Virus record (IMG/VR): IMGVR_UViG_3300045051_000172
Location: 1-64,000 of that record
DNA length: 64,000 nt
Source: a virus
Reading direction: 5' to 3' (one strand)
Of the stretch, positions 1 through 64,000 are shown one piece after another. A model generated the notes under the pieces. That model ran no database searches and was not told where the DNA came from. It saw nothing but the letters and a program-made list of their open reading frames with translations. The first letter of the stretch is position 1; every line of letters begins with the position of its first letter. Position numbers and translations under genes: made by a program.

Positions 1-117
1 TTGACCGTTAACGATTAGTTGAAAGCCTCGGCTGATGTAGTATCGGATCGTTTCTTTACTCATGGCTTTGAATCCGACTCTCTGACCTGTTACTCTAATT
101 TCGACTTGTCTAATCAT
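1..117 (-). CDS. hypothetical protein, partial (runs off window start)
   Basis: ATG at 117 with AGGAGA RBS upstream; open frame MIRQVEIRVTGQRVGFKAMSKETIRYYISRGFQLIVNGQ continues to the window edge. Confidence 0.5.
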   Translation of the reverse strand, partial: MIRQVEIRVTGQRVGFKAMSKETIRYYISRGFQLIVNGQ

Positions 118-160
118 GTTACTGTCTCCTTGCACTCATACAATGCAAACCTCGTGCCAA

Positions 161-186
161 ATACCCACGAAATACCCAAATTCATT
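161..186. promoter_or_regulatory. conserved 26-bp element, copy 1 (tandem ATACCC half-sites 11 nt apart)
   Basis: ATACCCACGAAATACCCAAATTCATT; 22/26 identical to 57268-57293. Confidence 0.55.
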
Positions 187-410
187 AATTGCTAATTATT
201 TTCAGCACTTAAGGCGGCTACCGTAAAGCGTTGTAAAGTATTGTCACGCGAAATGTGACCGATTTCTGTCCCTCAAACGACAATTTTCACCCATAGATAA
301 ACCCCCGAACTCCCTAGCGAATCCGCCTCAATCCCTCTAAGTATGTGGAATAATAGGGCCCTAAATTGTCACTTCCCGGGGAACTCCCCTATAGAACAGG
401 GAGAGAAAAT

Positions 411-1500
411 CTTGCGCCTTAACGCGATATTTTCCGACTTTCCTAAGGGCCTAATAGCGGGGGCGCAGCATAGGCGACTCTGACTCCTAAACTCATACTC
501 TTTACTTTCAGGAATAGGGCCGACACCCTTGCGCCCCTGTCTCTCCCAAGGCAGAAGTGTTGCGCCTATAGTGTGCAAAGCATTTCACACCTTATAGCTC
601 AATTTCGCATACGCACGCTTGCGCAACCTTTGCAGAGCCCCATGATAGACTTATAAAGTATGCGGACCATAGATGGTAAAAAATGTAGAGTTTGCGGTAA
701 AGTCAAACCTTGGGCCCAATACGGCACTTATAAGGGCCAACCTAATATGTACCCCTATTGTCGCAAATGTAACTACGCCTATGTTGCGCAGTCTCTAAAG
801 CGGAGACGCAACCTTGACGCTATTCCTAAAGCCCTAAAGCATGACCTAAAGAGCATGATGTCAATGCAGCTAGAACGCCTAATGCGAGACCTAACCAAGG
901 CCACTGACTCGTCTCTGGCGAGACTCGTCTGCGTTCCCATAGAGGCGCAGGAAAGCCCCACAAACGAAATTATAGAGCTATGGCGCATCCTAAGCGGGCC
1001 TGAGGGTGTTGCGCCTAGTGAGCTTCTGTTACTCTCCTTTAGGGGCAAATTAGAGCCTATTCACTGGGATTGTCGCACCATAGCAGCTCGCATTATAGAG
1101 CTGGGCTATAAGATCCCCACTAGACCTAGCGCGTCATTCCATCCCTTGCCTATGCCTAGGGGTCACACTTGGGCCTCTCTCGGAATAGTGGCCTATCAAA
1201 CCTATAAGACTTGGGCTGTATTCAAAGGGCCTAGAACTCCTATTGAGGGCTAAGGTTGGATTGAGGGAAGTCGAAGCGAAGCGAGACGGCCCGGCGTGCC
1301 CTTATAACCCATCCCCGCCCCGTCAAAAGCCCGCCGCCAAAAATTTGACGCGGAAGCCTTGTTTTTTTCTTTATTTGTACAAAGGGGCCTACACATCACC
1401 CCGGTAATATTTTTCCCAAGTATGAGGTAATCTATACCAATCTAGTATACATTTACCGTTATGGTTCCAAATATATGAAATCATATATCCTGGGGCGCAA
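411..1500. repeat. cluster of TTGCGC motifs
   Basis: TTGCGC at about 412, 529, 560, 619, 784, 1009 and reverse at about 1495; exact 12-mer GTGTTGCGCCTA at 557 and 1006. Confidence 0.5.
660..1253 (+). CDS. hypothetical protein with N-terminal zinc finger
   Basis: 197 aa ORF; CRVC...CRKC pair near the N-terminus. Confidence 0.6.
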   Translation: MRTIDGKKCRVCGKVKPWAQYGTYKGQPNMYPYCRKCNYAYVAQSLKRRRNLDAIPKALKHDLKSMMSMQLERLMRDLTKATDSSLARLVCVPIEAQESPTNEIIELWRILSGPEGVAPSELLLLSFRGKLEPIHWDCRTIAARIIELGYKIPTRPSASFHPLPMPRGHTWASLGIVAYQTYKTWAVFKGPRTPIEG

Positions 1501-1574
1501 CCGTGTCGGAGTCAGGGGCCCCCGTCAAACTACCCCCGGCGGCTCTTTTCCTCCCGCAGAAAAAGGGGACCCTA

Positions 1575-1603
1575 TTGCTTTTCCCAGGGACCCATAATAT
1601 TCT
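1575..1603 (+). promoter_or_regulatory. sigma70-type promoter, probably leaderless transcript
   Basis: TTGCTT-N17-TATTCT, then 6 nt to ATG 1610; no SD. Confidence 0.5.
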
Positions 1604-1609
1604 GAAAGT

Positions 1610-1942
1610 ATGTTGAAGACGGAGCAATATAGAAATCTTCCCAAAAGGTCAAAAAGGGCCCGAGATGGAAACTATATTGGTTACGATGCGATTCATCGAG
1701 AATTCTTTGAATATGAGACCGAATTCGTTCAATCAGAGCCAGTTCAATTTAACGGAGACCTAGACTACTTTTCCATCTCTCCTGAGCCAATTTCTCTGGA
1801 AGGAAACCTCTATCGAGCAGTTTCTATTCACGGAGAAAGGAATGGGCACTTCACCTACTACCCTCCCATGCACGAAGCTCCTTATGAAAAATTGACTCGA
1901 AATGGAAATCTGAAACGAGTGAAGAAAGACTGGGGCAGATGA
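1610..1942 (+). CDS. hypothetical protein
   Basis: 110 aa ORF, first of an ATGA-coupled run. Confidence 0.7.
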   Translation: MLKTEQYRNLPKRSKRARDGNYIGYDAIHREFFEYETEFVQSEPVQFNGDLDYFSISPEPISLEGNLYRAVSIHGERNGHFTYYPPMHEAPYEKLTRNGNLKRVKKDWGR

Positions 1943-2076
1943 ACACCTGCTCTTCTTGTGGCTCTCAAATTCCCGCTCACCAAAGTACCTGTTCCATGTG
2001 CTACGGGGATTCTTCCCACGGTAGTGATGGATATTATGACCGGCAAACTGAGAATCGATCCGAGGAGGATTCATGA
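1939..2076 (+). CDS. small zinc-ribbon protein
   Basis: 45 aa MNTCSSCGSQIPAHQSTCSMCYGD..., two CxxC, ATGA overlaps at both ends (below the ORF-track cutoff). Confidence 0.55.
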   Translation: MNTCSSCGSQIPAHQSTCSMCYGDSSHGSDGYYDRQTENRSEEDS

Positions 2077-2288
2077 CTCGTTTCAATGGAAAAGAAGTAT
2101 TTTACGAAGTAGACCAAAATGAGATTTTCATCCGGCTCACCCATAAAGACCTACCTCTTCTTTTCGATGACCGAAACCGCTTTAATGCATTCGACGATCA
2201 TCCCGGAGGCGTATTTCACGTCATCGGCGTAAGACTTCTGAGAGAAGGAATAGAGCAGGGTCGATTTGTTCGATTGGGGCGGCTCTGA
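2073..2288 (+). CDS. hypothetical protein
   Basis: 71 aa ORF, ATGA-coupled. Confidence 0.6.
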   Translation: MTRFNGKEVFYEVDQNEIFIRLTHKDLPLLFDDRNRFNAFDDHPGGVFHVIGVRLLREGIEQGRFVRLGRL

Positions 2289-2292
2289 CCCC

Positions 2293-2321
2293 TTGACTCA
2301 AATCCAATTCCGCGATAAATT
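2293..2321 (+). promoter_or_regulatory. sigma70-type promoter for tRNA-like RNA
   Basis: TTGACT-N17-TAAATT; predicted start falls at about 2328. Confidence 0.65.
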
Positions 2322-2327
2322 GAAATT

Positions 2328-2495
2328 GTTACTGCAGTGTGGAAGGACATGCAAGCCCGGCAAGATGACTAGGGTCAGGTGATAGCATCGTAGAGTTTAG
2401 CGACTCCGGGTCGATTAATATCAGTTCTAGCGTAGGAAAGTCTCCGGAGCGGACCTACGATAATCAACAGCCGGTGTCGAGTCCGGTCAGTAACG
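2328..2495 (+). ncRNA. tRNA-like RNA with a ~118-nt structured insert in place of the anticodon arm
   Basis: 7-bp acceptor GTTACTG/CAGTAAC; D-arm GTGT-GGAAGG-ACAT; T-arm GCCGG-TGTCGAGT-CCGGT abutting the acceptor; promoter directly upstream; no encoded CCA. Confidence 0.6.
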
Positions 2496-2607
2496 CTTTG
2501 AAAAAGATTCTCGTGCAACGGGGTTTGTTATCCCTGCTTGAACCAGCGGCATGGCCGAATAACACTGGGGATAGGGTAAGACGAGGATCTTTTTGAGAGG
2601 AGAGCGC

Positions 2608-2850
2608 ATGGCTGATCTTATTCCAACAACTTTCGCTTCTAAATTCGGATCTCACGGTCATTCCTTTTGGCGTGAAGGAAATCGAATGTTCATCTCCAGA
2701 GACGCAGCCAATCCCAAAGACTTCCCGGCGGGTTTCCAAGTAAAGATGGAAACTGAAGTTCTTAAAGTCGATTTCGACGGACACACAATCCACACATACG
2801 AGGTTGAAGGCTGGGTTAAATTCATTTCTCCGGAACTCGCCTGCACTTGA
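2608..2850 (+). CDS. hypothetical protein
   Basis: ATG 2608 after GAGGAG RBS; 80 aa. Confidence 0.65.
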   Translation: MADLIPTTFASKFGSHGHSFWREGNRMFISRDAANPKDFPAGFQVKMETEVLKVDFDGHTIHTYEVEGWVKFISPELACT

Positions 2851-2875
2851 CGTGGTTCAGGTCCTAAGGTAAATT
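2847..2875 (+). promoter_or_regulatory. sigma70-type promoter, probably leaderless transcript
   Basis: TTGACG-N17-TAAATT, then 6 nt to ATG 2882. Confidence 0.6.
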
Positions 2876-2881
2876 CAACCT

Positions 2882-3235
2882 ATGGATGACATTCAAAGAT
2901 TGAGCATTGAGAAATCTAAATATATAACTCTCCCTTCGGGAACTTATGAAATTACCTGTCATGTTTCTTTTAATTCCTGGCTATCCGAAGCGATGCAAAA
3001 TGGCCTTCAAACGCTCGTTATGAAAAACGTAGAAAGACTGGCTCAACAAATGATCGACGAAGAGGCGGCTCCAAAAAGCGAAGTTCCAGTATTTTTAAAT
3101 CCTCCCAAGCGAGCAGACATTGCCGATGCGGTTGATTTAACATTTCACAAACCCGGCGGCAAATGTGATTGCGGCGGGGAAAAAACAAAGTCTACCCACT
3201 ATAGTTGGTGTTCCTCTGGAAAGGGAAATTTATGA
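2882..3235 (+). CDS. hypothetical protein with C-terminal Cys/His motif
   Basis: 117 aa; KCDCGG...HYSWC. Confidence 0.7.
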   Translation: MDDIQRLSIEKSKYITLPSGTYEITCHVSFNSWLSEAMQNGLQTLVMKNVERLAQQMIDEEAAPKSEVPVFLNPPKRADIADAVDLTFHKPGGKCDCGGEKTKSTHYSWCSSGKGNL

Positions 3236-3543
3236 TTAAATCTCAAGCCACTAAAGAAGCAGAACGAGATGAAGTTTTAGACACTCTTCAAAGAGCCCGG
3301 GCCGATTTAATTCGATTTGCAGAAGCTGTAGCTGATTCTTTATTTATCAAAAATGGAACTGTGACCTCTACTGAAGTTTTGGATTATTTAAGAACAGAGG
3401 AGTCTCCCGAAATTAAACACGCTCTATCTTCTGTTGATCCTAGATTTTTAGGTGCCGTATTTCGAAAAGGAAAAGGGTGGAAACGACTAGGTTACGCCCC
3501 GACAGGAAGTCATGCTCGTCCAGTAGCGATTTGGACCAAATGA
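3232..3543 (+). CDS. hypothetical protein
   Basis: ATGA-coupled start at 3232. Confidence 0.7.
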   Translation: MIKSQATKEAERDEVLDTLQRARADLIRFAEAVADSLFIKNGTVTSTEVLDYLRTEESPEIKHALSSVDPRFLGAVFRKGKGWKRLGYAPTGSHARPVAIWTK

Positions 3544-3553
3544 AAGGAAATTT

Positions 3554-3979
3554 ATGATTCAGTACATTGCCTTAGGCTTGGCCCTAGATGCAGAAGGAAA
3601 ATCGTCAGCAGCAGTAAAGAAGGCCCGAGAAGCCAAACGCTCTGCAAGACAAATCGGGATGGACCCCTTCGTAATTCTTCGCCCAGTAGAGTTGGAAACT
3701 GTTTGGGTTTCCAGCAATCCAAAAGTCAAAGGCTGGAGACAATGGTTCACTCCAGGAAACTACAAATCTGTTTTAAATAAAGAACCAATTGCCACGGTGT
3801 CGATTCGCCGCTCAGATATTCTCAGCATTAAAGAATATTCAGACGGGGACGACAATCCCTACGTCTACTTGAGAATCAGCGAAGACGCTAAAGTTATGAT
3901 TGGGGACGATCTCTATATCGGTTTAAAAATTCCAGGATCAGCCAATAAAATTCTAAAAGTATTAAATGGAGTTTCCTAA
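3554..3979 (+). CDS. hypothetical protein
   Basis: 141 aa, AAGGA RBS. Confidence 0.7.
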   Translation: MIQYIALGLALDAEGKSSAAVKKAREAKRSARQIGMDPFVILRPVELETVWVSSNPKVKGWRQWFTPGNYKSVLNKEPIATVSIRRSDILSIKEYSDGDDNPYVYLRISEDAKVMIGDDLYIGLKIPGSANKILKVLNGVS

Positions 3980-3980
3980 T

Positions 3981-4571
3981 ATGAAAAACAGTTATCCACA
4001 TAACCCAAATGATGATTTGAATGTTGTAGATTATTTCCAAACCAGGCTTGATGAAGTCGCAAATCTCCTAACTGCGGTTCAAAAAGATTTGGCTCAATTC
4101 GGCTCCAAGGCTCGTCTTGATCGAGAGATGGAAGAGCACTTAAATGAAATCGAAGGCACCTTTACCGCTCGCTGGGACGCTGTTCGAGAAAGACTAGCAA
4201 ATGTTGTTGATGCCGTCACTAGAGTGAAACACTATTCTGAAGCGGTTCGAGAGAATCCCAAGGGACATCAAACTACTTGGACGACTGACGATAACGGCTA
4301 CACTTTTGCTTACGCCCAATTCCCAAGTACCTTAAAGAATCTGGCAAAGCGGCTCCTTGGGAAGCAACAGGATTTCAATGTGGTTTATTCTTTTACCTTT
4401 ACAAACAAAGAATTCCGAGATCACATTTTGAATGCGGCTCGACCAGACACTCCCTCCGAAGAGAGCCCTAAAGTTCCCTCAGAAGCGAGAGAAGATCTTT
4501 CAAAGCATTTCAACGCAGTCTCTGCGGCTGATGTCTCTGCTGACGCCGAAGCCGACAAGCATAAGGCATAA
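3981..4571 (+). CDS. hypothetical protein (coiled-coil N-half)
   Basis: ORF with GGAG RBS; helical heptad-like N-half. Confidence 0.7.
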   Translation: MKNSYPHNPNDDLNVVDYFQTRLDEVANLLTAVQKDLAQFGSKARLDREMEEHLNEIEGTFTARWDAVRERLANVVDAVTRVKHYSEAVRENPKGHQTTWTTDDNGYTFAYAQFPSTLKNLAKRLLGKQQDFNVVYSFTFTNKEFRDHILNAARPDTPSEESPKVPSEAREDLSKHFNAVSAADVSADAEADKHKA

Positions 4572-4573
4572 CC

Positions 4574-4792
4574 ATGGATCACTATCCTCCGCACATGGAA
4601 CAGGTCATTGCGGCCCCAAGGAAGAAGCCAACACATCTTCAGCGCTTCGCCATAGGAGATATGTTTCGTCTTGATTCCCCAACTACTTTGATGATTGAAG
4701 AAACTCAGTTCACCATTTATCCGGGACTTTGGTATTCCTCAGTTAAAGAAATTCAAGGAATTGAGCATATAGTAGTTGAGAGGTTAAAGTAA
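4574..4792 (+). CDS. hypothetical protein
   Basis: 72 aa ORF in operon context. Confidence 0.6.
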   Translation: MDHYPPHMEQVIAAPRKKPTHLQRFAIGDMFRLDSPTTLMIEETQFTIYPGLWYSSVKEIQGIEHIVVERLK

Positions 4793-5076
4793 TGGGTGAC
4801 ATTTTAAAATTCGGTCGAGGCCCAAAATCCCCGAAGCCAGAACCAAAGAAAGATATGTTTAATCCTTTGCGCGTAATCCTCGCGATGGCATTTCTTTTGT
4901 TGATCGCCACAAGTTTACTTCCGTTCTTTCTCGTGTACGGAATCCTGTACGTTTTTCTCCCAAAGGCATCTAAGGAAGATTCCATGATCTTGATTGGAAT
5001 AGCGAATGCTTATCTGATGGATTTCTTGCGCAGCGTTGAAACCGGCAAGCGAGTTTTTACTGACGTTGATCGCTGA
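4792..5076 (+). CDS. hypothetical membrane protein
   Basis: long hydrophobic stretch VILAMAFLLLIATSLLPFFLVYGILYVFL. Confidence 0.6.
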   Translation: MGDILKFGRGPKSPKPEPKKDMFNPLRVILAMAFLLLIATSLLPFFLVYGILYVFLPKASKEDSMILIGIANAYLMDFLRSVETGKRVFTDVDR

Positions 5077-5480
5077 AAGAAGTATTCTCGGTGTTCTCGT
5101 TCAACCATTGCCAATTCTTTTAAAATCAATTTAGTTCTTAGGTCAGAAGTGAACTTCGAAACGAATTCGTAATTCACAACTCCTAGAATTTCAATCATGG
5201 CTGCCCCGAGCATGGGAAGCCTACGTCCTAAAAAATGGCAAAGGGAACCCATTAACTTCCCTATCATTTTAAAAATCAGATCAATGAAAGGACTGGGAGA
5301 ACTTTCCAATTCCGACAAAAGCAAAGACAGCATGTGTCGATGTTTTAATTCTTGAAACTGAATAAATTTTACTTCAGAAATTTCTGTTGGATCGGAGAGA
5401 GATTTCCAATGACCTTCATAAGCATGGTAGGCCCCAATCTCGACTCCATGGGAAAGTTTTAGAAACAATTTAAAAAGCAT
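5010..5480 (-). CDS. ferritin-like di-iron protein, demethoxyubiquinone hydroxylase (Coq7)-like family
   Basis: E..GA...YEGH, ExxH (ELKH), E, ExxH (EREH) ligand pattern on a four-helix layout. Confidence 0.6.
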   Translation of the reverse strand: MLFKLFLKLSHGVEIGAYHAYEGHWKSLSDPTEISEVKFIQFQELKHRHMLSLLLSELESSPSPFIDLIFKMIGKLMGSLCHFLGRRLPMLGAAMIEILGVVNYEFVSKFTSDLRTKLILKELAMVEREHREYFFQRSTSVKTRLPVSTLRKKSIR

Positions 5481-5483
5481 AAA

Positions 5484-6017
5484 TTAAACTTTTCCTCTAA
5501 GCTGTTTTTGATACTCTCGGATAACCTCGTTGGGCAATCCAATTTCGTGGCTGATGCGACTCAGGGGAATTCCCTGTTTTAGAAGTTTAACAACTTTATT
5601 TTCCGATAGGGAATAGTGTTCTTCTCTCGAATAGGCTCCGCGAGCATGAGCGCGTCTAACTGCGTCGGCATGGAATCCGTATCTCAGATTATCAACTCGA
5701 TTGTTTAAATTGTCTCCATCAATGTGTTGAATGACTTGATTTTCAAATTCTTTAGGAGGTAAGAAGGCCTCAGCTACTATTCGATGAACGTAATGAACAC
5801 GAGGCTTGCCATTGGTACTCAAACAAACAACTGGGTATCCTTGTCGATTCCCAACATTTGAAATTATGCTTGAATGTACTTCCAAAAACTTCTCTTTGAA
5901 AGTCATTGGAATTCCATCTTTACGAAGAATTGTTCTGGCAATTCGTTTAATTCGACCTAAGTTGGAAACTTCAAGTCTCCCCTCAAAGCCTTTAACTGGT
6001 CGCCAGATTTCGGTCAT
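5484..6017 (-). CDS. NUMOD4-HNH homing endonuclease
   Basis: EIWRPVKGFEGRLEVSNLGRIK (NUMOD4); VHRIVAEAFL and HIDGDNLNNRVDNL (HNH). Confidence 0.85.
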   Translation of the reverse strand: MTEIWRPVKGFEGRLEVSNLGRIKRIARTILRKDGIPMTFKEKFLEVHSSIISNVGNRQGYPVVCLSTNGKPRVHYVHRIVAEAFLPPKEFENQVIQHIDGDNLNNRVDNLRYGFHADAVRRAHARGAYSREEHYSLSENKVVKLLKQGIPLSRISHEIGLPNEVIREYQKQLRGKV

Positions 6018-6148
6018 GATTTCTCTTTCTTCAAAAGCTCAGATGCAAGGCTTAAAAACTCTTCCTTCTCGGATTCCGTCATGGGGCGGATAATTTCATC
6101 CAACTCTTCTTTGGTATAAATTTTGATTCCAGGCTTATCCTGCGACAT
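6014..6148 (-). CDS. small hypothetical protein
   Basis: ATG 6148 with GGAG RBS; 44 aa, coupled to the HNH gene. Confidence 0.55.
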   Translation of the reverse strand: MSQDKPGIKIYTKEELDEIIRPMTESEKEEFLSLASELLKKEKS

Positions 6149-6986
6149 GATTTTTCTCCATTCCTTTAAGGGCGTCCACAATATGTCGGACGAATGGAAA
6201 GAGTTGACCGCCAAGCGCCTTCTTGGTAATTCGTACCTCGTCTTCATCCGCACCGAAAGACTGTCCTTCCGCTTCCAGATCGGCGACGTAATCTTTGCAT
6301 ATTTGTGGTAAAGACTTCGGGTAATCTCGAAGGTATTTTTCGTCACGGGAAAGAAGCTTCTCTAGGCGAATAGGTTGTAACAAATAAGTACAATCTTTTG
6401 TGACAGGTTTTTCACTTGGAACTCTTACTCCGCCCTTAGTCCATTGGGTCTCTTCGGCATCGAAAACCTTCTTAAAGCGAGTTCCGAACACAGTGACTAC
6501 GACACCTTCGGGTCTCATAAATCCCGGGACTAGTTTGGACCCCTTCTCTTTCAAATCGGCCATGACTTCATCGAGTTTTTCCAGGTTAAGTTCGCCTTGA
6601 TAAAGCACCGGAACTACCATCATTTGTTTCGGGAGCGCTCTCTCGGGAGGATATTTCCAGAAGTCAAATAAAACGAAAGTCTTTTGAGTAAGACCCTCTG
6701 AGGAATTAATTCCCGGTCCTGCCCATTCACCGAAGTGGGTTCCCATTCCAAGCTTTTCAATAATCTCCGCTTCATTCTCGCGCACATAACGGGCGAAGCC
6801 AAAGTTATCGTCTTCAGGATAGATCCATTTGGTACGAGAGCCTGCGAGGACTTTCGTCGTAATCAAAGGCGCTCCTTGAGTATCTTCGAAGATCGTGATT
6901 TGGGCATTGGTCCCATGGATCTTCTGAGTAATCACCATTTGAACTTTTTCTAGTCTTTCAATTTTAGGGAAAGCTTTGAATTCCAT
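6135..6986 (-). CDS. RNA ligase, Rnl2-like
   Basis: motif I QKIHGTN, GEWAGPGI, FD, EGVV nucleotidyltransferase motifs. Confidence 0.8.
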   Translation of the reverse strand: MEFKAFPKIERLEKVQMVITQKIHGTNAQITIFEDTQGAPLITTKVLAGSRTKWIYPEDDNFGFARYVRENEAEIIEKLGMGTHFGEWAGPGINSSEGLTQKTFVLFDFWKYPPERALPKQMMVVPVLYQGELNLEKLDEVMADLKEKGSKLVPGFMRPEGVVVTVFGTRFKKVFDAEETQWTKGGVRVPSEKPVTKDCTYLLQPIRLEKLLSRDEKYLRDYPKSLPQICKDYVADLEAEGQSFGADEDEVRITKKALGGQLFPFVRHIVDALKGMEKNHVAG

Positions 6987-7550
6987 TTATTCCTCCTGAC
7001 CATCGATTTGAACTGGGATCGCTCCCGCAGCATTTAACTGAATGGGGCCTCCCGCAACTGCGTTTGGATTTACTTCGTAACCATTGGGAATTCTAATTTG
7101 ATAATTAGCATTTGCGGCTCCGCCTCGAACAACATATTGAAGTTGTCCTTGACCATTCACGATTAAAGCTCCGTTATCAACGGCAAGATTTGCGCCAATC
7201 TGAAGAGCCTGTCCGTCAACCATTTGTATGTTGTAGTTAATTTGAGCGGGCTCTACTTGAAGTTGATCTGGATTTTCCAGACGACGCATTATGCCATCCC
7301 AGCTAATGGTAATAACCGAAGATCCTCTATACTTCATTCCTTCGGAAACTGAGTAGCCTAAATCTTTAAGAACTTGTTGGACTTCTCCTCTATTGTCATG
7401 AGCCGGGCCTCGAAGGTCTACGGTACAATCTCTCCCTCCGACAAATGCTGCGGCTTTGATTGCTTTCATCACATAAAATTCAACAAAGGAATGCGCGTCA
7501 AAGCGTCCTTTGTTTTCTAAAGCAATCTTGGCGACATTCTCAGCGTTCAT
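6987..7550 (-). CDS. hypothetical protein
   Basis: 187 aa; low-complexity N/Q/G/A C-half. Confidence 0.65.
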   Translation of the reverse strand: MNAENVAKIALENKGRFDAHSFVEFYVMKAIKAAAFVGGRDCTVDLRGPAHDNRGEVQQVLKDLGYSVSEGMKYRGSSVITISWDGIMRRLENPDQLQVEPAQINYNIQMVDGQALQIGANLAVDNGALIVNGQGQLQYVVRGGAANANYQIRIPNGYEVNPNAVAGGPIQLNAAGAIPVQIDGQEE

Positions 7551-7759
7551 TAACTTTTGCCTTTTTTATCCAAACAATCTTTGCAAGTGACTTCTTTTGA
7601 TTTCCAAGTCGAAGCATAGGATCGAACGAGATTCACTTTCTTACCGCATCGAATTCTCACATGGCGAGGCCAAGTGTACCAAGGACCTTTATGTCCACAG
7701 CTTCTACATCCTTTTGGTTCAGTAATTATGGTGTCAAGTTTATGGACTATCTTCTTCAT
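7550..7759 (-). CDS. small Cys-rich (zinc-binding) protein
   Basis: ATGA-coupled to the ligase stop; CRSC...C...CKDC. Confidence 0.6.
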   Translation of the reverse strand: MKKIVHKLDTIITEPKGCRSCGHKGPWYTWPRHVRIRCGKKVNLVRSYASTWKSKEVTCKDCLDKKGKS

Positions 7760-8646
7760 GACATATCCCTGGCATCTCGAAATCCAAGAAATACCGGGAA
7801 GCGGGGCTTTCCATTCGGTCCAAGTTCTTGATATTTGTACTTGACGATTTTCCCAAGAAACTCTGATTGATTGTGCCAAAGACGAGCACGTTCATCTGCC
7901 GTGAATCCGGACCCTATTTCAAATCCAGTACCAGTTCCTAAATCATTGACTAAAAGATTCCCCATTATGCCTGCGGGCACCATTCCTTCTTTCTTGTGGG
8001 ATCTCTTCGTATATCCAAGCTCTGATTTCTCAGCAACATTGTCATTGTGCATTTGTTCCGTCATTCCGTTGATGACGGCTTCAGAATCATAGAAACGCTT
8101 AATTTTGAGCAGGTACTGTTCTTTCAGAGTGGAACGTCCAAACTTATAGGGACCATCAAAAGATCTCACCATGACACCCTCGAAGCCCGCAGCAACCGTC
8201 TTTTCTTCAATTCGTTGAAGCTGGCCAATAGATTCAACCACGGTATGCTCCACAAGAACAAGTTCTGGCTTGTTCACTTCAGAGACGATCCTTTGAAGAT
8301 TTTGGTAGCGTTGATAAAAAGGAAGTTGCCCGACTGACGCCGGATGAACGTAATCGAAAGCGTTATAAGTAAAGGCAGGAGTTCCTTCTTCGCTCATGAC
8401 GAGAGACTGGAGATCGTTAAACTTCACTCCAGGAGACATAATTTCTCCATCAATCCCATCAGGAAGATTGGCTTCGATCCAATTGCGAATATGGTGATTG
8501 GGGATCGGTTTGAACTTTCGGCTCAAGGCCTTCCCGCCCACTTTGATGCAGCGGATTCCGTCCAATTTCGGACTGGCCAACACAGGCAACTTTAAGGTTT
8601 CAAGATCTTCGATTGCAACAGCGAGCATTGGTTTTTCGATATTCAT
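7756..8646 (-). CDS. ATP-dependent DNA ligase (minimal phage type)
   Basis: SPKLDGIR (motif I), DGEI, FDY, EGVMVR, LLKIKRF, C-terminal OB fold ending PRFPVF. Confidence 0.92.
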   Translation of the reverse strand: MNIEKPMLAVAIEDLETLKLPVLASPKLDGIRCIKVGGKALSRKFKPIPNHHIRNWIEANLPDGIDGEIMSPGVKFNDLQSLVMSEEGTPAFTYNAFDYVHPASVGQLPFYQRYQNLQRIVSEVNKPELVLVEHTVVESIGQLQRIEEKTVAAGFEGVMVRSFDGPYKFGRSTLKEQYLLKIKRFYDSEAVINGMTEQMHNDNVAEKSELGYTKRSHKKEGMVPAGIMGNLLVNDLGTGTGFEIGSGFTADERARLWHNQSEFLGKIVKYKYQELGPNGKPRFPVFLGFRDARDMS

Positions 8647-8654
8647 TTCATCTC

Positions 8655-9026
8655 CTAATAATTTTCGGCTTCTATTTTAGGGCCGTATAATCGATTCCAT
8701 TTTTGAATTCGTTTCATGGTCTTTTCGTAAGGTTCATTTTTGAATTTAGAATTGTCTGGAATTACATCCTCAGTGAGATACTGCAAATCTAAGGCTAAAC
8801 CTCGAAACAACTTTCCACTGTTAACCGTAATTTCGTCGTGCAGTCTGATAGTGCGAAGGTCGTAACATTCGATATTATCTTTTAATTCGTCCATGACGGC
8901 ATTTCTAATATCGTCGAAAGATCTAAAATTTCCAATAAGCACCAACAATCTAGGTTGAGGTTTAGAGCCATTGACTACCTTAGCCCATGACTTTTTCTCC
9001 AAAATAGAAGCTGATGTGACTCTCAT
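8655..9026 (-). CDS. hypothetical protein
   Basis: 123 aa ORF in operon. Confidence 0.65.
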   Translation of the reverse strand: MRVTSASILEKKSWAKVVNGSKPQPRLLVLIGNFRSFDDIRNAVMDELKDNIECYDLRTIRLHDEITVNSGKLFRGLALDLQYLTEDVIPDNSKFKNEPYEKTMKRIQKWNRLYGPKIEAENY

Positions 9027-9190
9027 TTTATAAAGTCTTCCGAGATAAGTTTCATCGCAACAACTACCATGATCGTTTGGGATAAAGTAGTGTTGGAAAA
9101 TTTAGCGACCTTGCGATAGAAGTCTGCGACATCTTGAGGCAGGGTCATTTTGATAATTTTGTACTTCGGTTTCTTGGCTTTCTTTTTCAT
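9023..9190 (-). CDS. small ribbon-helix-helix-like DNA-binding protein
   Basis: 55 aa MKKKAKKPKYKIIKMTLPQDVADFYRKVAKFSNTTLSQTIMVVVAM; ATGA overlaps at both ends. Confidence 0.5.
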   Translation of the reverse strand: MKKKAKKPKYKIIKMTLPQDVADFYRKVAKFSNTTLSQTIMVVVAMKLISEDFIK

Positions 9191-9498
9191 AGTTTCCTCC
9201 CTAACAAAAATGCCATCACTATCAAGGCTCCGATCAATCCAATCTCAATTACATGCCCGTAGCGGCTGGCGAAATTATTGACGAAGTGACCAACTTTCAC
9301 AAAGGGATTTCTTGTCACTACTTTAACTTTATCTGCGACGTAAGTGAGTTCTTGTTGAACTTTTTGAATCTCTTGAGAATTATGAGTAAGCATGAAAGAG
9401 TCGTTTCGAGTGCGATCTCGAAGCGCATTCACTGCCTCGGTCAACTTTTTTACTTCATCAACCAGCAGATCGTTTTGAATCTTTTTTAACTTCTTCAC
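9187..9498 (-). CDS. coiled-coil protein with C-terminal TM helix
   Basis: heptad N-part; VIEIGLIGALIVMAFLL. Confidence 0.65.
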   Translation of the reverse strand: MKKLKKIQNDLLVDEVKKLTEAVNALRDRTRNDSFMLTHNSQEIQKVQQELTYVADKVKVVTRNPFVKVGHFVNNFASRYGHVIEIGLIGALIVMAFLLGRKL

Positions 9499-9631
9499 GA
9501 CTTTCCTCCAGTGCTTTTAGGGCTTCGACTGGGATCTCTCTCGAAATCCAGTGTCCCTGTCCGGTTTGAGTCATTAGTTCTAAGGTCCCATCTGACTCTT
9601 GAGTCACAATGGCTACATATCTTCGGCTCAT
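9458..9631 (-). CDS. hypothetical protein
   Basis: ATGA-coupled start 9631 with GGAG RBS. Confidence 0.55.
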   Translation of the reverse strand: MSRRYVAIVTQESDGTLELMTQTGQGHWISREIPVEALKALEESREEVKKDSKRSAG

Positions 9632-9891
9632 ACGTTCTCCGATTTCTTGGTTTTCTTTTTTCGTTTGGGTAACTTGGCTTCTAGTTTCTTGCAAACCAAA
9701 TCTTCTAAATCAACTTCTGCGCGAACTTTGTTCTCACAACTTTTGCAATGACGGTGACCGACATGCTCGCTGGGAAAGTATTTAAGACACCCGAGGCAGA
9801 ATCTCCGAGCGGCTACAGGCTCGGGGAGACCCATGTAGGCTCTTAGCTCTTCGACTGACATTTCGTCTTTGATTGCGGCTTTTCGGCCCAT
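9628..9891 (-). CDS. zinc-finger protein
   Basis: RRFCLGCLKYFPSEHVGHRHCKSC; basic C-terminus. Confidence 0.65.
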   Translation of the reverse strand: MGRKAAIKDEMSVEELRAYMGLPEPVAARRFCLGCLKYFPSEHVGHRHCKSCENKVRAEVDLEDLVCKKLEAKLPKRKKKTKKSENV

Positions 9892-9938
9892 AAGCTTTCC
9901 TCCAAGAATATGATCTCTCGGATTTGAAAAGCTGTCAA

Positions 9939-10544
9939 CTACTCTTTACGAGGGGTCCATTGGAAGTCTTCGATCTTCTTTCGAAGCTTCGTCATCTTTT
10001 TGACGGCCATCTGCTGTTTCATTGTGGATAGGTGCTCGATGAAGCACTTGCCATCCAAATGATCGCATTCGTGTTGAATGATCTGAGCAAGGAAGCCTTT
10101 GGCATCGGGAAGATTTACGGCCATGCCGGTCTCAATGGAATCTAATGTGTAATATGTAACGTCCACTTCTTCCGACCGCGCAATGTTTTCATAGTAGCCG
10201 GGGAGACTGAGACAGCCTTCAGAGACTACTTTCTTCTCGGAATGGAAAACGATTTCAGGATAAAGCATGTAAAAACGCTTTTGTTGTTCGGGAGGAAGTT
10301 CATCACCTTTATCGGACTTTGAGGGATCAATAACAGAAACTGCCCAGTCAGTAATTCCGATTTGATTGGAAGAGAGCCCCACACCTACGGGGATTGCGTC
10401 GAGAGTATCCCACATATCTTGGAGAATTAATTCGAGAACGCCTTTGTCCGCTTTCAACTGAGCCAAGATAGCTTCATGCGTTGCTGGTCGAAGACAGGGA
10501 GTTTTTAATGGGCCTCTTGGGTAAATTAAAACTGGCTTAATCAT
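9939..10544 (-). CDS. def: peptide deformylase
   Basis: GVGLSSNQIG, EGCLSLPG and QHECDHLDG, the three PDF motifs. Confidence 0.92.
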   Translation of the reverse strand: MIKPVLIYPRGPLKTPCLRPATHEAILAQLKADKGVLELILQDMWDTLDAIPVGVGLSSNQIGITDWAVSVIDPSKSDKGDELPPEQQKRFYMLYPEIVFHSEKKVVSEGCLSLPGYYENIARSEEVDVTYYTLDSIETGMAVNLPDAKGFLAQIIQHECDHLDGKCFIEHLSTMKQQMAVKKMTKLRKKIEDFQWTPRKE

Positions 10545-10861
10545 TGAACACCTACTGATCCTTTTGATTTTGGTTTTTCTTGAATCGGAACGCCCCACAT
10601 CACACGGGTTTTATCATCCATGACGATTCGTTGTCGCATTCCGCAATTTTTATAGGTAATCCAGAGTTCAACCGTGTTGTATTTTTGAACTTCGGGATCG
10701 CGAGGAATTACATCGTAGCCGGACTGTTCACACTCTTCTTTTGGATTTTCGAGAGAAAACATTTTGCGTTCAGTCTCTACAAAAATGAATCTGTAGGGAT
10801 TCGTGTGAGAGGAACATCCGAAAAGGAACACTGACAAAACACCGATAAAACACTGTTTCAT
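10541..10861 (-). CDS. lipoprotein, hypothetical
   Basis: signal peptide with lipobox LFGC. Confidence 0.65.
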   Translation of the reverse strand: MKQCFIGVLSVFLFGCSSHTNPYRFIFVETERKMFSLENPKEECEQSGYDVIPRDPEVQKYNTVELWITYKNCGMRQRIVMDDKTRVMWGVPIQEKPKSKGSVGVQ

Positions 10862-11121
10862 TTTAATCTTTCATAGTAAGCGTCGATTGCAACCAGAAAT
10901 TGTTTCATGTAAACTCTAAGCTCTTCGATTTCATCATCAGAGGCGTCCGGATCTTTCATTCGAACTTCGTCGAGAACTCGATCTTGGTCATGCTTGATTT
11001 CATAGTAAGTGAAATTGGTCACTCCGCAGATTTCAAAAACTTCACGCTCTTTCGTTGCAGCTCTTTCTGATGCAAGCCAGTAAGTGTACCAACGGCTGTC
11101 GCCCCATCTTGAATAACTCAT
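10858..11121 (-). CDS. hypothetical protein
   Basis: 87 aa ORF, ATGA-coupled. Confidence 0.65.
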   Translation of the reverse strand: MSYSRWGDSRWYTYWLASERAATKEREVFEICGVTNFTYYEIKHDQDRVLDEVRMKDPDASDDEIEELRVYMKQFLVAIDAYYERLK

Positions 11122-11318
11122 TATTGATTCCTCACAAGTTCTACAGTTAGTCCGGTCTCAGTTAAACGTATCATGATTGGATAGGTTTTGTCATTCGATA
11201 TCTGAATATCGACTCCATGAAACATCGAGCTTTCGGCATATCCATTTCCGTGAATTCCAATTGCTCCGCCCGGTTCTAGGAGATGATTTTTGATTCTTTC
11301 GTCTTTGATCTCGCTCAC
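11121..11318 (-). CDS. hypothetical protein
   Basis: 65 aa ORF in operon. Confidence 0.55.
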   Translation of the reverse strand: MSEIKDERIKNHLLEPGGAIGIHGNGYAESSMFHGVDIQISNDKTYPIMIRLTETGLTVELVRNQ

Positions 11319-11671
11319 TTGATACTCCTTATGTAGCTTCGATTCGAATAGACTTCACAAAGCTTCAGGTGTTCTTCGACCGCATTTTCTTTCGTCAGAT
11401 GTTTGACGGTTTTAATCGGCCCTTTGTTATAGTCTACGTCCCATGGGCCTGCGGCTTTCTCTTTCATGTGGAACACTACTGTCTGGAAATACAAGTCCGG
11501 ACCAAATACGGCAGTTGGCCTGTAATCTAAACTACTTAGGATATTTCCAATGGTGTTTATGCAATATTTACCTACCGTCGTTGTCTCGCAAAAATTTGCA
11601 TGGATGGCAAGGGCAACGTGCTCGAACCCAAGGGCTTGCTTTGACCATATCCATTGATCCCTTGAAATCAC
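11315..11671 (-). CDS. hypothetical protein
   Basis: GTG 11671 after AGGAG RBS, downstream of the minus-strand promoter. Confidence 0.6.
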   Translation of the reverse strand: MISRDQWIWSKQALGFEHVALAIHANFCETTTVGKYCINTIGNILSSLDYRPTAVFGPDLYFQTVVFHMKEKAAGPWDVDYNKGPIKTVKHLTKENAVEEHLKLCEVYSNRSYIRSIK

Positions 11672-11687
11672 GTTTTCTCCTACAAAA

Positions 11688-11731
11688 AGAGTAGCAGGGT
11701 ACTTGACGGGCGTCAAGAGGTTCTATAACCT
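11688..11731. promoter_or_regulatory. divergent sigma70 promoter pair with palindromic -35 boxes
   Basis: CTTGACG-GG-CGTCAAG; plus TTGACG-N17-TAACCT, minus TTGACG-N17-TACTCT. Confidence 0.7.
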
Positions 11732-11751
11732 GAAAGCAAGGAGAGCTGCAC

Positions 11752-12927
11752 ATGACCTTAAAACTTCTATCGATCTTTTCTTTAACCCTTTTCTTATTTG
11801 CTTGCGGAAGTGAAAATTCGCAATCCGAATATGAGCCGGTCGACGTAACAGATCAGATAAATAAGCTTAACGGTAAGATTGAAGCTTTGATGTTGATTTC
11901 GGGACAGTTAGAAACAATCGTGAATAGTCCTTTCTATGACTGTAACCTTGCCGACGCTTTGATTCGTACAATGTGCCAAGTGGCCCAACAATCTGAGAAT
12001 GAAATTCGAACCGAACTATATAGTGCGATGGGCACCTATCAAGCAACTCTTCAATCCCAAATTGATGCGGATCGAACAGATTTGGCGAACCATGAAGCTG
12101 CAATCAATGCCGCCAACGCTGCAATTGCCACAAATACTGGAAACATCGCTTCTAATACGGCTGCGATTGCTGCCGCTCAGGCCAGTCTAACTTTGTTGGA
12201 TTCCCGAGTTACGACTTTGGAAAGCTCCGTAGTAACCTTAGGTAGCCGAGTGACCTCTGCCGAAGCTGCGATTCTTGCCTTACAAAATAGCATTGCCTCG
12301 ATCAACGGTTCGCTATCTGGAACTTTAACTTTGGTCACGATTGGTAAGGAAAACGTAGCTGCAGGTCCAGTTTATGAAACCGTACTTCGCCAAACTGATA
12401 AGAAAAACTTCAGTGGCTATGCAAGTGCCTTTGGTGCCTACCAATCTTTCGGAAACAATCCAGCAGACCCAACCAACGGTTCAAGCTCCGTTGTGTTCAC
12501 GTTGACTGCACATGGTTACGCGGCCAATGATATTGTGGAACTCTCAGGCCTTACCTCAGGAAGTGGACTACTCACTGGGGATGTGCTGGGTCAATTTGTA
12601 ATTCAATCAGTTACGGCAAATACTTTCACTTTGACTCTTGCGCGAAATGCTACGAGTGGCAACGTGTTCGGAGGAAGTGCTGGAACTGTTCGTAAATACA
12701 ACGGCTCAGGTATGTCAAATTTTTGGACCGCCGGACAAGCAAGTGATGTTGCGGTTCGACAAACTTCAGCCGGTACGAAAAAATATAACTTTATTATTCG
12801 TAGAATTTCTACGGATGTCTCAAATCAAACTGCAGAACTCTGCTATGACAAAACGAACGCGACCGCGCTGTTCGCTACGATCAATGCAGCTCCTGCGGGC
12901 GGATCTGGGAATATCGCTTGTAAGTAG
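11752..12927 (+). CDS. lipoprotein with long coiled coil and fibre-like beta C-terminal domain
   Basis: lipobox LFAC; AAINAANAAIATNTGNIA...VTTLESSVVTLGSRVT heptads; VVFTLTAHGYAANDIVELSG beta-sandwich motif. Confidence 0.7.
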   Translation: MTLKLLSIFSLTLFLFACGSENSQSEYEPVDVTDQINKLNGKIEALMLISGQLETIVNSPFYDCNLADALIRTMCQVAQQSENEIRTELYSAMGTYQATLQSQIDADRTDLANHEAAINAANAAIATNTGNIASNTAAIAAAQASLTLLDSRVTTLESSVVTLGSRVTSAEAAILALQNSIASINGSLSGTLTLVTIGKENVAAGPVYETVLRQTDKKNFSGYASAFGAYQSFGNNPADPTNGSSSVVFTLTAHGYAANDIVELSGLTSGSGLLTGDVLGQFVIQSVTANTFTLTLARNATSGNVFGGSAGTVRKYNGSGMSNFWTAGQASDVAVRQTSAGTKKYNFIIRRISTDVSNQTAELCYDKTNATALFATINAAPAGGSGNIACK

Positions 12928-12974
12928 TTTGAAACGAGGTAGCAGCAGTGTCCAATGTTTGTTTAACCTCCTTC

Positions 12975-13280
12975 ATGAAGCCCTGGGGATTGTTATCCCT
13001 GGGGCTATTTATTTTAGGCTGTGAAGATTCAAAGCCAATGTCGAGAGGGAAAAGTGTGTATCTGGGAAATTGCACCTCTTGTCATAACTCCGATCCTAAG
13101 AAAGATGGATCAGTTGGTCCTGCAATTTTCGGAAGTTCGGAAGAGTTGCTTTTTAAGAAACTAAAAACTGGGGAGTATCCAGCAGGGTACAAACCGAAAC
13201 GTCAAACACGAATGATGCCCAAATTCGAAGGGATGAAAGACGATGACATCAGAGAAATTCGAAGATATCTTAGTGAGTAA
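12975..13280 (+). CDS. c-type cytochrome (class I, monoheme), lipoprotein
   Basis: lipobox ILGC; CxxCH (CTSCH); GPAI; distal Met in MMPKF. Confidence 0.85.
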   Translation: MKPWGLLSLGLFILGCEDSKPMSRGKSVYLGNCTSCHNSDPKKDGSVGPAIFGSSEELLFKKLKTGEYPAGYKPKRQTRMMPKFEGMKDDDIREIRRYLSE

Positions 13281-13434
13281 GATTCGGCTGCACTATGCAG
13301 CGATCATGCTTTTCTTTTTTGGTTACTTTTTCGGAGCCATAGTTCAATGCTTTGCTCTGAAAAATGATTATGAAGCAACAATTAGGTTTCTTAAAAAATT
13401 AGGGTACACAGGTGTCGTATGCACAAAGCAGTAA
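13273..13434 (+). CDS. small membrane protein
   Basis: hydrophobic YAAIMLFFFGYFFGAIVQCFAL; start codon uncertain. Confidence 0.5.
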   Translation: MSKIRLHYAAIMLFFFGYFFGAIVQCFALKNDYEATIRFLKKLGYTGVVCTKQ

Positions 13435-13634
13435 AAGATATGAAAGTGATTGAACTCGAAAAAATCGAAGAGTTCCTCGATCAACAAATTCGAATGGAAA
13501 AAGAACACCGCAGAATGCGTAGAGCTTTGCGAATTTTGCGTAAGCGCCTGGACTGGAAGTCCCTGGACCCAATTCCTTTCAGCGTAGACGACGCAAACAA
13601 GTTAATAGATAAGGCACTTGAGAGGGTCAAATGA
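13419..13634 (+). CDS. hypothetical protein
   Basis: 71 aa helical ORF in operon. Confidence 0.55.
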   Translation: MHKAVKDMKVIELEKIEEFLDQQIRMEKEHRRMRRALRILRKRLDWKSLDPIPFSVDDANKLIDKALERVK

Positions 13635-14062
13635 GAATTCTACTTCATGTGGACCCTGAGATCTACAAGCAACCTTTGTATCGACAGATTCGCTTTCTTT
13701 GCTACGCTCTGCATGATCTTACGACTCCTTTGGAAAATATCACTGAAGTTGGAACTTTTCTGACGGGTAATCCACATAAGCAAATTGAGGGCTGGTTGGC
13801 CGAAAATTCTAATGCCAGACTTTATGTCACGACTTTTGAGCAGGAATCTCACCATCCAACTTTTGAAGTAGTTTTGAGCCTGTCTCTCACGGATTCTGAA
13901 TATTTTGATATTGCCAAACTCAACGAGGATTTCGAGCGTGACATTAAAGCCTTATCCTCGGCTTATCGTCGCGCGGGACTCCTGGCCTGGAACTATGGTT
14001 GCCATAACCTTTTAAATGATATTCTAAGAACATGCCCGGAAACAAAAAAGACTTCTTCATAA
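13631..14062 (+). CDS. hypothetical protein
   Basis: 143 aa ORF, ATGA-coupled. Confidence 0.65.
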   Translation: MRILLHVDPEIYKQPLYRQIRFLCYALHDLTTPLENITEVGTFLTGNPHKQIEGWLAENSNARLYVTTFEQESHHPTFEVVLSLSLTDSEYFDIAKLNEDFERDIKALSSAYRRAGLLAWNYGCHNLLNDILRTCPETKKTSS

Positions 14063-14847
14063 ACCTTCAGGTCGAGATGCTGAAGAGAGGCATCACCGAC
14101 TACACTGACGAAATGCTTGGAGAAATCCAACAAGCCGTCAAAGACACTGCCTATGCAGCGTATGCTTCCATTGTTTCGGATGCTCAGTCTAAATTGAACA
14201 CGACTCGAAAAGACTACCTTTCTGCTCTAAAATTCATAACTCTTCAAAAAGACAACTATTTAATTTTCTTGGATTCTGGATTCGCGAATGAAATAGAAGA
14301 CGGTTGGTCTCCTTTTGACATGAAGAATAAGCTCCTCAGCTCGAAGAAAAACGTGTCTGAGGGCCCGCGCGCGGGACTTCCTTGGGTCCAAAAAGGCAAG
14401 GCTGGCCAAAGATACGCTCATGTGCCTTTCGAACACTCTGTCGGTCGGGGAACCAAAGGGGCTTCGGATTTGTCGGGAATCATCAAAAATTTAAAAACCA
14501 TGAACAGTAAAACTGGACTTCAACAAAAGATGACTTCGGTCTTCAAAGACGCCTCAGGTAAAGTAATGCAGGGAAAAGTTGCTTCTTATAGGTCCAGCAA
14601 AGCGGATCAAGAAAAAGGGCTAAGTATCCCAAATCTTGAGGGTATTACGAAATACCAGAAGCTCTATAAAGATAAGAATGGAAAAGAGAAAGTCAAATCT
14701 CTGTACCTTACTTTCCGCACAGTCTCAGATCGATCTCCGAGCGGCAAGTGGCAAAACAAGGGATACAACGGTTTGCACGCTTTCGCAGAGGCCGAGAAGT
14801 ACGTCGAAGCCCAATTACAGGTTATCCTCGACACCATTTTGAAGTAA
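14032..14847 (+). CDS. putative virion neck/tail-completion protein
   Basis: position at the head of the tail operon; PFDMKNKLL...RYAHVPFEH motif typical of myophage morphogenesis proteins. Confidence 0.5.
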   Translation: MPGNKKDFFINLQVEMLKRGITDYTDEMLGEIQQAVKDTAYAAYASIVSDAQSKLNTTRKDYLSALKFITLQKDNYLIFLDSGFANEIEDGWSPFDMKNKLLSSKKNVSEGPRAGLPWVQKGKAGQRYAHVPFEHSVGRGTKGASDLSGIIKNLKTMNSKTGLQQKMTSVFKDASGKVMQGKVASYRSSKADQEKGLSIPNLEGITKYQKLYKDKNGKEKVKSLYLTFRTVSDRSPSGKWQNKGYNGLHAFAEAEKYVEAQLQVILDTILK

Positions 14848-14855
14848 AATAACTT

Positions 14856-15809
14856 ATGCCATTCATCCTCCCAGATTTAATCGTCGAAAGCTCTTTAAGA
14901 GAAGGGTTGGCCAATATCCGAAACGACACCTCGATTGTGGATGACGTATTCGCGAATCTCAAGACTCTACCCATTTGGCCCAAGTACGGCGATAAAGAAC
15001 TGAACAAGATCAAAAAACTCCTCTCCAAGAGTGAGATAAACATTGTTCATTCCTTCCCGGCGGACAATACAAAGATGCCTTGCTTCTCGATTCAACTCCT
15101 TCCGTCGAAGGAAAATGAGCGCCGAGCGGTCATGGACGATTTTGACAATGATGTTACGACCCCAATGGATGAAGAAGAATTGGCTGAACAAGTCATTGTT
15201 TCCTCCGTGCTTATCGATTCCTATGATGCGAATTCCGGCATCGTATATATTGACGATTCCATCAACCTGGCTCAGGTTCACGTTAACCACATCTTGGTCG
15301 ACTCGAATGGCGAAGAATTTACGATTCTCGGCGGGGTCAATAACGATACCGGCTCGAAGAAATTTCTGATCCAAAAGCAAGCGGAACTTGAAACCTCCGG
15401 CCCGGCGGTCATCAAGTCTTCGATTGACTTTAAACAGTACGAAGTAAGAACCAATGTTGAGAGCTGTTCGATCCTGGTCGGGATTCATACTAAAGAGCCT
15501 CTCCAGACTAAGTATTTGCATACATTGGTAAAATACATCATTGAAAGCCGAAAAAAGGACTTCATCAATCGAGGCTTCTCTCAAATGACTTATGAGGCCT
15601 CTGACTTCACCCAAAACCAGGAGTATGCCTCTGATTTCATCTATACCCGGTTTTTGACCATTTCTGGCACTCTTGAAAACACCTGGAATTCGGACAAGGT
15701 CACACCTATCGATAATCTCGAAGTCGAGGTCAAGGTCGAAAAGGATAAGGCCGGTAACGAAGACTTGGGACTTCAGAACTCAACCATTCAGGTTCAAGAA
15801 GACGAATAA
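14856..15809 (+). CDS. putative tail terminator-like protein
   Basis: two genes upstream of the sheath; IVHSFP..MPCFSIQL and ILVGIHT..P..TKYLH pattern. Confidence 0.5.
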   Translation: MPFILPDLIVESSLREGLANIRNDTSIVDDVFANLKTLPIWPKYGDKELNKIKKLLSKSEINIVHSFPADNTKMPCFSIQLLPSKENERRAVMDDFDNDVTTPMDEEELAEQVIVSSVLIDSYDANSGIVYIDDSINLAQVHVNHILVDSNGEEFTILGGVNNDTGSKKFLIQKQAELETSGPAVIKSSIDFKQYEVRTNVESCSILVGIHTKEPLQTKYLHTLVKYIIESRKKDFINRGFSQMTYEASDFTQNQEYASDFIYTRFLTISGTLENTWNSDKVTPIDNLEVEVKVEKDKAGNEDLGLQNSTIQVQEDE

Positions 15810-15852
15810 TCCCCCTAAAGATATTTGTTTTTACCAGCTATAATTGGACTTG

Positions 15853-16083
15853 ATGAGTGAAGGCAAGAAGAAAAAACAGGAAGAAGTCGAAAAACCGATT
15901 CCTGCTACTCAGCCTAAGGCTACTAAAGAGAAGCTCACGTTTGATTCTTGGGCCTCTCTGAGGCTCTCGCAGAAGGATAGAAAGAGCTGGCTTAAAGAGC
16001 CAGTTAAGAAATTCTTCGAAAGTTTGGGCCTCAAAAATGAAGAAGAGATTGAAACTTTTGATTTGAATTTTAAAAAGTTTTAA
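15853..16083 (+). CDS. small hypothetical (virion-associated) protein
   Basis: ORF between the terminator-like and sheath genes. Confidence 0.6.
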   Translation: MSEGKKKKQEEVEKPIPATQPKATKEKLTFDSWASLRLSQKDRKSWLKEPVKKFFESLGLKNEEEIETFDLNFKKF

Positions 16084-16111
16084 CACCTAAGGAAAGGTAA
16101 GGAGAAGGTAC

Positions 16112-17965
16112 ATGGCAATTCGTAAAAGTTTCGGAGGAAGTTCAATCAGCCGACCGGGGTCTTACTCGGTTACTAAAGTCGACGCTACTGGCGGACGAGA
16201 TTTAGGAGATAACGGCACACTGTTAATCATTGGAGAATCGGATGCAGGAGCACCTGGCGATTCCGAAGGTATTCAATCCTTTTCAGCAGCTCAACTTCCA
16301 AGTTTGATTGAAAAATATGTTTCTGGTCCAATTGTGGACGCAGCTAAGAATGCAATTCAAGGTCCATCTGCGACCCCTGGAATTGCAGGTCCCGATAAAG
16401 TTTTAGTTTGGAAAACAAACTCTTCGACTCAAGCGTCGTTGAATTTAGCAAACGGTCTTCCAGCTACAGTGATTGTCATCAAAGACAAACTCTGGGGCGC
16501 GCAAGGTAACTTGATTACTGTCGCCGTTGCTGCAGGTTCTACTGCGAATCAAAAATCGATTACGATTGCCAAGGGCAGCGAATCAGAATCTCTTGGACAA
16601 AATGATGCAGTTGCTCAATTCAGCATCCAATACACCGGATCTGGTTCGGCAGCTTCTCTTTTAATCTCAGGATCTTCGCCAAATGCGAAAACTCTTGCGA
16701 CTACGGTTACCGGCGATTCAGGAAGCAACCTGAGCTTGACGCTTAACAGCTTCTCCTCGATTGCTGAACTTCAAGCTTTCATTGATGCTCAACCGAACTA
16801 TACTTGTACGCTTCTTGATACTCAAAAAGCTGCAGGTCGTCCGGCTACTGATCTCGACAACGTCGCTGCTGCCGATATCAAAACTTCCGCAGTCAGTCTT
16901 TACAGACTTCAACGAGAAATTCTTGAGCTTATCAATAACAATTCAGCCCTGGTTCTTGCAGAACTTCCTGGAACTTTAAGCTCCGGCGTTCCTGCAAACC
17001 TTTCCGCTACTCCTCTCGCAGGTGGAGCAAAAGGTGCCTCGGTTAACTCAGATTTCTCGGGAGCCTTAGATGCTTCCTTGGCTGAAGAACTCGAAGTGAT
17101 TGTTCCTCTCGTTTCGCAAGATGCGACTGCTGACATCCTTTTAGGACAAACCGATTCAGGCTCGACCTATACTGCTGCTTCAGTGTTCGCTGCTCTTAAG
17201 AGTCACTTGAGACTCCGAGGCAACACGAAAAATCGAAAAGAAGCTCAAGGTATTGTTGGATACAGAAATGCCGCTAAGGCCTCTGTAAACTCTCAAGCCG
17301 AATCCCTTGGTTCTGAATTGATTCAACTTGTTATGCAAGATGTTTTGGTTGTTGGAATCGACGGAAGCTTAAGCTGGAAACAACCTTGGATGCTTGCCGC
17401 GATTATGTCCGGTATGCGATTAGGATCGGAAATTGGCGAGCCAATGACCCACAAATATCCCAATATCGCAGATGCGAAACACTTCGTTGATCCTTCCACA
17501 GGTATTGCTTCTGGAAACTTTAATCCTGATCTCGATTACGAGGATGCAATCGATTCAGGCGTCACTTTCTTGGAAAAAGCCAACGGCGGATTCCGATTTG
17601 TGGTTGATAACACGACCTACGGCGCTGACGATTCTTTCGTCTTCAACCGAGGATCTGTTGTTGAAGCCGCTCAATACGTTGCGAAGACTCTTCGAAAACA
17701 AACCGAAGCAGTGTTCGTTGGTAAGAAAGTTTCGAATGGACAAGCGTCCTCGATCAAGACCTTTATGCGAGGCCTCTTGCTTGAGTTGAACAGAGCTGAA
17801 ATCATTACAAGTTCTGACGATGCTCCAAATGGATTTAAAGAAGAAACATTCTCGGTGCAAATTGAAGGAAATACTGCTAGAGTATCCGTAGAAGTCAAAC
17901 CCGTACAAGGTATGGATTTCGTCTTCATCGAAATTACTCTGGGCGATATCGTTCAGTCGGCATAA
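16112..17965 (+). CDS. contractile tail sheath protein
   Basis: N-terminal SRPGSYS; C-terminal sheath domain ending RVSVEVKPVQGMDFVFIEITL; 617 aa. Confidence 0.9.
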   Translation: MAIRKSFGGSSISRPGSYSVTKVDATGGRDLGDNGTLLIIGESDAGAPGDSEGIQSFSAAQLPSLIEKYVSGPIVDAAKNAIQGPSATPGIAGPDKVLVWKTNSSTQASLNLANGLPATVIVIKDKLWGAQGNLITVAVAAGSTANQKSITIAKGSESESLGQNDAVAQFSIQYTGSGSAASLLISGSSPNAKTLATTVTGDSGSNLSLTLNSFSSIAELQAFIDAQPNYTCTLLDTQKAAGRPATDLDNVAAADIKTSAVSLYRLQREILELINNNSALVLAELPGTLSSGVPANLSATPLAGGAKGASVNSDFSGALDASLAEELEVIVPLVSQDATADILLGQTDSGSTYTAASVFAALKSHLRLRGNTKNRKEAQGIVGYRNAAKASVNSQAESLGSELIQLVMQDVLVVGIDGSLSWKQPWMLAAIMSGMRLGSEIGEPMTHKYPNIADAKHFVDPSTGIASGNFNPDLDYEDAIDSGVTFLEKANGGFRFVVDNTTYGADDSFVFNRGSVVEAAQYVAKTLRKQTEAVFVGKKVSNGQASSIKTFMRGLLLELNRAEIITSSDDAPNGFKEETFSVQIEGNTARVSVEVKPVQGMDFVFIEITLGDIVQSA

Positions 17966-17976
17966 GGAGAACTTGA

Positions 17977-18459
17977 GTGAGTCAGGATTTTTTCAATTCA
18001 GGTAACGGGAACAGGGGCCAATACGGCTCCTATGCCCAGCAAGCTCAACAAGCTGCAGCCCAAGGGGACGCGATTGTAAAGAGCATGGAACTTTTTAACC
18101 GGGTAAAGCCGCTTTTAAACCAGATCCTGAATGCGAGAATCCAGTCCAGAATGCCGATTAGAGTGATGCAACCCATCACTAACATCACGGAGAGAATCTC
18201 CAAAGGTGAAGGCCAAGGGGCTACGGTTACTCAAGAAGTTATTCCTTCTGGAATTGAATTGGTTTTTGACGGGATCGAACTAGGAACCCTCTTCTTCAAG
18301 GCCTTTAGAGCCGATAAAGAAGTCGGAGAATACTCGATCCATACGGGCGAAAATGTTGTGATTGGAAATCAACAAGTGACCCGAAATACGGGTTTATTGG
18401 GTCTGATGACTAAAACGGACATCATGCTTGAAGTTTTGGAATACCTCAAGCAGAAGTAA
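17977..18459 (+). CDS. hypothetical protein between sheath and tube
   Basis: GTG start with AGGAG RBS; 160 aa. Confidence 0.65.
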   Translation: MSQDFFNSGNGNRGQYGSYAQQAQQAAAQGDAIVKSMELFNRVKPLLNQILNARIQSRMPIRVMQPITNITERISKGEGQGATVTQEVIPSGIELVFDGIELGTLFFKAFRADKEVGEYSIHTGENVVIGNQQVTRNTGLLGLMTKTDIMLEVLEYLKQK

Positions 18460-18485
18460 AGTAAAATAGATTTAAGGAGTAAGGT

Positions 18486-18896
18486 ATGGCAACGAAAACG
18501 AAAACAGGTAGTAGACTAGCGATCAAGTTGAATGGGGTAAAGATTGCGTTTGCTTCTTCCTTCAACGTCAATCATGAAAACGCTCTCCAAGACATCGAAG
18601 TTTTGGATCAATTGGAAGTTGCAGAGTTTGCTGAAACAGCTCACCGATGCAGCGGTTCAATCAATATTTTTAAAGTCGATGAAAATGCGGCTAACTTGCT
18701 TGGATTTGATCCAAGAAACATCGACGACCTCCTTGGTCAACCAGAGTTAGCTTTAGAAGTTTATGACCGTCTTAATGACAACGTGATTTATGAAATCACC
18801 GGAGTCAAATTTGAAGGCGGATCAGGATCTGTTGATGCTCGCGGAGTCTGGACTGGCGTCTGGAACTTCAAGGGTCGACGCGGATTCGGTCTCTAA
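18486..18896 (+). CDS. tail tube protein
   Basis: 136 aa beta-rich protein after the sheath; ends WNFKGRR. Confidence 0.8.
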   Translation: MATKTKTGSRLAIKLNGVKIAFASSFNVNHENALQDIEVLDQLEVAEFAETAHRCSGSINIFKVDENAANLLGFDPRNIDDLLGQPELALEVYDRLNDNVIYEITGVKFEGGSGSVDARGVWTGVWNFKGRRGFGL

Positions 18897-19496
18897 TAGT
18901 TTTACCGTACCCCTTCCTTCCTCAACCTCAGCCCTGGGTTTCTTAACCCGGGGCTTTGTGTTTTTGGGCTTAGAAAGATCTTGAGCTGTCTTTTTCTTGT
19001 GACAGGTATAACAAATGACCTGATGATTATCCAGCCCCAGGCTAGATCCACCCTTAAAAATTGGCACAATATGGTCCACTTCGGGTCGAAGCTCTTCGGC
19101 AACTTTGTATTTCAATCGTTTGAAATAATACCAAAAGACATACTCTGTCTTCGGGTCCGTTCGCTTCATGGTTGAATATCGGCCCTGATCGGCTTCAATA
19201 ATTTGGGTCAAAAGAGGAAGGTAATCATGGGCACAGCCTTTGCATTTGTAGTCCTGCCTGAATAAAAGGAATCCGAGCCCATCCTCTTGTTGTGGTCTGG
19301 CCCAAGCTGAGGCCGAGGCACTACAAATTGGGCTGCAATATTTTTGATTGCCATGATGCAAGGCACCTTCCGTGCACCATGCGCAGAATCGTTTTCCATC
19401 AATTTTTAAGGCTTTAAGATTGGTCAAATTAAAGTGGCGCTTCTTATGGGTCTTTGTCATTTCCGCGACAAAAGGGTTTTTAGAAGGCTTAAACAT
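18822..19496 (-). CDS. HNH endonuclease with zinc-binding motifs
   Basis: CAWC...YCSPIC, CKGC, EVDHIVPIFKGG...NHQVICYTCHKKKT. Confidence 0.85.
   Translation of the reverse strand: MFKPSKNPFVAEMTKTHKKRHFNLTNLKALKIDGKRFCAWCTEGALHHGNQKYCSPICSASASAWARPQQEDGLGFLLFRQDYKCKGCAHDYLPLLTQIIEADQGRYSTMKRTDPKTEYVFWYYFKRLKYKVAEELRPEVDHIVPIFKGGSSLGLDNHQVICYTCHKKKTAQDLSKPKNTKPRVKKPRAEVEEGRGTVKLLETESASTLEVPDASPDSASINRS
18930..18965 (+). terminator. rho-independent terminator after tail tube
   Basis: AGCCCTGGGT-ttctta-ACCCGGGGCT followed by TTGTGTTTTT. Confidence 0.7.
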
Positions 19497-19501
19497 AGCT
19501 T

Positions 19502-19530
19502 AGGATACCCAATAAAATTTTCATAGTCAA
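19502..19530 (-). promoter_or_regulatory. sigma70-type promoter of the HNH gene
   Basis: TTGACT-N17-TATCCT, 5 nt before ATG 19496. Confidence 0.65.
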
Positions 19531-19548
19531 TTAAGGTATTCTGATAGT

Positions 19549-19720
19549 CCACCCGGAACGCGACGGGGCTCCAGATTGAACCCTGGAGAAGGCAAGCAGA
19601 GACGCACCAAAGAATGATGTTGGGGTAACGACTGCGATGGGAGAATGGGCTACTTTCCAACGTGCAATGATGCCCAGGGGACCCTAGTTATTATGCGTGA
19701 CAGAGCGGAGAGTACGTTCG
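19549..19720 (+). ncRNA. candidate rod-like structured RNA (unassigned)
   Basis: ~190-nt gene-free gap; nested pairings GAACG/CGTTC, CCCTGG/CCAGGG, ATGTTGG/CCAACGT; TATTCT -10 at 19537. Confidence 0.3.
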
Positions 19721-19724
19721 CCAT

Positions 19725-20321
19725 TTACTTGAAGAAAGTAAGCAATCCATTCAAAATGTGAGTTTGATCGTAGCAATCTCGAAGAGCATCGTGAGACTTT
19801 GTTTCTTTAACCGATTGGGGCATTTCCCAAGGACTCACGGCTGCGCCTAATTTCTTCATTGCAGTCTTAAATTCTGAGTGCTGCGCATCAGTCAAATTGA
19901 GCTTATCTTTGGCGAAGCTGAGAATGGAATTGATGTCGTAAATTCTATGACTATGATCTTCAGCCGTAAGATAATTGAATCGTCGAACAAAAGGAATGTC
20001 AAAATTCCCAATGCTGAGTCCGGTCAAGACCACATCTTTGGGTTGCAGATTCCAGATGCGGAAAGTGAGAAGGGCTTCTTTACGAACTTCCTCTGCTGTC
20101 ATCGGAGTTGCTTCATTGGCTCTTTTGTAAAGTTCGGTTTGGTATTTCTTCGCAAAATCAGATTCTGGCTGGCGATCCGTGTGTTGCCAAGTCGTAGAAG
20201 AAGCTCTCGGAGACCAAAGATCTTCTTTCTTCTCTAAAAGCATGTAAGAGACTTGGAGAATGTCTTCTTTGTCAATATCCAGTCCAGTAGTTTCAATGTC
20301 GAACATCACGAGTTTATTCAT
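19725..20321 (-). CDS. DEDDh 3'-5' exonuclease (DnaQ/oligoribonuclease-like)
   Basis: FDIETTG, NFDIPF, HDALRDC. Confidence 0.85.
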   Translation of the reverse strand: MNKLVMFDIETTGLDIDKEDILQVSYMLLEKKEDLWSPRASSTTWQHTDRQPESDFAKKYQTELYKRANEATPMTAEEVRKEALLTFRIWNLQPKDVVLTGLSIGNFDIPFVRRFNYLTAEDHSHRIYDINSILSFAKDKLNLTDAQHSEFKTAMKKLGAAVSPWEMPQSVKETKSHDALRDCYDQTHILNGLLTFFK

Positions 20322-20584
20322 AAAATTTTCTCAAAAATTACATAGCAATTGGGAGTGCTTTGAGGTCTCCATTTAGTGATAGTCACGTTGTAATTTCCCT
20401 GAGAATTATAGGTGTCTTCGGAGTAACTCTCATAAGGATGAAAATAATGAATGGATACGCATTTGTATCCCTTTTTTCGTTCGGCATTTATCGCCTCGGC
20501 AATTGTTCTAGGATCGTAGACACTGTAAAAAATTTGGCTCTTTACGAAGTCAACGATTTCATCCAATTGCAGTTCCAGGCTCAT
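20318..20584 (-). CDS. hypothetical protein
   Basis: 88 aa, ATGA-coupled. Confidence 0.6.
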   Translation of the reverse strand: MSLELQLDEIVDFVKSQIFYSVYDPRTIAEAINAERKKGYKCVSIHYFHPYESYSEDTYNSQGNYNVTITKWRPQSTPNCYVIFEKIL

Positions 20585-21423
20585 TTGAGCCCCAATTCCT
20601 TGAGACGTTCATCAAGATATTCCGCCGCAGTGTATCGAGTTGAAAGTCGAACCTCCGGCCTCGGATGAACAAACAAAGGCATAGAGTATCTGGATTCCTT
20701 AGCAGCTTCGCCAGAAGGATTCACAACTCTATGTGTGGTTGATTTGTAATAGCCTGAGGTCGCTTCTTGCAACATATCCCCAGCATTCACAATGACCCAA
20801 CCTTTCTCCGAAGGAACGTCATACCATTCTCCATCTTTAGTTTTCACTTGGAGTCCAGTAGTAGTTGCGGCGGGAAGGAGGGTAATCAAATTGATGTCCT
20901 CGTGCGCGGCGGCTCGAACGGCCCCTTCTTCATGATCTCCGTTCAAAGGAGGGTAGTGCAACACTCGAAGCAAGGTTTGATTAGTGTTTTTGACCATGTC
21001 AATTAATTTTTCAGATCCAGTAAATTGAGAATGATAATCTCCGCAAAGATCCAACCAAAGCAGTAAAGTTTCTCCGAGAGAAGCCAAATATTGTCTGGAT
21101 TCCCAAGTGGCTATTTCAAGACCTTTTGGAATATCACTCTCTCTATAAATATGAAAAAATTCTTTTAAGTCTTTGATTTTACTATCTTTTGAATTCTCTG
21201 AACGGAAAGGAAAATATCCGGAATGGTCGGGTCGAACGTGATAAAGTTCAGAATGTTTCTCAACATTATTGAAAAACAATCCCCAACCTTTATAAACTCG
21301 ATCCAACAATTCTGTAAAAGAGGGATCGCAAAGTTTGAGTACAGCAAAGCCAGTATCTCGTAAAGAATCTGAAAATTGGACGCAGGCTCCAGGAGCTGCT
21401 ATGTCAATGGGCGTTAGTTTCAT
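20581..21423 (-). CDS. 2-oxoglutarate/Fe(II) oxygenase, isopenicillin N synthase-like family
   Basis: LRVLHYPP, HED (HxD), NAGDMLQ, THRV, RYSMPLF. Confidence 0.9.
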   Translation of the reverse strand: MKLTPIDIAAPGACVQFSDSLRDTGFAVLKLCDPSFTELLDRVYKGWGLFFNNVEKHSELYHVRPDHSGYFPFRSENSKDSKIKDLKEFFHIYRESDIPKGLEIATWESRQYLASLGETLLLWLDLCGDYHSQFTGSEKLIDMVKNTNQTLLRVLHYPPLNGDHEEGAVRAAAHEDINLITLLPAATTTGLQVKTKDGEWYDVPSEKGWVIVNAGDMLQEATSGYYKSTTHRVVNPSGEAAKESRYSMPLFVHPRPEVRLSTRYTAAEYLDERLKELGLK

Positions 21424-22058
21424 AAATCAAAAACAACGGGTTTATTCGTTGCTACATACCTTTCATTTAACACAGAACAATTAAAAATTCTAGTCCCCCG
21501 GTGTTCTGCTTCTCCGTAGGATTCATGAATATGTCCGCAAAGAACTACTCTTGGCTGAGTCTTTTCAATGGCATAGAGCAAACTTAGGCATCCGCAATCT
21601 TCTCCACCTTTATTGAAGGAAAGAATCCCCCGAGGAGGGGCATGAGTAATCAAGACATCCAACTTCTTCGGAATCAAGTCCCTCACAGCAAGCATTCCCT
21701 CACTCATGGTAGGCTTCATGAAATTCCAATCATTGTAGGAAGGGCTCCAAGGAGTTCCCCAGATTTGTCGACCCTCAATTTCAACTCCGGAATCTTGAAG
21801 ATAAATCAGACCCGGAGCAGTCAATAAACTTTTTGCCAAAGAAGGTTGAACTTCGAATAATTCATCATGATTTCCCGCGACAATAATTTTGTATTTGTGG
21901 GGAAGTTCTTCCATCCAGGCGTTAAAGGCACAAATCTCTCTGATTGAACCCATTCCGGTTAGATCGCCACAATGGAAAAGGATGTCGCCGAAAGGTATTG
22001 GAACTCGTTTTCCGTGAGTGTCAGAAATGGCAACTCCAATGAGGGGTACCTCGTTCAC
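21420..22058 (-). CDS. calcineurin-like metallophosphoesterase
   Basis: DTHG, GDL, GNHD, THAPP, GHIHE. Confidence 0.9.
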   Translation of the reverse strand: MNEVPLIGVAISDTHGKRVPIPFGDILFHCGDLTGMGSIREICAFNAWMEELPHKYKIIVAGNHDELFEVQPSLAKSLLTAPGLIYLQDSGVEIEGRQIWGTPWSPSYNDWNFMKPTMSEGMLAVRDLIPKKLDVLITHAPPRGILSFNKGGEDCGCLSLLYAIEKTQPRVVLCGHIHESYGEAEHRGTRIFNCSVLNERYVATNKPVVFDL

Positions 22059-22180
22059 CGATTCCAGTCCTTCAAGATCGCAAAAATAATCATCGCTACG
22101 TTGAAAGAAAACAACAAAGCAAGTCCTACAGCTCCCCAGGGACCTATTCTATTTGGGGCATCTTGGAGAATTTCTAGCAT
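22055..22180 (-). CDS. small membrane protein
   Basis: 41 aa MLEILQDAPNRIGPWGAVGLALLFSFNVAMIIFAILKDWNR; GTGA overlap. Confidence 0.5.
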   Translation of the reverse strand: MLEILQDAPNRIGPWGAVGLALLFSFNVAMIIFAILKDWNR

Positions 22181-22182
22181 GA

Positions 22183-22374
22183 CTAAACCTTTTTCTCATC
22201 TTTTCTGCGCAACTCAATAACTAGGCGTAAGTTGCCGACTTCCCAGAGCTTTTTAAACATTCTGGCAAATAAAGAAGCCCATTGAACTCGAACAATCAAG
22301 ACAACCAATAAGCCGGTCAAGATCCCTAGAGCATAAGCCATAAGGGTCGTTAATGTGGGGTGATATTCAATCAT
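22183..22374 (-). CDS. small membrane protein
   Basis: TM LMAYALGILTGLLVVLIV; ATGA-coupled. Confidence 0.55.
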   Translation of the reverse strand: MIEYHPTLTTLMAYALGILTGLLVVLIVRVQWASLFARMFKKLWEVGNLRLVIELRRKDEKKV

Positions 22375-22550
22375 AAGCCTCCCAAAACTAGCCAACCGCA
22401 GGTAGTGGCTAAGATGACGTGAAGAACCAAAGAATTCAAGGCAGACCGGATTTTAATGAAATCCCATTCAGTGTCATTCAGCAGATAGGAGTAATACCTA
22501 GCGGCAAAAAGAACCTCACAAATTAGGGCTACCAAAGTGAAAAATCTCAT
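22371..22550 (-). CDS. small membrane protein
   Basis: 59 aa MRFFTLVALICEVLFAARYY...; first gene after the promoter. Confidence 0.5.
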   Translation of the reverse strand: MRFFTLVALICEVLFAARYYSYLLNDTEWDFIKIRSALNSLVLHVILATTCGWLVLGGL

Positions 22551-22559
22551 GGTATACTC

Positions 22560-22588
22560 ATTTTAGGCGGATTCATTGAGTTCGTCAA
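22560..22588 (-). promoter_or_regulatory. sigma70-type promoter of the inverted cassette
   Basis: TTGACG-N17-TAAAAT. Confidence 0.65.
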
Positions 22589-22602
22589 GAGATTAAAAAC
22601 AG

Positions 22603-23013
22603 ATGGAGAAAAACATGGAAACTAACGGCTTACCTAAAGGTCTGCCCCCTTTATCGACGGAATTCGAAGTCGATATCAAAGGCAATCAAACCAATCATTC
22701 GTACACTGGAACTTTCAAGTTCACCATTCCAAATGTTGAATCCAATTCAAAAATTGCAGTAATGGAAGCCCGAATGAACGGCGGCTCCGCTGAAGGCATC
22801 GAGCCTAACATGCTGATGTTGCACTATATGTTGTCCTATCTGAGATTTACCTTGGACTTGGAAGAATGTCCAAAATGGTGGAAAGATTGCAAATTCGGAC
22901 TTCATCTTTACGACCCAAATGTCGTGACTGAGATTTACGAAAAGTGCCGAACTTACGAACAAGAATGGGGAAGATTAGTTCATGGAGAACCCGCAGGAAC
23001 CGAAAAAGCCTGA
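22603..23013 (+). CDS. tail assembly chaperone
   Basis: acidic 136 aa protein two genes before the tape measure; PKWW...EIYEK..YEQEW pattern. Confidence 0.6.
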   Translation: MEKNMETNGLPKGLPPLSTEFEVDIKGNQTNHSYTGTFKFTIPNVESNSKIAVMEARMNGGSAEGIEPNMLMLHYMLSYLRFTLDLEECPKWWKDCKFGLHLYDPNVVTEIYEKCRTYEQEWGRLVHGEPAGTEKA

Positions 23014-23410
23014 GGAAGTAGTCGAAGCTAAAAAAGACATATTCTTCAACCTGAAGTATATGGGCTATTTTCTAGCTGGTCGCGACGCTGCCCGCACGGA
23101 TGTGGACATGGATGACGTGGTCCGAAAGGCCAAGTTTTATATCTGTGAACAGCGTAACATCTTGATGGAAGACCCAGTTTGGGAGAAATACCATCGCAAC
23201 GAACAGATTTTGATCGAATACTACGCGCTCCTTTTCAACCGAGAACCCGAGGCACTTAAGACATTTGAGGCCCAATTGGAAGGTTTATACGGGGATGACG
23301 AGGATTGGTTGGATAAGCAGATTGACCAAAACCGTAGTACAATAGAAGAGTTAAAGAAGAGAAAACCAGAAACAGATGAGGATCTGGATTTTGACCCTGC
23401 TAAGGAGTAA
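22982..23410 (+). CDS. second tail assembly chaperone-like protein
   Basis: acidic helical protein immediately before the tape measure. Confidence 0.55.
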   Translation: MENPQEPKKPEEVVEAKKDIFFNLKYMGYFLAGRDAARTDVDMDDVVRKAKFYICEQRNILMEDPVWEKYHRNEQILIEYYALLFNREPEALKTFEAQLEGLYGDDEDWLDKQIDQNRSTIEELKKRKPETDEDLDFDPAKE

Positions 23411-23412
23411 TT

Positions 23413-25521
23413 GTGGCTCATAAGATTCAGATTGGCCTTGACGTAACTACCGTAAAACGGTCCTTATTCGACATTTCGAATACGATTGATCGCACCTTTG
23501 GCAAGGGAAAAACCTTTGACATTTTCTCGGCTGACACTAAGAAATTTCTAACCGAGGAGGCCGGTAAAGCTTTAGGACGCATCTCCAGTCGTATGGAGCG
23601 TCTCAGTAACCTTGCAAAAGGGTATCAAGATCGTCTCAAGGGAATCAACCAAGAAGACGAACAAGCCGTTAAAATCAAAGAACGACTTCTCAAGATCGAA
23701 CGAGATCGCGCTTCTTTGGCCGAAGATTCTTCTGAATTAAAAATTGCCCAAAAAACAATTGCCGAAAGCGGAACCATAAAGGGAGCCGCTAGAACTGCAA
23801 TGTCTAAGATTCCAGGCATTGGAAACTTAATTAAAAATGGTGGAATTGGAATGGGCGCTGCGGCACTTGGCGGCCTTGCGCTCGCGGGAGGATTCGCATA
23901 CAGCCGAGCTTCTCAAGGATTCGATGCATTCGAAGCCTCTGCAAATCAAAGATTAGGATTACGCGGTCGAGGAGTCACTGATGTATCCGGACGCTCTGGC
24001 GCTCGATATGGATTTGGAACTACTGAAACTCGTACTGCTCAAGAACAAGGAATTGGAATTTTCGGTTTAGAATCTTCTCAATCTGGAAATGCTTCTCTTG
24101 ATCGTCGTCTTCGTTTTTCTCGAATGACAGGTATGGCTCCTGAAACAGTTCAGGGAACTTTTGCTGGAACTCAAGCTCAAGGCGGATTTAGTGCTGCAAA
24201 TAAAGCCTTCGAAGAATTCAGAGCTACGATCATGGCAGACAAACTCCAACACGCTTTGGCTCCCTATTTGGAAGCCGTTTCTGGGCTTCTCGGCCAAATT
24301 AATGAAGACGGTTTAGGTCTTACAGGGGATGCAATTCGTTCCATCGCCACAATTGCGGCCAAAGGTGAAAATGTCTCTGCTCAACAAGCGGCAAGAATTA
24401 TCGGTGGAATCGACGCCACAATCAAGGGCTCTTCAGGTGACGTGAAGGCATTTTATATGCAGGCATTCGCCAATAAAGGAATCGGCGGCGGAATGCTAGG
24501 CGGCGCTGAAGCCGTTACAGATTTGGGACTTTTCGGCGGATCAGAATCCGCAGCCAGAGGATTTCAAAAAGAAGGACTCTTAAGCGGTCGCGCAATCGCA
24601 GACTTCAAGGCATCCGGCCTCTTAGGTCAGAATGTGGCTAAAGAACGCTCTCAAGCGATTATGGCTGCCATGGAAGAAGTTCGCAGCAGATTCCCAGGCG
24701 AAGAAGCTTTGGGACCCAATGCCTCTCCTGCGGAACGGCAACGCGCTCGTATGCAACAAACTCTTGCTCGCGGATTCGCAATGAAGAGACTTACTGGGGC
24801 TTCAAACGTCATTGAAGGTGAAGCTCGTTTCGGCGCAATCCAAAAGATGGCCAATGCGAAGACTCCTGAAGAGTATCAAAAGTTAGCTGAAAAATATGAA
24901 GATCAATTCGGTCAAAAATCAATGGACGAAATGATGAAATCTTCTGAAGGTCACTTGAAGCAAATAGAAGCTAATACGCAAGCTGCTCAAGAAACTTTAG
25001 GTCAAGCAGTCGCTCCTGCAGTTCTTGCAATGAGAGAATTGCTTGCTGAAATTGACAATATGCTCGCGCATACGTTAGGCCCTATCGCGAAATTAGTTGA
25101 GGGATTGACTCCCTTTACTGAAGGTTCCTGGTTCACTAAACTTGGAAAAGGACTCAGCAATGTTGCTTTCGACGTTTTAAATCCATCTGAAGATTCCAGC
25201 CCTAAAGGTCTAGGCGGACGAAATATGGACACAATGTCCAAGGCCGAACGAGCCTCTTTGATCTCGGAATATACCGCTGATATGGAACTAATGAAGAAAC
25301 GTGCGTCTGAAGCTGCTCGTTCTGGAGAAAGTACCGCGCCTTATGAAGGTCGCGCTGAATCTGATAAACGCATGATTGAACTTCTCACTGAAGCAAATAA
25401 ACGCTCTGAAGAAATGCTCAAGATGATGCAGATTCAAAACAAATATGCAGGAGATACCGCGAGAGGCGTTAATAAGTCTAAGGCCAAACAAACCCCTAGA
25501 TCTTCGACCATGGTGAAATAA
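23413..25521 (+). CDS. tape measure protein
   Basis: 702 aa, Ala/Gly-rich, helical, with hydrophobic GMGAAALGGLALAGG segment; canonical position. Confidence 0.8.
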   Translation: MAHKIQIGLDVTTVKRSLFDISNTIDRTFGKGKTFDIFSADTKKFLTEEAGKALGRISSRMERLSNLAKGYQDRLKGINQEDEQAVKIKERLLKIERDRASLAEDSSELKIAQKTIAESGTIKGAARTAMSKIPGIGNLIKNGGIGMGAAALGGLALAGGFAYSRASQGFDAFEASANQRLGLRGRGVTDVSGRSGARYGFGTTETRTAQEQGIGIFGLESSQSGNASLDRRLRFSRMTGMAPETVQGTFAGTQAQGGFSAANKAFEEFRATIMADKLQHALAPYLEAVSGLLGQINEDGLGLTGDAIRSIATIAAKGENVSAQQAARIIGGIDATIKGSSGDVKAFYMQAFANKGIGGGMLGGAEAVTDLGLFGGSESAARGFQKEGLLSGRAIADFKASGLLGQNVAKERSQAIMAAMEEVRSRFPGEEALGPNASPAERQRARMQQTLARGFAMKRLTGASNVIEGEARFGAIQKMANAKTPEEYQKLAEKYEDQFGQKSMDEMMKSSEGHLKQIEANTQAAQETLGQAVAPAVLAMRELLAEIDNMLAHTLGPIAKLVEGLTPFTEGSWFTKLGKGLSNVAFDVLNPSEDSSPKGLGGRNMDTMSKAERASLISEYTADMELMKKRASEAARSGESTAPYEGRAESDKRMIELLTEANKRSEEMLKMMQIQNKYAGDTARGVNKSKAKQTPRSSTMVK

Positions 25522-27254
25522 TGAGTGTTCTTAGCGGATTAGTTGGAGCTGTTCCGAATCTTACCAAAAGCGGAATCCAATCCGAATCTGGAGATGACAA
25601 CAGCGCCTCAGTTAAATCTCAAATTCCTCAATGCCAAGTTATTTGGTTTCCCTGGATTACGCCCGATAGTGACGTGTACCCAACTCCAGACGTTGTTGAT
25701 CCTTCTGACTTATCAAGAACTTCCTCATACGATATTTCCAAACACTTGCTTTCTTGTTCATTCAGCAAAGAAAAATCCCAACCGGCTGGATCTTTCACTC
25801 TCAAATTAGACAATTCTAGGGATTGGAAAGACTTCATTAAGCCAGGTGAATGGATGCTCATTCTTATGACTCAAGACGGGGATCTCTTTAAAGACGATTC
25901 TCAACAAGAGAATATCGCAACCCTCCCGCGCGCGGCAGGCGGAAATGTTGAATTCGTTACAGCCCCGGACAATATTCAAACGGATAAAGTTCGAGGCATC
26001 GTTTATGTGGAACGGGTTGCAGTATCCGTAGATACTGGACCTGATGGTCAATTTATTGCCAATTATGAAATTTCCGGAAAAGATTTTGGAATCATTTATG
26101 AAGCTACTGAACTTTGGTACAGTATTTTCCTAAATGAAATTCCCGTATTAAACGGGCTCCATTCATATCTGAAAGAGCAACCTAATGCTTCCGTTACGAA
26201 CTTGATTGCAATCTCTCATGATTTGTACTTTGGAACAGAGAATCCTTTGCGTCCTTTGACTGCGACATTCAGCAAACAGGTCGATTTGGAAACACAATGG
26301 TTGCTTCCTAAGACCTTGGTAAAGCTCCTGAATCAGAATCCAAATACTGATCCCTATTATGGAAATCTTCCAAATCTATTGAAGCTGGACGATACCCCTG
26401 CAACGATTCCTCTGATTAATCCGATTCCCATGATTGGGAGTACCAATGCTTGGCAGAAACTGAAAGAGTTTTCTTTGGAACCTTTGCATGAGCTTTTTTG
26501 TGAAACCGGCGATGACGGACAAATGCATCTTTATTTCCGAGCAATTCCATGGTCTAAAGACACTTCGGGATATCCGAATCTTAACCACATAAAGAAATTC
26601 CAAGAACTCGCGAATGACGCGAATACTAGCGTTGAGATCTTTCCGAGAGAATTAATCTCTTTGAGCCTTGGAGAAGACAACCATTACCGTTACAATCACT
26701 TCATGTTCATTGCCCAACCTTCATACATTCAAGGCACAACTGACATTACGCAACTTTTGCAACCTACTCCTAAAGGAAGAACTTTTCCTTTGCAAAATAG
26801 ACCCAGTGTTGCGCGTCACGGGTTTCGACCTATGCACGCGAGAATTGATGCGTTCTTCTCTGGATTCACAGACGGCAAGAAAGATGCATTGAAAAACTCC
26901 CCTACTGCGTCGACTCCCTTGACTCAGTTCAATGAAGTCCTCTATGACTATTGGTCCAATTTCGTTTTCTTTGAGAGCGGAAGTTTGACTTTATTTGGAA
27001 ACAACAAAGTCAAAGTTGGTAAAGTGCTCAAGCTTGGAAAAGACTTTCCCTACAATCCTGATTCCTTCTACTACATCGAAGGATATTCGGATGATTTCAC
27101 AGTTGGGGAAAATGGAGCTTCTGAATGGAAGCAAACAGTTTATGTGACTCACGGAGTCGAAGCGTCCGATTTGGACGAAGGAAGTAGAACGTCAGGATTC
27201 AGTAGAAAATCCCGACCGTTCACTAAAGATGGAACATTTATCAAACGAGGATAA
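25521..27254 (+). CDS. baseplate hub protein (gp27/gpD-like)
   Basis: CSFSK...GSFTLKL N-terminus; ESGSLTL...VKVG...YYIEG C-terminus; follows the TMP. Confidence 0.7.
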   Translation: MSVLSGLVGAVPNLTKSGIQSESGDDNSASVKSQIPQCQVIWFPWITPDSDVYPTPDVVDPSDLSRTSSYDISKHLLSCSFSKEKSQPAGSFTLKLDNSRDWKDFIKPGEWMLILMTQDGDLFKDDSQQENIATLPRAAGGNVEFVTAPDNIQTDKVRGIVYVERVAVSVDTGPDGQFIANYEISGKDFGIIYEATELWYSIFLNEIPVLNGLHSYLKEQPNASVTNLIAISHDLYFGTENPLRPLTATFSKQVDLETQWLLPKTLVKLLNQNPNTDPYYGNLPNLLKLDDTPATIPLINPIPMIGSTNAWQKLKEFSLEPLHELFCETGDDGQMHLYFRAIPWSKDTSGYPNLNHIKKFQELANDANTSVEIFPRELISLSLGEDNHYRYNHFMFIAQPSYIQGTTDITQLLQPTPKGRTFPLQNRPSVARHGFRPMHARIDAFFSGFTDGKKDALKNSPTASTPLTQFNEVLYDYWSNFVFFESGSLTLFGNNKVKVGKVLKLGKDFPYNPDSFYYIEGYSDDFTVGENGASEWKQTVYVTHGVEASDLDEGSRTSGFSRKSRPFTKDGTFIKRG

Positions 27255-27284
27255 AGTTAATTATAAAAACCCATAATTAAGGTT

Positions 27285-28217
27285 ATGGGCCTAAGGTTTA
27301 ATATGCAAAACGACGACGGATCATACGAATCATCAAATCTTCCCTCTCGCGACCGAGTAAGCTTCGACCGCGACTTCGGAATTTACAAGTGTATGGTCAC
27401 TAAAGCTCTCTTTGTGGATGACAAGGAAAATATCAGCAAGGATGCTGCGGATTCCACTCCCGAAGTTACTTATGAAGCGATCATAATCGGCGGGCCTCGA
27501 TCTGGACAAGTTTTGACTAATGTTCGCGATTGTAGCTTTTTGGGCGGAGAAACCAATTATTCTGAGAAAACTTGGAAACCAAGCTCTACTCCCAATTTCG
27601 CGCGCAAAGGCGGAAAACCTCTCTCCCAACAAGATGGAGATTGTGTTTATATTCAATTTCAAGGTGGAAACCTTTCCTATCCAATCATCATTGGAGGCGC
27701 TCCTCAGTACAAAAATAAAACGAAGACGGGCACTAAAAAGGCCGATGCTCCTCGTCTTTTGTTTGAGTACAATGGCGTCAATGTTTTGATTGACAACAAG
27801 GGTCAACTGTTAGTTACGCGCAAGGGTGGAACTGCCAAAGACGGCGGCTTTACTCCTGGAACTTCTTTCGAAACAAAAGTTCATTTCTTAGAAAAATCAG
27901 TAGTTTTAGAAGATAAAAATGGAAACAAAATCACCATTGATTCAGAGTCTAAGAAAATCAGCGTAGTAGCTCCAGAGCAATTCGAATTGACCAGCAAAGT
28001 CATAAAGCTCATGGCAGACAACTCCTTTACACTTGAAACTCAAACTGTTAATATTTCAGCAGGAAGTGTAGTAAATATTGATGCACCTCAAGTCCTTTTA
28101 GGCGGAGGAGGTCCTGGAGTGGCTCGTTTAGGAGATACTGCAATTGGATCAGGAAACCATGGCGCTCCAGTCGTAAGTACAATCATTCAAGGATCTTTCG
28201 TAGTGAAAGCGGGATAA
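27285..28217 (+). CDS. baseplate central spike (gpV/gp5-like) with PAAR-like tip
   Basis: OB-fold (DGDCVYIQFQGG..YPIIIG), beta-helix repeats, C-terminal VARLGD..G.G.H. Confidence 0.75.
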   Translation: MGLRFNMQNDDGSYESSNLPSRDRVSFDRDFGIYKCMVTKALFVDDKENISKDAADSTPEVTYEAIIIGGPRSGQVLTNVRDCSFLGGETNYSEKTWKPSSTPNFARKGGKPLSQQDGDCVYIQFQGGNLSYPIIIGGAPQYKNKTKTGTKKADAPRLLFEYNGVNVLIDNKGQLLVTRKGGTAKDGGFTPGTSFETKVHFLEKSVVLEDKNGNKITIDSESKKISVVAPEQFELTSKVIKLMADNSFTLETQTVNISAGSVVNIDAPQVLLGGGGPGVARLGDTAIGSGNHGAPVVSTIIQGSFVVKAG

Positions 28218-28218
28218 T

Positions 28219-29658
28219 ATGCCGATTGTTTTTAATGCTGCAGAAAGAAAAACTATCTCCCTTCAAGTTGTGCAATTGCCCCAACAAGCTGCAGATGCTG
28301 AAGCTTTCAAAGATCAGTTGGATGATGTGAAGGATGAATTACTCCAGCAAGATGCCGACATCAAAAAGTTTTATGATTTTTTCAATAGTTCAGTTGAGGG
28401 ATATCAAACCGAGCGACAAGGAATAAACGGAGTCACTTCGACTACCGTTCAAGAATCTGACATTCAAGAATCTGCAAAACGCTCAGTAGGAAATTTATAT
28501 TTCCCTTCTAGTGAGAGTTTCACCTGGACTAAATTCCAACCTTATGTTGACCCAAATAGTGACCTGAAAGGGCTCCCAAACGGGTCAACTTCTGACTGGG
28601 AATTGAAGACAATCAGTACAAATTTGGACTCAGATTTAGGAATTGAGGCCCTATTCTTATTGCTTAAAAACGGTCAGGCAGGCGCAGCGGCTGATACGGG
28701 AAGTTTGTCCGGAGGCGTTCTTACTGCGACTTTAGGTGGACAAGTAATCGGGTCACTCGCTTTCATCACTTCGACCCTGGTTCGAATCAATTCCGCCGGT
28801 ATGGCTCCGATGACTTTCAACGTAACTGTCATCCTGGGACCCAGCTCCAACTCAGGCGCGATCATTAACGCACTTCCCGCACACGATAATGCTCAAAGAA
28901 ATACTCTTACCAGTTCCGTACCTGCATATACGAATTTACTCGCGAATGAAATCATCATTCGAATCGGAGATTGGGAAGCTTTTTTAAACACTCAACTCGC
29001 AGCCTTGAACTCGAATGAAGACGATAGATCTCCGCAAGCGGCTGAAATCGCGGCGGCAAAAGCCGACATTATCAATGCGAAAAACATCATTGATACTTGG
29101 CAAGCTCTCCCTTTGACCGGATCGAGCGGCACAGATTCTAAGTTTGTGGATCTTAACTTCGGCAATATTGAAGCCGAAATTACAGCTCGGCAGGCCTTTA
29201 CATCCACAAGGTTAACTCAGATTGCGACGGGACTGGGTTCAATCAGTCAAGCTGGGGACGGGACTGTTTCTGGCTCCGGGGTCTATAAACTTCGCTATGA
29301 CCAGCTCAATAATCGGATAAACCTAACGGGCGGGCCCCTGAGCGCTTACTGGCAGAAGAGTATGGCCTCGGATGCTCTCCAGGCGATTTCCGACACTAAG
29401 AACTCTCAATTGGATACTTTCACATCCAAAATGAAGGCAACCTCCCTGACCTCGAATTCCAAAGGAACTCAACAGATTGAAGTCACTTCTACCGCCGATT
29501 TTTCTCCTTCTCAGACCGTTTACATCGTTTCAGAGACAGTGGCCGAGATTACGGGCACCGTTGCCTCAATTGACGGGCCGACTAAGATGACTCTGAATTT
29601 CATCGTTCCGGACACCTTTAAGACTGCCGACAAGGCTCGAATTCTTCGAATTGTCTAA
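28219..29658 (+). CDS. virion structural protein (baseplate region)
   Basis: 479 aa within the baseplate operon. Confidence 0.6.
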   Translation: MPIVFNAAERKTISLQVVQLPQQAADAEAFKDQLDDVKDELLQQDADIKKFYDFFNSSVEGYQTERQGINGVTSTTVQESDIQESAKRSVGNLYFPSSESFTWTKFQPYVDPNSDLKGLPNGSTSDWELKTISTNLDSDLGIEALFLLLKNGQAGAAADTGSLSGGVLTATLGGQVIGSLAFITSTLVRINSAGMAPMTFNVTVILGPSSNSGAIINALPAHDNAQRNTLTSSVPAYTNLLANEIIIRIGDWEAFLNTQLAALNSNEDDRSPQAAEIAAAKADIINAKNIIDTWQALPLTGSSGTDSKFVDLNFGNIEAEITARQAFTSTRLTQIATGLGSISQAGDGTVSGSGVYKLRYDQLNNRINLTGGPLSAYWQKSMASDALQAISDTKNSQLDTFTSKMKATSLTSNSKGTQQIEVTSTADFSPSQTVYIVSETVAEITGTVASIDGPTKMTLNFIVPDTFKTADKARILRIV

Positions 29659-29726
29659 CCTCAGGTCTTTTAATGAAGACCCTCTGGGAATGATAAACTA
29701 TTCATAGATTTAAAAGGAGATTGTAA

Positions 29727-31844
29727 GTGGCATTTTCAGGTCTCGGATCTTTGGTCCAAAACATTCAAAACGCAGTCAGCGGGATCGCAAATCTCTTCGT
29801 AAAATCCAATGGAACTCAGTTATATCCCAAAGAAGCCGGTATTGCTAAGGTTTTAGCATTCAAGGGCGAATCCAAGGATATGGAGCCTAATTGGAATAAA
29901 AGCTATGCCTATACATTCGCAGTCGTAGATATCACTGGAAATCAGACTGGCCCCTTTCAGGAATTTCCCTTACCTTTGAATCCCTCTGAAATTGTTCAAG
30001 ACGAGAATTTTTCGATCATGATTACGCCAACTCAAGGCGGAACTGTCGTTAATCACTCGGGAAATCGATACAAAGATTTGGCAATTTCCGGAACTACTGG
30101 AATTTCTGCTTTCCGAGGCGCAGGCGGAGTTCGCTCCAGCACGGGAAAAGCGATTGCCCAACCGGATGATTTGAAGCATTCTTCAGGACATTTGGTTTTT
30201 ATTCAACTCAGAAACTGGTTTCGAGCATATTACGAATTCAAAAAACAAGGCACAGAGCAAGCGAAAAACGCTCAACTCGTATTCAAAAATTTCAAAGACG
30301 GTGAGTTTTTAATCATCGAAGTTCCGAAATTCTCCATGAAGAGATCCTCGACTTCCCCGTTCTTATATAACTACACGATCAATGCAAGAGTGCTCGGAAA
30401 TCTCGAACCTCAGAAATTTCAACGCAATGCCGGATTTTTCGCTTTCGTTGATGAAATTGACGATGTCCTCGAAACGGCCATCGACTACATTGACACCGCT
30501 CGTGGAGTATTCCTTCGTACTCAAGATATTCTCAAACAAGTCGAATCTACTTATGACAGCGTTCTCTTGGAACCTCTGAGAAAGACGGCTCTTGCAATTA
30601 AAGCTTTCCTTGGAATCCAAACTACTGCTGCCGATCTCGGTCCTAAATTGATTCAAAATACAATGACGACTAAGGATACGATCAACATCATTCTCGGAAT
30701 TAAAACCGAACAAGATGCGAAAAAGAACAAAGGAACTCTTGATCCTCGTTTGGCTCAAGTAGTGATTCCAACCAACCCAGACAGAGTTATCGGAGAAGCC
30801 GGTCCTTCCTTTTTAACCAACCTTCCCGGAGACTCCCTCATGGCACTTGGATCTTCTACCTTGCCTTTGAAGTCCCAAGATGCTCTTAAGCAAGATCAAC
30901 AAGACGCTCTGAACCTTCCCCGAACCTTCTTTGAAGATCTCAAAGCGGAATTGATTCGGGTTCAAGATAACGCGGCGGATTTCTTCAATTTGAATGATCC
31001 TTCTTACGATGCTCAATTCGAACGTATTCCTACCTTGGAACCGGATTCGACCAAGAACATCACAGACATTGAATATGAACTTTTGGGCGCATTCGATAAC
31101 GCGATCAAAGGAATTGATTTCCTTTTGAGTACGAATGCACTCTTCAAAAGTTCCTACCCTGAGAGAATTGAAGATATAAATAATCACTTCAACGATCAAC
31201 TTTCAATTCGAGCCGACCAGGCAGTGAAAGAGATCATTCTTCCTGGACAAACCTCCCTGGAACGGTTAGCCTTAAATGAACTCGGAGACAACAATCGATG
31301 GGTCGAAATCGTTGAATTGAATCGACTTAAACCTCCGTATATCAGCGCTGATCCACAAGAAAGTCGTGAAGGCGTTAGAAAACCTGGAGATAAAATTTTG
31401 ATTCCTCAACCTATCATTTTTGGATTTTCGACGGCCCCAGTGAACAAAGACAGTTTTGTGACCCAAGGTTTGACCGAAGTAGAAAAGAATTTAGGGATCG
31501 ATTTGAAGCTAACTGATGAATTTGACTTGGAATTAAGCAACCGAGGCGACATCAATTTGGTAAAAGGTGCAGCGAACGCCGCCCAAGCAATCGTATTTAA
31601 GCTGGGACTTGAGAAAGGCGAAATTATCGACCATCCTCAACTCGGCATCGGTTTAACTGTGGGTAGAAAGGCTCCTCCTTTAGTTGAAGTCCAAACGGAT
31701 TTAGTGCAGACCCTCAGCCAAGACCCTCGCTTTGAGCGAATTGAAAATTTAACGATTCAACGAGATGGCAATACTTTTAGGGTCAAATTCCTAATAAAAA
31801 TCAAAAATGTCGACATTCCAATCCCTGTCGATATCAAGGTTTAA
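29727..31844 (+). CDS. multidomain baseplate protein: tube-initiator-like, LysM-like and gp25-like domains
   Basis: FPLPLNPSEI N-domain; PGQTSLERLAL.ELG...W..I.ELN (LysM-like); DLKL...GDINLVKG...QDPRFERI (gp25-like). Confidence 0.65.
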   Translation: MAFSGLGSLVQNIQNAVSGIANLFVKSNGTQLYPKEAGIAKVLAFKGESKDMEPNWNKSYAYTFAVVDITGNQTGPFQEFPLPLNPSEIVQDENFSIMITPTQGGTVVNHSGNRYKDLAISGTTGISAFRGAGGVRSSTGKAIAQPDDLKHSSGHLVFIQLRNWFRAYYEFKKQGTEQAKNAQLVFKNFKDGEFLIIEVPKFSMKRSSTSPFLYNYTINARVLGNLEPQKFQRNAGFFAFVDEIDDVLETAIDYIDTARGVFLRTQDILKQVESTYDSVLLEPLRKTALAIKAFLGIQTTAADLGPKLIQNTMTTKDTINIILGIKTEQDAKKNKGTLDPRLAQVVIPTNPDRVIGEAGPSFLTNLPGDSLMALGSSTLPLKSQDALKQDQQDALNLPRTFFEDLKAELIRVQDNAADFFNLNDPSYDAQFERIPTLEPDSTKNITDIEYELLGAFDNAIKGIDFLLSTNALFKSSYPERIEDINNHFNDQLSIRADQAVKEIILPGQTSLERLALNELGDNNRWVEIVELNRLKPPYISADPQESREGVRKPGDKILIPQPIIFGFSTAPVNKDSFVTQGLTEVEKNLGIDLKLTDEFDLELSNRGDINLVKGAANAAQAIVFKLGLEKGEIIDHPQLGIGLTVGRKAPPLVEVQTDLVQTLSQDPRFERIENLTIQRDGNTFRVKFLIKIKNVDIPIPVDIKV

Positions 31845-31868
31845 GGGTATAATGAGGCGAGATTAGAT

Positions 31869-34800
31869 ATGGCAACACTTACTTTAAAATCCAAAAACCA
31901 GATCCTTTCGGCCATGATTGCCAAGCTCCTTACGGAGACGGGTTTGAATGACATTAATCCAGGATCGGTCGTTTTGACCCTTTTGCAACTTGCTGCTACG
32001 GAAGATTTTCAACAATACGTTCAAATGTTGAACGTGATTCGAAATTACAATCTGGACACTACGACTGGTCAGGATTTAGATACCAGGGCTTTTGAATACG
32101 GGCTCACCCGACAACAAGCCATTTCTGCGACAGGTAAAGTGGACATTCTCCGACCTGTTGGATTTGTAAAAGTTTCGACTTCTCTTTATCCAGGATTCCC
32201 AGCTCCTCTCGCGGGCGACACTGTTCTTCGCGTGAACGACGCTTCGAACATTCTTTATGGAACTTCTGGCACTTTGATTATTGGTCGAGGAACTGCAAAC
32301 GAAGAAGAAGTCACCTACTCTGTCGCTCCCGTAGACAATACGAACTACTGGGAATTTACAGTTTCTGCTTTCTCAAATGACCATACTTTGGACGATACCG
32401 TCATCCTGAAACAAGGCGTAGACGAAGTAATTCCCGCTGGAACCGTGATTATCGTTCCAGGAACTTCTAACTCCCCAGAGATTTCCTTCACGGTAAATCA
32501 AGATACAACTCTTCTGGCTGGAGAAGAAGAAGCGACTGATGTCGAAGTCACCGCTACGACTGCTGGCACGATAGGTAATATTCCAATTCAAGCTATTGAC
32601 GGAGAAGAAGCCTTTTCTTCAGCTCCCTTTTCCGGAGCACGCGCGATCAACAACTCTAAGTTCACCACAGGTAAAGACTTAGAAACTGACGACGAACTTC
32701 GAGACAGAATTAAAAATGCAATTCAATCCCTCTCCCGAGGTACAGCTACCGCAGTCAAAAATGCGATTGTCGGTGCTCTCGATGAAGAAACTGCAAAACG
32801 GGTCGTTTCGGCAAACTTAATCGAGCCCTCAAATTTGCAAGATCCAGTCAAAATTTATATCGACGACGGTACAGGATTTGAGCCATCTTTTGAATCTCAA
32901 GGATTCGAAACTATTCTTTTGAATTCAACCGGAGGCGAAGAACGAGTTCAACTCGATTTGTTTCCTCTTGTTAAAGCTCAAATCGAAACTACAGCTTTTG
33001 AACCTTACGATATGTCAGCCGGTTCCTTAACTCTTACTTACTCTGTAGGCTTGGCAACTGAAACAATCACTTTCGTTCCTCAGGATTTTGAATTCCCAAA
33101 TGCCGCAACTGCGGAAGAAATCGTTGCCTTAATTAACGACAAAGCTACAATAATTGAAGCTAGAACTTCCCAAGTAGGCAAAAAGGTCGTAATCCAAGCG
33201 ATGGATGATACGAACGAAGATATTCAAGTCACAAGCGGAACCGCGAATGCGAAACTTCTTTTCCCAACGGACAAGAAATCGACGCTGTTCCTTTATGTGG
33301 ATGATGTTCTTCAATCCAAAGACGGAGTTACTGCCTTTGTTGATTCCATTTCTGAAAGTTATAATTTCTCAGGTTTAGGCGCGGGTCCTTGGCCCCTTAC
33401 CGTAGTTGTTGACGGTAAGGTCGCCAATACTGCGACCGTTAACTTCGTTTCCGGAGACTTTGCTCTTCCCGCTGCTGCGACTGCCGAAGAAGTGGCGATT
33501 GCGATCAATGCCCGACTTCCTGGAGCAATGGCAACTGTCATAGAAAACGGAACCAAAGTTCGAATTGCCTCGAACACGGAATTATCCTCTTCCAGCAAAA
33601 TTCAAGTAACTGGCGGATCAGCCAATGGGGTTCTTGGATTTTCAACCTCACTAGTTACGGGTCAAGACAAGGATTACACCCTCAATCGAGAACTTGGACA
33701 AATTAGCTTCAACACTCCTTTGACTGCAAATCAACAAGTGACTGCGGGATCTCAATACACTAGAGCAAAGTTCAGAACAGCTTCCGCAGAATTTTATACA
33801 ATTACTGCGGCTCAAACTTTAGTTGTAACAATCGACGGCGGCTCACCTCAAACGATTACGTTCCCCTCAAGTGGAACCTTTAGCGCACAACAAGTTGCTG
33901 ATTTAATCAACGCTCAATTGATTGGTGGAACAGCTTACGTTCGAGAAGTGGGAACTGACAATTATTTAGAAGTTAGCACGAATACTTATACAGATGGGGC
34001 CGGAACTATTTTAATCAGCTCGTCTTCAAGTGCAGTAGCCTTGGATTTCCCTTATAATCAAACCGCAACTAACCAAAGACCTCACCGGGCATTTAGAATC
34101 AGCACTATTAGCGGACCCTATGCTTTCGTTGAAGGAGACAACTTAGTTGTTGTAATCGATGACGATCCTGCCACAAAGACTTTTAATATTATCTTGGATT
34201 TCGATGGTTCCGTGACCGCTGCTGGATCAGGTACGGTATTTACGAATGCCGTGTACAATACGATTTTCTTGACCAACAATATCCTCAATGGATTCTATGT
34301 TGTAATGAAAACTGGGCCAAATACGACTACCGGAAATATCTCTGACGTGACTATACCAGTCCCCGGTACAACGAGATTCATCTTCTCGACTCTTCCTACT
34401 GGATTAGCAAACTATGCCGCAGGAGATCATGTGAGTATTTCCGGCTTGACCAATTTGGATAATAATGGAAACTTTTTAATCACGGCAGTCAACACTGCAG
34501 GCAGCGGATACATTGAAGTTTCAAACTCAAATGGAGTTGCGGAAACCCTCGCTTCTGGAACTGCAGATTTAGGTCAACGAAGACAAGTTTCGGCTTACAA
34601 CGCCTCAACGGGACAGATCACGGTATCTTCTACCTTCAGTTCCTCCCCTGCAGTTGGCAATCAATTCATCATTCTTCCATCAACTTTGAAAAATGTCGTT
34701 GATTATATGAACAATGAAAAGATCACGAGTATCTCTCGAAGAGCCTATGTTGAAGAGGCCTCGAACAATACTCAACTTCAAATTTCTTCTAAATCTGAAG

Positions 34801-35273
34801 GATCTGATGGATATGTTCAAGTTACCGGGGGATCTGCAAATCTTAAGTTCGGATTCTCAACTACCTTGATTCAAGGACTTCAAGGATACAACTATTTCAC
34901 GGGCTTGCTCAAGCTTGTACACAAAATTGTGTACGGGGATGACACTGACCGAGTGACCTATCCTGGATTCGGAGCTGCCGGAGTTACTTTCCAAATTCTC
35001 GCACCAACAGTTAAAGAAGTCGCAGTAAATGTGAACGTAACTCTTAAAGAAGGAGTTTCCATCAGTAGTGTTGAAGAAGATCTTAAGTCTGAAATTTCTG
35101 CCTATGTAAACGGCCTTGGAGTAGGAGAGGACGTAATCGTCTCTGAAATTATTGATCGAGTCATGGGCGTAGACAATATCATTGATGTGGAGGTTATTGA
35201 ACCTGCTGCGAATATTGCGATTCAAGACAACGAAATTTCTCGAACTAAGAGCAGCCTGATCTTGATCGGATAA
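31869..35273 (+). CDS. baseplate J-like wedge protein with large internal insertion
   Basis: INPGSVVLTLL, GQDLD..A.EYGLTR, GKDLETDDELRDRI, RGTATAV, VKIYIDDG; C-terminal YVNGLGVGEDV. Confidence 0.88.
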   Translation: MATLTLKSKNQILSAMIAKLLTETGLNDINPGSVVLTLLQLAATEDFQQYVQMLNVIRNYNLDTTTGQDLDTRAFEYGLTRQQAISATGKVDILRPVGFVKVSTSLYPGFPAPLAGDTVLRVNDASNILYGTSGTLIIGRGTANEEEVTYSVAPVDNTNYWEFTVSAFSNDHTLDDTVILKQGVDEVIPAGTVIIVPGTSNSPEISFTVNQDTTLLAGEEEATDVEVTATTAGTIGNIPIQAIDGEEAFSSAPFSGARAINNSKFTTGKDLETDDELRDRIKNAIQSLSRGTATAVKNAIVGALDEETAKRVVSANLIEPSNLQDPVKIYIDDGTGFEPSFESQGFETILLNSTGGEERVQLDLFPLVKAQIETTAFEPYDMSAGSLTLTYSVGLATETITFVPQDFEFPNAATAEEIVALINDKATIIEARTSQVGKKVVIQAMDDTNEDIQVTSGTANAKLLFPTDKKSTLFLYVDDVLQSKDGVTAFVDSISESYNFSGLGAGPWPLTVVVDGKVANTATVNFVSGDFALPAAATAEEVAIAINARLPGAMATVIENGTKVRIASNTELSSSSKIQVTGGSANGVLGFSTSLVTGQDKDYTLNRELGQISFNTPLTANQQVTAGSQYTRAKFRTASAEFYTITAAQTLVVTIDGGSPQTITFPSSGTFSAQQVADLINAQLIGGTAYVREVGTDNYLEVSTNTYTDGAGTILISSSSSAVALDFPYNQTATNQRPHRAFRISTISGPYAFVEGDNLVVVIDDDPATKTFNIILDFDGSVTAAGSGTVFTNAVYNTIFLTNNILNGFYVVMKTGPNTTTGNISDVTIPVPGTTRFIFSTLPTGLANYAAGDHVSISGLTNLDNNGNFLITAVNTAGSGYIEVSNSNGVAETLASGTADLGQRRQVSAYNASTGQITVSSTFSSSPAVGNQFIILPSTLKNVVDYMNNEKITSISRRAYVEEASNNTQLQISSKSEGSDGYVQVTGGSANLKFGFSTTLIQGLQGYNYFTGLLKLVHKIVYGDDTDRVTYPGFGAAGVTFQILAPTVKEVAVNVNVTLKEGVSISSVEEDLKSEISAYVNGLGVGEDVIVSEIIDRVMGVDNIIDVEVIEPAANIAIQDNEISRTKSSLILIG

Positions 35274-35283
35274 TGAGGCTTAA

Positions 35284-36588
35284 ATGAGTGACAAAGTTGA
35301 ACGATATTTTCTTAACGCTCCAAGGATTATAAACGCCCGTTTCAATCCTATCGTCAAAGCTCTCTTTGAAGCTTGGGCTATTTCAGATGAAAATATCGTA
35401 GAAGAAATCAAAAATACGAAAGATCAAATCTTCGTAAGAACAGCCTCCGGACAATACCTGGATCGTTTAGCTTCTGGGTTGGGAGTTTCTCGTCCAGCCT
35501 CTTTGGGTCTTTTAGATTCAGATTTCCAAGAACTGATCCCTAACCTTTCTTTAAAGGCCAAACAAGTTCGTCAAATTTTCTACGACACCATGGACGTGTT
35601 TTGGGGTCCTTTATTCTCTCGCGCGAATGTGACCTCACTTAATTTTGAACCATTCAACGTCATAATTGGAGACAAACTCCAAGTAACGATAAACCATTCC
35701 ATCACTGAAGAAGTTGAAGCTTTGCCAGGAGATATTGCTATCTCAGGGGCAGCTACTGCAGAAGAATTGGCAGCCATTTTCTCCCGTCTAAAAAATGCAA
35801 CTCCTTCAGTTATTGAAGATCAAATCAGCGGAAACAAATTCATAAATCTGCGCACAAACACTCCTGGATCACGAGGTTCAATTGAAGTTCTCTCAAGTTC
35901 CATGGTCGGGGGCGCAAAAGTAGACTTTCCTTTAGAAGAAGTGGATATCTTGGATTTGGATCAAAGAACGGTTGTTTATGAAATCACCCACAGGGAGTTG
36001 ATTATCGAGATCCCAGCTTTCGTTCCAACTCTTCGAAGAATTTTAAGAGGGTCTCACCATTTTCATCAAGACGAGACTTTGGAAGCCCCAATTCCTCCGA
36101 ATAACGGAGTTTGGGCTGGAAGTTTCCTCTTCAATCCAGGCGGATCAGCATTCAGCCTCACCGGCCAAAAGACGACGATCTCTGAGAATTTAGAAGCAGG
36201 AAGCGTTTATACCAAGGTAACTGTGGCCTCCGGAAACAATATTCCCGACGAAAAAGGGTTCATTATGTTCGATTTCGGTCGATCAACCCAAGAGTTTCCA
36301 GTACCCTATATCGCGCGCCCGAACAATAATACGATCCTCTTAGACCCCTCCTATGTGTTTCAAAAGACTCACTTAAGCGGGGCTTCGATCAATTTTATCG
36401 AAGATAGACAAGCCTACAAGCCCCGGACGACTGGAGCGGACCTTCCGATCTATTTTACGTCCCCCGTGAGCGCTCGAACGATTGTTCAGGGATTGCTTGA
36501 AACCTTGGCCGCTGCCGGGGTAGTTGTTGTGTTTAAGATCCTACTTCCGAAATACAAATATTTGGTCGAGAATCCCTATGCGGAATAA
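35284..36588 (+). CDS. baseplate wedge protein (gp7/gpI-like)
   Basis: TASGQYLDRLASGLGVSRP; ends LAAAGVVV; follows the J-like gene. Confidence 0.7.
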   Translation: MSDKVERYFLNAPRIINARFNPIVKALFEAWAISDENIVEEIKNTKDQIFVRTASGQYLDRLASGLGVSRPASLGLLDSDFQELIPNLSLKAKQVRQIFYDTMDVFWGPLFSRANVTSLNFEPFNVIIGDKLQVTINHSITEEVEALPGDIAISGAATAEELAAIFSRLKNATPSVIEDQISGNKFINLRTNTPGSRGSIEVLSSSMVGGAKVDFPLEEVDILDLDQRTVVYEITHRELIIEIPAFVPTLRRILRGSHHFHQDETLEAPIPPNNGVWAGSFLFNPGGSAFSLTGQKTTISENLEAGSVYTKVTVASGNNIPDEKGFIMFDFGRSTQEFPVPYIARPNNNTILLDPSYVFQKTHLSGASINFIEDRQAYKPRTTGADLPIYFTSPVSARTIVQGLLETLAAAGVVVVFKILLPKYKYLVENPYAE

Positions 36589-36642
36589 TAACGGGGAACT
36601 CGCAAGGATAGTAGAATAAGGGTAGATTTACAGGAGATTTAG

Positions 36643-39600
36643 ATGGCCATTCTAAGTAAAGTTTTAATGCATCCTCAAGAAAGGTTTGACCTCGAAGACT
36701 TCGAGCAAGGTCAGATCGATCAATTGACCGATGCAAAGTTCTGGACCCGAGAATTCCTGTCTGAAGGTGCTTATATCCTCAAGGGATTCGCAGTATCTGG
36801 CCTCGGCGCTCCCTCTCCTTGTTCAGTTTCTCTTACAGATGCAACCCTGATTAATTCAAACAATACCGGAGATTTCTCCTGGTTTACTGCTCCTACGAGT
36901 CCAACTCCCCTCAGCGTAACTCTTCAACCTTCGAGTCGAAATTATCTCGAATTGGAATTGTCGACTGTTGACGGAACCCCCTTGACTAAAGCGTTTTGGG
37001 ACCCCTCGGCTGACGGTGGAAATGGTGCAGAATTTCAACAAATCGTCGATACCATTACTGACTTAGATGTCAACGTAATCGTATCAACCACAAGTTTTAG
37101 CGGTTCTGCGGATAGAATTCCTCTCGCGATTGTCGACACAGACGGAACCAATACGGTCAAACTTATCATCGATAAACGACCCCTGTTCTTCAGACTCGGA
37201 ACTACTTCTGACTCTCTTAACAATTTCAACTGGTTGAGTCAATTAGAACCTGCCGTGACCCTGACCTTGTCTGGCGTTTCCGGATCTTTCACTGCGGGAG
37301 AAATCTTAAACTTCTCAGGCGGCGCAACTGCGACACTTCAATCCGGAGTCACGACTCCTTTATTGGCTGTAAATTTCAGCTCTGATTCATTCGCAGTAGG
37401 CAACACGGTTACTGGCGCAACCTCAGGCGCGAGCGGAACTTTGCTCACTGCGTCAGACTCTTTCACTGGAGCCGACAAGAACATTAAGAATTTCAAAAAT
37501 GCACTTGATGCAGTAATGACTGAAATCAAACGCATCAAAGGAACAAACTACTGGTATGAAGCCGGTTTCGGTTCTGTTCTCGGTGAAATGAGATTCATCA
37601 ACTCCGTTCTAACTCAGAACACAACTTCAGCATTTATTGGATGGGATGGAACCAACGTAAGAATTTCCGACAATAACGGAACTCCTACGGCTGCAGATAA
37701 TATCGGTTTAATCAGAATTTTCGGATATAACGGAACCCTCAATTTACGTCGACAAGACGGAACTGGCGGCTCGTCCTTAATTCCACTTTCCGATGGTCAA
37801 GTTCTTTATGTGGAGCTTCCTACCTCTGGCAATAGAAACTATTCCGGAGTCGGTGCTGGATCTACGAATTACAAAACGATTGGTCGAACATCTTTCGTCC
37901 TCAACGATTCTAATTACTGGATCGCTTATCGAGAAGGTGGAAAAATTTACGTCCGAGGAATGGGCGAACTTGAAACTGGCGAAGAAGGTGGAATCGGAGA
38001 TACTCTCCCAGTTGACTTAATGACAGCTCTTGGATTGGATGAAAATGATCCAACTCCAAACTATACTTCGGATATCCGAGGTTCGGCTGGAGAAAGCTTC
38101 TTAGCTCGTATCAGCACCTTGACTTCCAACCAAGGAGATTATCAAGAAGATCGATCTGCATTTATTAGATCAAATTCTCCCGTTGTTTGGACTGGAACTC
38201 AACTTCAATTCACGGACAATATCGTTTTAGAAATCATCAATTCCAAAATTGGAACTACGACTCTTCACACGATCTTAACTTCTGGAAGTCCTTTAAATTT
38301 AACGAATGGTCAAATCGCGTATATAACGGTTGATAGAACAACTGCTTCTGAAAACGTCACATTGACAGTTGGGACTTCGACCCCAGCGCAAGTTCAAGCA
38401 AATAAAGACATTTTTGTTCTCTTCAAAAGAATTGATATTTCAGGACAAGGATTTTTATTCCTTCCCTTCAACCGACAAGTATTCCGAGCTGGACAAAGTT
38501 CATACCTTGGAGCATCAGGTTCTGGTTCTGGAATCACAGCAATTGATTTCCATGATCCTTTGAGCACGACTCTTCCTACGGGAACTTCAGTCACTATTGA
38601 CGGAGTCTCAGGAGTGGACGGGGATCTGGTTCTCTATACGAACCTCTCTTCTGGAAATAATCGAGTTTATAAACTGGGCGGCGTAGGAGTTTCTCTTACT
38701 TGGACCGCTCAATTCTCCTTCTCAAACGGAATCGATCCTTCAGATATGGATTTGATTGCGATTCGACGAGGAAATGGATTTGCCGATCAAATTGGTAAAT
38801 ACACTGGAACTGCTTGGCAATTCAACAAAACTCTTCGATATTTCGATGGAGCAAACTACGTTGAAATGGAAGCCATTAAAACTTCTACTTTGACCGCTTC
38901 AACAACTGACAATTTATTCAGCGTATCAGCCGCTTCTTCTGAAAACTGGGAAGTCCACTATTCCATCCTCAGAGGTTCAATTAAAGAATCAGGCATTCTC
39001 TTCCTAAACCACAATGGTACGGTTGCTTCTGTATCTCAAAGTGGAACGAATAACAATGGAGACGTTGGAATTGAATGGGATGCCGACATCAACGCAGGAA
39101 ACGTCCGTTTGAGATACTCCGCTGATGCTTCTGGCCCTGATGCGACAATCAAATATTTCTTCTTCCGATGGTCTGATGCTGTGGGAGGCCCTAATGGAAT
39201 TCCTTCGTATTCTGGAATCAGCGCTACTCCTGTTGTGGCCGCCGGTAACGTCGGAGATGTGCAATTTAAGGGATCAGGCGGCGGATTAGCTGCGAATGCA
39301 GAATTTACTTGGGATGATACAACCAAAGAATTAAACTTAAATGGTCTCAGATTGAGCACTTTACGCTCGGCTGCAATCGCCAATAACGTAGGTTCTCCAA
39401 CGACTTTATTCAGTATCGATGCCTCTTCCTTCGAATTCGCAACAATCGAATTCAGTATCAAACGAGGGACTGGTCGAAAAGTAGGACGTATTTTTATCGC
39501 GGCAGATGGCCCGTCTCCTACTGTAACTGGGTTTAACGAAGACTGGAGCGAGCCGCTTCCCACAGGCGTAACCCTGTCGGCTTCAATTTCGGGTTCTTTG

Positions 39601-39675
39601 GTAAATATTCAATATATTTCAGACAACTCAGGCCCTACTGGGACGATGAAATACCATCAAAAGAAATGGGATTAA
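36643..39675 (+). CDS. proximal tail fibre / fibre-attachment protein
   Basis: 1010 aa after the wedge genes; N-terminal QERFDLEDF; two copies of a ~100-aa C-terminal beta domain. Confidence 0.7.
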   Translation: MAILSKVLMHPQERFDLEDFEQGQIDQLTDAKFWTREFLSEGAYILKGFAVSGLGAPSPCSVSLTDATLINSNNTGDFSWFTAPTSPTPLSVTLQPSSRNYLELELSTVDGTPLTKAFWDPSADGGNGAEFQQIVDTITDLDVNVIVSTTSFSGSADRIPLAIVDTDGTNTVKLIIDKRPLFFRLGTTSDSLNNFNWLSQLEPAVTLTLSGVSGSFTAGEILNFSGGATATLQSGVTTPLLAVNFSSDSFAVGNTVTGATSGASGTLLTASDSFTGADKNIKNFKNALDAVMTEIKRIKGTNYWYEAGFGSVLGEMRFINSVLTQNTTSAFIGWDGTNVRISDNNGTPTAADNIGLIRIFGYNGTLNLRRQDGTGGSSLIPLSDGQVLYVELPTSGNRNYSGVGAGSTNYKTIGRTSFVLNDSNYWIAYREGGKIYVRGMGELETGEEGGIGDTLPVDLMTALGLDENDPTPNYTSDIRGSAGESFLARISTLTSNQGDYQEDRSAFIRSNSPVVWTGTQLQFTDNIVLEIINSKIGTTTLHTILTSGSPLNLTNGQIAYITVDRTTASENVTLTVGTSTPAQVQANKDIFVLFKRIDISGQGFLFLPFNRQVFRAGQSSYLGASGSGSGITAIDFHDPLSTTLPTGTSVTIDGVSGVDGDLVLYTNLSSGNNRVYKLGGVGVSLTWTAQFSFSNGIDPSDMDLIAIRRGNGFADQIGKYTGTAWQFNKTLRYFDGANYVEMEAIKTSTLTASTTDNLFSVSAASSENWEVHYSILRGSIKESGILFLNHNGTVASVSQSGTNNNGDVGIEWDADINAGNVRLRYSADASGPDATIKYFFFRWSDAVGGPNGIPSYSGISATPVVAAGNVGDVQFKGSGGGLAANAEFTWDDTTKELNLNGLRLSTLRSAAIANNVGSPTTLFSIDASSFEFATIEFSIKRGTGRKVGRIFIAADGPSPTVTGFNEDWSEPLPTGVTLSASISGSLVNIQYISDNSGPTGTMKYHQKKWD

Positions 39676-39704
39676 CAGGCTTATACTAGGTTTAGGAGAA
39701 AACT

Positions 39705-41753
39705 ATGGCATCAGGAACATATAAAATTTCAGGCGCTCTGCAAATGGGAGCAATGGCCTCGGCCCCAGCTTCCCCAGTTCAAGGGCTTATTTATTACGAT
39801 TCAGCCCTTCAAGAGTTTCGACTCTATGCAGGCGGCGGATTCAAACATATTGCTGATTTCAGCGTGTTGGGATCTACGGCCAACGGAGAAGGTGCCTCAA
39901 CCATTGGTATCGAAGATGTTGATGGAAATTTCACAGCTACCAACGTAGAAGCAGCTCTTGCTGAACTCTATGAGGGTCTCGCAACCGCTGGCGCGACAAC
40001 CTTCGACGAAGCAATGTTCCGAATTTATAAAACTGGCGCTCCTACGACTGAATTAATTTTCTCTCTTACGGCTCTCACCGCAGACCGTACAATTACGATG
40101 CCAGATTCGAACGTGAACCTTGGTTTAGTTGCTACTGCGATTCAACGAGATGGTTCGGTTGCTTTCACTGCAAATCAGCCTATGGGCGGATTCAAACTTA
40201 CCGGCCTTGCTGCTGGTACAAGTGCCGGTGACTCAGTTCGATACGAGCAAGCTATCTTGATCTCTGGAGCTAACGCTTTCGCTGCAAACCAACCAATGGG
40301 TGGATTTAAGTTCACTGGTTTAGGTGCAGGATCAGGCGCTGGCGATTCAGTAAGATATGAACAAGTTATTCTGGTCAACGGCGCAAATGCCTTCACTGCC
40401 GACCAATCTTTAGGTGGATTCAAAATCACCAACTTAGGTGCTCCAAGTGCTGGCGGCGATGCTACCAATAAGACTTACGTTGATGGCCAAATTGCAAACT
40501 ATATCAACGGAGTAAAACCAAAACAAGCCGCACGAGTTGCTGCAGATGTTGATGTTGATATCGCTACTGAATTAGAAAACGGCGATACCTTAGACAGCAT
40601 TGTTTTGGCAACTGGCGACCGAGTTCTCTTGACCGCACAAACGGCACCTGAAGATAATGGTGTGTATGTGGTTCAAGCTTCTGGAGCCGCTATTCGATCT
40701 TCGGATTTCGATTCTCTTACTCCAATTGACGAAATCAATGGAGCCTACTTACCAATTCAAGAAGGTACATACCAAGGCGCACTTTTCGTTCAATACGGAA
40801 CAGTTTCCGTTATTGGAACAGATCCAATTAACTTTACATACATCCCTGCCGTTACGTCAATCGTAGGCGGAGATATGATCTCGGTTCTCGGAAATATTGT
40901 TTCTGTAGACCTTGCAACAGTTTCTGGTTTGGAATCTACCAACCCTGGAAACAACGCTGGACAACTTCGAATCAAACTCGAAGCTTCAAACCCCAGCTTA
41001 CAAATCAGCGGTTCTAACGAACTTGGTGCGAAATTGTATTCAGGTGGCGCATTAGTTAAGAACTCTTCTGGTCTCTTGGTAAACACCGATGGAACCACAA
41101 TTGAGATCGCGACTAACGCTTTACAAATTAAAGACAACGGAGTTTCTGATGCTAAATTCCGACAATCTGCTGGACTCAGCGTTGTTGGACGTTCGGCTAA
41201 CTCAACTGGAAACGTAGCAGACATTACTGCCGCAGTTGATGGACAAGTGCTCCGAAGAAGTGGAACTTCGATTGGATTCGGCCTTTTGGTTGATGCCAAC
41301 ATTGATGCCGCTGCCGCAATCGCAGGTACGAAAGTATCTCCTGATTTCGGTTCCCAAAACATCAGAACGACTGGACAAATCCGACAAGGATCTGCTTCGA
41401 ATGATGTGGAAGAATTCTATCTCCATAACCAAACCCTTAATGGCAGTGCGTCAGGAACGGCTTTGGCTACGTTGACTTTTAATGGTCAAACGTACAAATC
41501 TTTGGTCATTATTTACAACGTAGTCGATACGGTAAGTAATAACCGACGAACTGGTATCCTCTATGTTTCAGCAGATAACGCTTCGGGCGTAACTCCTGCT
41601 GCGGCTGATGCAACTGATACCGGCGGAGATGCTGATGGCGATCCAGGCGTACAATGGGCTGCAGCAATCAGCGGTACAGACGTTGAAGTGCGATATACGA
41701 CTACAGCGAATAACAAGACGTTAAACGCCAAAGTCTTTAGAATTAGAGCCTAA
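39705..41753 (+). CDS. tail fibre protein
   Basis: three tandem ~34-aa repeats (F.ANQPMGGFK.TGL.AG..AGDSVRYEQ), DATNKTYVD, GDRVLL...NGVYV fibre modules. Confidence 0.8.
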   Translation: MASGTYKISGALQMGAMASAPASPVQGLIYYDSALQEFRLYAGGGFKHIADFSVLGSTANGEGASTIGIEDVDGNFTATNVEAALAELYEGLATAGATTFDEAMFRIYKTGAPTTELIFSLTALTADRTITMPDSNVNLGLVATAIQRDGSVAFTANQPMGGFKLTGLAAGTSAGDSVRYEQAILISGANAFAANQPMGGFKFTGLGAGSGAGDSVRYEQVILVNGANAFTADQSLGGFKITNLGAPSAGGDATNKTYVDGQIANYINGVKPKQAARVAADVDVDIATELENGDTLDSIVLATGDRVLLTAQTAPEDNGVYVVQASGAAIRSSDFDSLTPIDEINGAYLPIQEGTYQGALFVQYGTVSVIGTDPINFTYIPAVTSIVGGDMISVLGNIVSVDLATVSGLESTNPGNNAGQLRIKLEASNPSLQISGSNELGAKLYSGGALVKNSSGLLVNTDGTTIEIATNALQIKDNGVSDAKFRQSAGLSVVGRSANSTGNVADITAAVDGQVLRRSGTSIGFGLLVDANIDAAAAIAGTKVSPDFGSQNIRTTGQIRQGSASNDVEEFYLHNQTLNGSASGTALATLTFNGQTYKSLVIIYNVVDTVSNNRRTGILYVSADNASGVTPAAADATDTGGDADGDPGVQWAAAISGTDVEVRYTTTANNKTLNAKVFRIRA

Positions 41754-41819
41754 AAATTAGATGTGCCCTAACGGGCCCATCGAACCCTCCAAGGATGTTG
41801 GAATTGAAGGAGTTCGAGA

Positions 41820-43697
41820 GTGAACGGTTTTTATAAAATCAAAAAGGGGATCAATTTAGATCCTCAAACAGCTCCCGCATCTCCTATCAATGGCGACGTT
41901 TACTACGATTCCGGAACAAACAAATTCAATTTCCGAGAAAATGGTGCATGGACTCAAATCGGGGCCTCCAACATTACCGGACCCGGCTCCAGCACTGATA
42001 ATGCTTTAGTTCGCTGGGACGGAGTTACCGGAACTGCAATAAAAAATTCTACGGTTGTTCTTGACGGATCGGGAAACATAACCGGAGTTGCCCAACTCAC
42101 TGCAACTACTTTAAAAGCCAGTACAGTTCGATTAGATGACACTGCTTCTGCTTTCGATCTGTTGATTCAATCAACTTCTTCTGGAGTATTGACAGCGGAT
42201 CGAACTCTCACAATCGATGTAACGGATGCGAACAGAACTATCGATTTAGCTGGAAACTTAACAGTCTCTTCGGCAGCTACGATATCCGGAACCAACTCCG
42301 GAGACGTAACTTTAGGAGCTGTGGGTTCATCTCCCAACGGAAACGGCGCAAGTCTTTCCGGCCAAGTTCTCACACTTCAACCTGCTGATGGATCTAACCC
42401 TGGGGTCTTAACTGCCGGAACTCAGACCATTGGCGGAGCAAAAACTTTTTCTGGAAACGTAATTATTTCCGGAAACCTCACGGTCAACGGAACCACGACT
42501 ACGATCAATACAACCACATTGAACGTGACGGACACAAATATCACGGTCAACAATGGGGGAAATGACGCTTCTTCAGAAGGCGCAGGTTTGACCGTAGCAA
42601 GAACGGGGACTGCGGGATCTTTCATTTATGCCGCAGCCGCCGCATCTAAATGGAAAATCGGAGCCCTTGGAGCTGAAGTTGAAGTTGCAGATATTTCAAC
42701 TGCTCAAACATTTTTAAATAAGACTCATACCAGTCCAGTAATCAACAATGCCACTTTGAGCATTGATGATACGGCAACTGCGTTTTCTTTGAGTCTCGTT
42801 TCGACCTCTTCTGCATCATTGTCTGCGAATAGAAGTTTGACGTTCAACGTGCAAAATGCCGACCGCACCATATCAATGGCTGGAAACCTGACGGTATCGG
42901 GGACGGCTACGGTAAGTGGAACAAATACGGGCGATCAAACAATTACCCTCACCGGAGATGTGACGGGATCGGGCACTGGATCTTTCGCTGCTACGATTGC
43001 AAACAATGCAGTGACCAATGCCAAATTGGCGGACATGAATGCCAATACGATCAAAGGTAACAATACCGGCGGCGCAACAGACCCTATCGATTTGACTACC
43101 GCTCAAGTAAAAACCATGTTGGACCTCACTGGAACCAACTCTGGAGACTTAACCCTGACCGCCGTAGGATCTTCCCCTAATGCTAACGGAGCCTCACTTT
43201 CAGGCCAGGCCTTGACTTTGCAACCCGCGAACGGTACAAACCCTGGAGCCTTGACTGCAATTGCCCAAGTGATAGGCGGGGATAAGACTTTCAACGGTAA
43301 TATCATAGAGTTAGGTCTATTCAGACTCGCAGATACGAGTGCAGCAAACTATCTTGAAAGCCAATACGTCCATACGGTTACCCTGACCGGCGGACAAACG
43401 AATGCCGTTGCTTCGAGCTTCACCTTCAACTCTCAAACTATCAAAGGTCTAATTATTTCCTACAATGTTTTTGATGCGACGACTTTGAACCGAAAAACCG
43501 GCCATCTTTATGTTTCTGTGGATAAGGCTTCGGGCGTCACCGGGGTCAATCCGACCATTGCAGACGTAGGTTCGGACAATTCTGAAGTCGGAATCGACTG
43601 GGATGTCCAGATGAACTCGACCAACGTAGAAGTCCTTTATACGACAACTGCGGGCAATAAAACCATGCGCTGCGAGATAAAGAGATTCCAAGCTTAA
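41820..43697 (+). CDS. tail fibre protein
   Basis: GTG start; duplicated [26 protein letters not shown] and DDTA.AF.L...DRTI..AGNLTVS modules. Confidence 0.8.
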
Positions 43698-43763
43698 TGT
43701 TAAACTGAAAAAAAGGCATATAGGATGCCCTTTTCACGAAAGTGACTGAAAAGGAGACGCCAA

Positions 43764-46460
43764 ATGGCTTCTAAGAACGCTTTTAAGATATCAAAATATC
43801 TGTCCATGAAACCTCAGGCCTCTGCGCCTTCTTCTCCAAATGATGGAGATGCTTACTACGATTCCGCTTTAGGAAAATTTCGTTTTAGACAAAATTCTGC
43901 TTGGGTTGAAGTCGGTTCCGGCAATGCCGAGAGTGCACTCTTACTCAGCTTGCTTCAATCCAACAATATGGAAGAAGCTGCTTTTTCAAGTTTTAATAAC
44001 GGTGAAGATGACATCATACGTTCGGCTGATGGTCAGAACGTAACTTTAGATTCTGCCAACGGACGATACTCAGCTTCTGCTGCCGGTGAATTTACTTACT
44101 GGGATGGTTACAGAGATCCTACTGCTGGAGCAACTAGCGAGCAATGGACCTCAAATGGTACTGCAACCGGACAATCTGTTGCGAATTCTGGCGGCGAATT
44201 TACAATCACCGATGCTTCAGTTTCAGGACGAAGAGCATATACAAAATCATTTACATCTTTGACGGGCACGGGAGACTGCGTACTCGAAGCCAAAATGAAG
44301 ATCACTTCTGAAACTACCTATGTCACTTACACGGGTTCCGATCAATGGACTGGACTCGGATTTCAAATTCGAGATGGTTCGAGAGACATTAGAGCAAATT
44401 TTATTCGAGAAGGTTCTTCTTCTGGAACAAGAGAATTAGTATTTGGTAATGCTGGATCTACCATCTTGAATGATGCTGATACTGGAGCTGCGCTTAGAAT
44501 TGTAGTAGATTACACTCAATATCACCTTTATCAGTTCTATAAACAAGGCACCAACTTATTGATCTACATTGACGGAGCCTATAAAGGTCGAGTCGCCACT
44601 GGGGGCTTTTCTTCAACTGCCTCTACTGATGTTTTCTGGGGTGGATATACAATTGATACCGCACAATCAGTTAGCGTGTGGCAATATGTGAATTTCAAAT
44701 CTTGGAAATCAATTTTAGCAACTAAGAATCTAAATTATCGCGGAACTGGAGCTTATGAAGGAGACGGTGATCCCGCCGCTGCTACTTCTTCCGGAACCAA
44801 CTTAGCCGGAGCCAATTTATTCTTTTTAGAAGATAACTGGGTTCAATGGACGGCAGATATCTCCGGACCTACTCCATCTACTGTAGTTTTTGGAAGTTCT
44901 AACGTGTCCACTTCAGTGACTCCTCAGTCAGCTCGAAGAATTGTTCTTTCTGGAGCACAGAGAGCTAACTGGTCCAGAACGGTATTTCCTGCGGAAGTAG
45001 TGGACGATGCTTCTTTAAGTTTTCAAGCCAACGTATATTTCGAAGCAATTAACTTCTTAGCTGGAGATTCTTGCTCCGTAATCTTGATGCGAGTTTTCAA
45101 TAAATCAATTCGAGTCATTCTTAAAAGAAGCACCGGATTGGCTTCAAATGTTCTGGAATGTGGTATTGCGGATAGCTCGGATACCTCATTCTTAACCACA
45201 AATGTCACTGGGTCAACGGGCTTTGTGACTGTTGGTGAAAGACATACTTTTGAACTTCGAAGAATTAACGCTAAACGATTTCAATTTCTTTTAGATGGAA
45301 AAGTTCAACAAGAAGTTGCTCAGTCAGATGCTAACTTAACTGCATCTACAGCAAATGATATTTTTTGGGGTAACGTATCGAACCTCAATGCTTCTTCTTC
45401 TATGACTTGGCAATGGGGTCATGTTCGATATACAGTAGGTCCGGATTCAATGCTTCCAAAATCTCCTCATAAAGAGTTTTTGGCTTTGTTAGATTATTCT
45501 GACACTTCCATGCATGTGAGCTTCAGTTCCGATAACGTGACTTGGTCTGTTCCAGTTCCAGTGTCGGATACAGGTGCCTCAGATTTTGTTGGAATAACTG
45601 GGCAACGTGCCGCAGGTTATGTATTTTCTCGATTTCTGTTTAACGCAGGAGGAAGTACCCCCTACTTAAACAACCTAGCGATCCTCTTCAATTCTGCAGC
45701 AGGAGCTGGAGGTTTAAGTAATCTTGCAGTTAAAACCTACACTACGACTGAAATTCCATCCGCTCCAGCTACGGTTACTTTCAACCATGGACTTAGTGTT
45801 TCTGAAGATGAAATTATAGTTTTTGGCGGAACTGAGCACTTAGTTAAAGATTTAGACTGGGCCTATTTATCAAGTGATTCCATTTCAATCATTAACGCAA
45901 ATCCCGGAGTTCCGTATACGGTTCGACGAGTAGGATTTAGCTTTGATCGAAGTTCCAGCAACTCGGATAGATTGGATGATATTGAACAAGTAATTAAAGT
46001 AGTGGCAAAAAGAATCACGTCTACTCAAACTATTACTGCTGGAACTAGCTGGGTAGAGCTTATTTATAACGGAGAGATTGAAGACACTACAAATTCTTAT
46101 GATCCAACAACAGGCAGATTTACTGTCCCAGAGGATGGAACTTACCTAGTTACTTGGGGCATGGATGCTCTCACGGGAGGAACAGTTCCCACTCAGTTAC
46201 AAGGAGCAGTACAAATTAACGGAAACTCAGGACCCGCAATCCCAAATGCCCATGCTCATGATTACATGAACCAAGGTGCTATTGTGGGTACTAACGCTGG
46301 GCGTGTTTTAAAAGGTTCTGCCATTCTTAAATTGAGCAAGAATGACTACATATCTGTTTGGGCCCAATGTACGAGTCAAAACGTATCTATGGATAACTTC
46401 TCAACTGATGTAGGTGCGTCGAGAATTGAAATTCAACGCATCAATCCAAAGAAGAGTTAA
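43764..46460 (+). CDS. tail fibre / receptor-binding protein with C-terminal C1q-like domain
   Basis: shared fibre N-terminal motif; lectin-like beta-rich middle; NSYDPTTGRFTVPEDGTYLV C1q-like signature. Confidence 0.75.
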   Translation: MASKNAFKISKYLSMKPQASAPSSPNDGDAYYDSALGKFRFRQNSAWVEVGSGNAESALLLSLLQSNNMEEAAFSSFNNGEDDIIRSADGQNVTLDSANGRYSASAAGEFTYWDGYRDPTAGATSEQWTSNGTATGQSVANSGGEFTITDASVSGRRAYTKSFTSLTGTGDCVLEAKMKITSETTYVTYTGSDQWTGLGFQIRDGSRDIRANFIREGSSSGTRELVFGNAGSTILNDADTGAALRIVVDYTQYHLYQFYKQGTNLLIYIDGAYKGRVATGGFSSTASTDVFWGGYTIDTAQSVSVWQYVNFKSWKSILATKNLNYRGTGAYEGDGDPAAATSSGTNLAGANLFFLEDNWVQWTADISGPTPSTVVFGSSNVSTSVTPQSARRIVLSGAQRANWSRTVFPAEVVDDASLSFQANVYFEAINFLAGDSCSVILMRVFNKSIRVILKRSTGLASNVLECGIADSSDTSFLTTNVTGSTGFVTVGERHTFELRRINAKRFQFLLDGKVQQEVAQSDANLTASTANDIFWGNVSNLNASSSMTWQWGHVRYTVGPDSMLPKSPHKEFLALLDYSDTSMHVSFSSDNVTWSVPVPVSDTGASDFVGITGQRAAGYVFSRFLFNAGGSTPYLNNLAILFNSAAGAGGLSNLAVKTYTTTEIPSAPATVTFNHGLSVSEDEIIVFGGTEHLVKDLDWAYLSSDSISIINANPGVPYTVRRVGFSFDRSSSNSDRLDDIEQVIKVVAKRITSTQTITAGTSWVELIYNGEIEDTTNSYDPTTGRFTVPEDGTYLVTWGMDALTGGTVPTQLQGAVQINGNSGPAIPNAHAHDYMNQGAIVGTNAGRVLKGSAILKLSKNDYISVWAQCTSQNVSMDNFSTDVGASRIEIQRINPKKS

Positions 46461-46468
46461 GGTGAACT

Positions 46469-46843
46469 ATGAAATGCTTTAGAAAAATATCAGATGACTC
46501 TTTTAACTCTGTGATTGATAACGAAAATCAAGAGTTGGGATTTGTCGGTCAATTGGATGAACAAGATAGACTCAGCAATGGAAATGTTTACGTTTCTTCA
46601 GATGAATTAAGTCCTGAAGAAAAAGAGCAGATTCTTGACGCCAATATTCGATGGAAGCGAGATGAACTTTTGGCAGCTTGTGATTGGACGCAAGGAAACG
46701 ATAGTCCATTAAGCGTGGAAGACAAAGCTCTGTGGGCTACTTACAGACAAGCATTACGAGATTTACCTGAAAATCTCGACCTCGATGCTGTAGACTATAT
46801 TTCAGAGATTGAATGGCCTACAAAGCCCGGAGAAGGAGCATAA
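46469..46843 (+). CDS. tail fibre assembly chaperone
   Basis: RDELLAACDWTQ..D......W..YRQALRDLP.....IEWP. Confidence 0.85.
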   Translation: MKCFRKISDDSFNSVIDNENQELGFVGQLDEQDRLSNGNVYVSSDELSPEEKEQILDANIRWKRDELLAACDWTQGNDSPLSVEDKALWATYRQALRDLPENLDLDAVDYISEIEWPTKPGEGA

Positions 46844-46844
46844 T

Positions 46845-47879
46845 ATGTCAGGTGGAATAAAAAGAGTTGGAAACGGAACCTCGCGAGCGCGGGGTATTAA
46901 GACTGGGGTAGACAACAATCCAAATCGACAAAGTTTGATTAAAATTAATCAACTGCAATTTCCAGTAATGACTGCATGGCAATCAGCTTCCCTGACTTAC
47001 CCTTCTCAATGGGGAACTACTACCCTAAACGAAGCCCGTATGCGCCGAGTAGGTGATTGTGTGGAAGTTGAGGGTTCTATTAGATCAGGAACTCTCACGG
47101 CAGGGCAGCCAATGGCTATTCCGCTTCCTGACGGTTTATCTTTAGATATTGCAAAACTTGGAACTTCTCAACGACATTGGTTTGGAATGGCTTGGAGATG
47201 TTCTTCAATTTCCACGACTATCCCGGTTGCGACCTTAGGGGTTTGGCCAATGTTCTACGACACGGCTGTAGGTAGCACTGGTTTAAGAGTTACCGATACT
47301 GCTCCCGGAACTCCGGCAGGCGCATTGTTCGACGGAACCAGACCTATCAACGGTTTGATTTCTTCAAACGACGCAATGAGCTTTAGATATCTTGTTCCTG
47401 TTTCAGGATGGGATGTAAACGCATTCGGGACTATTGAAGACATTATTGGATCTTCAATTCTCGATGCTTCTCGCTTAATCAAAGTCGGCAGAGTTGATGG
47501 ATCTAATCCTCTGCCAGGGGAAATTGGAGAATACTTCGAATCCAAAGGAACAAATGGAAGTGCTACTAACAGTCCGACCAACATGACTTCATTGACACTC
47601 CCTCCCGGGGATTGGGCCCTAGAAGGTCAAGTTTCCTTTAATGCTTCAAGCGGAACTCCGAGCCTCATGACAACTTCTATTTCAACTACAAGTGCTGTTC
47701 ATGGCACCGCAGGGGATAACTTACTCCTAAGTGCTCTTAACGGAGGCGGACAAGGAAATGCCCACATTTATTGGAGACAAAACATTACAGTGCAAACTAC
47801 GTTTTATTTAGTGACGACAATTTCTACCGCAGGTCACACAAACCAAGGATACAAACTTTGCGCGACAAGGAGAAGCTAA
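46845..47879 (+). CDS. tail fibre-like protein
   Basis: ATG 46845 after AAGGAG; RRVGDCVEV and LTLPPGDW..EGQV fibre-tip modules. Confidence 0.7.
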   Translation: MSGGIKRVGNGTSRARGIKTGVDNNPNRQSLIKINQLQFPVMTAWQSASLTYPSQWGTTTLNEARMRRVGDCVEVEGSIRSGTLTAGQPMAIPLPDGLSLDIAKLGTSQRHWFGMAWRCSSISTTIPVATLGVWPMFYDTAVGSTGLRVTDTAPGTPAGALFDGTRPINGLISSNDAMSFRYLVPVSGWDVNAFGTIEDIIGSSILDASRLIKVGRVDGSNPLPGEIGEYFESKGTNGSATNSPTNMTSLTLPPGDWALEGQVSFNASSGTPSLMTTSISTTSAVHGTAGDNLLLSALNGGGQGNAHIYWRQNITVQTTFYLVTTISTAGHTNQGYKLCATRRS

Positions 47880-47880
47880 C

Positions 47881-48198
47881 ATGCAAGCCCTGTATAAAAT
47901 TGAAGGAAATGAATTCAAATCAGCCTTGGCTCAAGAAGGTTTAACTTTATCTGAAGGTTATGAAATCAAGGATTTAGAAGAAGCCGATTTTGAGGCTGCT
48001 CTTAACCAGCATGTTCGTCCTATGCGAAACGATTTGCTAAAAGCTTCTGATTCTAGGTGGATCGAGAAAAGTTCGAAGGCAGAAGATTTGACAGCGATTA
48101 ACTCTTACAAACAAGCTCTTAGGGATTTACCCGATAGTCTTGATTTAGATTCTATCGACTATCTATCTGAAATTGAATGGCCGGTTGAGGGAGAATAA
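47881..48198 (+). CDS. tail fibre assembly chaperone (second copy)
   Basis: RNDLLKASD...YKQALRDLPDSLDLD..DY.SEIEWP, paralogous to 46469. Confidence 0.85.
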   Translation: MQALYKIEGNEFKSALAQEGLTLSEGYEIKDLEEADFEAALNQHVRPMRNDLLKASDSRWIEKSSKAEDLTAINSYKQALRDLPDSLDLDSIDYLSEIEWPVEGE

Positions 48199-48200
48199 TT

Positions 48201-48677
48201 ATGGCAGCACCAACAAGAACAAGATACAGACATCACTACGCTGAAGGAGCCCTTTCCAGTCTTAAGTTAGAAAACGGAAACGGGCATGGAAGCACGAATA
48301 CGGTTATTCGAAGGTTCTCGACTATTGCAGTCAATAATCCTGGAACCTCTGTTACCTTAACTCAAAGTGCGACTCTAGGGGATAGTGTCACTATAAATGA
48401 ATCTGGACTTTATAATATCCAATATGGAGATAGATCTTCGTCTGGTATTCAGACCTTTGGTATTTCAATAAATTCAAGTCAATTAACGACAAATATTGCT
48501 TCAATTACTTCTGGTAATCGAGCAGCTATAGCTCAAAGCATTAGCGGTAACGGTTCGACTCAAATTGGTTTAGATTTAAGACTTTCGGCTGGGGACGTTG
48601 TTAGATGCCATACTGATGGGGCCTTAGACGGAACTGAAGTTCGAACCTATTTCCATATACGAAAAGTAGGGGAATAA
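48201..48677 (+). CDS. fibre-tip-like structural protein
   Basis: VTINESGLYNI...LSAGDVV beta-sandwich pattern. Confidence 0.6.
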   Translation: MAAPTRTRYRHHYAEGALSSLKLENGNGHGSTNTVIRRFSTIAVNNPGTSVTLTQSATLGDSVTINESGLYNIQYGDRSSSGIQTFGISINSSQLTTNIASITSGNRAAIAQSISGNGSTQIGLDLRLSAGDVVRCHTDGALDGTEVRTYFHIRKVGE

Positions 48678-49192
48678 TGTATCCTTTTGACCAGATTCTT
48701 GCTTCCCAGCGCTGGAGCTGGTTCAAAGATCTCTGGGCTCAGAAGCAATACCAACAGGCGATCCTTACTCTTTTCAACGGATGGCCAGACATTACTTATC
48801 CTTGGCGTGAACGCGCAGCGGATGGAACTCTTCTTCCTCGTGGGGAACCTTCTTACAATCGCCTTCTTGAAATTGCTGTTGAAAAATGGGGCAATTACAA
48901 TGACCTTCGTAACTGGAAAAATGTTCTTTGGAGGGAATTTGGACACCTTCAGCAAGGCTGTCTTTGGTTTCCTCTTCACTACCTAGGGTATTGGAGTATC
49001 AATAAACTTTTCCCAGAATATGGGATTTACGGCTTTTTGGCCGCTTGGTCCGCGTTAATTTACTCAGACGCAAAGAAAGAATTCGTCGAAGATGTGGCCG
49101 GAGACGGACGTATGAACGCAAAGAATTATATTGATTTTGTGGTTCGATTGATCCCCGGTATCGCCTTTCTTCTCTATCTTTGGCTTTCCTAA
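48677..49192 (+). CDS. hypothetical membrane protein
   Basis: aromatic/hydrophobic segments; directly before the endolysin. Confidence 0.6.
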   Translation: MYPFDQILASQRWSWFKDLWAQKQYQQAILTLFNGWPDITYPWRERAADGTLLPRGEPSYNRLLEIAVEKWGNYNDLRNWKNVLWREFGHLQQGCLWFPLHYLGYWSINKLFPEYGIYGFLAAWSALIYSDAKKEFVEDVAGDGRMNAKNYIDFVVRLIPGIAFLLYLWLS

Positions 49193-49207
49193 TTTACAGG
49201 AGACCTT

Positions 49208-49807
49208 ATGTTTCGTATAATTGAATTGATCTTAGGTATGCTTAAAGGCGCTCCGAGAGGGAATGATGCACCGGAGAGTCATGAGAAACCTCATACGATT
49301 CCAGCTCGCGAGGCCCATGAAATGTTTAAAGCTGGGGAGAAAGCTTCAGAACTTCCTCCAGGAAAGAAGGACCACATGAAGATTAATTCAAAAGGCCTGG
49401 ATATTCTAAAACAATTTGAAGGTCTAAGACTTAAAGCCTATCAAGACTCAGTTGGGGTCTGGACTATTGGGTACGGGGAGACCAGAGGCGTAAAACCTGG
49501 AATGGTAATTACGGAAGCCGAGGCAGAAGAGATGCTTAAGAACTCCTTAGAAGAATTTGAAGCTGGAGTCGCAGCCTTGACTTCTCAGGTCCATGTAACG
49601 GATAATCAATTTTCGTCTTTAGTTGTATTTGCATACAATGTTGGGCTCGGAAATCTCAAGTCCTCAACTCTACTCAGGAAATTAAACCTTGGGGATTTCA
49701 AAGGAGCGGCGGACGAATTTTTGCGTTGGGATAAAGCTGGGGGGCAGAAGTTAGCCGGGCTTACTCGACGACGAGAGGCTGAAAGAGCCCTGTTCCTTTC
49801 CGCCTAA
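49208..49807 (+). CDS. endolysin, GH24 (T4/lambda-like) lysozyme
   Basis: FEGLRLKAYQDSVGVWTIGYG; FAYNVG; GLTRRREAE. Confidence 0.95.
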   Translation: MFRIIELILGMLKGAPRGNDAPESHEKPHTIPAREAHEMFKAGEKASELPPGKKDHMKINSKGLDILKQFEGLRLKAYQDSVGVWTIGYGETRGVKPGMVITEAEAEEMLKNSLEEFEAGVAALTSQVHVTDNQFSSLVVFAYNVGLGNLKSSTLLRKLNLGDFKGAADEFLRWDKAGGQKLAGLTRRREAERALFLSA

Positions 49808-49809
49808 GC

Positions 49810-49818
49810 TGTTATACT
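49810..49818 (+). promoter_or_regulatory. extended -10 promoter for tRNA-like RNA
   Basis: TG-T-TATACT, 5 nt before 49824. Confidence 0.5.
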
Positions 49819-49823
49819 GATTT

Positions 49824-49895
49824 GGCAGGGAGATCAAGGATCAACTGAGCCTCATAAGCTCGGACAGCCGAGGGCGGTATTCGGCCCTGCAACCA
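49824..49895 (+). tRNA. atypical tRNA-Met(CAT)-like RNA with encoded CCA
   Basis: GGCAGGG/CCCTGCA-A-CCA; anticodon arm TGAGC-CTCATAA-GCTCG; 5-nt variable loop; T-arm CCGAG-GGCGGTA-TTCGG; D-arm GATC-AAG-GATC. Confidence 0.7.
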
Positions 49896-49913
49896 ATTAT
49901 TCCGATAACCCGA

Positions 49914-49951
49914 TTATTAAGATCATCTGAATAGCTCGTTTATCTTAATAA
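49914..49951. terminator. hairpin between convergent transcription units
   Basis: perfect 10-bp inverted repeat TTATTAAGAT/ATCTTAATAA. Confidence 0.45.
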
Positions 49952-49979
49952 CCTACCCGCAATTTGAACCCGCAGTTTT

Positions 49980-50297
49980 TCAGACTTTTTCTACCTGGAC
50001 AATTTTTATCTCTTTGGAATCATTGAGTTTTTGAAGCAAATCTGCCTTTTCTCGAACCAGCAATTTATTTGCCTTTCTAAGGTCCATGACTTCGTCCGCC
50101 AGACGCATCATTTTGCGAACCATGGGATTCCAGTCTTCCCCGCGAGCGCGAAACTTCTCAGCCCGCATCAATAGATACTCTTCCGGGGTCATTGAGCCTC
50201 GGACTTCATCTTTTGATTTGTGGTGTTGCTTTTGTTGCTTGGCCCTATTCCTCAGAGCCTGTAAATCTTGTTGAAACTTCTTCAATCGTTTGCTCAT
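49980..50297 (-). CDS. hypothetical coiled-coil protein
   Basis: 105 aa, GGAG RBS. Confidence 0.65.
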   Translation of the reverse strand: MSKRLKKFQQDLQALRNRAKQQKQHHKSKDEVRGSMTPEEYLLMRAEKFRARGEDWNPMVRKMMRLADEVMDLRKANKLLVREKADLLQKLNDSKEIKIVQVEKV

Positions 50298-50508
50298 TTT
50301 GAATGTCTCCTCTCATGGCTTGAAACATAAGTCTATAGCGCCCAATTTGGGTTCCAGGAAGGAACTGTTGGTAAAGATGGTAGCCGAAGTAATTCTCTTC
50401 GAACCAGACGCCCCTATATTCTCTTGGACGCTTTTTGAGAAGATATTGAAAGGCGACGTAGTTTCTCTTGTTTAGGGCTCTCGTCTCGGGGGTATTCATG
50501 TCATGCAT
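50245..50508 (-). CDS. hypothetical protein
   Basis: 87 aa ORF in operon. Confidence 0.5.
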   Translation of the reverse strand: MHDMNTPETRALNKRNYVAFQYLLKKRPREYRGVWFEENYFGYHLYQQFLPGTQIGRYRLMFQAMRGDIQNEQTIEEVSTRFTGSEE

Positions 50509-50511
50509 TAG

Positions 50512-50679
50512 TTAATCTCCCGAAAGTTCCTTGGACAGAGTGTTCTGAATGTAAAAGAGAGCTTCCTCTTGTGTATCAAATATGGGTTTTAGAAGTTTTC
50601 CTGTTTGATGACTTAGAATTCGATACTTGTCGCCTTCCTTCTGGATCTCATATTTTCTGGGCTTCCATTCCATTGTCAT
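50512..50679 (-). CDS. small hypothetical protein
   Basis: 55 aa MTMEWKPRKYEIQKEGDKYRILSHQTG..., GAGG RBS. Confidence 0.55.
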   Translation of the reverse strand: MTMEWKPRKYEIQKEGDKYRILSHQTGKLLKPIFDTQEEALFYIQNTLSKELSGD

Positions 50680-50808
50680 TTCCTCTTCGGTTTATAAGTC
50701 CCATTTTCCAAAATTAATTTTGATCTTCGGTCCCGATTGGGATTTCTCCGACTAATCAAATGGCTTGCAACTCCCAGCCAAAATGACCAGGAAGCAAGAC
50801 TCATAGTT

Positions 50809-51513
50809 TTAGTCGTCTCCTCGATCCTCGGGAAAACAGTCTTTACAAGCTTCATCATTGCAAGGCGGTCCTTTTGCGAGATCCTCAAATAAGTCTGAGT
50901 GCTCGTCCATAATCTTCTTCGCAACTTCCATTACTTTAGATTTTCTTAAATCCAACACGGCCCTCATGGCTACTTCCATTTCTTCTACCGTAAGTTGCGT
51001 ATTCCTCATAATATTACAGCTTCCACAGCATGGCAAGACGTTAGAAAGCTCGTATCCCTTTGAATTGTCTATTCGATCCAAACTAGCTCCCGGGCCTTTT
51101 AATATTGGAGTAGAACAATAATGACAGGGTTTTCGAACCAGTTCGGAATATTCATTAAGGGTTAGTTCCCAAGATAAATTTCTCCTGCGAGCGTTGCTTC
51201 GAGCCAAGCCGAAACGAGATGAAATGTAATCTTTTCGTATCTTCTTTCTGAAACAATTCGAACAACTATTCTTTGTAGAACTTACTGTAATTCCGCAGTC
51301 CGGACAAGGTTCTCTTTTTTTACTTCGATTCTTTTTGACTGTCCTGGATGCGTAACAACCCCCACAGATGGGTCCCTTATACCAGCGAGAACTTCTAGTA
51401 ATCTCGCAAAGAGTGCATTTATTATCCTCCCTGGAAAGCATGTAACATGAGTGGCAAATTTTACCTCTATAGACTCTCGGTCCTAGCTGATTTTTACAGA
51501 GAGAGCAGGTCAT
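50809..51513 (-). CDS. multi-zinc-finger HNH-like endonuclease
   Basis: several CxxC pairs; PCHYC...LDRIDNSKGY...NVLPCCGSCNIMR. Confidence 0.75.
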   Translation of the reverse strand: MTCSLCKNQLGPRVYRGKICHSCYMLSREDNKCTLCEITRSSRWYKGPICGGCYASRTVKKNRSKKREPCPDCGITVSSTKNSCSNCFRKKIRKDYISSRFGLARSNARRRNLSWELTLNEYSELVRKPCHYCSTPILKGPGASLDRIDNSKGYELSNVLPCCGSCNIMRNTQLTVEEMEVAMRAVLDLRKSKVMEVAKKIMDEHSDLFEDLAKGPPCNDEACKDCFPEDRGDD

Positions 51514-51887
51514 TTTAAAAGATACGTCCTTTTCATTATCCACTCAGTAGCCTCTTTATCGTCTACGCTCCATGAGGGTTTACTCATAATCATATCTACA
51601 TAGGAAGTCAGTCCTAATCTTTCTATTACTTTTCGAGCCCAATGATGTCCCCCATCCGACCAAACTATGATAAAGAAATCTCTGGCAGCGAATTCTTTCA
51701 GAAGTTTTATGTGGGGAGTTATGGGAAAGAGGAGTTCACTGCGTCCCGGTTCTCCGAATTCAATAGGTGCGCTATCTCCATACAGCTTCTCTGTTGGAGT
51801 AACCAAGGTGTCATCAATATCAAAACAAGCAACTCTATCTGAGTTTACAAAGAGGGGGCCGAGAGAAGATGCTTTGTAGGTCTTCAT
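51510..51887 (-). CDS. HAD-superfamily phosphatase (capless, PNK-phosphatase-like)
   Basis: FDIDDTLV motif I, WSDGG, K, VDD. Confidence 0.8.
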   Translation of the reverse strand: MKTYKASSLGPLFVNSDRVACFDIDDTLVTPTEKLYGDSAPIEFGEPGRSELLFPITPHIKLLKEFAARDFFIIVWSDGGHHWARKVIERLGLTSYVDMIMSKPSWSVDDKEATEWIMKRTYLLK

Positions 51888-52618
51888 TTCTTTTCCTCCG
51901 GCTTCGGCAATAGATTGTTTTCGGCTAAGAGAACTTCTAGGGTTCGTCGGAATCTCTCATACAAAGACTGTCTCAGACGGTTTTGGGCTGAGATGCCAAA
52001 ACTCTCTGTGAACTTCTTTTCAATTTCTTTGACCGCCGCAAGGGCTTCTTCTTTGGAGGTCCAAGCATATTTCTTGTCGGCCTCAACTTCGAGGAACCTT
52101 CCGGTCTCTTTAAAATCCGTGTCGTAGGTAATATAGTAAACCCCGGTCGTATGGTTTTTGAACTTGTAAATCCAGCACATCTTGTAAATCTCGAAATTGA
52201 ATAGGTATCCGCGCTCGCGAGCTTCTTCGAGAACCTTGGACAAGTCAACCTTTAACTGGATCGCCGCATTCGAGGGTTGTTTTAAAACAGACCCCTTATC
52301 GATCCCCGTCATCTTTAAAAACTTGTTGTAGGTATTGATGTCAGAGTCCACTTCCAGATCGATCTCCTCGCGCACGTTGTTGTTGTGCTCGATGGTCTTC
52401 CTCTTAGAGGTCAACTCTCGGAATCCCGTTCCGGGCCCGCCTCGATCTCGAATGAACATCTCAAGGTTATCTTTGTGGGTGTAATAATAATCCCATGACC
52501 CGATTTCGATAAACTCGGCAGGCTCTAGGGATTCGAAGAATTTCTTAGCTTTTGAAAGGGAGATCTCATTGGCGAGATATTTAAACTCCAGTTCAGTAAA
52601 TTCAAAGAGTTCAGGCAT
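51884..52618 (-). CDS. CYTH (triphosphate tunnel metalloenzyme) domain protein
   Basis: ExExK (ELEFKY), DYYY, IRDR, LTSKRK, REEID, FLEVE. Confidence 0.8.
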   Translation of the reverse strand: MPELFEFTELEFKYLANEISLSKAKKFFESLEPAEFIEIGSWDYYYTHKDNLEMFIRDRGGPGTGFRELTSKRKTIEHNNNVREEIDLEVDSDINTYNKFLKMTGIDKGSVLKQPSNAAIQLKVDLSKVLEEARERGYLFNFEIYKMCWIYKFKNHTTGVYYITYDTDFKETGRFLEVEADKKYAWTSKEEALAAVKEIEKKFTESFGISAQNRLRQSLYERFRRTLEVLLAENNLLPKPEEKK

Positions 52619-54143
52619 ATATGATCTCCGCTGCGAATTGGTTTCTGTAAATGTCCAATCTTTCCTCCAAATGCCTTTCTTGGAATTTAGTTCCTTCGAA
52701 TAGAAAATCATGTACCCAACCAATGTCTTTACCTTCGGCCAAGCGTGCAACTCGTCCTACGGCTTGGGTAATCTTAATCTCAGACTTGCCGCCGGTCGCG
52801 AGCAATAAATGGTTGGTTGAATAAACATCAATGCCTTCTCCAATGACCGTAGATCCGATCATGTTGCGGAGTTCCTTTTTATTGAACGCTCGAATCGTTT
52901 CTTTGACGTGAGCCTTCTTGTCGTCCCCGGAAACGAACGTAGACTCAATCTTGTTGAGCTTGAGGTATTCTTGAATCAATTTGCCTGATCCGTCTTTTCG
53001 GTCTACTAGAGTAAGCATTTGATTCTCTTCTGGAACATCTTTAATAATGTTCAAAATTTTGTTCAATAATGGGACGCTACCACAATAATTCTTCTCGTAC
53101 TCTTTTTGGTAGTTCATCATTGCCTTACCCGGGAGCCGGTGAACGATGACTTTGATTGGAGTGATGAATCCATCTTCTACGGCTTTCCAGGCTGGATAGT
53201 GATACAGGCGATTACTGAGAACGCCCCAGAGGTCTAAAGTCTTCGAGTCGTTTCTTAAGAAAGTTCCCGTGAACCCATATCGATAATAAATGTGCTCCAG
53301 CATTGGAAGAAGATCTGTGTAAGATTTCGATGCCGCATGGTGAAATTCATCCATGATAAGCATGTTTACGTCGCCAATCAATTCGTGAAGAAGTCCGGAA
53401 TCTTGAAGGCTGGCTAGGGTCGCAACGGTGACGAAACGAATTGGCTTCAGTTTGGTCTTGCCCTTTTTGATATCGGCTGCTGAGATTACTTGAACGAAAG
53501 TTTTCCCAAAGGCTTCTGTAAAGTCATCGGCGGTCTGTTGCAAAAGGAAGACTGCTGGAATCACGATCAAGGTAGTGACTCTCTTATCGAAAGTGACCTC
53601 TTTCATCATGTAAGTTTTTCCCGATGCAACGCAGGACTCTACGACGCCTCGTTCTTCAACTCTCAAAATTTCCGCAACTTCAGACTGATAGTAACGTGGA
53701 GGCAAAGGCTCTACTTTCCATTTGAAACGATGTTCTTGCTTGGGTACGATCCGAAGATCTCTTATGGTGTATGCAGGAGCCTTGGCTTCTTTTAGGACGT
53801 TCTTAACGATGCCTATGAGCCCTGTAGGAAACCGATTGTCGTCCAAAAGCAAACAGGCCGTTTCTTCGGCCTCAAATCGACGCAGCATCGCCTGGAGCTG
53901 TCTAATGTGTCCCTCGATGTCTTGTCCCGTTTCCGCCATCTTTTTTGCCAGATATGGGGAGGGGTTGCCGGATCTCCGCGCCATGTGAGCAAACTTCAGA
54001 GCACGAAGAGTTTCAATCTTCTTCTGAGTTGCTTCTTCGTCTTTATACGTTAGAGCACTTCGGACATACGAAATGAAAGAGGCTTCGAAATCCTGCAAAG
54101 TGCAATACGAGTTCCTAAGAACTATTGTGGGGGATTTACCCAT
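52611..54143 (-). CDS. superfamily 2 DNA helicase (UvsW-like)
   Basis: ASGKT, DEFHH, TGT, GEGID, QAVGRVAR. Confidence 0.88.
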   Translation of the reverse strand: MGKSPTIVLRNSYCTLQDFEASFISYVRSALTYKDEEATQKKIETLRALKFAHMARRSGNPSPYLAKKMAETGQDIEGHIRQLQAMLRRFEAEETACLLLDDNRFPTGLIGIVKNVLKEAKAPAYTIRDLRIVPKQEHRFKWKVEPLPPRYYQSEVAEILRVEERGVVESCVASGKTYMMKEVTFDKRVTTLIVIPAVFLLQQTADDFTEAFGKTFVQVISAADIKKGKTKLKPIRFVTVATLASLQDSGLLHELIGDVNMLIMDEFHHAASKSYTDLLPMLEHIYYRYGFTGTFLRNDSKTLDLWGVLSNRLYHYPAWKAVEDGFITPIKVIVHRLPGKAMMNYQKEYEKNYCGSVPLLNKILNIIKDVPEENQMLTLVDRKDGSGKLIQEYLKLNKIESTFVSGDDKKAHVKETIRAFNKKELRNMIGSTVIGEGIDVYSTNHLLLATGGKSEIKITQAVGRVARLAEGKDIGWVHDFLFEGTKFQERHLEERLDIYRNQFAAEIIYA

Positions 54144-54176
54144 TCAATTAAAGGGTAAGATAGTTTACGGATTTAG

Positions 54177-54350
54177 TCAAGAAGGTTCCATACCAGTGAA
54201 CTTGTATTCCTCGTCCTCAGCATGTTCTATGGCCTTCATGAGTTCGAGCGCGTGCTGGACAGTCAGAGAATCTGCCATCTCTTGCGCGTTACGGCGAGCA
54301 TCCTTGGCCTTTATGAGCCCTTTAGAAAGCTCCGTACAAATGATACACAT
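54177..54350 (-). CDS. small hypothetical protein
   Basis: 57 aa MCIICTELSKGLIKAKDARRNAQEM... Confidence 0.55.
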   Translation of the reverse strand: MCIICTELSKGLIKAKDARRNAQEMADSLTVQHALELMKAIEHAEDEEYKFTGMEPS

Positions 54351-54354
54351 GAAA

Positions 54355-54555
54355 TTATCCTAAGAGTTTATAAGCAACTACGGCCAGGCCGAGCAGTAAG
54401 GCTCCAGCAGCAACAACTGCCGCCAATGCGGTTAATTGAGCCATTGCGACTCCGAGAGTAGCTTTATAGGCCACTTGAAAAGGCTTATCTGTTGCGCTCG
54501 CAATTGCTGCGATTACTTTTGAAGTTCCATCACTTTGTTGATTTGGATTTCTCAT
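54355..54555 (-). CDS. small membrane protein
   Basis: hydrophobic C-half. Confidence 0.55.
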   Translation of the reverse strand: MRNPNQQSDGTSKVIAAIASATDKPFQVAYKATLGVAMAQLTALAAVVAAGALLLGLAVVAYKLLG

Positions 54556-54668
54556 TGACCAACCCCTAAAAGACCAAGCAAAAGTCCTCCGATTACCAGA
54601 GTTGCTTGAATTGCAACAGTTACGATGATAAGTCCAATTCCTAATTTAATTCCGTCTACGATTGTCAT
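54552..54668 (-). CDS. small membrane protein
   Basis: 38 aa MTIVDGIKLGIGLIIVTVAIQATLVIGGLLLGLLGVGQ; overlaps both neighbours. Confidence 0.5.
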   Translation of the reverse strand: MTIVDGIKLGIGLIIVTVAIQATLVIGGLLLGLLGVGQ

Positions 54669-55015
54669 TATTTTTTCTCCTTAAGTTCTGATTCATCCAA
54701 CCAAACAGTAGCCTGAATTCCATTACCACATGAGATTCGTACCTTATAAGCATTGGATTTAATAGATAAACTTTCTTCGGCATCTCGTTTGTAGTAGTTT
54801 CTGAAATCTTCTATTCCAAAATTTTCGTTGGCGACGCAACGACGATAGGGAGATTCTGCGCCAAAAGAAACCTCAACGGTTTCACCTAGAGAGAATTTGT
54901 AAGGAGGAAAGGGAGTATGTTTTGGGACACAAAGATAAAAGGGAACCGCTATGGCTGCAAAAACTGCGACGACCGCCAACCCGCAAAGAAGGTTGTGTTT
55001 AACCGTCTTTTTCAT
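54668..55015 (-). CDS. membrane-anchored hypothetical protein
   Basis: N-terminal TM; SH3-like PYKFSLGETVEV. Confidence 0.65.
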   Translation of the reverse strand: MKKTVKHNLLCGLAVVAVFAAIAVPFYLCVPKHTPFPPYKFSLGETVEVSFGAESPYRRCVANENFGIEDFRNYYKRDAEESLSIKSNAYKVRISCGNGIQATVWLDESELKEKK

Positions 55016-55473
55016 TCATCATCCTCAGAGTCATCATTTAAAATATTATTTTTTGCGTATTCGATCAGATAGAGTCTGGGAGCAAAAACTGCTTTCAAAA
55101 GATTTCTAAATTGTCCGAGAATTTCGCCCAAAGCAAAGAAAGAAGCAACTATAGTGGCGACATGAACAAAATTCCAAAATCCATCCGGATATTTTAAGTA
55201 CCGTGGATCTTCTTCTGGATTAAGAGGAGTTATTTGATATTGGTGAATGAAATAAGAAATTGTTCCTAGGATCACTAGGTATACCAGGGCAACCCCCATT
55301 TGATAGAGGGAATCGTAGATTCCATCAAATTTTATGATTTCTTTACAAACTTGAGGAATCTCTTTTTTCGCAAAACTCTTGGCTTCTGACGCCGCACTTA
55401 AGATTCCCTCTGCTGAAGAATGCAAAAGTTTAGATAATTCTTTTTGAGCTGCTTTACTTACTTTCATTTTCAT
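55012..55473 (-). CDS. membrane protein, two TM helices
   Basis: two hydrophobic segments; ends APRLYLIEY. Confidence 0.65.
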   Translation of the reverse strand: MKMKVSKAAQKELSKLLHSSAEGILSAASEAKSFAKKEIPQVCKEIIKFDGIYDSLYQMGVALVYLVILGTISYFIHQYQITPLNPEEDPRYLKYPDGFWNFVHVATIVASFFALGEILGQFRNLLKAVFAPRLYLIEYAKNNILNDDSEDDE

Positions 55474-55666
55474 CCCCTCCGACTTTGATTGAAAATCCCG
55501 TCACTTTTCTCCAGTTCCATCCGAGCACTCCCCCAACTAACATGCATAAAAGTGTTCTAGTTCCAGAGGGTTGCATCAAGTTGTTGATAACCATTCCCGT
55601 CAAAAGACATGCAATTGTCAACGATGCGAAGTGTGATAGTCCGTGAAGAAATCCATTTTGCTTCAT
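55454..55666 (-). CDS. small membrane protein
   Basis: two short hydrophobic helices. Confidence 0.55.
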   Translation of the reverse strand: MKQNGFLHGLSHFASLTIACLLTGMVINNLMQPSGTRTLLCMLVGGVLGWNWRKVTGFSIKVGGDENESK

Positions 55667-55672
55667 GCATTC

Positions 55673-55713
55673 AGGTTAATGCACTTGATTCTTTTTGTCA
55701 ATCGGGGTATTCT
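55673..55713. promoter_or_regulatory. overlapping divergent sigma70 promoters
   Basis: minus TTGACA-N17-TAACCT; plus TTGATT-N17-TATTCT pointing into the structured RNA. Confidence 0.7.
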
Positions 55714-55719
55714 AAAAAA

Positions 55720-56185
55720 GTTCGGTGCCTTGGGACTAGGTGCGAATCCTAGCTTGCCTCATGAGGTGAAAACATTGTGAGGTACTGGTACAGGCGAATA
55801 GCTTGTGCTGAGGAACTAACCAAGAGGCACGTTAAATACTTTCTACCGCAGTTGACTACTGTGCGGTTAGAAGTACGCTCCAATGAGGTAACTCAAAGGA
55901 GTAGAATAGGCGAAGAGCTGATTGGTTCCATATCCTCAGTGTTAAGGGCTTTACTCTTAGGAACATATTTCCCTAAGATCCTAGACATCAGTTCCCAAAC
56001 TTATGAAGTAATTTCATGAGGTTAGGGAGCTTTTGTCTTTAAGGCTAGTAAACCTAAGCGGGACCAAGGGACACCACATGATAAATCGAAGGGTTGGAAG
56101 TTAGAGTTTACTGATGCGTCGGGCCATAGTGTCAAAATCCTAACGGGACACACTTTCAAGAATGTGGGCTAGTCTCCAAGCATTC
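55720..56185 (+). ncRNA. large (~460 nt) highly structured ncRNA candidate, family unassigned
   Basis: own promoter; ~13-bp 5'/3' closing helix; more than 10 internal helices, many with G-U pairs valid only on the plus strand; GNRA and T-loop-like loops; no credible CDS over most of its length. Confidence 0.7.
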
Positions 56186-56298
56186 AGATTCTTCCGATTG
56201 ATCCTCTTTTTGATTTCTTTCTTCACCCGAGCCAGGGTGACTTCTTTTAAAGTAATCTTTAATTTCTTTGCGAAATAATATTTAGATTCAAGAGTCAT
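56140..56298 (-). CDS. small basic hypothetical protein
   Basis: 52 aa MTLESKYYFAKKLKITLKEV..., ATGA-coupled; its 3' end overlaps the ncRNA 3' end in antisense. Confidence 0.45.
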   Translation of the reverse strand: MTLESKYYFAKKLKITLKEVTLARVKKEIKKRINRKNLNAWRLAHILESVSR

Positions 56299-56558
56299 TT
56301 ATCACCCCAATCGGCCCAATAGGACATCCAGTTCTCCTTCACAAACGGCTTATGTCCTCCTGAGTGAATGATGCAATCGCATTTTCTTTCCTTGGCTTCC
56401 TCGTCCGTCGCGATATCCGTGATGTCGTAATTCGCGAACTCGGATTGACCTGTTTTCATTTGACCGTACATTTTCTTGTGTCGCTCTATTTGAGCCAAGC
56501 GTTTCTTCCTCGTCATGGGAGCAACATTAGGCAGAGCCTTAGCTGATAAAACTTTCAT
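56295..56558 (-). CDS. hypothetical protein
   Basis: 87 aa, ATGA-coupled. Confidence 0.6.
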   Translation of the reverse strand: MKVLSAKALPNVAPMTRKKRLAQIERHKKMYGQMKTGQSEFANYDITDIATDEEAKERKCDCIIHSGGHKPFVKENWMSYWADWGDK

Positions 56559-56965
56559 TCAAATCGTAGTCCTAACTTTCTCAAAATAATGTGCGAATTC
56601 GTGAGAATCAAATTCATCACGTCTTCCTCTAAGTTAGGAGAAATCTTACGATTTTTCGAAATCACTTCTTTTGCCGTGTCCCGAATGGCCTCTAAAATCT
56701 CAACATCACTGAGAATCTTTTTGAGAGGTTCTGCCGGTTTAAGTTCGTAATCAGTCGCCTCGATATATTCGACGGACATAGATTCAATCTGACGATTATC
56801 CCCGTAGGCGATCCAGCGCATCCCATCTTTTTCTATTACTCGAAAGTAAGAGTCGTCACCGGGGCGCTTGAAAGGGACTCCAGTTTTGAGGGCTTCAAGA
56901 AAGGTAAGTCCAGGGCCCGGGCCCTCAGTTATTCCATATTGTGTAAGTTGTCGTCGCATGTGCAT
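56555..56965 (-). CDS. hypothetical protein
   Basis: 136 aa, AAGGAGG RBS; LTFLEALKTG..FKR motif. Confidence 0.7.
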   Translation of the reverse strand: MHMRRQLTQYGITEGPGPGLTFLEALKTGVPFKRPGDDSYFRVIEKDGMRWIAYGDNRQIESMSVEYIEATDYELKPAEPLKKILSDVEILEAIRDTAKEVISKNRKISPNLEEDVMNLILTNSHIILRKLGLRFE

Positions 56966-57009
56966 CCTCCTTTATCAATCTTGACTCAACTGATCTAGGA
57001 AGTAAAGAG

Positions 57010-57200
57010 GGGGTGTCGGAGAGAACTATGCATCTTTTATAGGGGGAGGGGAAAGCTGCGAAAGAATTTCCTCTCCGACTGTTTTCAGAATATCAAAACT
57101 TTGACATAAATGCAATGCGCAAAATAAGGAGAATTCTGCGCAAAATTTGACACAAAATGCGGAAGTTTATGTCATTTACTTCCGAGCAACGGGAAGTTCT
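57010..57200. repeat. inverted-repeat-rich non-coding region
   Basis: GTCGGAGAG/CTCTCCGAC, TGACATAAA/TTTATGTCA, GGAAGT/ACTTCC, two GCGCAAAAT. Confidence 0.5.
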
Positions 57201-57267
57201 TAAAGTTAACCTTTTGAATAGATTAGGAAATTTGAAAGCCATAGTTATATAATTTACTACACGCAAG

Positions 57268-57293
57268 ATACCCGCCAAATACCCATAATCATT
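57268..57293. promoter_or_regulatory. conserved 26-bp element, copy 2
   Basis: ATACCCGCCAAATACCCATAATCATT; 22/26 identical to 161-186. Confidence 0.55.
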
Positions 57294-57357
57294 GGGGCTT
57301 TAAGGTATCTCACTCTCTAGCCTTGACCGGGCCTGGTCCCCGTGAGAAAATGAGGGT

Positions 57358-57666
57358 ATGGAACTCGTAATGGAAATCATAGGCTGGATCGGATCGATGG
57401 CCTTCGCAGTGTGCGCCGTTCCTCAGGCTTACGATTCTTGGAAGAAAGGTCACTCGCGAGGAATTACTTGGGGCTTCTATCTTCTTTGGGTCATCGGCGA
57501 AATCTTCACGCTTCTCTATATCATCCCGACTGGCAAAGTTCCCCTCCTCGTAAATTATCTCGTCAATTTGGTTTTCCTCACAATCATCGGATATTACAAA
57601 GCCTACCCACGAAAAAGAACCCGGAAGAGTCACTCTCGCAGATCTCATTTAACTGTGGTGAAATAG
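57358..57666 (+). CDS. PQ-loop (semiSWEET-like) membrane transporter
   Basis: IIGWIG..AFA...VPQ....WK.G.S.GIT; three TM helices; PLLVNY. Confidence 0.85.
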   Translation: MELVMEIIGWIGSMAFAVCAVPQAYDSWKKGHSRGITWGFYLLWVIGEIFTLLYIIPTGKVPLLVNYLVNLVFLTIIGYYKAYPRKRTRKSHSRRSHLTVVK

Positions 57667-57667
57667 G

Positions 57668-57741
57668 GCCCTACTGAAAGAGTTGCACTTTCGCCTTCGG
57701 AATCCCATAGTATCCGACGTGCCGCTTCACACCGAGTAGGG
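57668..57741 (-). tRNA. atypical tRNA-like RNA with 11-nt anticodon loop
   Basis: minus strand: CCCTACT/AGTAGGG; D-arm GTGT-GAAGCG-GCAC; TCGGA-TACTATGGGAT-TCCGA; 4-nt variable loop; GAAAG-TGCAACT-CTTTC. Confidence 0.65.
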
Positions 57742-57790
57742 ACTTCCATATTGACATGAAGAGGTCTCAGACGTTATTCTAAAGGCATCC

Positions 57791-58492
57791 ATGCGCATCA
57801 TAAGTAACTTCAAAGATTTCTATGACGGTATCAGTCATCAGTATTTAGATAAAGAAATCCTATACTTGCGCAGCAGTGTCGAAGAATCGCCGGAGCGCGC
57901 GAAGGTTCCCGAAGTGAGCAAGTTCGAAATCATCGACTCTCCGAATAATGTGACTTATTTCTTCAGCTTAGAGCTTCTCGGATTCTGCGGAAAGATCTAC
58001 CCCATGGCCGTTGTGCGCACGACAGGGATCGAATATAAGCCCACAGAGTTCAATCAATACTCCCAAGGATTCTTCAGCTACGACAAGCTCGTCGATTTCG
58101 TGAACCTCAAAAAGATTCCCATCAAAGAGGGTCGCCGATATCGCTGGTTCAACTTTTCCTACCAAGATAGTTTGGCGGATATCGCTCGCTTTTTCGAAAC
58201 TACTACTGATTACAATAAGTTAGATAAGGTCTTTCAAAGACTCAATACGCCGGTATTCGTCCTGCGCGAGACGGGCCGCCGCGAGCGAAAGCTGATTACG
58301 AATCCCATGCTTAAGAACTTCTCGTTCCAAAAGTTTAAGGACCCGTTCACGACGCACCAAGAACTTTTCATGTATGTGGGAGGAATCCTCCGACAGCCGG
58401 ATCGGGAAATGGTCAAGCTTACAGATAAACAAAAACTTGAAAAGAGAGGCTTCGACAAATGGAGCTTCAGAAAACCCCCGGAGGGAAAATGA
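57791..58492 (+). CDS. hypothetical phage protein
   Basis: 233 aa, MRIISNFKDFYD start; TTGACA-N18-TATTCT promoter upstream. Confidence 0.75.
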   Translation: MRIISNFKDFYDGISHQYLDKEILYLRSSVEESPERAKVPEVSKFEIIDSPNNVTYFFSLELLGFCGKIYPMAVVRTTGIEYKPTEFNQYSQGFFSYDKLVDFVNLKKIPIKEGRRYRWFNFSYQDSLADIARFFETTTDYNKLDKVFQRLNTPVFVLRETGRRERKLITNPMLKNFSFQKFKDPFTTHQELFMYVGGILRQPDREMVKLTDKQKLEKRGFDKWSFRKPPEGK

Positions 58493-58680
58493 ATCGACTC
58501 ATAATGCACCTGATCGGATTAGCCTTAATTCCTTTGATTTTAGCGATCTCAGTTCTGGCTGCGGGACTTGCTTTAGTCCTCGGAGTTTTTGTTAGTTTGG
58601 CCTTGCTAGTTGTGCCCGGACAAGTTAAATTCAATGGAGAGAAACTCAGCAGCATTCTACGAAAGGTAAAACGAGCATGA
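58489..58680 (+). CDS. small membrane protein
   Basis: long hydrophobic stretch; ATGA-coupled. Confidence 0.55.
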   Translation: MNRLIMHLIGLALIPLILAISVLAAGLALVLGVFVSLALLVVPGQVKFNGEKLSSILRKVKRA

Positions 58681-58967
58681 AAATCAGTCCTCAGCAATTT
58701 GTTCAAAATTTACGAAATGGTGGCCTAAATGCCCAGGCTTCTTTGACTTTAGCGGAAGCTTCTTTAAAGAGCGTTACCGGCGGAAAGCAAGGCTGGACCT
58801 ATGCTGATCTTCCGAACTACCTTCAACTTGCTCAGGATTCTCACTATTCAGACTCGATGCGAAAACAGCTTATTCAAATGGAACGTGATAAGCCAAAACA
58901 GCTTGCCAAACTTCAAGGTTTCTATTCTCAAGTTGTTGGCATTTTGAAGAAACAAGTCAAAGCATAA
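58677..58967 (+). CDS. hypothetical protein
   Basis: 96 aa, ATGA-coupled. Confidence 0.65.
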   Translation: MKISPQQFVQNLRNGGLNAQASLTLAEASLKSVTGGKQGWTYADLPNYLQLAQDSHYSDSMRKQLIQMERDKPKQLAKLQGFYSQVVGILKKQVKA

Positions 58968-59009
58968 TTTGACAATTTGCCCTGTTCCCGATACATTTTA
59001 GGGAGACTT

Positions 59010-60677
59010 ATGACTTTAAATCCAAAGAAAATTGCTCAAAAAAACGAGATGGCCGACAAAATGAAAGTTGGCATTTCCCTCGTTGCTTCCATCGTTAAAC
59101 GTACTTTAGGGCCCGGAGGTCTTCCGATCCTAATCGAACGAAATGGACAGAACTTAGAAGGTGATCCTCTTGAGCCCATGATTACGAAAGACGGAGTCAC
59201 CGTCGCAAACGAATGTGCCTCAGACGACCCCGAAGTTGATCTCACTATTCAAACCGTCAAAGCAATTTGTAAGAAAACAAATCGAATCGCTGGAGATGGA
59301 ACTACGACCGCGATTGTTTTAGGTGAGGCTTTATATCTTGAAACTCTCAAAGAGCTGGATGCTGATTCAAATTTGAATCCTCAGATTGTTCGAGAAGAAT
59401 TAGAATTGGCAATCAAAGACGTAGTGGCTGAACTTGAAAAAGTTGCAGTACCTGTAAAAGATTTCGCACGCATTGAACAAGTTGCAAACATTTCTGCAAA
59501 CGGTGAAAAAGAAATCGGCTCAGTAATTCGGGCCGCTTTCGAACACGTTGGAGCTGAAGGCGTCGTCACTATCGATGAAGGTTCCTCAATTGAAACCACG
59601 ATTGATCGAGTTGAAGGTTTTCAATTTGCTCGCGGAGCCGAATCTCAAGATCGTTTTTTCAATAACAAAGAGAGAACTAAGTTCGAAGCCAAAGATGCTT
59701 TGGTAATTATCTATGACGGCAAGATCGACCACAATGGAAAACTGGTCGCGGTCATGAATACGATTTCAAAAGAATTCGCAACTGCCGGAGGCGGCATCGG
59801 AGCCTTCCCGCCAATTTTAATCATTGCGAATGATTTCAGTTTAGATACTCTTCAACTCCTTCTAATCAATAAAGCCGAATCAGGATTAAATTTCTGTGCG
59901 GTTCGAAGTCCCAACACGACTACGATTCGTTCCTTGATGCTTGACGATCTGGCGGTATATCTCGGCGGAACCAAGCTGGGCAATGGAGGCAAAGACCTTC
60001 AATCAGCCGAATTTAAGATTTCCAAGGACCAAAACGGAAAGATGGTTTTTACGGGCGACATCGGATTTGTCTCTTCAGTTATTGTGGATCGCTACAATAC
60101 AACCCTATTCGGAGGCGGAGGAACTGAACAAGCCGTCACTGAAAGAGTAGACCAATTGAATGCCTCCAAAGAAGCCGCCTTCAGTGAATACGACCGCTCG
60201 ATGATTAATGATCGAGTTGCTTCCCTCACAGGTGGAATCGCCAAGATTGGCGTAGGTGGACGGACAGAGTTAGAAATCAAAGAAAAATATCATCGCATTG
60301 AAGATGCCTTGAATGCTTCCCGAGCCGCCATTGAAGCCGGAGTTATCCCAGGAGGAGGCGCGGCCCTTTTCCGAATTGCCGATCAATTGAGTAAGTCCGA
60401 CACTGTTGGCCATAGAATTCTTTCGAAGGCTCTCAAGTCTCCCATATTCCAAATCTTGGATAATATCGGGATCGCTCATGAGAGTCTAAATTTAGATCAG
60501 CTTAAATCTGATCCTACTTTAATTTTCGATGCCCGCAACAAAAAGTTTGTTGATGCATTTGAGGCCGGAATTATCGATCCCTTAAAAGTAACCGTAACTG
60601 CACTTGAGAATGCCGCATCCATTGCCGGACTTCTTTCGACTTGCGGCGGCGGGATTACTTATCTGAGAAAGGTTTAA
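59010..60677 (+). CDS. groEL: GroEL-like phage chaperonin
   Basis: TLGPGG, ITKDGVTVA, GDGTTT, GVIPGGG, GIIDP.KV; GGGAG RBS before ATG 59010. Confidence 0.92.
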   Translation: MTLNPKKIAQKNEMADKMKVGISLVASIVKRTLGPGGLPILIERNGQNLEGDPLEPMITKDGVTVANECASDDPEVDLTIQTVKAICKKTNRIAGDGTTTAIVLGEALYLETLKELDADSNLNPQIVREELELAIKDVVAELEKVAVPVKDFARIEQVANISANGEKEIGSVIRAAFEHVGAEGVVTIDEGSSIETTIDRVEGFQFARGAESQDRFFNNKERTKFEAKDALVIIYDGKIDHNGKLVAVMNTISKEFATAGGGIGAFPPILIIANDFSLDTLQLLLINKAESGLNFCAVRSPNTTTIRSLMLDDLAVYLGGTKLGNGGKDLQSAEFKISKDQNGKMVFTGDIGFVSSVIVDRYNTTLFGGGGTEQAVTERVDQLNASKEAAFSEYDRSMINDRVASLTGGIAKIGVGGRTELEIKEKYHRIEDALNASRAAIEAGVIPGGGAALFRIADQLSKSDTVGHRILSKALKSPIFQILDNIGIAHESLNLDQLKSDPTLIFDARNKKFVDAFEAGIIDPLKVTVTALENAASIAGLLSTCGGGITYLRKV

Positions 60678-60679
60678 TC

Positions 60680-61258
60680 ATGGAAGAGTTGATGAAATAT
60701 TTTACTCTGCCTCTGGACAAAGAAGACGGCACTATTACCTACCTCGTCAACAAGATTGAGACTTACGAGAACGGTGAATTGCGTATTCTTCTTTTGCATC
60801 CCTTGGCCAAGAAGATTTTAATTCCTGTCATTGCAGCCTCTGAGAACGACATGCTTTTGACGCAGACTCAGACTCAAGGTAAGAGCAACCTCCAGAAATG
60901 GATTGAATACGTCATCAAGAATGGCAACATCCTCTCTTTCTCGTCTCGCGAAGACGCGGAGTCCCTCGCAATGATCTTTGTGGTTAATCGTCGTCTCACT
61001 CGTCGACAAAAGTCCAAACTCTCTTCTTTGACTGGAGAGATCTCCATAAACTATTTCAATGGTGATTTGAATATAGCGATTCGAACCATCAATGAAAATG
61101 AAGTCCTCCTGGATGAATGGAATCGATCCTGGTTCGAGAAATTCTTAGATAAGACCAAGCAAAAGAATAAGTACGGTCGCCCTAAGCCCTTATCCCCACA
61201 AGAACGAGAAGGTCTCTTCCGCATAGCCGGATTTGTTCTTTCTCAATTGGAGGTGTAA
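60680..61258 (+). CDS. hypothetical protein
   Basis: 192 aa ORF after groEL. Confidence 0.7.
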   Translation: MEELMKYFTLPLDKEDGTITYLVNKIETYENGELRILLLHPLAKKILIPVIAASENDMLLTQTQTQGKSNLQKWIEYVIKNGNILSFSSREDAESLAMIFVVNRRLTRRQKSKLSSLTGEISINYFNGDLNIAIRTINENEVLLDEWNRSWFEKFLDKTKQKNKYGRPKPLSPQEREGLFRIAGFVLSQLEV

Positions 61259-61259
61259 T

Positions 61260-61790
61260 TTGAGTCTATCCGGAACCAACACTGGAGAAGCAGTTACTCT
61301 GCAGATGCCAGGATATCCCGTAGTGCAAATCAAGAAGCTCTCTGAGAATGCAATATTGCCGGAAAAAAAGTCAGTCGGGGCCGCAGCCTTCGATATGTAC
61401 GCAACAGAAGTCGTAATGGACCGATTTCAAGATTGTCAAATTGTTTATAAGACTGGAATTGCAATGTCGATTCCTGAAGGTCATGTCGGATTGATTTATC
61501 CTCGTTCGAGCATTCGAGATACTTTTCTATCCTTGACTAATGCAGTTGGAGTAATTGACTCTGACTATCGCGGTGAAATTACTTTCACTTTCAACTATCG
61601 AGGACCCTTGACAAAAATGGTCAGCGGAAAATTAGGAATTCCGATTGATTCCAAAGACAAAATTTATAAGTCAGGAGATCGCATAGGTCAAATAATTGTC
61701 ATGCCGATCCCTTTGGTGTATTATAAAGAAGTGCAGGAACTCAGCCCTACCCTCAGAGGTAGCCAAGGACTTGGATCAACCGGGAGATAA
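61260..61790 (+). CDS. dut: trimeric dUTPase
   Basis: AAAFD, PRSS, GVIDSDYRGEI, GDRIGQ, RGSQGLGSTG. Confidence 0.95.
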   Translation: MSLSGTNTGEAVTLQMPGYPVVQIKKLSENAILPEKKSVGAAAFDMYATEVVMDRFQDCQIVYKTGIAMSIPEGHVGLIYPRSSIRDTFLSLTNAVGVIDSDYRGEITFTFNYRGPLTKMVSGKLGIPIDSKDKIYKSGDRIGQIIVMPIPLVYYKEVQELSPTLRGSQGLGSTGR

Positions 61791-61794
61791 CTGA

Positions 61795-63462
61795 ATGAGT
61801 AAACGCAAATTACCAAAAAAACCTTCCATTAAAAAAGTAGAAAAAGAAAAAGCTAAGGCGAAAAAGAAAGTTCTCAAGACGTACACCTCGTTCGTAAAGA
61901 AACAAGGGCGTCACCCGACAACTTCCGAAATGCTTCAACTCGGGGTCACCCGAAATACCATTCGTCATCACTATGGATCTATTAGTGTTTTGAAAGAATT
62001 GGCTCGTGAAGAATTTCCGAAAGTGTTCAGAGACATTATCGATGGAGACTATTTCACCGAACAGCGTTATGAAAAACTTCAGAACGATGTAAAGAATTAT
62101 TCTCGTTTCGTAATCACTACCGCAGTAGTGGGTTCTCCTGTTCATAAAAAGTTCTTAGCTGCGATTGAAAATTATTGCAGTAGAAATCGGGCGCTCCTTT
62201 TGGTTCTCCCGTCTGCAGACCCTGCCAAATCTTCTGATTGGGTTTTAGATCGTGTTCTAGCCCAGAAACAAATTCACTTGGTATTTAAGAACTTGAGCTT
62301 GAATTCTAATTTCTTTGTAAGTTCCATTAAAACCAGTGCAAAGCAGCTAAAGCCCATGACTGGCTTGGAGCGCATTGGAAACCGAAATGGATCTTTCGTA
62401 TTCGCCTCACCGAAACAAGATCTTGATTTCGTTGCAACTTCCAACACTAAGTTTCCCCACGCTCTCATGACGACGGGCGCAATCACTCTTCCAGATTATG
62501 AAACCGATGAATATATGTCGGAGCGCACCGCGTATCTTGCAAAAGAAGATCACGTTATGGGCGCGCTCATTGTCGAAATCGAAGATGACAAGATTTATCA
62601 CTTCCGTCAAATCCAGGCAGAGTCAACCTCAGGTAACTTTGTGGATTTAGGAGATTATTACAAATCTACCGGCGAAGTGGAACAGATGGATGCCGAAGCT
62701 CTTGTAATGGGGGATTACCACGCTGGAGAAACTGATCCTACCGCAAAACAAGCTTGGAAAGAAGTTGTTCAGGCTGTTCGAGCAAAAGACTTAGTTCTTC
62801 ATGACATGTTCAACGGAAAATCGATTTCCCATCATGATAAGAAACGAAAAGTCAAAATGGCTATCAAGTTTAAAGAAAATCACTTGTCTCTGCAGGATGA
62901 AGCTAAGATCACTGCGGATGAAGCAAATGACCTGGCTTCTTGGATTAAATCCCGAGATGGAAAATTGTTCTGGGTTAAGTCGAATCATGATGACTTCCTA
63001 GCTCGTCTCCTTGAAGACGGAGGTTGGATTGACGATCCGATCAATATGGTTCTTTGTTCGTCTTTAATTGAACCCATGTCTGAAGGTAAAGATCCTTTGA
63101 CGGTTTTAATGGAGAAGCAAAAGAATTTGAAGGCAGATACCAAAAGTCGAATTGTTTGGTTGAAAAGAACTCAAGATTATAAGATTGCTGGGCATCAAAT
63201 CGCTGCTCACGGGGATTTAGGTTCGCACGGTTATAGAAACCCTACTCTTGAGAACTTAGAGAATTCTTATGGAAGCTCGGTTTCCGGCCACTCCCATACT
63301 CCTGCGATTCGCAGAAATGCTTGGAGAGTCGGAACCTCAAGTATGCTCAAGCTGGACTACAATGAAGGTCCTTCTGCTTGGTTGCACACTTCCTGTATCA
63401 TCTATCCTAACGGCGCTCGACAGCTTGTTAACGCCTTCCAAGGAAAGTGGAGAAAAAAATAG
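61795..63462 (+). CDS. calcineurin-like phosphoesterase with N-terminal HTH-like domain
   Basis: GDYH, HDMFNG, SNHD, HGD, GHSH; N-terminal GRHPTTSEMLQLGVTRNTIRHHYGSI. Confidence 0.7.
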   Translation: MSKRKLPKKPSIKKVEKEKAKAKKKVLKTYTSFVKKQGRHPTTSEMLQLGVTRNTIRHHYGSISVLKELAREEFPKVFRDIIDGDYFTEQRYEKLQNDVKNYSRFVITTAVVGSPVHKKFLAAIENYCSRNRALLLVLPSADPAKSSDWVLDRVLAQKQIHLVFKNLSLNSNFFVSSIKTSAKQLKPMTGLERIGNRNGSFVFASPKQDLDFVATSNTKFPHALMTTGAITLPDYETDEYMSERTAYLAKEDHVMGALIVEIEDDKIYHFRQIQAESTSGNFVDLGDYYKSTGEVEQMDAEALVMGDYHAGETDPTAKQAWKEVVQAVRAKDLVLHDMFNGKSISHHDKKRKVKMAIKFKENHLSLQDEAKITADEANDLASWIKSRDGKLFWVKSNHDDFLARLLEDGGWIDDPINMVLCSSLIEPMSEGKDPLTVLMEKQKNLKADTKSRIVWLKRTQDYKIAGHQIAAHGDLGSHGYRNPTLENLENSYGSSVSGHSHTPAIRRNAWRVGTSSMLKLDYNEGPSAWLHTSCIIYPNGARQLVNAFQGKWRKK

Positions 63463-63469
63463 TTTCCAC

Positions 63470-63498
63470 TTGACGTTTGTTTTCTTCGACTGTAAAGT
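63470..63498 (+). promoter_or_regulatory. sigma70-type promoter
   Basis: TTGACG-N17-TAAAGT with extended TG. Confidence 0.65.
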
Positions 63499-63520
63499 TG
63501 AACCATAGGAGAACATTCAC

Positions 63521-64000
63521 ATGCAAGTAGAATACAAATTAAAATTGGGTCAAGAAGAATTCACTCTTAAGACGGAAGTCCAAAACGAGATCGAATTTTT
63601 CCAAAAGATGGCTTTCTATTCAGGTCTTCCAAAGACTGGTCCGAATGGAGAGAATGACCTTAAGCTCGTTCACAGAACTACCAAGAAAGGCGATTACTAC
63701 TCAATCGTTTCAGTTTCGGCTGGACAAGAGTATCGTCTCGGAATTTTAAAAGAAGGCGGCCTCTTTCCTAAAGGTTGGGCTCCCATCTACGGCACAAGCG
63801 AAGACGCAGAAGAAACTGCTACGTCTACGGCTCAAGCCACAGTAGCCTCGGTTGAAACTCAAATTGCCGCCGCTACCGCAGCTCCAAAGGCTGCAGCCGC
63901 AACTGCGACTGCCGCTCCGAAAGCAGCAGCTCCCGCAGCCGCTGCACCTAAGGCCGCACCAGCCCAGCGTTCAACGGCAGACATCATTAATCAGTATGCC
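63521..64000 (+). CDS. hypothetical protein with Ala/Pro/Lys-rich linker, partial
   Basis: AGGAG RBS, ATG 63521; MQVEYKLKLG...AAPKAAA repeats; open to the window end. Confidence 0.75.
   Translation, partial: MQVEYKLKLGQEEFTLKTEVQNEIEFFQKMAFYSGLPKTGPNGENDLKLVHRTTKKGDYYSIVSVSAGQEYRLGILKEGGLFPKGWAPIYGTSEDAEETATSTAQATVASVETQIAAATAAPKAAAATATAAPKAAAPAAAAPKAAPAQRSTADIINQYA

Follow-up and report, generated by a model that had tools for sequence, protein, structure and literature searches.

What does a phage genome hold in the gene-free gap between two of its small genes? The gap in question separates the stop codon of a 52-aa ORF (position 56140) from the start codon of a 70-aa ORF (position 55666). 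It lies in the first 64 kb of a 119,478-bp IMG/VR virus record that is rated complete, and this stretch of 64,000 nucleotides is hereafter called the window. A sequence-only reading had placed in the gap a new structured RNA of ~460 nt (55720-56185), driven by a dedicated promoter and likened to the large phage RNAs ROOL and GOLLD. The non-coding character of the region, its strand-specific fold, its lack of a match in Rfam 15 and its conservation in a relative hold up; the 460-nt extent and several of the 3' helices do not. The gap probably harbours a separate plus-strand gene for a structured non-coding RNA, on the joint grounds of fold strength, strand bias, absent coding signal, conservation and sequence changes that fit the structure.

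All neighbouring genes from 50809 to 56965 are encoded on the minus strand, and the two that border the gap are the following.

55454-55666, minus strand: gene of a 70-aa two-helix membrane protein, transcribed away from the RNA and kept together with it in the relative.
56140-56298, minus strand: 52-aa basic ORFan taken from the ORF list, last gene of the upstream minus-strand operon, converging on the RNA.

The genes nearby encode an SF2/UvsW-like helicase, a dUTPase and a GroEL-like chaperonin, together with several small membrane-protein ORFans. The same DNA is met again in rhizosphere metagenomes. Cultured phages are distant at best: tblastn of the neighbouring genes against phages returned remote matches only, with best protein identities of 26.6% (helicase) and 38% (chaperonin), and no related phage. 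The 52-aa ORF has no homologue in the protein database, where it matches itself only, and ARAGORN finds no tRNA gene in the window, nor anywhere else in the 119-kb genome.

Other genes of the window deserve a brief description. The chaperonin (58977-60677, plus strand) is a Cpn60_TCP1 protein, the 38% being its identity to the best phage matches. The plus-strand interval 57358-57666 codes for a 102-aa PQ-loop membrane protein (PF04193, E = 1.5e-10), and a 112-aa minus-strand ORF (57310-57648) overlaps this gene and competes for the same DNA. An 898-aa protein (43764-46460, plus strand) possesses a C-terminal C1q-like domain (PF00386) just under the cut-off, and may be a tail fibre or a receptor-binding tip.

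Codon usage shows the region to be non-coding. The ORFs within it score -0.24 to -0.64, like off-frame DNA, as against -0.06 to +0.18 for the flanking small genes and +0.32 for long genes. A spurious 80-aa ORF inside the RNA matched itself only in a protein-database look-up.

The fold is the second line of evidence. As plus-strand RNA, the interval 55720-56185 reaches -156.1 kcal/mol (z = -4.07), compared with z = -1.9 for the minus strand. In a genome-wide scan of ~2000 windows of 240 nt, corrected for base composition, 55801-56040 (plus strand) is the strongest fold outlier, with z = -4.76. The 353-nt core described below (55724-56076) has on the plus strand an MFE of -131.9 kcal/mol and z = -6.50 against 100 dinucleotide shuffles, the values for the minus strand being -102.1 kcal/mol and z = -3.54. 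Among the 115 predicted core pairs, 16 are G-U and correspond to C-A mismatches on the other strand, so the plus strand is the RNA strand if the fold is real.

The second-strongest outlier of the genome, 117250-117620, is located outside the window. Among its inverted repeats are exact and nearly exact copies of the palindrome TTGGGACA-N6-TGTCCCAA and a GC-rich terminator hairpin. The region was rejected as a related RNA gene: these are DNA palindromes with the look of an operator or regulatory region.

The strand figures bear on whether the structure might instead belong to a minus-strand messenger, as the long intergenic spacer or 5' leader between the operon of the 136-, 87- and 52-aa genes and the 70-, 153- and 115-aa genes, where it would be a cis-regulatory or processing element. 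The shared orientation of the genes from 50809 to 56965 suits this idea, as does the z of -3.5 that the minus-strand core still displays. A 241-nt contig of a run labelled as cDNA, but rated probably DNA, also covers the promoter region together with the first 140 nt. However, the plus strand folds far better (z -6.5 vs -3.5, -131.9 vs -102.1 kcal/mol), the 16 G-U pairs are mismatched on the minus strand, and TTGACA-17-TAACCT stands directly before the 70-aa gene, so that a long leader is unneeded. A messenger origin of the structure is unlikely.

For the structured RNA itself, the following elements are predicted or discussed.

55724-56076, plus strand: 353-nt core of the structured RNA, with the revised helix P1 closing it.
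55724-55733, plus strand: P1 5' strand, GGUGCCUUGG, pairing with 56064-69 and 56072-75.
55736-55752, plus strand: T-loop hairpin, with a CUAGG stem, a UGCGAAU loop and a CCUAG stem.
55756-55783, plus strand: hairpin H2, GAAA tetraloop at 55768-71, pair probabilities 0.96-1.0.
55787-55809, plus strand: hairpin H3, GAAUA loop, inner pair probabilities 0.95-1.0.
55808-55940, plus strand: multi-helix domain closed by CUGAGGA/UCCUCAG and AACCAA/UUGGUU, pair probabilities 0.95-1.0.
55945-55982, plus strand: hairpin H9, AGGG/UCCU and UCUUAGG/CCUAAGA, probability 0.35-0.98, varying with the 3' boundary.
55983-56038, plus strand: 56-nt imperfect rod hairpin with a GUAAU loop.
56064-56075, plus strand: P1 3' strand, CCAAGG-GA-CACC, within the block conserved in the relative.
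56077-56136, plus strand: 3' tail, conserved in the relative, predicted pairings shifting with the boundary chosen.
56169-56182, plus strand: 3' strand of the closing helix first proposed, inside ORF 56140-56298, outside the conserved block and excluding the T-arm.
56223-56250, plus strand: terminator-like hairpin and U-run, from a consensus scan.

All the sequence elements listed in the sequence-only reading lie where it placed them, and much of the interior that it drew is recovered. GCCTCAT/GTGAGGT, GTACAGGC/GCTTGTGC, CTGAGGA/TCCTCAG, AACCAA/TTGGTT, CCGCA/TGCGG and TGAG-GTAA-CTCA pair with probabilities of 0.9-1.0 for any 3' end, and the rod is found in every minimum-energy fold. The multi-helix domain, which holds a hairpin at 55837-75 and the GUAA-capped hairpin at 55877-55902, is the best-folding window of the genome. 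Other pairings drop out: TAGTAAAC/GTTTACTG has a probability <=0.02, that of GACAC (56070) with GTGTC is ~0, and the suggested pseudoknot CCTAAC/GTTAGG has its CCTAAC partner at 56139, outside the conserved block. The repeated AGGCGAA(T/G)AGCT is lost in the relative, its first copy changing from GAATA to TAATT.

The boundaries of the RNA also need revision. The helix originally proposed to close it, 55726-39/56169-82, shares CTAG 55736-39 with the T-arm (55736-52), and the two are mutually exclusive. Its probability is ~0.9 only if the sequence is cut at 56185 and 0.0 if it is run to 56250, while its 3' strand falls in ORF 56140-56298, beyond the end of the block that the relative conserves. 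The segment 56169-56182 is probably not part of the conserved fold of the RNA, and the ~460-nt extent and its boundaries are probably wrong. The predicted 10-bp helix P1 (55724-33/56064-75) appears to be the better closing helix: it forms in the folds of 55720-56136, 55720-56250 and 55724-56076, and is compatible with the T-arm. The hairpin at 56223-56250 could conceivably mark the transcript end, giving an RNA of ~530 nt; terminator-like sites are no commoner than in shuffles.

The T-arm was likewise part of the first proposal. Its sequence is present, and one of its A-U pairs is swapped to U-A in the relative, but its thermodynamic probability is ~0.1 and forcing it costs 2 kcal/mol. We take the UGCGAAU loop with its closing G-C to fit the tRNA T-loop pattern U-N-C-R-A-N-N.

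Relatives were found only in public sequencing runs, X2 being identical and X3 and X4 diverged; no RNA run was among those listed as carrying this DNA. X3 provides a 907-nt contig that aligns to 55464-56136 and is unlike the window beyond on both sides; X4 provides a 241-nt contig over 55616-55860 with the same changes as X3. With X2 identical and the changes of X3 and X4 in common, the three runs amount to one independent relative lineage. What this lineage, from two other metagenomes, has in common with the window is exactly the 70-aa gene and the non-coding block; the adjacency of the 52-aa ORF to the RNA is not kept.

The block 55720-56136 is ~94% identical in the relative, with 26 substitutions in 417 nt (6%). 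The promoter spacer and flank (55674-55706) carry 10 substitutions in 33 nt (~30%), and 12 of 32 third codon positions are changed in the variable part of the 70-aa ORF (hand count). Substitutions number 20 in 55532-55628, 10 in 55720-55931 and 16 in 55932-56136, and there are patches of zero divergence at 55464-55531 and 55629-55673. Given this patchiness, the low divergence of the block may partly reflect recombination history. Third codon positions take 12 of the 20 changes in 55532-55628 (counted by hand), which confirms the 70-aa ORF as a gene. In the non-coding block, 5 nt are deleted at 55720 and single-nucleotide indels occur at 55950, 55961 and 56083, by which reading frames would be broken.

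The changes can be placed on the predicted structure. Two of them, 55738 A>T and 55750 T>A, turn a T-arm A-U pair into U-A and make the sole true compensatory pair, while 55744 G>A leaves the fourth position of the T-loop a purine. A G-U pair of H2 becomes A-U (55756 G>A). In H3, only both ends of the GAAUA loop change (55796 G>T and 55800 A>T, GAATA to TAATT). The changed positions 55851 (loop), 55929 and 55931 (internal loop) are unpaired, and the deletion at 55950 and the insertion after 55961 both fall in H9 loops. The sole disruptive change mapped is 55886 A>T, through which the 4-bp GUAA stem loses one pair.

Eleven of the 12 mapped changes (10 substitutions, all within 55720-55931, and 2 indels known in 55725-55982, from one lineage) fit the T-arm model: the compensatory pair, the G-U to A-U change, six loop substitutions and two loop indels. 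When 10 substitutions and 2 indels are placed at random, one disruptive change or fewer has P ~0.001 under the T-arm model and three or fewer P ~0.05 under the unconstrained MFE, with the proviso that the T-arm model was adopted after the compensatory swap was seen, the arm itself having been proposed beforehand.

The changes at 55738, 55744, 55750 and 55756 are also all at synonymous third positions of a 45-aa plus-strand ORF (55643-55780). These four changes, and the absence of homologues beyond close relatives, are what could be expected of a very small protein gene, or several, hidden in the region, or of a non-functional spacer with a chance fold. The 5-nt deletion breaks the 45-aa ORF in the relative, and the 1-nt indels break ORFs in the same way. 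The internal ORFs score as non-coding, the region contains the top fold outlier of ~2000 windows, and its 6% divergence stands beside a spacer diverged by 30%. We regard a chance fold or hidden small genes as very unlikely.

Expression of the RNA would depend on a promoter that is interleaved with that of the 70-aa gene.

55685-55713, plus strand: putative promoter of the RNA read from the sequence, with -35 TTGATT (55685-90), a 17-nt spacer and -10 TATTCT (55708-13), predicted start near 55720.
55673-55701, minus strand: putative divergent promoter of the 70-aa gene, also read from the sequence, with -35 TTGACA (55701-55696), 17 nt and -10 TAACCT (55678-55673).

The claim of a dedicated promoter stands in that the plus-strand hexamers are present and unchanged in the relative, with 10 changes around or between them in 55674-55706; TTGATT-17-TATTCT matches only 8 of 12 consensus positions, under the threshold of the promoter scan. 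The minus-strand promoter ends 6 nt before the ATG at 55666. In the relative, its TTGACA is unchanged and the changes at 55674/55675 turn the -10 TAACCT into TAAGAT. Over 55673-55713 the two putative opposite-strand promoters are interleaved, each -35 being located between the -35 and the -10 of the other, and RNA polymerase could probably occupy only one at a time. Elsewhere, TTGACA-N18-TATTCT at 57751-80 ends 10 nt before the ATG (57791) of a 233-aa plus-strand gene (phrog_4243). As TATTCT also precedes this gene, it may be a working -10 in this phage, and the mRNA of the 233-aa gene would be leaderless or near-leaderless if the promoter at 57751-80 is used.

Does the RNA belong to a known family? 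Novelty had been made to hang on an Rfam search, and cmscan against Rfam 15 assigned no family at gathering score anywhere in the window. At E<=10, the interval 55500-56400 yielded on both strands a single 13-nt chance match. ARAGORN found no tRNA or tmRNA gene on either strand, permuted forms included, and the T-arm is followed by no acceptor-strand partner or CCA. The absence of RNase P, tmRNA and group I/II intron signatures reported by the sequence-only reading was confirmed by these searches: the bacterial RNase P RNA models (RNaseP_bact_a/b) give no match at E<=10, and ARAGORN is blank. A group I or II intron was rejected, there being no model match, with flanking genes on the opposite strand and a 70-aa protein that is complete by itself, as its homologues align from residue 1.

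Searches for homologues gave the same picture. There was none for 55650-56250 by blastn against 50,697 phage records, none in 185,579 species genomes, and none by exact-pattern scans of IMG/VR contigs, which returned only one short contig (L002) and nine chance 17-mer matches. Scans of JGI metagenome contigs gave 23 matches to the T-arm pattern, all in unrelated coding DNA or tRNA-like 3' ends, and scans with the neighbouring proteins as queries found no related locus. The short contig L002 possesses at 4060-4287, on its minus strand, a GC-rich leader upstream of a same-strand ORF. The start of this leader, GGUGC-N4-GGGAC followed by the T-arm, is like that of the window RNA, and the two are unlike past the first 40 nt; the leader has a weak, sub-threshold match to Betaproteobacteria-1 RNA (27.7 bits vs 49.4). 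Three metagenome contigs (L013, L015 and L019) carry tRNA-like 3' ends with a UGCAAAU T-loop, then an acceptor strand and CCA, and may represent tRNA or tmRNA genes in which loop position 2 is G.

The 70-aa protein gives a wider view. A protein-database look-up matched it to itself only, whereas a full HMMER search detected seven remote homologues, with alignments starting at residue 1. Their loci (L035-L042) are replication modules of diverse uncultured phages, the gene being typically located between PolA/dGTP-diphosphohydrolase-like and RecA-like genes. The family is small and unnamed, with a conserved G-x-x-x-G-W/F-N-W-x-K-x-T-G-F motif. The seven contig sets with these homologues have no RNA-sized gap beside the gene and no other shared neighbours, and nhmmer over the loci fetched found no RNA homologue, one 13-kb contig with a 1.16-kb gap being left out. 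Insertion of the region between genes that are adjacent elsewhere was considered and rejected, the neighbours not being homologous. As far as these data go, the RNA appears to be confined to one narrow phage lineage.

The T-arm invites comparison with the T-loop modules of tRNA, RNase P RNA and cobalamin riboswitches, with which it shares a 5-bp stem with a closing G-C pair and a loop of 7 nt (UGCGAAU) that follows U-N-C-R-A-N-N, the remainder of the RNA matching none of these families. We take GGGA-stem-UGCGAAU-stem-GC to resemble the T-loop arm of cobalamin riboswitches, and the E. coli btuB leader presumably has the same seven loop letters. Unlike in tRNA, where the T-arm precedes the 3' strand of the closing helix, the arm here follows the 5' strand, and no tRNA-like acceptor/T minihelix is therefore formed. 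A cobalamin riboswitch was rejected: RF00174 and RF01689 give no match at E<=10, no plus-strand gene lies downstream before 57358, and only the T-loop arm is similar.

Alternatively, the RNA could have diverged very far within a known class: cobalamin-riboswitch-like aptamers, RNase P RNAs, two-piece tmRNAs and Y-RNA-like tRNA mimics come into question. This reading is favoured by an arm that recalls both the cobalamin riboswitch and the tRNA T-arm, and by the tRNA-like 3' ends with the same arm returned by the metagenome pattern scan. Against it stand the 13-nt chance match of cmscan, the blank ARAGORN result and the lack of a downstream plus-strand gene for a riboswitch. Furthermore, TROVE/Ro60 (PF05731) and RtcB (PF01139) are absent from the genome, the control genomes being positive, as is reverse transcriptase (PF00078), which removes the Y-RNA-like and RT-associated RNA readings. 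Membership in one of these classes is most improbable.

The location of the 70-aa homologues in replication modules raises another alternative, a replication-origin element. Promoter-driven origin transcripts occur in ColE1 (RNA II) and in T4 (oriF/oriG). Here, a transcript from the promoter would act as a replication primer or as part of an R-loop, and conservation would reflect constraint on the DNA or R-loop. The gene of the UvsW-like SF2 helicase is 1.6 kb away, and the cumulative GC skew is at a broad minimum plateau at ~56-64 kb. However, this skew signal is weak and flat, and the element contains neither iterons nor an AT-rich unwinding stretch, the AT-richest 100-nt windows nearby (at 55011, 56201 and 57161) all lying outside the conserved block. 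The single 12-nt repeat is lost in the relative, and the loop changes together with the compensatory pair indicate a folded RNA rather than duplex DNA. An origin element is quite unlikely.

ROOL, of ~580 nt, and GOLLD, whose 3' region is universally conserved, assemble as homo-oligomeric nanocages (octamer or 14-mer). They are RNA-only particles joined by kissing loops and A-minor contacts, typically encoded beside tRNA islands in phages and prophages, and many GOLLD members exceed 800 nt (PMC12286853). The candidate resembles ROOL (RF03087) and GOLLD (RF01998) in being phage-encoded, several hundred nucleotides long and rich in helices with GNRA-type loops. It differs from them in other respects: neither covariance model matched, even at E<=10, it is shorter (350-415 nt, with a conserved block of 417 nt), it has no tRNA setting in a genome devoid of tRNA genes, and no obvious self-complementary hairpin loop was noticed by eye among its predicted loops. 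The candidate belongs to neither family, and the data support neither kinship with them nor a shared setting.

The preferred reading, a separate RNA gene, can be formulated as a model in which we infer the promoter, the RNA ends, the tertiary roles of the T-loop and GNRA loops and any function. A structured RNA gene would lie on the plus strand within the gap between two minus-strand genes, and would be transcribed from the sigma-70-like promoter TTGATT-17-TATTCT, interleaved with the divergent promoter of the 70-aa membrane-protein gene. Its conserved unit would be 55720-56136, with a core (55724-56076) closed by the 10-bp pairing of GGUGCCUUGG with CCAAGG-GA-CACC. This core would comprise a long rod, a junction domain of several helices, the T-loop hairpin and two further hairpins with GNRA caps, GAAA and GUAA. 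The RNA may act via a three-dimensional fold that is compact and in which T-loop and GNRA loops are engaged in long-range contacts. It could be a scaffold, a decoy or a protein- or RNA-binding particle during infection, rather than a coding or a simple antisense transcript.

Large, intricately folded RNAs without an assigned function are among the least understood phage gene products, and the RNA-only cages of ROOL and GOLLD have been shown only recently (PMC12286853). The present candidate carries recognisable tertiary-contact modules (a T-loop, GAAA and GUAA tetraloops) and comes with a promoter hypothesis, and its ~350-nt core is short enough for easy transcription, probing and imaging. On a bolder and rather doubtful view, it would found a new class of phage RNA, as a self-sufficient particle organised by its T-loop and GNRA loops, either self-assembling like ROOL and GOLLD or serving as a decoy for a host factor that handles tRNA or acts in RNA-binding defence. 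Such an RNA would be inherited with the small membrane protein as a two-gene cassette, in which only one promoter would be usable per template at a time.
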